DNA from: Chlorokybus atmophyticus
Lineage: Eukaryota > Plantae > Mesostigma and Chlorokybus algae
Assembly (NCBI GenBank): GCA_009103225.1
Contig: RHPI01000975.1
Location: 1 to 53,449 of the forward strand
DNA: 53,449 nt
Direction of reading: 5' to 3'
The notes under the pieces were generated by a model, which did not search any database, was not told the origin of the DNA, and saw nothing but the letters and a program-made list of their open reading frames with translations. The position numbers and the translations under genes were made by a program. The stretch's first letter is position 1. The number at the start of each line of letters is the position of its first letter. Shown one piece after another: positions 1 through 53,449 of the stretch.

Positions 1-1529
1 GCAGCAACAGGCAGGCTCAGGCAGGCTCAGGCACCAGTCAGTCCCTCAGTCCTTAGTCAGTCACCGTGTAAAATTTGCGACGGTACCGGTGACTGTACAC
101 TAACTCAGTGTGACAAACATGTACCTCATGGTACTTTTTCCCTACCGATTGTTATTGATAGGTATATCTAAAGGTACCTGTTAGTACCGTTCAGGTCATG
201 ATTGGATACCCAAATGCGTGACAAGCAAGACGGCGACTGAAAATTATAAAAATACAATATATATTGCAAGTTATAAAAGTACTACAATGTATGCACAATC
301 TGAACTACCTATTGTGAGCTACTACTACCATTACTACTACCATAGTCTAAGGTCTTGATAGAAACCGGCGCTCCTGCACGGCGCTCCACCTCCGCCGTTG
401 CTCCTACAAAGCACATGGCAATTAATCAAGCGCAGTCAACAGAAACATACACAACCTTCACACTTGCGTGCTGTCGCTTACCATACTGCCGCCGTCGCCG
501 TCGCTGCCGCCGCCTGGCCTAGCTTGGCCTGGCCTGGCTTGGTTGGCCTGGCCTGGCCTAGTTTCGTCTGGCTAGGGCCGCCGTGAGACAAGAACGGCCA
601 TTAGCTTGCATGCGCATAACAACGTCAGCATACAAGCTTACTTCTTGTAGGCCGCCGCCGCCGCCGCCGCCCAGCGCTCACCTGTTCAACACTTCAAGCC
701 GTTGAGCGTTTGAATGACTTGGGCAGCCAAACTCAATCAAACGCTCAACGGTACAATGGCACCGTCGTACCATTCAAATGGTACGATTATGTCATTATAG
801 CAATGGAAATTTTGTACCATGAATACGGTACGATAATTGCATTGTGCCACCGTCCCGACTTACCGGCATTACTCGCCGATATATAGGGACGGGCGGTAAC
901 TTGCTTGCATAACCGTTAAGTCGCCGCCGCGTTAAGTGCACGACCGGCGGTCGGCCGTCACACTTAATAAGCGCGGTAAGGTCACCTGATAGGGACCAAC
1001 GGTGACTGGCTTGCTATAGTACTACTATGGCCTAGTAGGCAGGCCGTCGCGCATACTTTCCGACGGTCAGTGTACGACCGACGGTCGGCCGTCACAGTAT
1101 GTCACAAAAACGTGACTTATCCGCTATACAGATAGGTCGCCATCGCGCATATGGGATGACCGAACATCGGCCATCGCCTTAAATTGCGGTGTTGCCATCA
1201 CAGGCAGGCCGCCGTTGATTGTACCTATTGGCCGACCGCTTGCCGTCGGTATGTGTTGCTTAGTAGTAACGGCCGTCCAAAAAAGTCCCTTTATGGACCA
1301 ATCCGTTACGTCAATTAGGATCAGGCAGGGTCAGGCACTCGTCAGTCCCTTAGTCCCTTGTCAGTCACCATGTAAAGTTTACGACGATATCGTGACCAAT
1401 GCCTTATTGGTATGACTCTCGCAGACAAGTCATGGCAAAAATATGAGGTGATTGACAACGCAGATCCGGAGCGGAGGAGATACTTCCATGAATGGGGCAA
1501 TCCCATAATCTGGCAAATGATCGTGCAAT

Positions 1530-2134
1530 GTTGGTCTTACGCCGTCACTACTAAGAAAAATGGAGTTTCCTACACACTCTCTTGCCATGCATTGTTAATC
1601 GCGAACTCAGCCATGGGGAGATAAATATCCCAATCATATTGATTTGGACTCACATAATGCCAAGTGGTTTCCTCAAGCACTTGATTGGCGCGTTCAGTGT
1701 CACCATTAGTCTGCAGATGATAAGCAGTACTCATGTGCTGCTGTATCTGCAAGAAGTTGCATAGCGACTTTTAAAACTAAGCCACAAATCGGGTCACGGT
1801 CAGAGACAATGTTGCGAGGCAAACCATGCAACTTGAACACTGACGCGACAAAAACCATCGCTAGATCACGGGAGCCTATCTCCGTACGGCAAGGAACAAT
1901 GTGAACCATTTTGGGCAAACGATCCACAAATACTGCAACCGCAGTATGACCCAACGCTGTCTTAGGGAGCTCAGTGATAAGGTCTATACTCACAGTTTCC
2001 CACCTACTGTCAGGAACTGGTAACGGCCGCAGTAGCCCAATAGGCTTTTGGCGTAACGGTTTGTCACATTGACATTTGTCACACGTGTCCACATACCGCT
2101 TCACACCAGCAGGCAACGATGGCCACCAATACAA
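1530..2134 (-). pseudogene. Retrotransposon integrase, frameshifted and C-terminally truncated
   Basis: YWWPSLPAGVKRYVDTCDKCQ, WETVSIDLITELP, VFVDRL, STAYHLQTNGDTERANQVLE, WDIYLPMAEFAINNAWQESV*ETPFFL, split over several frames. Confidence 0.93.
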
Positions 2135-2288
2135 CTGTTGCGCTGCCTTAATGGTCTTGCGAATACCAAAGTGCCCAGCGTAAGGTGGATCGTGTATATC
2201 CGTATATGCATTTCACACGCAGTTCAGCAAGGTCAGGTATCACCACACTGTTGCTCATGTAATACAGATTGTCACATTTGTCAAACTT

Positions 2289-2792
2289 TTATAAGTTGTC
2301 TGCAATAGAACACGACGGGTTCAAAGTGTACCTCTGCACAACAACTTGCACAAAGTCATTATTGGGAGACAATGTGCTGCGTGTCGCGAGTAATGGCGCG
2401 CGCATCACCGTCAGTAATGACGGGCAGCGACTCAAAGGGTCAGCCACATTGGTTCTGCCCGGCCGATACACCCAATCAAAGGTGAACCTGGACTCAAACT
2501 CATTCCAGCGCGCTTGCCGCCTCGATAGGTTTTGCTGTGTTGAGAAATACACCATTAAGTTGTGATCAGTTACAACAATAAAATGAACACCCTTTAAGTA
2601 ACATCTCCATGTCTCAAGAGCATGAACTAATAGTTCTTGCTCTGTCGTAATGTAGTTCACCTCTGCATGAATGAACTTCCTACTCTCATAAGCACAAGGT
2701 CTGCCATCTTGCAACAGTACCGCACCACACCTAAGTGTTGATGCGTCACTGACCACTGCGAAGTGTTTGTCCCAATTTGGCAGTGCTAACAC
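2289..2792 (-). pseudogene. Retrotransposon RNase H domain
   Basis: LALPNWDKHFAVVSDASTLRCGAVLLQDGRPCAYESRKF...EQELL...TDHN...RQARW...NVADPLSR. Confidence 0.93.
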
Positions 2793-2804
2793 TGGCGTCG
2801 ATGT

Positions 2805-3834
2805 TCAAGACAACTTCACCTTTTGCATAGCAGGTTCTTGTGCTGTTGTCCAAGTGAACGGGGCATCTTTACGCAACAGTTTGGTCAAAGGCATGACAAC
2901 TGTCGAGTACCTCATTATAAACTTGCGAGAGTAGTTTGCCAACCCTAGAAACGACCTTAGTTGATGGACATTCTGAGGTTGGGGCCCCCAGTTCACAACT
3001 TGTACTTTGCGAGGGTCAGGCTTGATCCCCGCACCACTCACAATGTGAGCAAGAAAGGGCAACTCCGTTTTACAAAAAACACATTTAGTGAGACTTGCCA
3101 ACAAACGATGCTTGCGCAATCTTGCAAACACCGCTTCCACCTGTTGCCCATGTTCTTCCTTTGTTTTACCGAAGATAATGATGTCATCCAAGTATATCAT
3201 GACATGTGGACCAAGCATGTCACCGAAAATTTTATTTCATTTCCTTCTGAAACACAGCGGGTGCATTAGTCAATTCAAAAGGTTACACTTTGTATCGATA
3301 ATGGCCTGTAGGTGTCCGAATGCTGTTATATAGACATCTAAAGGATGAATCCGAATTTTGATGATAGCCGCTTGTCAAGTCTAGCGTATTAAAGTACACA
3401 TTCCCTGACAACTTGTTAAACACATCATCAATCCTGGGCAACGGGAATCTGCTCTTTACCGTGATCTTGTTTAAAGCGCGGTAATCCACACACATGCGCA
3501 ACTTCCGGTTCTTTTTCATAACAAACAATATGGGTGCACCAAAGGGTGAAGAACTTGGTTCAATCAATCCCTTTTCCAATAACTCTTTTATTTGTGTTTT
3601 CATTTCCCCCTTCTCACGAGGGCTCAACCTCTATATATGCCGAAATGGAGGCTCACTATTAGGAATTAAAGGTATTGTATGTCCGACACCTCGATCAAGG
3701 GCCAAACCCGGCAACTCATCTAAGAACACATCCAAAAATTTCTTAATAGTGTCCGCCACACCTTCTGTATTGCCAGGCACTACATCGTCACTCGACGTTA
3801 AGTGCATTAGAAAAGCAGGTGTGTTTTTACGCAA
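2805..3834 (-). pseudogene. Retrotransposon reverse transcriptase, frameshifted
   Basis: IEPSSSPFGAPILFV, RMCVDYRALNKIT, FPLPRIDD, LDLTSGYHQ, MIYLDDII, LRSFLGLANY. Confidence 0.96.
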
Positions 3835-4083
3835 TGCACCCTGCGTTACTTACGGCGCTTCACTTGAAGCGCCGTAAGAAACGCAGGGTCTGTTTGCTTG
3901 TATTCCAAGCTATGCAACCCCTGTACGGACAAAGTGATGCGCTTACGCCCCTTCCTTACTGTGCACAACCGTGCAGCAGTATCTAATGTCATAGACACTT
4001 GACCTTGCCATTCTTGGCCAAATACCACATCAACACCAACTATGTCTGTGGGTAATGGGTACTACGATGAAAGTTAATTTGGC

Positions 4084-4413
4084 TTAATATCTGCCAATTT
4101 TAACTTTCAACTTGATTTCACCTTTTACTGATAACGCACTTCCAGCACCAGCAGCTGAGAAGGCTGAGGGTTTACACGCTATCTTATTGCGCATAACCCA
4201 TTTGTTTTTGACGAACTTATGCGTTGCCCCGGTGTCAACCAAGAACGAGCTAGTAATACCCTGTGCCGTGCCTGTGAAGGTCCACAATAAAGGTACTACT
4301 CGCCCTTGAAAGGTAGCCAAGATTCCGTGACTGATGCGTGGGTTAATCAATACTACTGACAACCGCACTATCCCCGTCTCACGCTTTGTGAATTGTTTCA
4401 ACACAGTCCCCCC
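4084..4413 (-). pseudogene. Retroviral-type aspartic protease
   Basis: SSFLVDTGATHKFV with the DTG catalytic motif. Confidence 0.9.
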
Positions 4414-5184
4414 NNNNNNNNNNNNNNNNNNNNNNNNNNNNNNNNNNNNNNNNNNNNNNNNNNNNNNNNNNNNNNNNNNNNNNNNNNNNNNNNNNNNNNN
4501 NNNNNNNNNNNNNNNNNNNNNNNNNNNNNNNNNNNNNNNNNNNNNNNNNNNNNNNNNNNNNNNNNNNNNNNNNNNNNNNNNNNNNNNNNNNNNNNNNNNN
4601 NNNNNNNNNNNNNNNNNNNNNNNNNNNNNNNNNNNNNNNNNNNNNNNNNNNNNNNNNNNNNNNNNNNNNNNNNNNNNNNNNNNNNNNNNNNNNNNNNNNN
4701 NNNNNNNNNNNNNNNNNNNNNNNNNNNNNNNNNNNNNNNNNNNNNNNNNNNNNNNNNNNNNNNNNNNNNNNNNNNNNNNNNNNNNNNNNNNNNNNNNNNN
4801 NNNNNNNNNNNNNNNNNNNNNNNNNNNNNNNNNNNNNNNNNNNNNNNNNNNNNNNNNNNNNNNNNNNNNNNNNNNNNNNNNNNNNNNNNNNNNNNNNNNN
4901 NNNNNNNNNNNNNNNNNNNNNNNNNNNNNNNNNNNNNNNNNNNNNNNNNNNNNNNNNNNNNNNNNNNNNNNNNNNNNNNNNNNNNNNNNNNNNNNNNNNN
5001 NNNNNNNNNNNNNNNNNNNNNNNNNNNNNNNNNNNNNNNNNNNNNNNNNNNNNNNNNNNNNNNNNNNNNNNNNNNNNNNNNNNNNNNNNNNNNNNNNNNN
5101 NNNNNNNNNNNNNNNNNNNNNNNNNNNNNNNNNNNNNNNNNNNNNNNNNNNNNNNNNNNNNNNNNNNNNNNNNNNNNNNNNNNN
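4414..5184. other. Assembly gap (N run), flanked by a near-identical 17-19 nt duplication
   Basis: Left flank ttcaacacagtcccccc; right flank ttcaacacagttccccccc. Confidence 0.95.
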
Positions 5185-5499
5185 TTCAACACAGTTCCCC
5201 CCCGAGTATGCTTTAGCCATGGTCCATGACTTGGGCACCATGACAACCACACTCAGTGTCGTGTGTTTAATTTGTAACTCACACAATGTGCGCAAAACTT
5301 CTGTTAGCATGTTAAATTCTACATGCACTAGCACACAAGCCTGGTCATCCACTTTTTCACTATCAAACAGTGGCAGCTTATCATGTGCTTGCCATGCAAA
5401 TGTCATTACATGTACACGAGACAATTCATCAAACCAGTTTACTGTATGTAACACTAGTAACTGGCCATAAGATGAAGGTACATCAGTCACGACGTAGTC

Positions 5500-6830
5500 C
5501 TATTCAACATTCTTAGCCTTGCCCTGTCCCTTGGTTGGGCAGTTCTTCGCAATGTGACCTGGCTGATGGCATACGTAGCAGACGCGTGCTGCAATAGGCG
5601 TAGCACCACTCGCAGGTGCGTATGAGGTCTTGACCTTTTTCGTCGCATGCGCACTAGGTGGAGGGAACTGCTTCCCCCTCCCCCGTGTGGCTTGACTGAA
5701 GCCACCACCTGTGACTTGTCCTGTACAGCCGTAGCATCGTCATTGAACAGATACACACTCAACCTCTGCAAGGTTGCGACGTCCGCGGGAACCCACGGTT
5801 GCCCCATCGACGTGTTGTACTGCAATTGGTCACGCAAGCGCATCTAAGCCGCGCTTGTACAGGTCAAATTGCTCAGCCTTGTCCATGGCATGAGCCCACT
5901 GTTGTCACGGCCAACAAGTGCCTGAAACTCTTGCAAGTACACTGAAGCCGCCCAACCATTTTGTCGCAGTTTGATAAGCTTGTTGCGAGCAACAGTAGTG
6001 GGGTGCATGCCACCGTAGCACTCCACCAAGAACTGAAACAATGCCTCCGCAGTCTTGGAAGCACCATCCTCTGTTTGACGTACCCACTCGGCCAAAGCGT
6101 CAGGTGGCATGAGCAACTCAGCAACAGATGTATGCTCGCTGACGGGTCGCTGAAGTGCAGCCAAGTAGCGCTTCACATTCACCACCCAATCATGAATGTT
6201 CACAATCCCATTGGGCTTGAACTTCTCGGGCTTGTTCAACGCTGTGACGGGTAGGCCAACTGATGTCCCTGCTACAGTTGTGGTAGCCCCGGCCACCTGT
6301 TGGTGTAATGCCACCAACTCGGACTGCATAGCATCAAGGCGTGCAGTCAAGCGCTCTTCTCAAGCTAACTTCTCCTGCAGCTCAGGCCTTAAGTACCGGA
6401 AGGGGTCCTTGCAACGCTTCTGAGTTTCCACCGTCAATAAGGTGGAAGCATCAGACGCCATCCTCTGGCCTGGATACGGGCCCAGTTTGTCATAAGTGGC
6501 CATAAGAGCGGCCATTGCTGGATCTGTGCGCATGAGTTGCGGTACATTACGCGTCAACTCGTGCTCGATCATGCGAATCACCATCTCCTTGCTTGCGCGC
6601 GGGTGTGCCGCGAAGTCCGTCTCATATGCATTACGGACTTGCTGCGCTCACTCATCCCACACTTCCTTGCGAAGCTGGGGTTGTGCGGCAAGAAGAGCCT
6701 CACGCTCTGATTCGTACTTTCATGGCCGCCCCGATGATGCTCTGAGCGTCTATAGGTTGTTCGTCATGAGAGGACTTCTTTGAAGAAGCTTCACCACTCT
6801 TGGACTTGGCTTCTTCCTCCTCAGTGACAT
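5500..6830 (-). pseudogene. Gag (capsid-like region plus CCHC zinc knuckle), with internal stops and frameshifts
   Basis: One frame runs from ATG 6830 to 5844, interrupted by four stops. It contains ARNKLIKLRQNGWAASVYLQEFQAL (retrotransposon gag-like). Zinc knuckle CYVCHQPGHIAKNC at 5539-5580. Confidence 0.85.
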
Positions 6831-7835
6831 TGTAACTACCACTCGTCTCCGAGTGTTTCACTTCCTCATCACTTTATGGCTCATAGGATGAATCCTCAGG
6901 CACGGGATACATCCCACCTTCCTCTCCTTGGTAAGACATCTGCCCACGGAGACAAGCCGTCAAAAAGTTTGCAAGTGCACGAGTGCACAAGCACACGAGT
7001 TGTGCACTCTGAAAGTGTCAAAATTTGTTGTTTCTTTCGCGTTAATGTCAAGGTGCTATACTTGGGTTAAACAGCACGTAAAGTTACTGCCCAACACCTC
7101 TCAACAAGACGCTTGCTTGTAAACAAACCGTACGCGAATCCACGCGACGGTTCACAAGCTACAACAACTTAAAGTTTTCACTTTGTACAACCCTGCTCAA
7201 CTCACAATTGTAAATGACACAAAAGGTGCCAAACTTTCATCGAATCAGCCCTACAGGCAGATATTAACAAGTTGTGAGTCGAGGGTTTGATATCGACCGC
7301 TCAGTATGAATTTGGCGGCCCTACCGCACTGAATGGCCGAACCAGCCCAATTTGGCTTTAGATTGCTTTCTTGGGGTGGGAGAAATGTAAACAACCACAA
7401 CCCCCCCTGACACCACTACAAATCTACGTGGTGGCAGCTCCAACCACGAGCACACTCACAAGTAATATGTGATAGTCACAAGGGATGTGCTGGGATGCAA
7501 TACTTGAGGTGAGGCTGCCTGAGTGGCCACCCCCCTTTCACACTAACAAGCTACGCTAGGCTAGGCAAGCTAGGCTAGGCTAAGCAAGCAAGGCAAGGCA
7601 AGGCAAAGCTAGGCTGCACCGACAGCAGCACTATACAACAACAACAACTATACAACAACAACAACTAGCTAACAACTATCATTACCCACCCTAGTGGGCA
7701 GCGGCTGCTAGCTGCCGCCGTTGCCGCCGCTGTCAGGCCGCCGGCCTGACAGCGGCACTGAGCAGTGCCGACTGCCGCCTTTGCGCCCCGCCGCCGTCAA
7801 AGCCGTCGCCGCCCCCCCCAGGCCCCCACGTCCTC

Positions 7836-7847
7836 GCTCTGATACCA
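7836..7847 (-). promoter_or_regulatory. Primer binding site complementary to the tRNA-iMet 3' end
   Basis: Minus strand reads ...CTTACA-TT-TGGTATCAGAGC, the canonical plant-type iMet PBS 2 nt after an LTR CA end. Confidence 0.93.
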
Positions 7848-7849
7848 AA

Positions 7850-7964
7850 TGTAAGAAGGGGGGTGCTATCGCCCCCTTTAATTCCCTGCCCCAACACCAA
7901 CACCACAGCCACGTCGCCGCCGCCGCCGCTGGCAGCGAGAGGGGGGGGGGGGGGGGGGGGGGGG
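7850..7964 (-). repeat. 3' edge of the 5' LTR; the remainder runs into poly-G and the N gap
   Basis: TGTAAG on the plus strand (LTR ...CA on minus) directly abuts the PBS. The outer boundary cannot be seen. Confidence 0.75.
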
Positions 7965-8414
7965 NNNNNNNNNNNNNNNNNNNNNNNNNNNNNNNNNNNN
8001 NNNNNNNNNNNNNNNNNNNNNNNNNNNNNNNNNNNNNNNNNNNNNNNNNNNNNNNNNNNNNNNNNNNNNNNNNNNNNNNNNNNNNNNNNNNNNNNNNNNN
8101 NNNNNNNNNNNNNNNNNNNNNNNNNNNNNNNNNNNNNNNNNNNNNNNNNNNNNNNNNNNNNNNNNNNNNNNNNNNNNNNNNNNNNNNNNNNNNNNNNNNN
8201 NNNNNNNNNNNNNNNNNNNNNNNNNNNNNNNNNNNNNNNNNNNNNNNNNNNNNNNNNNNNNNNNNNNNNNNNNNNNNNNNNNNNNNNNNNNNNNNNNNNN
8301 NNNNNNNNNNNNNNNNNNNNNNNNNNNNNNNNNNNNNNNNNNNNNNNNNNNNNNNNNNNNNNNNNNNNNNNNNNNNNNNNNNNNNNNNNNNNNNNNNNNN
8401 NNNNNNNNNNNNNN
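7965..8414. other. Assembly gap bounded by G runs
   Basis: N run with poly-G on both sides. Confidence 0.98.
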
Positions 8415-9716
8415 GGGGGGGAGGGCAGCAAGTGGACGGAAAAGTTGTTGAGTAACTGTGTAAATGGTGTCCACGTGCGTGAATACATACTTACAGATAT
8501 TCGTATGCACTAAAGCGTGCGAGTAGTAACAGTTGATGTTGTACGTACTCAAACAACACTCTTGAGTGTGCTTGTCTGAGTACGTGCAACATGCCACATT
8601 CGAACACAAACCCAATACAGATTACACAATTCCGCACTTATACGTGCACGATTGCAATTTACCCACACGCACGCATCATTGCATCTGGGTGATAGTAGGT
8701 AAAACGGTGCATAGCTACTGCGAGTAATGCGGCTGTGCTGTGGTTGCAGTCTTGCAATCAGTTTGCTACAGGCGAAGAAGAGGGCTATTTTGGCATGTGC
8801 GATATTGTTTTCCGGCAGCTGCAACTCAAGGCAAGTGCGCGTGGTGCTCAACTGTATACGGCTGACATACTCGACAAGCCATCGCACTGCAAACGGCTAC
8901 AGCTACATACTGTTTTGCACTCGACTACAGACATGACTTGCGAACATGTGACACTGGAGGTACACGTGTTTGCAATTGATGTTGTTTGAGCCCAGCATTG
9001 TCATTCTGTTCAAGCACATAGGTGCATGCGGGATTGCCTGTGCCTGGGGACGCACGTGCGCACCTGCCCCGCGCATGTTCTTAATTGCACTTGCTGTGTG
9101 AATATGCATTTCTGTGTACGCGCTTGCTTGCTTAAATGCATGCGTGTGCGTGTGCATGTGCATCTGTGCGTGTGCAATTGCATAGTCATGTGTGCGCGTG
9201 CGCGTGTGTGTGTTGTCTCAGGGTTTAGCCACCATGTTGGGCGATGGCATCACCCAGCTCATCACCGACGATGAAGTCCACATTGATCCCACCTTTGCTT
9301 CCACTCCTCACTCCTCTTCGCAGACTCCACCTCTAACACCTCAGCATTGTCATGCTCGTCCTCGCATGTGGCTATCACTGTGGCGGGGCTATGGTCCTTC
9401 CGTCCCGAAGACAACGGCGGCCCGAAGAAGAGACGTACCAGCCTACAGCCGCAGGATGTGGAGAACCGTAGCTGTAGTTGTAAGGTTAGGGTTACATGTG
9501 ACAGATGACAAGTGCAGAAGCTTTGGGATCTACCAGTGAGCTGACCAGTTTAGTGCAGTCAACAATGCCGTGCTGTTGGTTTTGATGGTGGTCAATGCAT
9601 GCATACACGCACACATGCAAGCCTACATGCATGCATGTACGTGCACATACGCACGCCCATGCACAAGGCATTGCTTGCACAATACTCTTGAAGATTTATG
9701 TACACAAAGGCGTGCC

Positions 9717-11386
9717 TTAGAAGTTGTGCAGCGTTGTGCACACGCGAATGCCCAATGTCTCATCTTCATCCACGTCCACGCTTTCCTTGATGCTTGGCGC
9801 ACATACAACACCAAGTAGCGCAGGCTCGCGCACTCCATACTTCGTAAGTATATAACATACAGTGTGAAGCCGGAGTGCTAGCTGCTTCTTGGCAGCATCC
9901 AACTCTGCAACTGGGCATACACCATATCGTCATCGCAAGGCGCACGCAATGAGCAAGGGTGCAAGGTGGGATCTAACATGATGACAAACAATGAATGTGT
10001 TTATCATCATGTCAGATTGTACCCTCGGAGGTGCGCAACAATGACATAACATGGGTTGGGCATGGGCATACCATCTGCATTGTGCTTCACCTCTCCCATC
10101 GTTAACACACGCGAACTTGCGCCCACGAGCCCTGTACAATATGAAGCATGGGATTGTATTACCTCTGTCAATACACTCATAATTACTTCTTTGTCAGTAC
10201 CTCCGCGGATGTTGATCTCAAGCTCTGAAACGCCAGCCATACCCAGTCTCTGACCACAAATATGCGTCACAACTCTGATGCCGGGCCCGGCATCAGCCAC
10301 GATGGCATCTGACGTCCAATGCACATGTCGGTGTTATGCACCCAAGAGTGGTACTTGGCAAGCATGCTGTGGTTTTCTAAAACAAAGTTGAGGCGTACCA
10401 AAGTTGCGACCCAAGACGTAGTTGTAGCGTTGTAGTGTACGCTGCAAGTAACCCGGCAGCAAGAGGTCAACGAGGTTGTAGAAACGCTCTCCTGCTTGTC
10501 TGAGGTCTGCAGTTAACTGACGCCCTTCTGCCTCGCAGCGCAGCCAGTCAGCTGCCTTTTCGAGCTTTACCGTTGCCTTGGGGACTTGTTCCACGTTAAA
10601 GTCCTTCCCGCGCTGGAGCTCCAATTGCCTGGTTGCAGATTGGACGGCTGAACCCACAACAGCTTCAAAACTGGTAAAGAATGCATCCTGGTTACACATG
10701 TTACGCAGCTAATTACTAGCGGCTCAAGCAACAAGCACGGACACAGCACGACTACTGAACTTCACGTACCTTTTCATGCAAGTCTGCCAGCAATGCGGCC
10801 GGACTTGCATCAACGAAATCTGGAGCGTACGTGTGCAGGACGTGTTGGATATTTTGCAAAGTCACACTTGTGCAAAAGACAGATGTAGCTGCGTTGCAGG
10901 GTTCGCGGAGTACGCCTTGAACGTCATCGATGAACCGCGAGCGCGCTAGGCGCTCCACCGTCGAACTCATCGTGGCAATGACATGGCCCTGTTGCTTTGT
11001 GACTAGGATCAAACGTTGGTCGATGCTTTTGATTTCTTTCAGCAGGCTTGCGGAGCGCTTCGCCTCGCGTAAACGCCACAACCGGAAGTACCCCTAGTAC
11101 CACCCTCTATAAGCAGCAGGCAACCTACCGCAGTTTGTCTACGCTGAGCGCTTGCTTGACGGTTTGACGTGCATGCAACCAGCGTGACAATGACAGGTAC
11201 ACGCACCGGCTCCTTTGGTAAACCCACAAGTTCTTCCTCTGACGCTCCAGCAGGCTGGTCACCAAACCGTTCCTGGCCACCAGAGCGGCTGGAGCAAAAC
11301 AACTTGGGTATGACAGCAGCTTGCCGCGTCCAACAACCGAGGCCAGCGAAGCATGCAGCCCTGCTGCTGAGCCGCCGCAACGCCAT
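9717..11386 (-). CDS. Intact 5-exon gene, 405 aa; putative organelle-targeted PD-(D/E)XK-like nuclease-fold protein. Exons 11386-11207, 11093-10770, 10687-10399, 10308-10072, 9904-9717
   Basis: Four GT-AG introns (113, 82, 90, 167 nt) with matching phases join five ORF pieces into a 1218-nt open frame. N-terminus MALRRLSSRAACFAGLG. C-terminal half contains NFDAIVAD...ELEINIRG...GEVKHNADELDAAKKQLALRL. The gene structure is better supported than the function. Confidence 0.8.
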
Positions 11387-11419
11387 CCCTGCATTCCGCT
11401 ACCCCAGCTACCAGGCGGC

Positions 11420-11449
11420 GGCGAAGGCGAAGGCGAAGGCGAAGGCGAA
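11420..11449 (+). repeat. (GGCGAA)5 hexamer microsatellite between two divergent start codons
   Basis: Read directly from the sequence. Confidence 0.9.
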
Positions 11450-11617
11450 CTGGAAATAGACTGCTCTGCGTGACTGGTAATGACGATGTTTGGATATAAC
11501 GTTTAGCACCCGTGCTTAGGATAAGCAGGGTGCTTGCGGCGGCGGAGGTGCGTTTGGTTTTGTTTGTGGTTGTTGTCGTTTCATTGTGGCTGGCCGTTGT
11601 CGCCGTTAGGAAGCAAG

Positions 11618-14285
11618 ATGACCAAGGAGCCAATCCCCCCCCGCGGCGAAGTCCGGGCGGTTCACCGTGTTCCCCATCAACTACCACAAAGTGTGGGAAA
11701 TGCACAACAAGGCAGAGGCTTCTTTCTGGACGGGTAAGAGACAAGCGAGTCTTTTTGGGTGCATGTTCAACTATCTCATTGTTGCGTGATGATAGCACTG
11801 GACAGTCGACGCAGCGCTCAGGGCTTTCAGTGCCACACGCGATTTGTGCCCAGTACATGTGGCATCACATGCAGTTGCTGTGTTCGCCATACATACATAC
11901 ATCATCATATCGTCTGCAACCTCATTGACACAACGTGATCACACAACATGTCGTCGATACTGTTATCATCGTGCTCTTTGCATGCGCACGATGTTCACAA
12001 GCGTTCTCACAGTCACGCCCACCTACTTGCTCACACGCACGCCCATTCATTGTCGCGTTGATGTTTCCAGCTCACAGTCACGCTGACGTCCACGCTCACA
12101 TGTATGCTACGCATGTATGCTTACAAGCACTCCCACATCCTACTCCACATCCGTGCTCACGTGTCTGCTCACATCCATGCTTACAAGCATGCTCCCGTCT
12201 AATCTCACACTTACACTCAAGCCTAAGCGCGCATCCGAGCTCGCAAGCATTCTCACACACATCCGCACTCACATGTAGGTGATGGCAAGCACTGGGACTC
12301 CCTTCCGGATGGTAAGCGCCATTTCGTGTCGCACGTGCTGGCGTTCTGCACAGCGTTGGACGGGGTGGTGCTGGAGAACTTGGGGGTGCGGTTCAGGAAG
12401 GAGGTGCAGATACCAGAGGTGAGAGAGGGGGCAACGTGCACGCGCGCGTGTGTGCAAATGCGCGTGGTTGGGTCTATGTACAGCCTGTATACCAAGTAGA
12501 ATGCATGCGTGTGCACGTGTGCGTCTGAGTTTCTGTGCAGGCACTTTGTGCGTGTGCAGCAGATGTTAACACTGTTGGCTGCGTTGCAGGCGCGCGCGTT
12601 TTATGGCCGAATACATCGAGAGCATACGTTCAAGTACAGTCTGTTATATTTGTGTCAATCAGTCCGACCATGTTTTTCAGTTTCTTTCTTTCTTTTACTG
12701 ACTTGGTTTCAATCTGCGTGCAGAGATGTACAGTCTGCTGACCAACGCGTACATCGAAAATGCAGCTCAGAAGCACCACCCTTTCAGTTCACGCCGTCGA
12801 GAGCATACCCTGCATCAAGAAGGCCCACTGGCCCTCCTGTGGATTGAAACGTGAGCTTGTGTCTGTTCTTGTTTGGTGATTCTCAGTACACAGCACAAGC
12901 TTTAAACAACCTCGCGCCGTTGCAGACAAAGGCAGGCACCCGCACATGCACACGTACGTGTGTGTATACATGCAACACACATATACACACATGCGACACA
13001 CCGACATTCCAGCAACCTTCTGCCTCCTTTTCAGGAGCCAGTCCTTTGCAGAGCGCTTGCTTGCATCGAGGGTATAGTCTTCTCAGGCAGCTACTCTGCG
13101 CGATCTTCTGGCCAAAGTAGCGAGGCCTTATGCTGGGGCTTACCTTCACCAACGAGCTCATCTTGCGGGACGAGGGGCTGCACTGCGACTTTACGTGCTT
13201 GCTCTACTCGTAAGTATTGGTGACTTGGCAGTGGCACGTGGCATGCTGTATGTGTGTACGTGCGTGCGCGTGTACGTTTGCGTGCGCGTGTGAGAGGTGC
13301 GTCTCATCTGTAGATGTGTCTATCTGCGTGCGCACGCACGCAGATGCCCACGCATGCGTAGGCATACATAGTTGTGCTGGCACACAGGTGTGTATACATT
13401 TCAGCACGCGCTTCTGTGTGCGCAGGCACTCGTGTCTGCGGGCATGTGTATTGTATGTGGGCGTTTTGCCACCGATGCTGCCCATTGCATGCTGCTGGTG
13501 AACAAGCTGGAGCAGGCCAAGCTGTTGGCGATCGTGACAAACACAGCGAGGATCGAGAAGGAGTTTGTGTGCAACCGTCGTCGGCATAAGCGACTAAGTC
13601 GAGTTCGTCCCCAACCGCCTCCTGGTGCGTCATAGCTTACACTACACGCGCACACATTCATGTTCGCTCGCACCTGCGCACGTGCACATGACAATGCACT
13701 TGCAGGTGTATGCGGATACATAAGCACGCGGGCATCCGCATGTGTGCGTAATCGTGCATGCGAGCGTGATGATGTATGCATGCGGTCATTCAGAAAGTTG
13801 TGCGCGCACGCATGCGGCATGTGCGTGCGCGCAAATATGCATGCACACGCCATTGTCAACAGGCACTGGCATGAACGCATGCGCATACATGTAGGGTGTC
13901 CATGTATACGTGTGCGTTTGCATGCACAGATGCACAGTGCAGTACACGGTGGGCACTTACCTGTTGATTGTAGGTTGTTGAAGGTTGCATTGGTACAAGA
14001 GAAGCTGCACAACACGCAGAATCCGTTCAACTGGTTCAACATGTGTTGCGCAGGTAAGCCATCATGTGCGCATTTTCGCACACATATGTGTGTGCGTAGG
14101 CGCACACGCGCACATATGCATGCTGCGCACACAAGTGTCAACATATCTGGTCCTGGTCCCAACACCGGGGGCAAGACTAGTTTTCTTGAACAGCGCGTGG
14201 GCGAGTATCAGAAGGCTGTTGTGATGGCGGTCTGGACAAGAACACGTCGCACTCACATGTGTTCACGGCCGCCATGGACTTGTGA
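11618..14285 (+). pseudogene. RNR2: Unprocessed (intron-containing) pseudogene of the ribonucleotide reductase small subunit R2
   Basis: Exon remnants: [25 protein letters not shown]; KHWDSLPDGKRHFVSHVLAF...VLENLGVRFRKEVQIPE; ARAFYG; AVESIPCIKKAHWALLWI; [35 protein letters not shown]; RIEKEFVC; NPFNW; GKTSFLEQRVGEYQKAVVM. In-frame TAG at 13118-13120, several frameshifts, ENIH iron-ligand motif lost. Confidence 0.93.
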
Positions 14286-16012
14286 TTGTGTATGCGTGCA
14301 AGCTCAAGTAATATATATATAGAGAGAGAGATGTCGTTTGTACTTCAGTGGCACATACTGTGCATGCATGGTGCGTTAGGGTTCAAGCGAATGGTGGCCT
14401 TCTTTCAGGTACCAAACAGAGATAGCTTGTGGGGCGCACGGAAAGGCAACGCGAAAACAACACCAAAGGTCACGTGAGATGCTCTTGAACAATACAGGTG
14501 TTGAATATTGGTACTCGATTGCGCATGCTTGGATCTCAGGCTATGTTGGGGGCAGTCATGGCATCGTGCAATTCAGAGTTGCTCAGTCCACATGCGCATG
14601 CATGCTTGCATAAGTGCAACTTTTGGTTTGACTGCCAATCCTAGTGCACAGCGGCATGTGGGAAGCGGGCAGTGGGCAGTGGTGCTGAAATTGCAGGTTT
14701 CGACACCACACAATTGAACATTGCAGATTTAGGCACCACATCCTATGTGGCATTGTTGTCGTTGTTGCTGCGGCGGCGGCGGTTGTGGTGGTAATGCGCG
14801 GAATTGTGTGCGTACATAAGATGACCAGGTAACATGTCTAGCACATGCATAAAGAATGTATTCCTTGCAAAAATCTATCGCTTGACTCTTTGAAAAGAGA
14901 ACGCAAAGTTGTGATCACATATGTGCATTTCCGCAACTCCTCATCTTTGACGCAAGTGAGCAGCCTGCTGTGTACAAAAAATGCAAGTAATGTATGTGCG
15001 ATATATGCAATGCTGTGTATGTGTGTGTTGCTATGCTTGCATGCCATGCCTAATACCATTCCAAGGCATGGTATGCACGGGCAATTGCACCTCGCACTCT
15101 TTGTACAGTGCTCACCATGTATCAATGTGTTGGAACCCATCAAGCAGGCATTGTAAAGCAAATGCATATTATACATGCGTATTGTGCCTCTTAATATCAG
15201 TCTGTCCACTCACTTGTAACCGAGCATACCAAAACTAAGTAACTTAATATATATATCCAAAAACTACATAAATACTTGTTAACTAGCACGAATTGCCTTG
15301 TGCAATCATACGAGTGAGTTATGACACGGGAGGGCTTACACTTTGGGCTGCCCCCATGCTTTAGATTGAAAGTTTAATGCAAATTTGCTGAATAAGAGGG
15401 CTTTCGCTCGAAATTGCCCCCATGCTCTGGCTTGGTGTGGTGGTAGACAGTGCACAGCTCGCACTTACAATCTCTGACAATAACAACAAACACCTCACGT
15501 CCTGCTGATTCCGTAATAATAATAACAATCGTTGTTGTTGCTTAATCATTGATCATAAGATGAATAAGCAGCAACAAGCAACATATACAAAACATCTATC
15601 GCATCTATCGCTAACCACATTCTGATTACCTCGTCCTATATGAGGTGACGATCACCCATATATTATTCCTCAACCAATCTATCCTTTAATACTTGCAGAG
15701 TTTCAACGATTGCCATAGTTGTTTGAGCCATGCCTTTTGCAACCATTCAAGCGAGACAGGACTTTGAGACAGCAGATCCAGTCTCAAGGAGCACAACTAT
15801 GATAGCTGCCTTTATCCATTGAGCTGGATGCCTACGCATTTAGCTATCCCGTCGTAAAATGTTTCCCGTGCCGGCCGTCTAAATAGTGGCAACGGACGTG
15901 CACCTGAAGATACTTATTTAGACTATCGTGGCTTAGTCCACCTGTGATCTTTATACAGAGACCTGAGTATAACTTCCGTTACTATTAGGCCCTTCCCGTT
16001 ACTAGTCAGTCT

Positions 16013-16371
16013 TTAACAGTTGACTATGCCTTTTTAACAGGCACCTGTTAGTTACTTATCATGCTTTGACAGGTGACTATGCCTAGTTAACAGGCACCTG
16101 TCAATTACGTATCAGGCCTTAACAGGTGACTATAACCAATTAACGGGCACCTGTAAGTTACACATCATGTAACAAATGGGCGCTGACCACTAGGCTATGG
16201 TAGCAAAAGACGCTACCATGAGTCAGGTCTGTCACAATTCATCCCAAATCGTGACACATCAGGCCTTAATAGGTGACTATACCCAATGAACAGGCACCTG
16301 CAAATTGCACATCAGTCTAACTTAGGTGACTTAGCCTATGTGATAGGCACCTGCAGGTTACACACCAGTCC
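16013..16371. repeat. ~53-bp minisatellite, five degenerate copies (3 + 2, with a ~95-bp spacer)
   Basis: Unit approximates ttaacaggtgactatRcc....ttaacaggcacctgtNaRttacNNatcaNgcc, starting at about 16013, 16066, 16119, 16266 and 16319. Confidence 0.88.
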
Positions 16372-16559
16372 AGTGCCGGCGACGAAGCCTAATCCACAAG
16401 CACCAACTAGGTAATTATCGACAAGATAAGGCACTCTTCAAGCAACTAAAAGTGACTGATGTCGAGCTGTCGTTAAATGTATTTGCATAGCATGACTACA
16501 CGCGATTGTCACTGATTGCTAGCATCGTTATGTGCCTGTGTTGTGTACAGGTACCTGAA

Positions 16560-17808
16560 ATCTGTACGGAGTCTCTCAGTCACTTGCCAATAAGAAGAAG
16601 TGGAAACTTCTCGGAGCCATTGCATTCACACACAACGCCACTGTAAATCTGTCCTTCTCTCTCTTCCCCCCCCTAGCATCTTCAGCGACCAATGAGCGAC
16701 GTGGACGAGCACGGTAGAAAACGCCGCTCTCGTCCATGTTGAAGGTGTTGGCAGCACCGTACTCTTCAAGGATCTCGGGCAAGTCAGCTCGAGCCATGTC
16801 AACTCCATCTTCGTCTGCATCATCAGCCTCAACATGCAATGCTTTGACGGAGATGCCATGACGTTTCTTGAACCGATTTACCCACCCATGTGATGCATTA
16901 GAATCTTCAATGTTCAACTTGCTAGCAAAGTCTAGGCCCTTTTTTATCAATATAGTGTCTGTGACGGTGAGGTTGCGAGCCCGTGCTTGTGTGAACCATG
17001 CATACAAGGCGTCCTCAAATTTGGGATGTGCCGCAAGCCGCATACGCTTAGTACTTGCAGCAAATTTGCCACCTTGGGCTAGAGTGGCCACTATCTTGTC
17101 ATGGTTGTTTAACAACTTGGACAACGCACTCTGTTTGATATCCAACTCCAACTTGCTGTTAATGCTAGCAATGAAGTCCGCTTGCCTCACGTTGGTGGTC
17201 TCACACAACTTATTATATAATTTTAGAATGCGCTTTCTGTCCTTAAGTGTGATGTTGGTGCGCTTGACTGGTTGTGGTGCGGACATGATAGCCTACAAGA
17301 CACATAGATTGTCCTTAGTCCACACGAACAGTCTCCCAACCATACACAAACACACACGCGCATAAACACAATGCACACACCTCAGCAGAATCCCTTCAGC
17401 GCCTAATCAGCCGTCCCGTGCACCAAGGCGTCTATTTCTACCTAACTAGACCTCTTGCCGCCGCCGCCGCCGCCCCTCGCGCCGCCACCGCCGCCTCATC
17501 TTACCGCTCCTCTACGGCGACCAGTGTGCTCTGCAATTGTGGGTTTGCGGCGTAAGGCAAGGAGCACTTGCATGGGCACAACGGCACAAGAATACAAGTG
17601 CTTACTTGTGCCCTTGCGCACATCACTACTACCCCGATAAGAGCATATGACCACTGGTTTTTTCATGCGGTAATATTAGCCTTATTACGTACAAGACTAT
17701 TCCACTAACCGAAGACATTTGCCTGTAAAACGATTGGTCTTTTTATATTCTATGACCTTAGCGGGGTTATTCTCTTATACAAAAGTTTTTTAACGGGGGT
17801 AGACTGTA
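16560..17808 (-). mobile_element. pogo/Tigger (Tc1/mariner superfamily) DNA transposon remnant, one terminus retained
   Basis: TA followed by CAGTCTACCCCCGTTA... at 17808-17790 (TA target plus pogo-like TIR), then a 5' UTR intron and the transposase ORF. No second TIR found. Confidence 0.8.
16576..17286 (-). pseudogene. Tigger/CENP-B-like transposase: two HTH regions intact, DDE domain frameshifted and truncated
   Basis: KRTNITLKDRKRIL; HPKFEDALYAWFTQARARNLTVTDTILIKKG; ASHGWVNRFKKRHGI; FNMDESGVFYR; KDRFTVALCVNA, then a 1-nt frameshift to GSEKFPLLLIGK*. Confidence 0.92.
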
Positions 17809-19267
17809 CCAAACGTGGTCTGCGGGCCGCGTACAGCTGGTCTGCGCGTAAAACTCCCTGTGTATGGGTCTCTCTCCGAGAGAAACCCATAGCTGGATTC
17901 TTTCAGAGAGAAACTCATAATTAGGGCTTGATTATGCATATAAGTTTTTCATCCGACAATGTTAAGCGCGTGAACCCCTACTGTATAATGTATGTGATGC
18001 ACGAGGTTGTAACACGCATGAGAGTACGAGAAATGCAATGCAAGCAACACACCACACCACCAAGTACTTACCTTCCGGCACCGGGCTGTCAACCTACTCA
18101 TTACCTACCCCTAATACTAACCCAAATACATACAACACGCAGGCATGCATGCACGCGCCATTACCTGCCACATTGCCAGTCGTATCAACCGCAACATGAC
18201 TAAATGACAACGTTGCACAGCCAACTCCCATAGCCGCCTCTCCCTAATCCTCCACCCACATGAAGCTTCCCGACCTACTAGCAACTAATGGAGCAAATAA
18301 CTTTTATTGCAGCATGCATCTCCTTAAAAATATTTTCATCGGAACACGAGGGAAAACATGCGGTGTCGTCGAATAAGCTGTCAAACATCGAGATTGTAAT
18401 TTGCATATATCTAACAGACTGCTCCATTCATGCGCTCACACTATGCCAGATGCAAACACACATGGCAGTCCCACACATGGCAGTCTCACACGCATAACCA
18501 CCCACCCACCCAGAGCTTTATTCACCAAAGGGCTTAGCTAGGGGCCTAATGCAACTAGCTAAGTGCAACCGACATTGAAGACGACCAATAGCCAGCAAGT
18601 ACGTATAACTATACCTGTAGACAGGGCGTTGGTTAGCGCTGAGCGTGGATAGCGACCGGCTTGACTGCAAGGACTGCCAAGGCGACTGCTTGGACCACAA
18701 TGACAATGCTTATGCCCCCGCCGCCCCCGCTACCTGAGCTTGCGGTGGCCTAGCTGTCCAGTGGCAGTAAGCAAGCCGTTTAGTGTTAGCGCGTTGGGGT
18801 TAGCCAATCCAGTGACACAAGTGCGAAGTGATACAAGTCCAAAGTGTTGCATATTATTCTCGAATTTTCTCCTCGCCCTTATTTAAGCCACAACCTTCAC
18901 TTTTTGCCCTGATCTGGAACCTTATAATGTCCTTAAATTGGCTGTTCGTCTTCATGTACCATGTACAAATTCATGGTATGTGCTGCAAGCCCATACAAGT
19001 ATGCTAGCACACCGAGTATACAATCTACAATCCAATTGTTGTTTTGGACCAAATAACTACCGCATGCAAATACAATAGCATGCAAAAACGACCGTTGACC
19101 TTAACTTGATGTATTGCCACTACATCCAATTCAAGTACCTTACCAAGCAATGGAGGCAATAGCTTAAACAACGTAGATTACAAAGTCAATCCATATTATG
19201 CATGCTTAATTGTGCGCGCCTTGCACTATCAACTCTTGTCTTTATGCATGACTCTTTCGCGCAAGTT

Positions 19268-19545
19268 GCCTTGACACTCCTATCCAGCCACAACTCCATC
19301 ATCACTCCTTGATGTTAAGTGTGATTCTAACACGAATCGCATAACCATGCATATGACTTGATACCCTTAAAACGCTTGTGAACACAGATGATGAGTTATG
19401 TTGCCATCTGTGATGGGCGGTGGCGTTGTGGGAGATGTCTTTGAGGTCGCAGCAATAGTAACTACGCACCCTGCAATTGCGTAGCACTACCAGACCACCT
19501 GAGATGCCACCAAACAGCTCCAGCACTACCAGCCCCGGCGTGCCT
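19268..19545 (-). pseudogene. Relic of a DNA cytosine-5 methyltransferase (motifs I and IV), intronless, probably retroelement-borne
   Basis: GLVVLELFGGISGGLVVLRNCRVRSYYCCDL (motif I, FxGxG, at 19506-19535), followed ~210 nt downstream in another frame by VVAG*ECQ (motif IV variant, W mutated to TAG). Confidence 0.72.
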
Positions 19546-19753
19546 AATACGCTGCAACATGTCCACCTCATCCCGCAGAGCATCATATGTAGCGGAGACA
19601 CTCGGCCATATTGGTTGACATAAATGATGTCGCATGGAGTGTCAACAAGACACCACCCATACACAGGTCAACTCGTGACAAGAGCAGCCGCGGCAACCCC
19701 ACTTACAGACTCAAGAACACTGAGTCAGACAAGCGCAACGCAAGAATTACACA

Positions 19754-22700
19754 TCACAAATCGGGCGGCAATGTCCACCCTAGCCTCTTAGCTTCTTCTG
19801 TCAGCAGTTGCAAGAGCTGTGTTGCACTGCATGAATCACAATCACAAATGTCAGTCTATGTTCAATCAATATAGGTCAACAGTACCATAATAACATATGC
19901 GTGATATAACCTGTTGCGCACCATGCACTCACAGCACTTACACGGAGCATTCATAGTAAGGCCGTAAACTTGGATTCCTATCGACATCTGCATATGAAAA
20001 CCGTGGGCCCGATATGGTGCCATCCTTGCGCGGTCGGCCGCGAGGCTGCAAACAAGCTCGTCAGCACACATGACAGACCGACTGCACCTCAAAGGAAGCT
20101 GACTTCCTATGGATGCCTTGAGCACTGTATCAGCAGCCATTACACACGCACCCGTTTGCCATTTATACAGGGCTGGGCCTTGCCAAGCGCTGCACGATCC
20201 ACTGGTTCTACATGTTGGGTATCACCTGTGGTAAAAAAGATGTCCATCAACCACGTGCATAAATGACTGCTCAAGCCAACATGACAAGGTGCATCCAGCA
20301 AAGCAATGTAACAACAGGCTAGATAGACGAAGTACACGCCACTTACGCTCTTGTCTTCTCTGCCAGTGACAGATCACGCGATCAGTCTCATTAACGCTGA
20401 GCACCTTGCCAAGATCAGTGCGACGCCCTTGCAACTCGATACATGCAGCCATGCTTGAGGATGATGCGTCCGCTGCAGGAATGTCATCTGCATCACATCA
20501 GTCAAAGTGAGCTCATTGCAACATGCTTAACCTTACTGGCAACACTCTTGTGCAACTCACCCAAACAGTCGGGCACAACATCAAAGGCTTTTCGCACAAA
20601 CTGCTTGCGCATTGTCAAGTCCTCAAACAGGTCGATGGCTGCCAATCCAAGCAGATAACCGAGCTCGGCTTGGATTGAGTTCTTGAACACCGGGCTTGAC
20701 CCCAGTTGCTCATGATTGAAGGTAGCCCTCCAAATGTTACCTCTAACTTCGTACGTGTAACCTTTAGCCATGCCCTTGTGATGATAATAGCCTGTATTGA
20801 AGGAGCTCAGTTAAAATTACGGGCATCATGTGCACAAGATGAGAACTGGCGTTGCCAAGGGCAAAACTATACATGCTACCTGCTTTTGGTGGAAGGACGC
20901 TGGCAGATTGCAATGCACGCGCCCCGTTGTTTATCCTGTCATCAATGTCCATCACATCGCTAGCAACACCGTCTAGCAGACTGTTGTTGATGGGTGGTGT
21001 TGCTAGCGAAGTGTCGTCACCCTTGCTGGCATCCGCATAAAGTTGAGAATCCACTTCATTGTTCAAACCTGCTCCTCCTAGAAAGGCCATCGCAGGCATG
21101 AAGTAAGCAACTGGACATGTTTCAGCATGTTTTACTAATTCATTACACGGAAGCAAGGGAGGGACTCCTGCTTGCCTGCAAAAGGAGAGGTGAAGGCATT
21201 CCCATCGTCTTCAGGAGTGGGTAAAACCTCCGTAGCCTCTGTAGCTTCGGAGGCCAACCTCTCTGTGCCTTCACTGCTGCTCGCTTCCACCATCAAACTA
21301 TCACCGTGTTGGCCATCACTCTGAATGTCTGCCATAGTGTGTGTGGCACCATCTGGCTGTAGCGCTTGCTCACCCATGTCTTCAACAACTGCCAAAGAGA
21401 TACCAGCATAAGCAAATACACTGCATAATGTTGCATAGCTCGTTAACGCAGAGCGCTTGCTGTAGCGTAGGAATACAACCTATAGTTGACCTGCGACAGT
21501 GTACAGTGTACCTTTCGTGTTTAAGTCAAGACCTAGCTTTGGTCGCTTTCGGCGATCCAGAGGCTGAGCAGACAGACCGCTTGAACTGCGTTTGCTTGTG
21601 TCCCCAGAGATTGTAGGCACTTCTTCCTCTGTACGCTCAGCCTCAATGTGTGGTGTTGCGGCCATTGTCTCCGCCTCAGCATTCACTTCCTCTTCACCAC
21701 TGACAGAGCATGTGTTCTGCATGCGCACACCGCTTTCGTCGACAGTGGCAACATTGTTAGGTTGCATGCTTCCTTGCGCAAGGCTGCTCAGACTGCAATT
21801 CTCTGCATGTCTGGGCATGACTGCAATGCCTGCCTCCATGCCCTTGCCATTAACATGTGGTGATGCGGGCGTTGAAGAGAAATCGGCATCCACCTCAGCA
21901 TGAACTCCATCCTCGCGACTAACAGAGCGCGCCTTCTGTCCGCAAAGTTCGCTCTTGTCCACAATGGCAGCAGCAATAGGTTGCGTGCTTCCGTGCGCAG
22001 GACTGTTTGAAATGCAACTGTGTGCATGCTCACGCATGGCTGCAACTTCTTCCTCCATGCGCTTTACATCAACATGTGATGGTGTGGGCATTGGGCAGAC
22101 ATCGGCATCGTCTTCAGAGTTCACGTCAACATCGCGACTAACAGAGCACATGTTCTGCATGCGCACTGTGCTCTCGTCCAAGTTGGCAATGGCATCGGGT
22201 TGTGTGCTTTCTTGCGCGGAACTGCTCAAGTTGATTTTGTATGTGCGCTGGGACAGGACTTCAACTGCTTCCTCCATGTGCTGGACATGTGGTGATGTGG
22301 GCGTTGAACAGACATCAGCATCCACCTCAGAGTTCACTCGTATATCGCAACTCACAGAGCACGTGTTGTGCATACGCACTGTGCTCCCGTCCATGTTGGC
22401 GATGACATCTGGTTGCGTGCTTTCTGGCGTGGAACTGCTCATTGTAACTTTGTTTGCATGCAGGACAACAACTTCTTCCTCCATGCGTTCAACATGAACA
22501 TGTGATGAAGCTGGCGAAAAGTCATTGACATCTGCCTCGGACTCCACTCGTATATTGCGACTCACAGAGCACGCGGTGTGCATGCGCACTTCACTCTCGT
22601 CCAGAGTAGCAACAGCATCAAATTGCATCCTTTCCTGTTGTACTTCAGGGGCAGGAGAAGCTGGCATGTCTTCATTCGGAGATGTGGTGGTGTTAGCGCT

Positions 22701-25700
22701 GTGCTTACGAGCGCAGTCCAATGCTTCAAGCAAAATTCTCTCCACCCGGTCAGCACTTGCAAGAGCTTGTGAAGTTGGGTGCAAAGCTGCAATCTCCAGC
22801 GCCCCTGCCGCGACAGCAGTCGGGGGTGCGTCGCATTTGTGTTCACTGGTTGCCGCACTAACCGGACTACTCCCTGCGTGTGCGGGTACCACAGAGTCCT
22901 TTGCGTCATCCTGCATGTTGCCAGGTTGTTCGCGTACCTCATGACCTGTACACCATGAAACACCTGATGCTAAGGGCTCCGCCAGCACCGCTTTAAGTAA
23001 CGTCCTGCTTGCATCATTTGACTCATTGAGACCAGTGTCTTTTAGTTCGGCAGTCTTGGGCTCCTGCTCAATGTGTTCTCCTTTAACTGCCAGCAGTCTT
23101 TGCATTGCGCACGATTGTGTAGTGCGCTCGCCCTTCACAGGTTCGCCTGGATGAACAGTAGCTTCAAGCACAACTGTAATACTCTTGAGTGCATGAGCTG
23201 TCTCTTTGGACCGGATACAGTTGGACTCATCGCCCGTTCTCTCCATCTCAGCTGCTTGCAGATCAACTGCTAATGTTGTACGCGGTTGTGCAGCACAAAC
23301 ATCCGCCTCAGCTGCACCGACTTCCATGATCACGTTATCATTCCTAAATCAATGCAGTGTTGATCAGATGTGCGCCATCCAAAAGTGTGACAGCATGCCT
23401 GCAGCAAACAGCTCAACTCACTGTGGCAAGAGAACGCGCTCCCCACTATCACCCTCTAACTCAAGGCTATGGTCACTGTGCTGCGGGGAAGACATAACCT
23501 CGCTTGGAGCATCAGATTCAGACCACTGCTCTGATGCGAACGCAGACCTGCAAGCACATAACACTCATCTAGACATGCAAGTGCCGCGACCCCTCCCGCA
23601 GACATCACGAAAAACTTTGTACTCACTCTTCCGACAAGGACAGTGCATAAGTGGGCGGATGATGCTGTGCCTTCAACGCACTACTCGGTGTCTTGGCTTC
23701 CTTCTCAGACGAGCAGATCCCGACGACTCTGGTGCCCTTGCGAGTGAAGTTCAGCGCATAGCACTTACCCGCTGCTGGACCAGACTTAATCCTGATAATG
23801 CTATCTGGCGCATCTGAAAACTGGGCGCAGTCTGCGACAATGCAACGATGACATAAGATTAACTGCTGCAGTGTAATCTGCAACGCTTGTTTGCCTTGTC
23901 GTGTGAAGTGACGACTACCTTGTTGGCACTCACCAGGCTTGTCGATTGTCGGTGAGGCTACAAGCGCCTCTTGTGCAGGCTTGACGGCCGCGGGTTCTGC
24001 AACAGTCGCAACTTGACGACTTGTGACTTCCTCGGCCACCCTGCTGTTATCAGATGACGAGCTGGCTGAAGTTGAAGTTGAAGTGGTGGTTGAAGTTGAA
24101 TACGCCTCTTCAGAAGACGTGATTACTAGGGCTGTAGTGGCCGTTGAGGTCATAGCAGACTGCTTCGCTGCTGCTGGCAGTGGCGCAATGTTGCATGCGC
24201 TGCCTGGCCGTGAAGCAGGCCTGGCTTCCATTGCGTGTTGAGGACTTGCAAGGCTGTTCCCCAACTTAGAAGCTACGGGTGTGATGTCGCCTGTTGCTGA
24301 GCGGGAAAGTTGAGCCTTTTCATTGTCATAAGCAGAAGCATGCGCAGGGGTCTGTGCTGGTGTTTCAGGAGTGTTAGCAGCAGCGGTCCTGGCAGGACCT
24401 GCACTGGCCACCTGGCTCTGGGGAGTATGCAACTCCAATGCCACTGCTGGAACTCCTAATGATGTCGCATCGTGGGATATAGGCTTTGCAGGTAGTAGTA
24501 AAGCGATTGTAGCAGTGGACTTGGCAGGACATGCACTGGCTACCACGTTTTGCGGGGTATGCAACTCTGAAGCAACTGATGGCACACGTGCTGGTGTCAC
24601 ATCATGCAAAATGGGGTTTGCAGGTGGTAGCGAAGCCTTGGTGAGCTGACGTCCATTGTCAGGCTGAGGGGTTTCGCACATGCGGTCGATTTGAAGCTTG
24701 GGTGGACGCACCTTGCCAGCTGACACCTGAGTTTTGGTGTCTGGAATACGTTTACTGAGCACCTGTGCTGGTACAGTGGAAGGCGCGGTAAAGCCAGAGT
24801 CACCATCGATGTCCATGTCGCTCAGTTCATCTCCCAGCGAAGGTACGCCATCCTCGCAAGCATCCATCGGATTATTAGGATCTGCACACAAATGCGAGTG
24901 ATGGCAGGATCTCAATGTGAAACAGCTCAAGGAGGTTGTTGGAAGCCTCCACGTTGCGATGTGTCCTCAATTGCAAGTGCATGCGCTTCACAGCTCAAGG
25001 TATAGTCATGGGGCAGATAGGCAGGAGCACAACATGTACAATAAACAGCGGACTACCTTTGCGCACCAAACGCTGATCGGCTGTGCTTGGTGCAGCTTCA
25101 GCCTTCGCATTTGGTTGTTTCTTGAATGACGGAAGTTTGAATTTGGACGAAAGCAGCTGCGCCATGGACGGCTTCTCCTGTGGCAACTTGGTTTGCTCAG
25201 CTCCCGGTGTGACACGAGGCGTTGTTTTTAAGGTTCTCTCCTGTAGCGACTTGTGTTGCTCAACTCCTGGGGTGACACGAGGCGTAGTTTTGAAAGTCCT
25301 CAGGTGCGGTGTTGATGGTGTTCGGCTTTTGCTGCCTTTTGGACGCCCACGCAGCCGCGGTGTCTTGATGACTCCTACAGAAAAAGCGTTCCAGCTCCAG
25401 GTCCAACAACACCAATGGTCCGGTAATAAGTTGATCAACTTACCTGTTGGCTTGGGTTGGGCAGCAGGTGCAGGCTGCTGGGCCAACGGTACCTTTGATA
25501 CAGCAATGACATCATTGCGATCAATGAGTTGCACTGGCCTGCGCTCCTTTGCACCTGCGGTATCAAAGTTGAGGTGCACTCGACCAAAATTATAATCCAA
25601 CAGTGTTGTTGAGTGTCAAACCTCATACCCGGAGCCCACAGCTTCTTGCCTCCGCGCGCCGCAGACGGTGTGCCAGAAGCTGCTGTTGGGGAGATTGGTT

Positions 25701-27502
25701 TCTGCTCAAAGGTAGTGGGCATCGCAGAGCCTGCAGGTGCATTCGTTGGCAAAGGTCGCTGGTGGGACAGGTTGTGTTGGGGTTGATGTGGAGGCTGCAT
25801 AATTGATGAGGAGTGCCTGACGATGGGAGGTAGCATTGCATGCGTTGAAGTGGTAGCTGTAACAAGCGGTGGGCGAGCAGGGGCCGGATGTACTGTGGGA
25901 GCTGGTGAGTCTGCACATCATTGACCCATGCTTGAGGAAACCGCGCAACGATGGTGCATGAGCAGGTTATGGAAAACAAAGGACACCACCTTACCAGCGA
26001 GCTGCTGACTCTTGTTGGAAGCAATGACTGACCGCTTCTCATGTAGCTTTTGCTGCACAGGCCCTGTAATGGCCCTCCAGCTCCCTGGAGCAAAATCATC
26101 CGGGTATTGGATGTAGTTGAACACTACCGGCTGCTTGTGTATGCGAAACAACTCGTGCTGAGCGCAGTCGTAACACGCTGCCGCCTTGACTGCAGTCGGG
26201 TACCAAAAGCACACAGTCTGGGCTGACCCTGGAGCCACCTGCACAGTGGCCTTCCACTGCTCTTTGACACCATCCCAGGAAACTCCATAGTATTTGGACT
26301 CTTCTTCTGAAGAAGGTGGACTCTTTTGAGATGCTACATGGAGCCTGATGAACGCAATGGGGGTACCCCAGCAATTCACCAACAAACCATACATATGCCT
26401 ACCTAAGGTACTTGTTGGGTGCTTCCTAATGGTCCCCATCATGCGGGCATGCATACAATTGCAAGCGGCCAAGGCGATATTCCCTCCATAGCTGCATGGC
26501 ACATCGCACGGCTGGAATGTCCTTGCTGCTGGGCGCGATTCGTCCTACCGCGAAGCTCGATCAATGAGTCTGCGTCAACACAACTGCCAAGTGAGGCTGA
26601 TGACAGCGCAGGTGTCGTGCCATGCCACATTGAAGGGTAACAATCAAGAATTGTGCCTCTGTCAAAGTATAACGGCTGCCATGCAAGGTAGGCTTGACGC
26701 TAAAATAAGCTGAATGGCAACTCGCATGTGAAGCTAACAGAGTTCTGCGAGTTCCTTATACCCCTTGCATAGGATAACGTTACCCAACCACAATATGTTG
26801 CTGATGTTGAACCTTCTATGACCCCAAAGGACTAGACAACAGCACTGCCGCATGTTGCACAAAGTTTGTGTGCCATCTGGACTGCATGGACACATAGCAT
26901 TCTCGGTGCAAATGCATGAACCTGATAACACAGGGCACTTTCCACTCGACCATAAAGGCCTAGGTGGTGGTTATAACCAATACCCGGGTTATTGATGCTT
27001 CACTGCTACCTGACTTGTTGCATTACCTCATGGAGACGACAGAGTTAAGCTTGGCTTGTTGATTCATGTTCACACCCCTTCCACACAACATAGATACGGA
27101 ATTGCCAAGGCGTGCAGTGCTAGTTTTGGGTGACGTGAACAGACAAGCCGATGGGTCACGCATCACATCGACTACCTGAAGCAACAAAAAGGGCGGATTG
27201 CTGACATGTGCAGTGCCATGATGCAAAGATATTGCCTCGTACACAACACTATCAAGGCTCGTGTTACCACTAGGCCACATCAGCACGAGAACTGACGGTG
27301 AGGGCTTACGATGTAATCAGGCTTTGTACAAAACCAAAACACAGCAGAAGTTATTTCAATCTGCATATTTTGCACAGCAAAGGAAGGTAACAGGTACTAG
27401 CTACGCTACTGCACACTTGTCGAAACTCAAAGTCTGTGAGCAATTGCAGTGTATATGGAATGCAACCAGTCGCGTGAGACTGCTGTCTGAACTGCTGGCC
27501 AT
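19754..27502 (-). CDS. Large multi-exon nuclear protein with an AP2/ERF domain, a second degenerate AP2-like domain, two AT-hooks and long low-complexity repeats; 5' end uncertain
   Basis: AP2-like SKYYGVSWDGVKEQWKATV...YPTAVKAAACYD...FNY (~26113-26300). AT-hooks PRLRGRPKGSK (~25335-25360) and KRPRGRPRKDG (~20024-20044). KGYTYEVRGNIWRATF...AELGY (~20650-20770). Phase-compatible introns were traced for parts of the gene, including the last exons to TGA 19754-19756. Exons above 26544 are tentative. Confidence 0.75.
21610..22619 (-). repeat. Coding tandem repeat, ~4.7 copies of 210-219 nt (70-73 aa)
   Basis: Units start at 22619, 22409, 22196, 21977 and 21758. Consensus approximates DxxAxLDESxVRMxNxCSVSxDxxVNSExDADxxxxPxSxHVxxxxMEExVxV...SSxxxxSTQP. 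Confidence 0.92.
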
Positions 27503-27786
27503 CGGCTAAAGCTTAACACTGCCGCCGAGTAGCATGTAAGCGATTGTGTGTTAGCAATCGTGCACACGCAATGCTGCTTGCAAGCACGCTAACATGCCAG
27601 CCGTCAAATAGACGATGAATAGCTCGGGTGCTGTGCCCAGCATCAACCCTACATCCGGAACACAATTATGCCAGGCTGGGAAATCAAGGCTCACCTCATG
27701 CAGCGCAGGGATCATTCCACCTCACAGGCGGCGACGACTCCCACGACAACGCCCACGACGTCCACCGCCACGCCCACCGCTGGGAT

Positions 27787-27794
27787 TAGGGTTT
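27787..27794 (-). promoter_or_regulatory. Telo-box (TAGGGTTT) between the divergent AP2 and AVT6 genes
   Basis: Single exact motif match. Confidence 0.4.
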
Positions 27795-28087
27795 GCAAGC
27801 GTCGTATTTCATAGTTTGTCATGCAAGCAGAGGCAATGATAGGTCAATCAGCACAGCACAGTTGGTGATCCATTGCGGTGATCCCTGGCTCACTGAGCGT
27901 GTGTTTCAGGGATTCATAATGCCAACTGTGATCATTGATTTTAGGCTGTGTGATCGCTGATCCCCTGACCAGGCCAAATTAGGTGTGCACGCCAGGCCAG
28001 GCCAGGCCAGGCTTGAGGTGGGCGACGGGAAGCGGCGCTTGGCTCGACCGGTCCCGGCCTGGGCCTGGGCCTCGGCCTCTTAGTGGG

Positions 28088-31000
28088 ATGGCGCTGCCAG
28101 GCTCCGTCAGTCCAGCAGCGAGGTCAGCATGGAATGCCTAGGTTCTCACGCTCTCTGGTCTAACAACCACTGCAGCTGTGCCAGCTGTCCAATCCAGCGT
28201 TTGCCCAACTTAATGCGCGTTTCCTTGTCTTGCTGAGCATCTAGACAATCACGACCAGCAAGTTGAATCACTGGAGCCCAGCTTCCCTAGTTGCTGATCT
28301 TGTAGCTCAGCTTCAGGCATGGCAATGTGTCGTGTGGTGAGCTTCGTTTGGCGCACTCAGCGTGTCAGCCTGTGTGCTTTCATGCTTAGGACTAAAGCGT
28401 GTTGCGCGTCTTTCAAGCCTGGCAAGCTTCACGAGCCGGCAGACCAAAAGCATAACGGCAATGCGGTAGTCTGCCGGCTCGTGCTTTGGCACACACAGCG
28501 TTGCTGCACGGGTGCATATGAGCTGCTGATGTCAACTTGTGCACATACGCGCACACGCGCGCACATACACAGACAGAGTGTGCATACACTCATACATGCA
28601 CGCACGTCCACGCGCATGCACACGCATGTGCATGTGTACATACGCCCAGTTGCACTGGCACGCACACGTGTGCCAGTGCGTTACGCGTTTGTGCGTGTGC
28701 ATCCGCATGCATACGTGCACTCTCACATGCGCGCACGTATGCACACACGCACAAACGTGTGCGCGCATGCACATAGACACCCATGCATGCGTGCACCCCC
28801 CCAACAAGCACTGTTCCCTGTCTCTTCAGATCTCCACCAGGGAAGCAGTCCAGCCATACCAATGGAGCAACCGAGCGTACGCCGCTGCTGCCCAAAGCTG
28901 CGGTCATTGCGGACGCCAGTGCTGGCCTCATTTTCAGCAGCGAAGCGGACGTCCCGCCGGCGTCCATTGCAGGCTCTGTCTTCAACCTTTCCAACACTGT
29001 CATTGGCGCCGGCATAATGGCACTGCCTGCAACACTAAAGTAAGCAAGTTGTGCGTGTACAATGCTTGAGAAACGTACTATCCATCGTGAACTTGAGTGT
29101 ACAGCTTGATCTCATCATGTCACAAGTGCTTCAGACTGCACAGAAGCTTGAACAAGGCAGTGGAAACAAGCTTGTCTCAACCCTCTCTGACCATACTCAT
29201 AAGTCTTTGCTGGGCTTGTAATGCCCATGTACTCATGAGCTTCATCAATGCACTGGCAGGATACTAGGGTTACTTGGAGGACTAGCTGCCATACTTCTAG
29301 TGGCATTGCTTACATTGGCTTCTATTCGCATCATCGTGCGGTGCTCGGCCATGCACGGTCGATACACTTACCAGGTGCGTATTCTGATCTAGTTGCGCAA
29401 CACCACCTGTGATTTGCAGTAAAACTGGTTGCGCGCATGTGCAGGACCTTGTGAGCGAAACACTCGGATGGCGAGGTCGCATCGCGCTTCAAGTAGCCAT
29501 TATGATGAACAACTTTGGCCTTCTGGTTGTCTTCTTGATGATCATCGGTAAGCGTTAAGCAGTATGCAGCTTGGTGAGTGTCAACCAAAGCATGACACAG
29601 ACTGCCACTATGTTGTTATGTTATTGTTACACAGGTGATGTGCTTGCTGGACACAAAAGGCCGGATGCACAGCACCGAGACGGATTGCTGCCAGAATGGA
29701 TGGGTTACAGTGGATTCATCAACAGCAGAGCCTTTATCACTGCTGCCCTCGCGGTGTTGCTCGCACCATTGATGTGCCTTCGCCGCATGGGTACACACAC
29801 ATGTTGGTCTATCATACTTGGTGGTGAGGCGCTAGTGAGGTGCTAACTTGTTGTGTATGTGCAGAGTCTCTGCGCTTTGCTTCTTTGCTGGCTGTTGCGT
29901 TGGCTTCCATGTTTGCTTTTGTCACGGTGGTGTTGGCGGCGATCAAGCTGGCGTACTTGCCGCTGGAGCCCGTGCGCTGGCTGCCGAAATGGAGCCAGAG
30001 TGCTCTGCTGGGATGGGTTGCCATCATCCCTGTCATTCTGAACGCCTTCATCTGCCACTACAATGGTATGACAGGCAACTGTAGTTGAGTGTGTCTTTGC
30101 GGCCATGTGCGCACAAGTGTGCGTGGGTATGTGCGTGATGCGGGCGCGCAAGGATTTGTGCGTGTGTGTGCGCGGGTTGGTGGGTGTCAGCGGGCATGGG
30201 AGTGTGCATGCATGCATGCATGCCTGCGTGTGTGTTTGTATGTATGTATGTGTGTGTGTGTGTGTGCGTGCGTGCATGCGCATGCGTGCGTGCACATGTG
30301 CGCCTGACATTGTGTGTGTGTGTTTTGGATGGCAGTGCATCCGATATATTTAGAGTTGAAGGATGCTAGCGGGGACAAGATGATGCGAGTGGTCAGGCTG
30401 TCGCTCAAGTACTGTTCTGCTATCTACATGGCCGTGGCTATGTCCTGCTACGTCCTTTTTGGACAAGCAACTGAGGTATGTTTTGTGGCATTGCAATCTC
30501 AGTCTCAACGCGCATGCATATGCACACTCAATCAGAGTTAAACAAGTTGTATATACGTGCAGGCAGATGTGCTTGAGAACTTCAACCATGACCTGCAATC
30601 GCTTATTCCATACGCTAGCCCAGCCACTGCAGCGGTCAAGCTCGGCTACTGCGGCTCACTTCTATTTGGCTTCCCTTTGATCAACTTTGGCCTGCGGCAT
30701 TCGGTGGCTCCCATGCTAGGTGCTTCACTCTCCTGGGTCACTCTCCAGTGCATATTTAATCATGTGTTTCATTTGCTAACACACAGTTTTCATGAACAGG
30801 TTTGTCAAATAAGGAAGGGTTTCTAAGCACGCGCAGACTTTACTGGCTTACAGCCGCAACGCTAGTGCTAACATACCTCGGCGCCGTGTCGCTGCCATCC
30901 ATATGGGTGGCGCTGCAGTTTACTGGTGCCACTGCTGCTGTCACAATTGGGTTTATTATTCCGGGACTTGTCCTGCTTCATGACGAGCACGACAGGTACA

Positions 31001-31344
31001 TACACTTGCACAACATAATTACACACATAGATACGCACGCACGTGTGCATGCACGGTAACTTGCTTCTCTCTGCTGCTGTGTCAAGGCCTGATTAACCTG
31101 CGTAATGATTTGCAGAGTAAGGGGCCCTCGTGTGCAGCTGTGGCTTGGATGGGTTCTCATCATAACAGGTGCGCCCAGGCGTCTGTTTGCAATTCTTGTG
31201 CACAGTCATGATGCTCGCTTGCTCCTGTACCACTCTGTACTTGTACGAGTTGGTTTCATCAGTCTTGCTTACGGTTTTGCAGGGATTGTGGCTGGTGCTG
31301 CGGGGATTCTTGACAGTGCAATGGGTATAAACGGCTCGGGTTGA
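28088..31344 (+). CDS. AVT6: Amino-acid transporter, Aa_trans/SLC38-like, AVT6 type; multi-exon
   Basis: SVFNLSNTVIGAGIMALPATLKILG; NNFGLLVVFLMIIGDVLAG; ESLRFASLLAVA; NAFICHYNVHPIYLEL; YVLFGQATEADVLENF; LQFTGATAAVTIGFIIPG. Consistent GT-AG phases. The 35-nt first exon is tentative. Confidence 0.93.
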
Positions 31345-32132
31345 CACTGACGTCCTACTGCAACCAATAATGCAGTCCCCGAATTTGCGCGCAGTGCACA
31401 TTTTACATGTCTGGGCTGCTTCCGCAGCCCGATGGCAATGATCTGTTGCAATCATTGATTGCGTAGATAGGTTCCTTTGCTAGTACCGGTTACTTTGACG
31501 TCAGCATTTGTTTGCACAGCTATTTGTGCAGTTGAAGAGGCTAGTTTTGGGTTGCCATTGTAGTACATTGTTCACCTGATAATGTCAGCAGTTACTTGGT
31601 AAAGCAGCATCCCTTCTTACATTGGGTATACATTTAATTGGGTATAACTGGGCTGGTTCCTACATGTCAAGCGGGCACATGCTGGAAGCTGGTACAGCAC
31701 ATCAGTACAGTGACCTGCAGACAGTGTGCGCCATGCTGCCACCTTTGCATATACATGCCACTCCACGCACGACTACCATGCCAATACGCATCCGTGCGCT
31801 CCATTGCTCACACTTGCACTTGAGCTTATGCTGATCACGTGACTGCTCTCTACCACAGTACACAAGCACTCACAAGAACAACCAGCTGTTATTACAATAG
31901 AAGCTTATATATACGAAAAGATACTGTGTCAGACACGTACGTGAGACGTAATTGCCCAGGGACGTGCTTATTGTTGCACCAGACACTGCCAGCTCAAACC
32001 AAAAACAAATCCCGGCAGGCTCCAACCCTCGATCCTAAACGCTACTAGCTAGCTTCAGCACATGGGCATAAACCTACAGGAGGAAGCATGCGCATACACG
32101 GGGAAACATCGCGCCTTATCGCTTGCAGGTGG

Positions 32133-35100
32133 TCAATGACTTCCCGCCACAGCAGCAGCCGACGCAGCAGTAGCTTGCTCGACTGTGCGTTCTGAGCGGA
32201 CTGCCCAAACGGCGCGTTGGGCGAGCGCCGCTGTGCCAGCATGCACAGGTGCCGACTCACCGGGGGCCTTCGCAGAGTTGCGGTTTGAACCGCCCCTGTT
32301 GCGACGCTCCTGTCCGCCGTTGCCAATGCGTTTGCGGGGAACGTGACCACTGTCATCCGTAGCTGCCTTGTTGGCCAACACTGTGACACCCTTGCCTACG
32401 ACACAGCGCACACCATCATGAGTGCAAACACTTAATGATTACCAACTAAGAAGTACTGGCAACCAGAGTTACAAACAGACTTGCAAGCAGTGTTGAATTC
32501 ACACGTGCTTATGTGGAAAACCATCCTTGTGACGCACTGCAAATAGCATTGTGCCATATTGCGCAAGGTAAAAAAATATCAGTATACCAGAATCAGTGCT
32601 TGATTGGGTGGCCTGCAGTGATGCCGCTTGAGGCTTGTCAGCTCCATGCGCATTGCTTTGAACAGGCCGCTGCTTCCAAGAGAAATCTCGACGCACATTG
32701 CTTGGACCATTCTGCGCTGGCCTTGCGGGTGCCGCTGTTGCTGCTGCTGCTGCTGCAGGTTCCGGAGCGGATGGAGACCTGCTGCTTGTTCCGCTCGGTG
32801 CTGCCTGCTCACTGGTTGGTGATTGCTTTGACGGCTGGCTGCTAGGTCGAGGAGGTTGCATGTCTTTGACAGACAGGGATGGAGAGGGCTCTTGTTCTGT
32901 GCGTGGTCTCTGTGCGTATGCGCCTCGGCCTCGGGGTGCATAACCTCCTCGTCCACGCCTCCTGTTCCCACCAAAAGCATCCGCATATTGTTCACCACCT
33001 TCATGTGCCTGAGTGACAACAAGTTGCGGCTGTTTGGGTTGATGTGAAGCGGCAACTGAGGGTGATTGTTGCGGTGGCGGCTGCTGCCGCTGCTGCTCCA
33101 CCTGCTGCGGCGGTGACTGTTGTGGCACTGTGGCTTGCAATGGTTGCTGCGAGGGAGGCTTTTGAGCCGGCTGCGACTTTGGAGCTGAGGACTCTGGCTT
33201 AGCCTGCTGCTGCAACTCAGGCTGTGGTGTAGCTGGCTTTGGCTGCGTCTGGGACGGTGTCGCTACCCTTGGTGACTGCCCTTGTGTTGCAACAGGCCCT
33301 GCATCAGCTTGATGGTGTGCTCGTGGGGTGTAGCGTTCCATTTCAGCGCGGCGAGGCTTGTTCTTCGCTGCCCGTTCCTGGGTATCCAACCCTGGAGGAG
33401 TTGGAATGCTGAGGCCAGGAGGAGGCTGTGGCGCAACACTCACACCCTTGCCAGGCCCCCCTGTATCAATCGAGCCTGGGTTCTGAGCTGGCTCGGGAGA
33501 TGTTGGTCCTGGTGACAACTGCGTGACGGTCGTTTGCTCTGTCACAGTTGGCTTGGGCTTGGCTACTTCTGCACTGCCGTCTGCAGTCCAACCTGCATCT
33601 CCATCCTGCCGCCGTTGCTTGCCACTTTTGCGTGGACCCTTCTTTCTGGCTCCAGTGCCTCCTAACGTAGGGGATGTTTCGGGCGTACCATCATTGGGCG
33701 CATTCTGCGGCTGCTCAAGAGATGGCTTTTGAACAGGCACGAATCGCTGCACAGGTGTGTGCCGCTGAGGCTGCTGCTGCTGTGGCCCTTGCTGGGATGG
33801 CTGTTGCAGTGGCGGCTGCTGCTGCTGCTGCTGTTGCGGCTGTGGCTGCGGAGAAGGCGGCTGCCTTTGCTGGCCTTGATGTTGGCCCTGATGTTCTTGC
33901 AATAGGTGGCGAGGTTGGTAATGCCCAAAGCCTCTGCGTTCCCGCTCCCTTTCACCTGCATCCCGACCCGGACCTCCACCGCGGCCAGTGCTGCCACCAC
34001 GATCCCTTCTTGGTCGTTGCTGCTGCTGCTGCTGCTGTGGTTGCAAATGCGGTTGCTGCTGCAAGGGCAGCAAATGGGACTGCACCTGCGGCTGCGGCGG
34101 CGGCACCTGCGGCACCTGCTGCTGCTGCTGCTGTGACACTTGCGGTTGCGGTGACTGCGGTTGTAAATGCGGCTGCAATTGCTGCTGGGGCTGCATCTGT
34201 GTTTGTGACTCATTGTTCAGCTGTGAGGTCCCTGAAGAGATGCGTTGCTGAACACTCGTTGAAGCCTGAGTATTGCTGCCAGCAGCTGTTGGGGGGACTG
34301 GCTGCGCCTGGCGAGCGTGCTGAGTGAATGCCTGTGTACGCTCGGATGGTTGTATCAGGGGAATTGACATCCCTTGTGTAAGGGGAGCCACTCTTGGTGA
34401 GGGGCGCTGAGCAACAGGTGGAGGCTGCCTTGGCGAAGGAGGAGGTGGTGGCTGCTGGGACGGTGAACGAGGTGTGCGCTGTGTAGGGGATTGAGGTGGA
34501 GGGACGTGTTGTTCAAGCTGAGGCGGCTTTGCATCATCATGCTGAGGCGTAGGTGGCTTAGCTGGCAGCACTGATTCAGTGGGCGACTGTACAGGAGGCA
34601 CTTCATCGGCTGGAGGAGGAGAGCTGCGCTGAGTCTTCTCCTGGGCTTTGCGATCTAGCTCTTCCAACTTTGCTAACGCCTTTGCCCGTTGCTCCCGTAC
34701 CCTTTCTTCTTCTTCCTTTTGAAGCTGCTGAGCACGAGCCAGTGCTTGCTGCTTCATTCGCTCCCTCTATATGACCAGCAATTAGTTTTCAGACCGGCGG
34801 CAGAGAGTACCAGGCAACAAAACTCCAATGCAATGCTGTGAACATATCAGCTGCCCAAACGCCATTCATGATGCTCTGCAACATGAAGGTGAAGGAGTGT
34901 CCTCCGTATTGCGGGACTGCAAGCAGCTTGACAAACATCTCACACTAACCTCTTCAGGTGTGGGACCAATGTCTACTTCAACCACGTGACGCTCATCCTG
35001 ATGTGTTGGTTGCGCAGCTGCCGGGCCATTACTTAAATCGCTTGGAGTGTGCCTTGAGAGGATCCGCACTGGTTCGTGCGTTTTGGGTTCTACTCGACCA

Positions 35101-37165
35101 TCAGGTCCATGATGTGGTCTCTCTTGCACCCCAACTCCAGGACGTGGAGACACACCATTGGCTGCACGAGCCTGTGGAGAGGTGTTTGGATGAAAGCCTA
35201 CATGGCGCTCGTAGGGAGACTCAGTTGAAGGGATTGACTGCTGCTGCGGAGATGACCCGGGTAGCTCTTTCTCATCGTCGAAAACAGGCGCAGAATAGTC
35301 AATGGGTTGCTCAGCGCTTTCAGAAGCCCAGTCTGTAACATGACCTAACGGAGCTCCCGGCAATTGGCTTGCAGGGGGTGCCTTGTGGAAGCTGGCAAGG
35401 TTGCCAGGGCTAGCAAGTGGTTGTGCAACATCAGGCCCAGCAGATGGCCTTGCACCAGGAGGGCCATGGCGCATAGAAGGATCATAGCCATGCATCTGGT
35501 GGTATCTGGGGTCATCATGATAGCCTGATTGTGGGGGGTAGGGACCCGATGGGCCCATGCCCAGCATTGCCATTTCCCGATCATGAAGCGCACGTGGGTC
35601 ATATTGCGGAGGGTAACCATGCGGTCGAGGGCCTGGTCCCTGTTGGTAACCATTGAATTGAGCAGGGTGTGGTGGATAAGGCCCTCCTTGCATTTGTGCT
35701 GTAGGTCGCGGGCCTGGTGGTCCCATGCGCGGACCAAAATTGTCAGGTGGCCCAGTCAAGGGTCCATGCATGCCGCCGAACCTTGGCGGACCAGAAGGGC
35801 CATGGTATTGAGGAGGGTAAGGTCCCGGTGGCATCATCTGCGGATACCTGCCTGGAACAGGCCCTTGACCTGGAAACTGTGGACCCTCTCGTCGCCACGA
35901 GTCATGATGGCCTGCATGCAGAGTTTCTTAGCGCTGACCTTGCCATGAAGATTTGGTGGTGACGACAGTGACCATGCCATTCACTCCGAGCAGCAGTAAC
36001 ACAGTACCATGGTATGGGGGACTAGACTCACGGCGCCACTGGTCAGCAGGGTGCATCTGAGGGGACCCATATTGTGGAGGCCCATCATAGCGCGCCCGGT
36101 TGTACATACGTTCCATGTCAGCACTTAATGGTCTATCCCTGTCTGCCTGTGGTCGATCTTGATCTGTTTGTGGCCGTGCCATGCCAGCCTGCTTCTCACT
36201 GCCAAGCTGTGGGAACTCCTCTGGCTTCTGCAAAACAATGCCAGTAGGGCATCAAGAACAGAGTGTGACAGTTGCCAATGGGAGACTGGCGAAAATAATT
36301 CACATGCATGGCGAATGACATGAGCCAGTCCACGGTTTGCATTCACTAGAGTTCACGAGCCAAGGACTGCCTGTGACTACCTGAAGGCGAGACTGTAGGT
36401 CTGACTCACGACGCTGTTGAAGGAGTCCAGCACCACCCCACGCAGGCGCTGCAGGTGAAGGGGCTGGGGGGCCCAGTGGCTTTGCAGGGACAGATGATGC
36501 AGGTGCGGGAGGCTCTTTGGGACCCCATGCTGATGGCGGCTGTGGGGTCTGGCCAGAACCTGGACGACTCTGGCCTGCACCTGCGAGTGGAGATGGCCCT
36601 GCACTTGATGGACGTGACCCTGAGCCCCAGGCATTTGCAGTTGCTGGCGGAGAGCCCCAACCAATGCCTCCCCTGTGCAAAACAATGTGTAAGTACCATA
36701 CATCACAAGGCAGGTGCGGCTATTGCTGGCAGCAAAACCAGAATGAAGATCAAGCTGCCACTTACTTTGGTACAATTTCAACATTTGGATCTAGACCCCT
36801 GTTCTCCAACCTGTTGCGCAAACATCAACATCAAGTCAACAGTGGCAGACAAGTCAAGTGTGTGCACTGCCATAACCTCCTGATGCCTGTGACGCAGATG
36901 GATGGCAAACCCAGATGCTATACCGTTGGCTTGGGAGGTTGATTGGTTTTGGTGCGGCAGCTGGCAGTCTGCCAAGCGACACCATACCCCGCCGAGCTGA
37001 TGCCGGCCTGCAATCAGATGTCCTTAGTCATGCGTCATGACAATCTCATATGCGTGATGCAGAATTGAAACAACGTGGCACGGAGGAACTGCCACAACGT
37101 CTGGCAGGAACATTGAGAGAAAGTGCCAGCGCAATGCATGCGTACCTGCCATCTGATCGGATCAT
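32133..37165 (-). CDS. MOS1: MODIFIER OF SNC1 1-like / BAT2 (PRRC2)-type protein, Pro/Gln-rich
   Basis: RRGMVSLGRLPAAAPKPINLPSQR|LENRGLDPNVEIVPK matches the MOS1 N-terminus; AWGSGSRPSSAG; EEFPQLG; MKQQALARAQQLQKEEEERVREQRAKALAKLEELDR. Upstream in-frame TGA fixes the ATG at 37165. Confidence 0.88.
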
Positions 37166-38051
37166 GTCTCAAATGTCCAAGGCTGTTCGCTTGCTGCAGT
37201 GGGCAGCGTCTATTGACGGTGCCTGCAAATGTACACACGGTGACAGGCTGGAGCAAAGCTCCTGAACGACACGCGACGTTACCATAGTATAAGGGACTGA
37301 ACTGTACAGTACAGATATGTATTGACCGCTGGCACTCGATCACAACTCTACTGGAAGGACAAGTTCGCTGCTGGTCAGCATAACAATCAGTACTGCGTAC
37401 GACAGCCCAAAAAACAAAACTGGCAAGCCTGGCAAATACTTGTACTCTGCCTCAAGGCCTTAACATGTTGATCTGAGCGACGACTTGCTGCAGCCAGCAA
37501 CGGGTAACAGTTTGATTGCACAATTACAGCTACAGCACCTGCTGTCGGCGTTGTGCATGATTTAGAAATGCTCTAGTCAATGTCCTAACGACTCTGTGCA
37601 GTTCGCCTGCTTTGAAACAGTGCTCGCAATTGTAAGAGGCAACAGACCGTGCCAGACCCGCAATCTCTCCAAACAGCCGCTCTCAGCTGACCGTAGGGGA
37701 AATTGCACTGCAGCCTCGACATGCAGTGAGTCACGCACCAACCAGGGCAAAGCCTTTAGCGAGCAAATGCGCATGGCAGCTGAATTGCATGAACAACTGA
37801 CCAAGGAGATGAACTATCATATCTGGATGCATTACTTTGAGATTGATCAGCGCGATTCAGCAGCTGGCAACGTACGTGGAGAGAAAGTGCTGCTTTTGGC
37901 GTGTCTTTTTTGACAATTAGCTGCTGTAGGATGGAGAATTGTGAGCCAGGGCAGGCTAAGCCTCCCACCAGCCGCACTCGCGCCACCGCCTGGCCCAACC
38001 CGCCCCAGGGCCGGCGGGCGAGAGCCCCTGGACGCAGTGCAGCACCTCGCC

Positions 38052-38241
38052 AAACCCTAGGGCGGCACGCGGCGGCACTAGCCGCCGCTCGTGCGGCCGG
38101 CTCAGCCACTGAGTAACGACCTTTTAGACCGGCCTCCTCCAACCCAACACAGCGCCCAGCCCGCCACCGCCGTCCACCACGTCAACCGCCACCCCGCCAC
38201 GGTGGACGACACCAAACCCTAGCCAGGCGCCCGAACCCTAG
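38052..38241 (+). promoter_or_regulatory. Telo-box cluster (AAACCCTA at 38052 and 38214; GAACCCTA at 38233) in the divergent MOS1/SET promoter or 5' UTR
   Basis: Exact motif matches; function inferred from plant promoters. Confidence 0.55.
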
Positions 38242-38518
38242 AAACGCTATGCGGCCACTCGCTTCCAACACCTCCGTTAATGTGGTTGCCGCGCAAGCAC
38301 CCCGAGCCACCGCATACAGACCTCGGCCAGTTACGCATTCGTCACGCAGTCATGGTGTTCAACAGCATGACGCGGCTTGCTGACAAGCAGGATTACGTTA
38401 CAAAGCGTGACGCTGACGGGCTACGGTAGCGCTGCTACCGTAGCAGCGTAGCTAGCACTGTAATCAGAGCAACTGTTTGGCGCCACTGGCGGTGTGGTCC
38501 AGCGTGTGAGGGGCGACA

Positions 38519-41500
38519 ATGGCGGCGGCGGTGGTGGCAGCGGTCCTAGTGTTGACTGCGCTGGGTGGACATGCCCATCTCAGCGCTGCTGAAGGCACAG
38601 GTCTCACTGACGAGGTAGGACAGGAGAACAGGCAGGTTGGAGCTGTACTTACTGCTTGTAATGTGTTTATGGTGGGAGCTTGCTTGATTGCTTGCTTGCA
38701 GACATTGCAACTGCTTCATCATGCTGTTGACATTGTGACAGGTGTAGAATGGCGCAATTCAGGTCGTTGATGTGCTTTCAGTAGCGTCAGTGTGCACAGC
38801 GGCAGCATGCATTGCATATACGCATGGTGCAGGACACTGTGCATGCTTGTCTTTGCGGTCTTGAGGAAGTGCTGACAGCTGCGTATGCAATGCGTTGCTA
38901 AGAATCTTTTTTGGAAGTCGTCAATGAAGAACGTGCACTGTGTGGTTACTTTCAAGGACACAACAGTCCTGCAGCCTGTGCTGTGCATGCTCATATAGGT
39001 GCTCAAGACTGAGCAGGACTTGCTTGGTCCAATCATGCCTATTGAGTCGACAACCATAGGTGATAACAGCAAACAACTTTAATGCAAAGTTAGCACAAGG
39101 CTGTGTGCCCGTTGGTTTGCAAGAACTTAATATCACGTGCATTCACTGCTTGCTTCCTTTCTCCTGGGGTTGGTCGGGGGAGGTGCTGCCTGCTCACNNN
39201 NNNNNNNNNNNNNNNNNNNNNNNNNNNNNNNNNNNNNNNNNNNNNNNNNNNNNNNNNNNNNNNNNNNNNNNNNNNNNNNNNNNNNNNNNNNNNNNNNNNN
39301 NNNNNNNNNNNNNNNNNNNNNNNNNNNNNNNNNNNNNNNNNNNNNNNNNNNNNNNNNNNNNNNNNNNNNNNNNNNNNNNNNNNNNNNNNNNNNNNNNNNN
39401 NNNNNNNNNNNNNNNNNNNNNNNNNNNNNNNNNNNNNNNNNNNNNNNNNNNNNNNNNNNNNNNNNNNNNNNNNNNNNNNNNNNNNNNNNNNNNNNNNNNN
39501 NNNNNNNNNNNNNNNNNNNNNNNNNNNNNNNNNNNNNNNNNNNNNNNNNNNNNNNNNNNNNNNNNNNNNNNNNNNNNNNNNNNNNNNNNNNNNNNNNNNN
39601 NNNNNNNNNNNNNNNNNNNNNNNNNNNNNNNNNNNNNNNNNNNNNNNNNNNNNNNNNNNNNNNNNNNNNNNNNNNNNNNNNNNNNNNNNNNNNNNNNNNN
39701 NNNNNNNNNNNNNNNNNNNNNNNNNNNNNNNNNNNNNNNNNNNNNNNNNNNNNNNNNNNNNNNNNNNNNNNNNNNNNNNNNNNNNNNNNNNNNNNNNNNN
39801 NNNNNNNNNNNNNNNNNNNNNNNNNNNNNNNNNNNNNNNNNNNNNNNNNNNNNNNNNNNNNNNNNNNNNNNNNNNNNNNNNNNNNNNNNNNNNNNNNNNN
39901 NNNNNNNNNNNNNNNNNNNNNNNNNNNNNNNNNNNNNNNNNNNNNNNGGGGGGGAGGCTCTATGAAGAGCACACACATGCAATCATGTACGCGCGCACGC
40001 ACATGCCATGTGTGCATTCATTCCCACACTGATGAAGTGGATGACTGCAGCCCGGGTCCAAGTACACGCCTTACGTGCGCTCGCTGCCAGCAACGTTGAA
40101 CCTGCCCTTGGTGTGGACGGACGCGGAGCTGGCCGAGCTGCAAGGCACTCGGCTTCTGGACTACACGCTGCAGCAGCGTGACGCTGTACGCGCCGAGTAT
40201 GACAACACTTTGAAGCCATTGGTTGAGGTGCGTCTTGATGTTGATTGGAACCTCTTAACACTGTGTTGGAAGCTCGACAAACATCAGCAAAGCCGTTCTT
40301 AGATCATGCATGACTTAAGGCAACTAGTATTTAACACAACACTACAGGGGGATCCGGCGCGGTTCCCTCCAGAAGCCTTCTCCCTTGAGGAGTTCACATG
40401 GGCCGTGGGCACCGTGTTGTCTCGCAGCTTCGTGTTCACTGTTGACGGCTCTGCGGTCCCTTTCATGGTACCTGTTGGAGATCTTTTCAACCACAACAAC
40501 GTCCGCACTGAGGTGTGGCAATCCTCACACCGACCGATATAGCAACTTATAGTGTACATGACAGAAGGTGTAGTGTAGAGCGAGTTGCACACATCAGCAG
40601 CAGCTCATTCTTTGATGCATGCAGACTGTTGCGGATGTCGACAACGGGCGCTTCACAATCCGCATGATGCAAGAAGTGCCAGCTGGCCAGCAGGTAAGAG
40701 TTTATGTGTACACTTGTGCACTGAAGGTGTATGCAACCTATCTATGGGCACACCAAGCATGGCATCACATTGGCAGCGTTGCTACCACAGCAAATGACGT
40801 TGCAATGTGTTGTACAGCAACGATTTATAACAGTCACCAATGCTAAGTTGGTACTCTGAACTGCCGCAGGTGTTTGTCAATTTAGGCGCGAAGTCAAACT
40901 TTGCCCTCATGGCAAACATGGGCTTCGCTTTGCCCGACAATGCTTTCGACTCGGTCTCCTTCGTTGTCCAGGTCACATGAGAAGCAACACGCATGTGCTT
41001 TTGTTTGTTTGTTTGCAACCTGGATCACACCTATTGACTTGTTATTACTATACATAGGTGGATGCAAAGGATCCCTTTCAACCCCTCCGCACGCACATGC
41101 TGGAGGCGTTGGGTGCACCAGCAGATGGCAGGTTCAACATCAGGTACTGGGCGCAATCGTTGGCCTTGCATGTACAGTTGTGGCATGCAGGATATTGCTG
41201 TACTATTGTTGTATGCAATGTGCACCTCTCACGCACCATGTTGGTGTGATGTGCAGGAAAGGGGACTCTTTGATGCCTCTTATGCAGGCCCTCCGCGTAC
41301 AAGTTATGAAGCCATCCGAGTTTGACAAGTTTGAAGTAGGCCACTTTGCTGAGTTGTGTAATACTCTATCTAACAACCCTGCTTGTATCCTCCCTGCACG
41401 ACACCGTGCACTCGTGCTGTGGTTGTTTTATCCCAAGAGAATAAACCTTACCAGCTTTTAAAAATCTCTTCTTGTTGTACACTCACCAGACTGTGTGCAC

Positions 41501-42092
41501 AGTTGGTGCAGCAACAAAAAGCTGTCAGCCTGGAGAACGAGCTGGAAGCCATGCGGGTGATCATCGCAGCCTGCAAGGTGACAAATGGCTCCTGCCACTC
41601 CAGCAGCATGTCTTGCACTTGTCAAACTCACACATGCGCACACGCACGCATGTACTCTTGTGTGTGCGCACACACGCTCAGGCACACTTACGAGCACGCG
41701 CCTATGAGAGCACGCATACCTGCGCGTGTGATTGAAAGCAAATGCTCACACCACACACATGGAGCAGCTCATGTGCAGTTGTTGTTGCTTTAGGCTGGGC
41801 TAGAGTCGTTTCCATCATCGCTGGCGGACGACACGGCGCTGCTGATGCGCGAGGGCGGCCTGACGAGGCGCCACGCCTTTGCGGTGCTTTACCGACGAAG
41901 CGAGAAGCTGCTTTACGCCGAGATCAGCCAGGCCATCCTCGACGCGTGGCGGGACGTCCTGCTCAAGGTATGTTTGCTGCAAAGCACGACAACACATATG
42001 TGTGTAGCTCGCTTGATGAAGTGATATATAAGCATGCTCAGGCATGGTAGTAAACTGAACTCTTGACTCTTTGTCTGCAGGGCCTCTCTTGA
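38519..42092 (+). CDS. SET-domain protein, Rubisco LSMT/SETD3-like, with a signal-peptide-like N-terminus; part of the SET N-terminal region probably lies in the gap
   Basis: MAAAVVAAVLVLTALGGHAHLSAAE; SKYTPYVRSLP...LPLVWTDAELAELQGT; FTWAVGTVLSRSF; MVPVGDLFNHN; VFVNLGAKSNFALMANMGF; C-terminal LESFPSSLADD...AVLYRRSEKLL; final exon GLS*. Confidence 0.88.
39198..39948. other. Assembly gap inside the SET gene
   Basis: N run. Confidence 0.98.
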
Positions 42093-42727
42093 ATACCTTG
42101 TCGCTTTTTAAACTCCAACAATGAATCAGGAAAGCGGTCAGTGGTAAGTTTACGACAGTAGTCTTCCAAACGCAGTAGTTTATGCAGGCTCTATCAACAA
42201 CATTATGACTGCTTGTCTTGACAGCTTTCCAACGTCTGCCAAAGTCAGCGCACTGTGCAGCTTATCAGGAGATGGTACGCTAATCTCTTGGAGGGAGCAG
42301 AGCAAATACAGCAATCAAATGTGGCAACAACCTTGGCACATCTATGCGATTGCGGCCTGCTGATGCAATCACTGAATGCAGACCATCAACATGTTAATCA
42401 ACTTAGTCATATTTGGCGGCAACACATCATTTATGGACCAACGTGTACAAGGTAACATGCTCAACCAAGCAACTTCATGCCATCCTTGAATTGTTGCCTT
42501 ATGACGAGGGTATTGGCCACATCTGCGGACAAGTTTCCGCTGCTGGACAATGTCGCGACGACAACAACAATAACAACAACGACGCTCAACTTCAGCCCGC
42601 CAACAGCACCGCGTGAATCAGTTCCCCCAACTACACCTCTACACACACGAAGCAGCTGCTATGCGAACAACCACCATATGCTACACTACTTACAATGTCA
42701 CACTGCCACACAATCACTGCTCCACCC

Positions 42728-45700
42728 TCACCCCTCCAGCGCCCGTACCATCACCGGAAACCCGTCCGCCGGTTTCTGCACGGGTAGTGAGTCTAGGTTG
42801 GCTAGCGGTCCCATCGGCGTCCACGCCACGGTCGTGACAAGTCGGTGGAGGAAGAGCTTCATCTCGAGCTTGGCGAAGGACTCGCCAATGCAGAGACGGG
42901 CGCCGGCGCCGAAGGGGATGTACGAGAAGGGGGAAGGGGGGGACTGAGAGGGGGGAAGTGGGTGGGTGGGTGGGTGGGCGAGTGAGCTGTTGTGCATGAG
43001 AGGAGTTGTGTATGCATGCATCCACGCAAAACTCTCCTCATGCGCGTGTGTGCACGCACAGGCTTCCATGCCACCCACGCGCGTATGTGCGTGCACAGGC
43101 GCACTCACATGCTTATGAGTGCATGCATAAGAATTGCCTCACTGAAAACATCTGTGGACGTATGCACACAGGCGCGCATCTCAACACAAGTGCACGCACA
43201 CATACAAAATATTCGAGTTGTTGATGTACGCATGCGAGCACACGCAGGCTCTCGGTGCTTACTTGTTCTAAGCGGTGCGGGTTGAACTTCTCAGGATCCT
43301 GGTACACCTTCTCGTCGTGATGCGTCATGACGGCACTATACTGCACCACCCAGCCCTTGGGAATGGCATAACCTGCATGTGTGACACACAAGCCATAAGA
43401 CACATGCGCACGCGCATACACGGCACATGCACACACACACGCACGTGCGCGCACACGCGCACACGTGCGCGCTTACACATAGAGAGAAGTGTCAACAACC
43501 TATCAGAGTATCATGTCAAGGTCACTTACCTTTGTACTCGGTATTGCATATGGCGAGGCGGCCCATTGCCGGCACCGGCGGCCTTATGCGAAGCGTCTCG
43601 GCTAACATGGCGTCCGTGTACGGCATCTGAGTGAGCCGTTGTTGTTCACATCTACACAAGATGTGGGTGCACACATGTGCGCCCACGCATGCCGCATGGT
43701 CTACACTCGACCTCATCAACATATGCTATTTTCTTCAATGCTGGCGCGGGTCACAATAATACTGGCAAATAGCACACACATTCTTAACAGCCATGCCATC
43801 CTTGAAGTGACTTTTTAACTTGTTTTACATTGCCCCATATCCATGCAGTCCCTGACCAGTGTTTTGCAGTCCTCAAGAGTCAGCTCATAAGAATCCTCCT
43901 TCTGCTGCTGCTTATGAGCCTTCACTCCAAGCTGCTCGGCACGCACCTTCTCGTAAACCTCCGGATACTCCGACATGTACCTGACATACACCCACATTGT
44001 AGACACAACAACAACAACAACAACAACGACGACGACGGCGAGTAGTGCATCACCTGAGTGCGCATGCAAGGGTGTTGCACGAGGTGTCGTAGCCGGCCAC
44101 GAGGACGTTTATGAGCAGGTCTTTGATGACGTTGTCCTCAAGGCCGGCACCGTCCTCATCTCTGGCTGTGAACGCAGCATACCGATCAAGTACACACGTG
44201 CGTGCGTGCGTGCATGCGTGCGTGCATGCGCATCCCCTGGTATGTTTGTGTTCGTGTGCATGCATGACAGTAAGTGAACACAACTGAGAGCGTGGGTTTC
44301 AACGCATGCACACACACCAGTCATGAGTCTGGACAACACGTCCGGTTTGGACGCCAAGTCCTCTCCCGAACTGCGCTTCTGCTTCATGATCTGCGCAAAC
44401 TCCCGCAGCAACCCCTCGCGAGCCTACGCAAGATGAACAACACACACATCACGCACAGCATGTCATGGTTTGTAATCAATAACACACACACGCGCACGCA
44501 CGCACACGGACACGGACACACCACAACATCCCACCTCCAGCGCTCTGCTGAACGCAGTTTGGATGAGAGGCAGTCTGATCGGCAGCGAGAAGAGACCCTT
44601 CACCCACGCGGGGTACAAAGCGCGCAGACGACACACAACAACTTCACTTGAAGCACCGAGGATCACCTCCGCAGCGACGTCAAACGTGAACTGGGGTGGG
44701 GTGGGTTGTCGGTGTGAGTATGGGGGCAAAAAAGGTTTGTTTGCAACACGCACCCACATGCACTCATGTGTACGTGTGCGTGTGCGCACGTACAGCATCC
44801 GCAATCGCATCGCACACGCATAAACGCACACGTACACATGTAGCTGATGCGCCAGCGCACGAGCGCACAGGCAAAAACAAGCCCACGCTTGCACACACGT
44901 GAGGGCGCGCACACAAACACAGGCACCATCAGAACATCACGCAAAGATGCCCGCAGATTGACAAGTGCGCAGTGCTTGTGGACAGACAGACAGACAAGCA
45001 CACACTCAACATGTCCCACACCTTCATGATCTCCTCGTACGCTCGCACGGTGCAGCCCGGCCGCCACTCCCGCAAGCACCGATCCGCGGCGGCGTGGATG
45101 GCGGGGGCGTATGAAGCGAGGGCCTCGTGCGTGAACGCGGCTGTAAACACAACACGTCGCATGTTGTAGCAATGATGGGTATTGGGGCAATAACGTCGTG
45201 AGGAGTGAACACTAGCACAAACGTATGCACACACGCACATTGTGTGTATACAGATGCACATTGTGCACTCACATCAAGTGCGTGCATGCGTGCGTGTGTT
45301 ATTATCATTGTTGTGTACTTGTGTGTGCACGTTGTTCGTACCTACCGAGCAGCAGTCGCTTGTTGCGTCGGTGCGTTTCTCCCCGCATCTCAAACAACGA
45401 GCCGGGACCCATCAACACTCGCCCCGCTTTCGGCAGCGCCGCAACAAACAACTGCACACAATCACACAAAGCAACAAACCATCAATCAAAGTCGTCATCA
45501 CGTGTCACCCTTGTCTGGCAGGGGGATGATACAGAGATGTGTATGTGTGTAGACACACATGTAAACTCGCACGCACGCACACGCGCACACAGATATGCAC
45601 ACATGCGCGCACACGCACACACATGCACACAGAGAAAGAGAGGCCTCCTCATACACACGCGCACGCGCACACCCGCCCACCCCACGCTCAGCCACCCACG

Positions 45701-46871
45701 CACACACGCACGCGCACACGCGCACACGCACACACGCACACCTTATTCTCGTTCTGCAGTATGAACCTATTCCCCTCCCCCCCCAGTATGGCAATAGTGG
45801 GACTCCCGAACAGGTGCGTCTTGTAGATGCTGCCGTAGCTGGACGCCCGCTCGGACGCGAAGGCCCACGCGCCTTTATTCTTCCGAGATAGGATCCACGA
45901 CACCGTCTCGCCGAAAAAGGGGAGGCCCTGGTGTGGGTGGGGGTGTTGCTTGGGTGTTTTGGGTTGTTGGTTTGTTGGTTTTGGTGTGCGTGCGTGCGTG
46001 CGTGAGTGTGTGTGTGAATGCAAGTGCGGGTATGGGCTCGTGCGTGCGTGCGTGCGCCTGCGTGAGTGTGTGCGTCTGTGTGCGCATGTGCGCGTGTCAT
46101 CGTGTGTGCACACACGAGTGCGTATGCGTGTGTACGCTTAGACTGTTTGGGCTTAAGCGACGGTTGCTGTTTGTGTGCGGTGGTTAGTTGTAAGTGATCA
46201 AGGATCTGTAACTGGTGAACGGTTGATTGATGCTTGGGTGTCCCGTCAAGTCATCGGAAAAAGACAGAAGAAGAGTGTTCATTGCACAGTGCACGACTAA
46301 GCCACTGACTGACTGAGCTGCAGCACCCCCAGCATGCAAGACATGCGTGAACCACTAAATGAACCAACCGATGAAGCAGTCAAGGAATGACTGGGTCAAT
46401 CGAGAACTGAAACGGCTCGAACCGGTTATAGGAATATGGATGACTGGGCGAATGAATCAAGCACTTGTGGGCAATCAAAAGTCGAATCGAAAAATGATGA
46501 GTAGTACTCCATCGAGTACACAAACGAAGAACGTCTCAGTCCAATGAAGTCATGAGAATGATGCCAAAGGCCGCCAGTGTATGCGTCGACGAGCGCAATC
46601 GGTAAGATGTGACAAATGACACAGTGCGAGTAGATCAGTAACCCGCATCGCACTCGTCTAGTCAGTGTAGTGACTCACTCACTGGCGTGCTTGTTTCGAC
46701 TGACTGCAACACGCTTGCGTGCATGTACGCACTCACCTGCGTCCCAGGCGGCAGCGGTTTGCCCAGCCTGGCGGACAGCACCGCCGCCACGAGCCTGTTC
46801 CACTGCACGAATAGCAGCAGCAACGCCGCAAACACCCCCAGCCACACCGCCGGCCACATCGCCGCCGCCAT
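42728..46871 (-). CDS. Cytochrome P450, CYP85-clan-like, 11 exons, intact
   Basis: N-terminal membrane anchor plus PLPPG; GLPFFGET; [14 protein letters not shown]; I-helix VLVAGYDTS; K-helix ETLR; YAIPKGW; DPEKFNPHR; heme motif [10 protein letters not shown]. All junctions phase-compatible. Confidence 0.96.
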
Positions 46872-47006
46872 GCTGTCTAACAGAACTGTTCACAGAGATT
46901 TAACGCAGTTCGTTAAAGACGCACACACAATCTCCCCACTGTCTCTAACGACAGGTATCTGTAATCAGAGCCTGTCGTCTGCCGTTATACCGACATCGCT
47001 GGCGAC

Positions 47007-51193
<4,187 letters not shown>

Positions 51194-51907
51194 TTTGGTT
51201 GAGATTGTTTGATTGCCTATTGATGTAGACTAATGCATTTTGGTACCATTTGACCCATTGTGATCATCTGCCGGTCACGAACATTGCGTGTACTTTGAGG
51301 TTGTGGTTGTTTAGCGGTATGTCGGTGCATGCAGCCGCGCATGGAGTGGGCGCATTGACTAAATGCGTAGTGTTGTGTAATGTGATCGTTTGACGGTTGG
51401 CCTCATGGCGGTGACACACCTTTGCATGGAGACACTTGAATGAGTGTCTCCATGCAAGGTGTGACAGTGATATGCACGCATTCGACATTGACATGCGCAC
51501 GCACGGCCCCATCCCCCTGGCATACACACGCACGCGCACGCGCATACGCACACGTACACATACACACACACGTGCATGCGTGCGCTCTGTTAAGCTTTAG
51601 GCCTTGGGGCAACATGAACCGCACATGTGCCACATTCGCTGCACATGCTGCACAAAAGCAACCTGTTCTGGAGAGAGACTCGGCCAACACATGCACCACA
51701 TGGCAGCATAAAAACTTGTGAACACATGCTTGATTGCAATGTGATGTTGTACATATAGAGTTCGGACTGGGCTGAATACGCACGGATATGCAGTGCCAGT
51801 ATCAGCGGTACTGGTACTGTATCAGTGGTATTGAGTAGTACCAGTATTAGTGGTATCAGTACTGGTACAATGATACTGGTACTGATGCTGATGCTGATGC
51901 TAATACA

Positions 51908-51910
<3 letters not shown>

Positions 51911-51962
<52 letters not shown>

Positions 51963-51970
51963 NNNNNNNN

Positions 51971-52053
<83 letters not shown>
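51911..52053 (+). repeat. (CT)n microsatellite containing an 8-nt N gap
   Basis: Read directly from the sequence. Confidence 0.97.
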
Positions 52054-52057
<4 letters not shown>

Positions 52058-53152
52058 GTGTGCGTGTGCGTGTGCGTGTGTCTGCGTGTTTGCGTGCAGG
52101 CAGAGAGTGAGTCTGTGTCTGTGAGTGTGTGCATGCTATGATGATATATCGTCGCTGTAGGCCGGATGGCTTTCCCAAAGAAAAGAATGCTGGAGCAGCG
52201 CCAGCTACCTCTTCCCTGAGCCAAGCAGCGGCAGTACTGGCAGCAGCAAGGCAGCTTGCTGCTGATCGCTTCTTCAGGCGATTGTGACAGTTGTGACAGT
52301 TGGAAAAAAATGAATGTATGTCTCCCGCCTGCCATAGCTCTCGCATACGAGAACTCACACATTATGTTGTGCATGTCTGCGCGCACCTGCCTGCGAGGTG
52401 TCTGCTGCATCCCACCGGTGAAAGGTAAGTCAGTAACTTGGTTTGCAAGTGCCTGCATGTCCACAGCATAACTAGGTTTGCGTGCAGCCTCAGCCTTTGC
52501 ACGGACTGAGACACAGAGGCAGGCCACACTCACACTCACACTCACACTCTTAACTGTCACAAGTCAGGACATGCGCAAGTGTCACGCATATGGATACACT
52601 CACTGACTAAATCAATTCTTCCTTGGCTCATCGCATATAACGTGTCACGGCTTGAAACATGCAAGTAACACACCCTATATAGACCGCTGAGAGATTCTCT
52701 CCAACAACTTGCAGCCCATGGGGAGGTGGCAGCGCTGCTGGGCCGTTGCATGTGCGTGTGCGTGTGGGAGGCACAGAGATAAGTGCATGTTGCTCCTCCT
52801 GTGTGCCAAACACGCAATGTTGTTCAGCAAATGAAACACGAGACAAGTGCTGGTGATGATGTAGTAACATGGTGTTGTTGCATGGCAGTGGGGCTGCATG
52901 AAAGTGCGTACGAGTGTACGCGAATAAGGACGAGGCTGGCACTGGAGAAGCTGTCCATGCATGAAGATGGTGGAGATATTGATGCATGTACAGGTGTACG
53001 TACAGCGCTCAACCACAACCATCATGAGGCGTGTAGCAGATTGACAATGTTATAGTATACTGCAGGTGCAAGGTGGCACGTCACACATTACTCTAAGCAT
53101 TGGTACTTCTGATCAGGCGCACGTCGTGTGTATACTTGAAGAGCGCGCGCGC

Positions 53153-53397
53153 GAGAGAGAGAGAGCGAGAGAGAGCGAGAGAGAGCGAGAGAGCGAGCGA
53201 GAGAGCGAGAGCGAGAGCGAGAGCGAGAGCGAGAGAGCGAGAGCGAGAGCGAGAGCGAGAGAGCGAGAGCGAGAGAGCGAGAGCGAGAGAGCGAGAGCGA
53301 GAGCGAGAGCGAGAGAGAGCGAGAGCGAGAGGGAGAGCGAGAGGGAGCGAGAGCGAGAGGGAGCGAGAGCGAGCGAGAGCGAGAGCGAGAGAGCGAG

Positions 53398-53449
<52 letters not shown>
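53153..53449 (+). repeat. Compound (GA)n/(GAGC)n microsatellite running off the window end
   Basis: Read directly from the sequence. Confidence 0.97.

What the first reader, a model, noticed from the sequence alone, without database searches (positions are those of the whole stretch)
9717..11386. Intact gene for a putative organelle-targeted restriction-like (PD-(D/E)XK) nuclease
Seen: five ORF fragments that look unrelated in the six-frame track splice, through four canonical GT-AG introns with matching phases, into one 405-aa open frame. The N-terminus is Arg/Ser/Ala-rich and lacks acidic residues for ~37 aa (MALRRLSSRAACFAGLG...). The C-terminal part has acidic strand motifs (FDAIVAD, ELEINIRG), then GEVK, then a helix with AKKQL. 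Known: a D...(D/E)xK core followed by an A..QL helix is typical of PD-(D/E)XK nucleases. Inferred: a nuclear-encoded nuclease or nucleic-acid-binding pseudo-nuclease imported into mitochondria or plastids. I cannot assign it to a named family.
Basis: partly seen in the sequence, partly recalled or inferred. Interest (0 to 1): 0.7.

Follow-up and report, generated by a model that had tools for sequence, protein, structure and literature searches.

The report
Expressed orphan gene, possible organellar nuclease
This is a real, transcribed and spliced gene of the streptophyte alga Chlorokybus that encodes a 384-residue protein with no detectable relatives anywhere; its start looks like an organelle import signal, and its end may be a restriction-enzyme-like nuclease domain, but that idea rests on weak evidence only.

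Summary
The gene is real. The protein is therefore 384 aa, not 405. It is identical to a stored public model, Chlat1 6109 of Chlorokybus atmophyticus.

No relatives were found by any method: the exhaustive search with exon 3, the word searches, four HMM libraries, PDB sequences, and scans of metagenome, prokaryote, virus, plasmid and phage collections.

The N-terminus has no acidic residue in its first 38 aa and carries Arg at positions 4, 5 and 9. This looks like a presequence, more mitochondrial than plastid, but no predictor was available.

The nuclease reading could not be tested by fold. AlphaFold2 without an alignment gave pLDDT 34-36. The support is weak:
- For residues 235-384, the ten nearest named clusters by language-model features are all NERD/Mrr/PDDEXK families, at sub-threshold scores of 0.83-0.87.
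- The D...ExK...Q string occurs in 2-6% of shuffles.

Verdict: an ordinary lineage-restricted gene with an unproven nuclease-like C-terminus (fold about 0.45). Interest is modest.

The parts
11207..11386 (-). Coding exon 1 (aa 1-60). It begins at ATG 11386-11384. Residues 1-38 (11386-11273) form the acid-free, Arg/Ser/Ala-rich presequence-like stretch.
   Evidence: Covered by the X1 contig. P0001 residues 1-60.
11094..11206 (-). Intron 1, 113 nt, GTGCGT..TACTAG, phase 0
   Evidence: Skipped in the X1 contig.
10770..11093 (-). Coding exon 2 (aa 61-168)
10688..10769 (-). Intron 2, 82 nt, GTACGT..AACCAG, phase 0
10399..10687 (-). Coding exon 3 (aa 169-264 plus the first base of codon 265)
   Evidence: This exon was the query of the exhaustive search.
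10309..10398 (-). Intron 3, 90 nt, GTACGC..CGTCAG, phase 1. It splits the codon of D265.
10201..10308 (-). Coding exon 4 (aa 265-300). Holds FDAIVAD and ELEINIRG.
10132..10200 (-). Intron 4, 69 nt, GTACTG..GTACAG, phase 1. It is in frame and has no stop.
   Evidence: Skipped in the X1 contig. Absent from the public protein P0001.
10072..10131 (-). Coding exon 5 (aa 301-320). Holds GEVK (E313, K315).
9911..10071 (-). Intron 5, 161 nt, GTATGC..GCCCAG, phase 1
9717..9910 (-). Coding exon 6 (aa 321-384 plus stop TAA 9719-9717). Holds the AKKQL helix candidate.
9472..9715 (-). A 244-nt stretch skipped in the X1 contig. It begins two bases after the stop codon and has GC..AG ends on the minus strand. 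It is probably a 3'UTR GC-AG intron; the alternative is an indel between strains.
   Evidence: joint 9471/9716, ends CT..GC on the + strand; sequence read.
9220..9471 (-). Distal 3'UTR covered by the transcript contig, which ends at 9220
   Evidence: table 8
11387..11617 (.). A 231-bp spacer shared with the divergent ribonucleotide reductase small-chain gene (ATG 11618, + strand). It holds a (GGCGAA)5 run at 11420-11449. It is presumably a bidirectional promoter with overlapping 5' ends.

Best explanation
Shown: this is a nuclear gene of Chlorokybus atmophyticus (public model Chlat1 6109). It has six coding exons and is transcribed and spliced into an mRNA for a 384-aa protein. The protein has no detectable relative in any collection searched, so the gene is lineage-restricted. 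Inferred: residues 1 to about 38-60 act as a cleavable import presequence. The Arg cluster at the extreme N-terminus favours mitochondria over plastids. The mature protein would consist of a helical N-terminal part (about 61-235) and a C-terminal alpha/beta domain (about 235-384). That domain most likely has a restriction-endonuclease-like (PD-(D/E)XK; NERD/Mrr-like) fold. In that reading D265 (strand FDAIVAD) and E313-x-K315 (strand TMGEVK) would hold the divalent metal, and the following helix (AAKKQL) would lie along the substrate. The protein would then bind or cut organellar DNA or RNA. If the strand right after FDAIVAD (GIRVVTHI) is the true third core strand, the canonical E-x-K position is occupied by T-H-I. 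The domain would then be a non-catalytic binder. Confidence by layer: real expressed gene of 384 aa, 0.95; lineage-restricted, 0.8; organelle import, about 0.6; PD-(D/E)XK-like fold, about 0.45. The figure given below is for the fold and mechanism claim.
For: Gene model: all five coding introns are skipped in the spliced X1 contig. The six-exon translation equals stored protein P0001, which carries the source name eukprot jgi/Chlat1/6109. Constraint: X1 differs from the window at 3 of 1155 coding bases but at 8 of 483 flanking UTR and spacer bases, Fisher p = 0.004. Presequence: there is no D/E in the first 38 aa, 6 R/K, and Arg at 4, 5 and 9. Fold: for residues 235-384, the ten best named clusters by language-model features are all PD-(D/E)XK-clan families. 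These are NERD x3, Mrr_cat, PDDEXK_3, MunI, Card1 and Mrr_cat_2, at 0.83-0.87. A NERD cluster also appears at rank 11 for the whole protein. A strand-like D motif followed by a strand-like ExK occurs in 6.4% of shuffles; with a following Q-hydrophobic pair it occurs in 1.9%. These elements match the order of the defining core (D in strand 2, ExK in strand 3, a basic second helix) as described in PMC3424549. Context: the gene lies head to head, 231 bp away, with the ribonucleotide reductase small-chain gene, which is a DNA-metabolism gene. This is weak support.
Against: No profile or sequence method sees a PD-(D/E)XK family. Pfam, NCBIfam, PADLOC and PHROGs gave nothing at E up to 10, and PDB phmmer gave nothing. 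The atlas scores are below the tool's 0.9 line, and the shared features (88-112 of 256) are in the range the tool gives for chance hits or distant relatives. The tool also says a third of shuffled proteins get ten hits of one clan. D265 and E313 are 47 residues apart, which is long for the core hairpin and needs an insertion. The motif test was defined after seeing the motif. AlphaFold2 gave no usable model (pLDDT 34.3 and 36.3), and Foldseek on it found nothing, so the fold is untested. Targeting rests on composition only. An out-of-frame ATG sits 8 nt upstream of the start (11394).
Confidence: 0.45

Rival explanations
1. The protein is lineage-specific and has a fold unrelated to restriction endonucleases. 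The D...ExK...Q strings and the language-model neighbours are coincidence, and its function, organellar or not, has nothing to do with cutting nucleic acid.
For: No match in any HMM library or in PDB sequences. Atlas scores are below 0.9 with low shared-feature counts, a pattern the tool says chance hits also give. D265 and E313 are unusually far apart. The low-confidence AlphaFold2 model of the whole protein is all-helical.
Against: PD-(D/E)XK families are known for escaping sequence methods (PMC3424549).
Confidence: 0.4
2. The protein stays in the cytosol or nucleus, and the basic N-terminus is not an import signal. This rival concerns location only and is compatible with either fold reading.
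For: No targeting predictor could be run. The hydrophobic moment of the first 18 residues is modest at 0.33. The X1 strain has G36D inside the proposed presequence. An out-of-frame ATG 8 nt upstream and an unknown transcription start leave the true N-terminus unverified.
Against: 38 residues without D/E, with Arg at 4, 5 and 9 and many Ser/Ala, is the usual look of plant and algal mitochondrial presequences (own knowledge).
Confidence: 0.35
3. It is not a functional protein-coding gene. The transcript would be non-coding or an annotation artefact, and the long frame would be accidental.
For: No homologue supports the frame. Only three coding differences are seen against X1, two of them non-synonymous.
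Against: A 1155-nt frame stays open across five precisely spliced introns with matching phases. The coding part is about six times less diverged than the flanks, p = 0.004. An independent public annotation gives the same 384-aa product. The language-model recognition value of 2319 is just above the level that 91% of known-family proteins reach.
Confidence: 0.04

Closest known systems
NERD (nuclease-related domain, Pfam PF08378), a PD-(D/E)XK-clan family of bacteria, archaea and their viruses
   Same: These are the nearest named clusters by language-model features for residues 235-384 (ranks 1-3, 0.86-0.87). The order of elements is the same: a helix with acidic residues, a hydrophobic strand with D, a later hydrophobic strand with ExK, then a basic helix.
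   Different: There is no Pfam match even at E 10. The strand directly after the D strand carries T-H-I where NERD would have E-x-K (my reading, from memory of the family). The candidate ExK lies 47 residues after D265. The host is eukaryotic, the gene has introns, and the protein has an N-terminal presequence and a roughly 175-aa helical region.
Mrr-type restriction endonuclease catalytic domain (Pfam PF04471 Mrr_cat, PF13156 Mrr_cat_2)
   Same: Language-model neighbours at ranks 4, 5 and 21 (0.83-0.85). The D ... (E/Q)xK core is followed by a helix and a buried hydrophobic strand (ALLGVVCAP here).
   Different: There is no profile match, no winged-helix DNA-binding N-domain was detected, and there is no restriction-modification context.
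RAP-domain and OPR/FASTK-type organellar RNA-processing proteins of green algae, plants and apicomplexans (Pfam PF08373; PMC8190603, listed by the paper search)
   Same: The proposed logic is the same: nuclear-encoded and imported into an organelle, with a helical N-terminal part followed by a small C-terminal domain. That the RAP domain has a restriction-endonuclease-like fold is my own knowledge, as is its action on organellar nucleic acid; I did not read it in the paper here.
   Different: There is no RAP, OPR or FAST profile match. RAP proteins are widespread, while this protein has no relatives at all.
Lineage-restricted (orphan) genes in general
   Same: No homologue in 1.84 billion representatives for exon 3 or in the 5.8 billion-cluster word index for the whole protein. 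The gene has a single copy in the window.
   Different: It is well spliced, constrained relative to its flanks, and has a recognisable targeting-like N-terminus. It therefore looks like an established gene rather than a marginal de novo ORF.

Membership tests
PD-(D/E)XK phosphodiesterase superfamily (restriction endonuclease-like fold) | [quoted passage not shown] | tested here: inconclusive
   AlphaFold2 without an alignment gave pLDDT 34.3 for the whole protein and 36.3 for residues 222-384. Foldseek against PDB with the latter found no match at E <= 0.001. The low-confidence domain model does show helix, two strands (266-272, 275-282), a helix (321-344) and a last strand (376-383).
PD-(D/E)XK phosphodiesterase superfamily (restriction endonuclease-like fold) | Asp at the start of core strand 2 and (D/E)xK in core strand 3, often with an acidic residue in helix 1 | tested here: inconclusive
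   Candidate residues exist: D265, E313-V-K315, and E235 in the preceding helix. The D-to-E distance is 47 residues. The pattern occurs in 6.4% of shuffles, or 1.9% with the Q helix. Whether the residues sit on the right strands cannot be told without a structure.
PD-(D/E)XK phosphodiesterase superfamily (restriction endonuclease-like fold) | Significant profile similarity to at least one family of the clan | tested here: not met
   Pfam, NCBIfam, PADLOC and PHROGs gave no clan family at E up to 10 for the whole protein or for residues 230/235-384. PDB phmmer gave none. Only language-model neighbours at 0.83-0.87 point there.
PD-(D/E)XK phosphodiesterase superfamily (restriction endonuclease-like fold) | Divalent-metal-dependent cleavage of DNA or RNA | not testable with these tools
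   This needs a biochemical assay.
NERD domain (PF08378) | Score above the Pfam gathering threshold | tested here: not met
   No hit at E up to 10. The atlas neighbours are leads only.
RAP domain organellar proteins (PF08373) | RAP profile match at the C-terminus, usually after OPR/FAST helical repeats | tested here: not met
   No hit.
Organelle-imported proteins with a cleavable N-terminal presequence | N-terminus free of acidic residues and rich in Arg, Ser and Ala | tested here: met
   The first D/E is at residue 39. The first 37 aa hold 6 R/K, 6 S/T and 6 A, with Arg at 4, 5 and 9.
Organelle-imported proteins with a cleavable N-terminal presequence | Positive call by a trained predictor, or experimental localisation | not testable with these tools
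   No TargetP, DeepLoc or PredAlgo is available here.

The most novel reading that the evidence does not exclude
The C-terminal 150 residues found a new, sequence-isolated family of PD-(D/E)XK nucleases that exists only in Chlorokybus (or Chlorokybophyceae) and is imported into mitochondria. It would be an organellar nuclease invented or captured in one of the streptophyte lineages most distant from land plants. Its origin could be a prokaryotic or viral NERD/Mrr-like gene that has since gained five introns and a presequence.
Probability: 0.25. Interest if true: 0.5.

Novelty: new member of a known kind. Interest (0 to 1): 0.3.

Why it matters
If the nuclease reading holds, this would be a lineage-private organellar nucleic-acid enzyme in one of the streptophyte lineages most distant from land plants. 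It would show how a restriction-enzyme-like domain can be recruited into organelle genome or RNA maintenance, possibly after horizontal transfer. If it does not hold, this is one more expressed orphan gene, of which algal genomes hold many. The practical lesson is that an in-frame, stop-free 69-nt intron can only be seen with transcript data, and it changes the spacing of the proposed catalytic motifs.

Tried and rejected
1. P0002, a 3816-aa protein, matched exon 3 at E 3e-18 in the exhaustive search. I rejected it. It consists of about 12 near-identical repeats, each giving a weak 20-23% match, so the summed score is inflated. The best single BLASTP alignment has E 0.046 in a two-sequence search, and its Pfam hits are repeat artefacts.
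2. Weak per-exon or per-part hits were rejected because all lie below the curated cut-offs and outside plausible registers. They are DUF7903 (E 0.1), NuBaID_C (0.14), CarS-like (0.11), a glutathione S-transferase chain (0.46), phrog_11230 (0.22) and phage Dec Gp45 (0.88).
4. AlphaFold2 on the whole protein and on residues 222-384, without an alignment, gave unusable models. Foldseek on the second gave noise only. I did not run the other fold libraries on such models.
5. The exact-protein look-up of contigs found nothing on record.
6. Pattern scans of metagenome, prokaryotic-genome and viral contigs gave no confirmed relative, and tblastn against plasmids and phages gave only chance-level rows.
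7. I considered building my own NERD/Mrr profiles for hhalign. I dropped the idea because a single-sequence query against ad hoc profiles cannot outperform the Pfam models already tried.
8. A paper search for the gene id found nothing.

No typed joined sequence was sent to any tool. The joined translation was built only inside scripts, to check length and frame. Whole-protein searches used P0001, the stored protein returned.

Full report
**Observation and gene model.** The finding lies on the minus strand. These introns are 11206-11094, 10769-10688, 10398-10309 and 10071-9911. A sixth-exon alternative removes a further GT..AG stretch, 10200-10132. That stretch is 69 nt long, a multiple of three and free of stops, so sequence alone cannot decide. 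The alternative model gives 384 aa.

**Transcript evidence.** That share is about what exons alone would give. Laying its contigs on 9200-12400 showed one 1911-nt contig, 95-99% identical to the window. It skips exactly the four predicted introns and also the 69-nt one. In addition it skips 9715-9472, which has GC..AG ends on the minus strand and starts two bases after the stop codon. This is a likely 3'UTR GC-AG intron, or otherwise a strain indel.

The run is only guessed to be RNA. However, a contig that lacks six stretches with splice-site ends must derive from cDNA. The contig continues across the 231-bp spacer into the spliced first exons of the divergent neighbour. It therefore shows overlapping or adjacent transcripts, not one molecule. 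Because the data are contigs, they cannot show a minor isoform.

**Identity.**
- Pfam on the five pieces gave nothing significant.
- The word search with exon 2 gave nothing.
- The exhaustive HMMER search with exon 3 against 1.84 billion representatives returned two proteins.

The first, P0001, has 384 aa and is 100% identical over residues 169-264. A script showed that it equals my six-exon translation residue for residue. The word search named its source as eukprot jgi/Chlat1/6109/Chrsp402S05651. That is the public gene set of Chlorokybus atmophyticus, a streptophyte alga of the class Chlorokybophyceae (genome paper PMC7027972). The gene model is therefore already public, but without a function.

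The second hit, P0002, is a 3816-aa protein of about twelve near-identical repeats. Each repeat matches at 20-23% identity and the summed score is inflated. The best single BLASTP alignment has E 0.046 for a two-sequence comparison, so I reject it.

**Relatives.** None were found.
- The whole protein found only itself in the word index of 5.8 billion clusters, with the 8000 best candidates scored.
- Residues 235-384 alone found only the same protein.
- Pfam, NCBIfam, PADLOC and PHROGs found nothing at E up to 10, for the whole protein or its parts.
- PDB sequences gave nothing.
- Pattern scans of JGI metagenomes, 185,579 prokaryotic genomes and IMG/VR gave no confirmed relative.
- tblastn against plasmids and phages gave only chance-level rows.
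- tblastn of P0001 against the window found no second copy.
- The exact protein is not on record in the contig index.

There is one limit. The exhaustive search covered exon 3 only. For residues 265-384, the absence of relatives rests on the less sensitive methods.

**Is it under constraint?** X1 differs from the window at three coding positions out of 1155. The changes are I81 (silent), S112A and G36D. It differs at eight positions out of 483 bases of 3'UTR and spacer, plus an 11-nt insertion. Fisher's test gives p = 0.004. There are too few changes for a dN/dS estimate, but the coding part is clearly better conserved than its flanks.

**N-terminus.** The first acidic residue is E39. The first 37 residues hold 6 R/K, 6 S/T and 6 A, with Arg at 4, 5 and 9. 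From general knowledge of plant and algal presequences, an Arg cluster at the very start favours mitochondria over plastids. No predictor was available, so this remains an inference. An out-of-frame ATG lies 8 nt upstream at 11394, and the transcription start is unknown.

Removing the 69-nt intron brings ELEINIRG and GEVK 23 residues closer together. Even so, D265 and E313 remain 47 residues apart. The codon of D265 is split by intron 3. A pattern of a strand-like D followed by a strand-like ExK occurs in 6.4% of shuffles of the protein. With a following Q it occurs in 1.9%. The pattern was defined after the fact.

AlphaFold2 without an alignment failed. The whole protein gave pLDDT 34.3 as an all-helix model. 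Residues 222-384 gave 36.3. Foldseek on the latter gave nothing below E 1.

The only positive signal comes from language-model features. For residues 235-384 the ten best named clusters all belong to PD-(D/E)XK-clan families: NERD three times, Mrr_cat, PDDEXK_3, MunI, Card1 endonuclease and Mrr_cat_2. Their scores are 0.83-0.87, with 88-112 of 256 shared features. For the whole protein a NERD cluster appears at rank 11 with 0.80. By the tool's own calibration, scores under 0.9 are leads only. Low shared counts fit chance hits or distant relatives, and a third of shuffled proteins also get ten hits of one clan.

I put the fold at about 0.45. If the strand just after FDAIVAD (GIRVVTHI) is core strand 3, as the spacing in NERD-like domains would suggest (from memory, a lead only), the ExK position holds T-H-I. 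The domain would then be catalytically degenerate.

**Context.** The neighbour 231 bp upstream on the other strand is the ribonucleotide reductase small chain. Pfam PF00268 matches its first two exons at E 1.9e-5 and 9.5e-10. A shared promoter with a DNA-precursor gene fits a nucleic-acid role loosely, but it proves nothing.

**Verdict.** This is a real, expressed, lineage-restricted gene whose model needed one correction. Its N-terminus is presequence-like. The restriction-endonuclease-like reading is plausible but unproven, and membership of any named family was tested and not met. Interest is modest. It would rise if orthologue-based structure prediction confirmed the fold.

Noticed in passing
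window 11618-11735 (+ strand): The first exon of the ribonucleotide reductase small-chain gene has a frame problem. The ATG at 11618 is out of frame with the conserved RNR reading frame that starts matching Pfam PF00268 at about 11658. A run of eight C at 11635-11642 lies between them. With seven C the two would form one frame ([22 protein letters not shown]...). This is probably a homopolymer error in the assembly or a polymorphism. The X1 contig has unexplained extra gaps in this piece.
   Followed up: partly
window 11420-11449 and 11534: The spacer between the two divergent genes holds a (GGCGAA)5 microsatellite. The X1 strain has an 11-nt insertion after 11534, so the shared promoter region is polymorphic.
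   Followed up: no
window 11394-11125 (- strand): An out-of-frame ATG lies 8 nt upstream of the gene's start codon and opens an 89-codon overlapping frame. Whether it is in the mRNA depends on the unknown transcription start.
   Followed up: no
window 9472-9715 (- strand): A likely GC-AG intron in the 3'UTR begins two bases after the stop codon. The skipped stretch is rich in CATGCA/CACGCA-type low-complexity repeats, which also fill the first intron of the RNR gene (about 11735-12280) and much of 12500-14300.
   Followed up: partly
window 4414-5184, 7965-8414, 39198-39947, 51963-51970: Assembly gaps (runs of N). The one at 7965-8414 lies about 0.8 kb beyond the 3' end of this gene's transcript.
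   Followed up: no
window 9219-9271: A contig of run X2 matches only these 53 bases, at 90-95% identity, and continues into unlike sequence on both sides. It may be a short repeat or a diverged orthologous 3'UTR in another strain or species.
   Followed up: no
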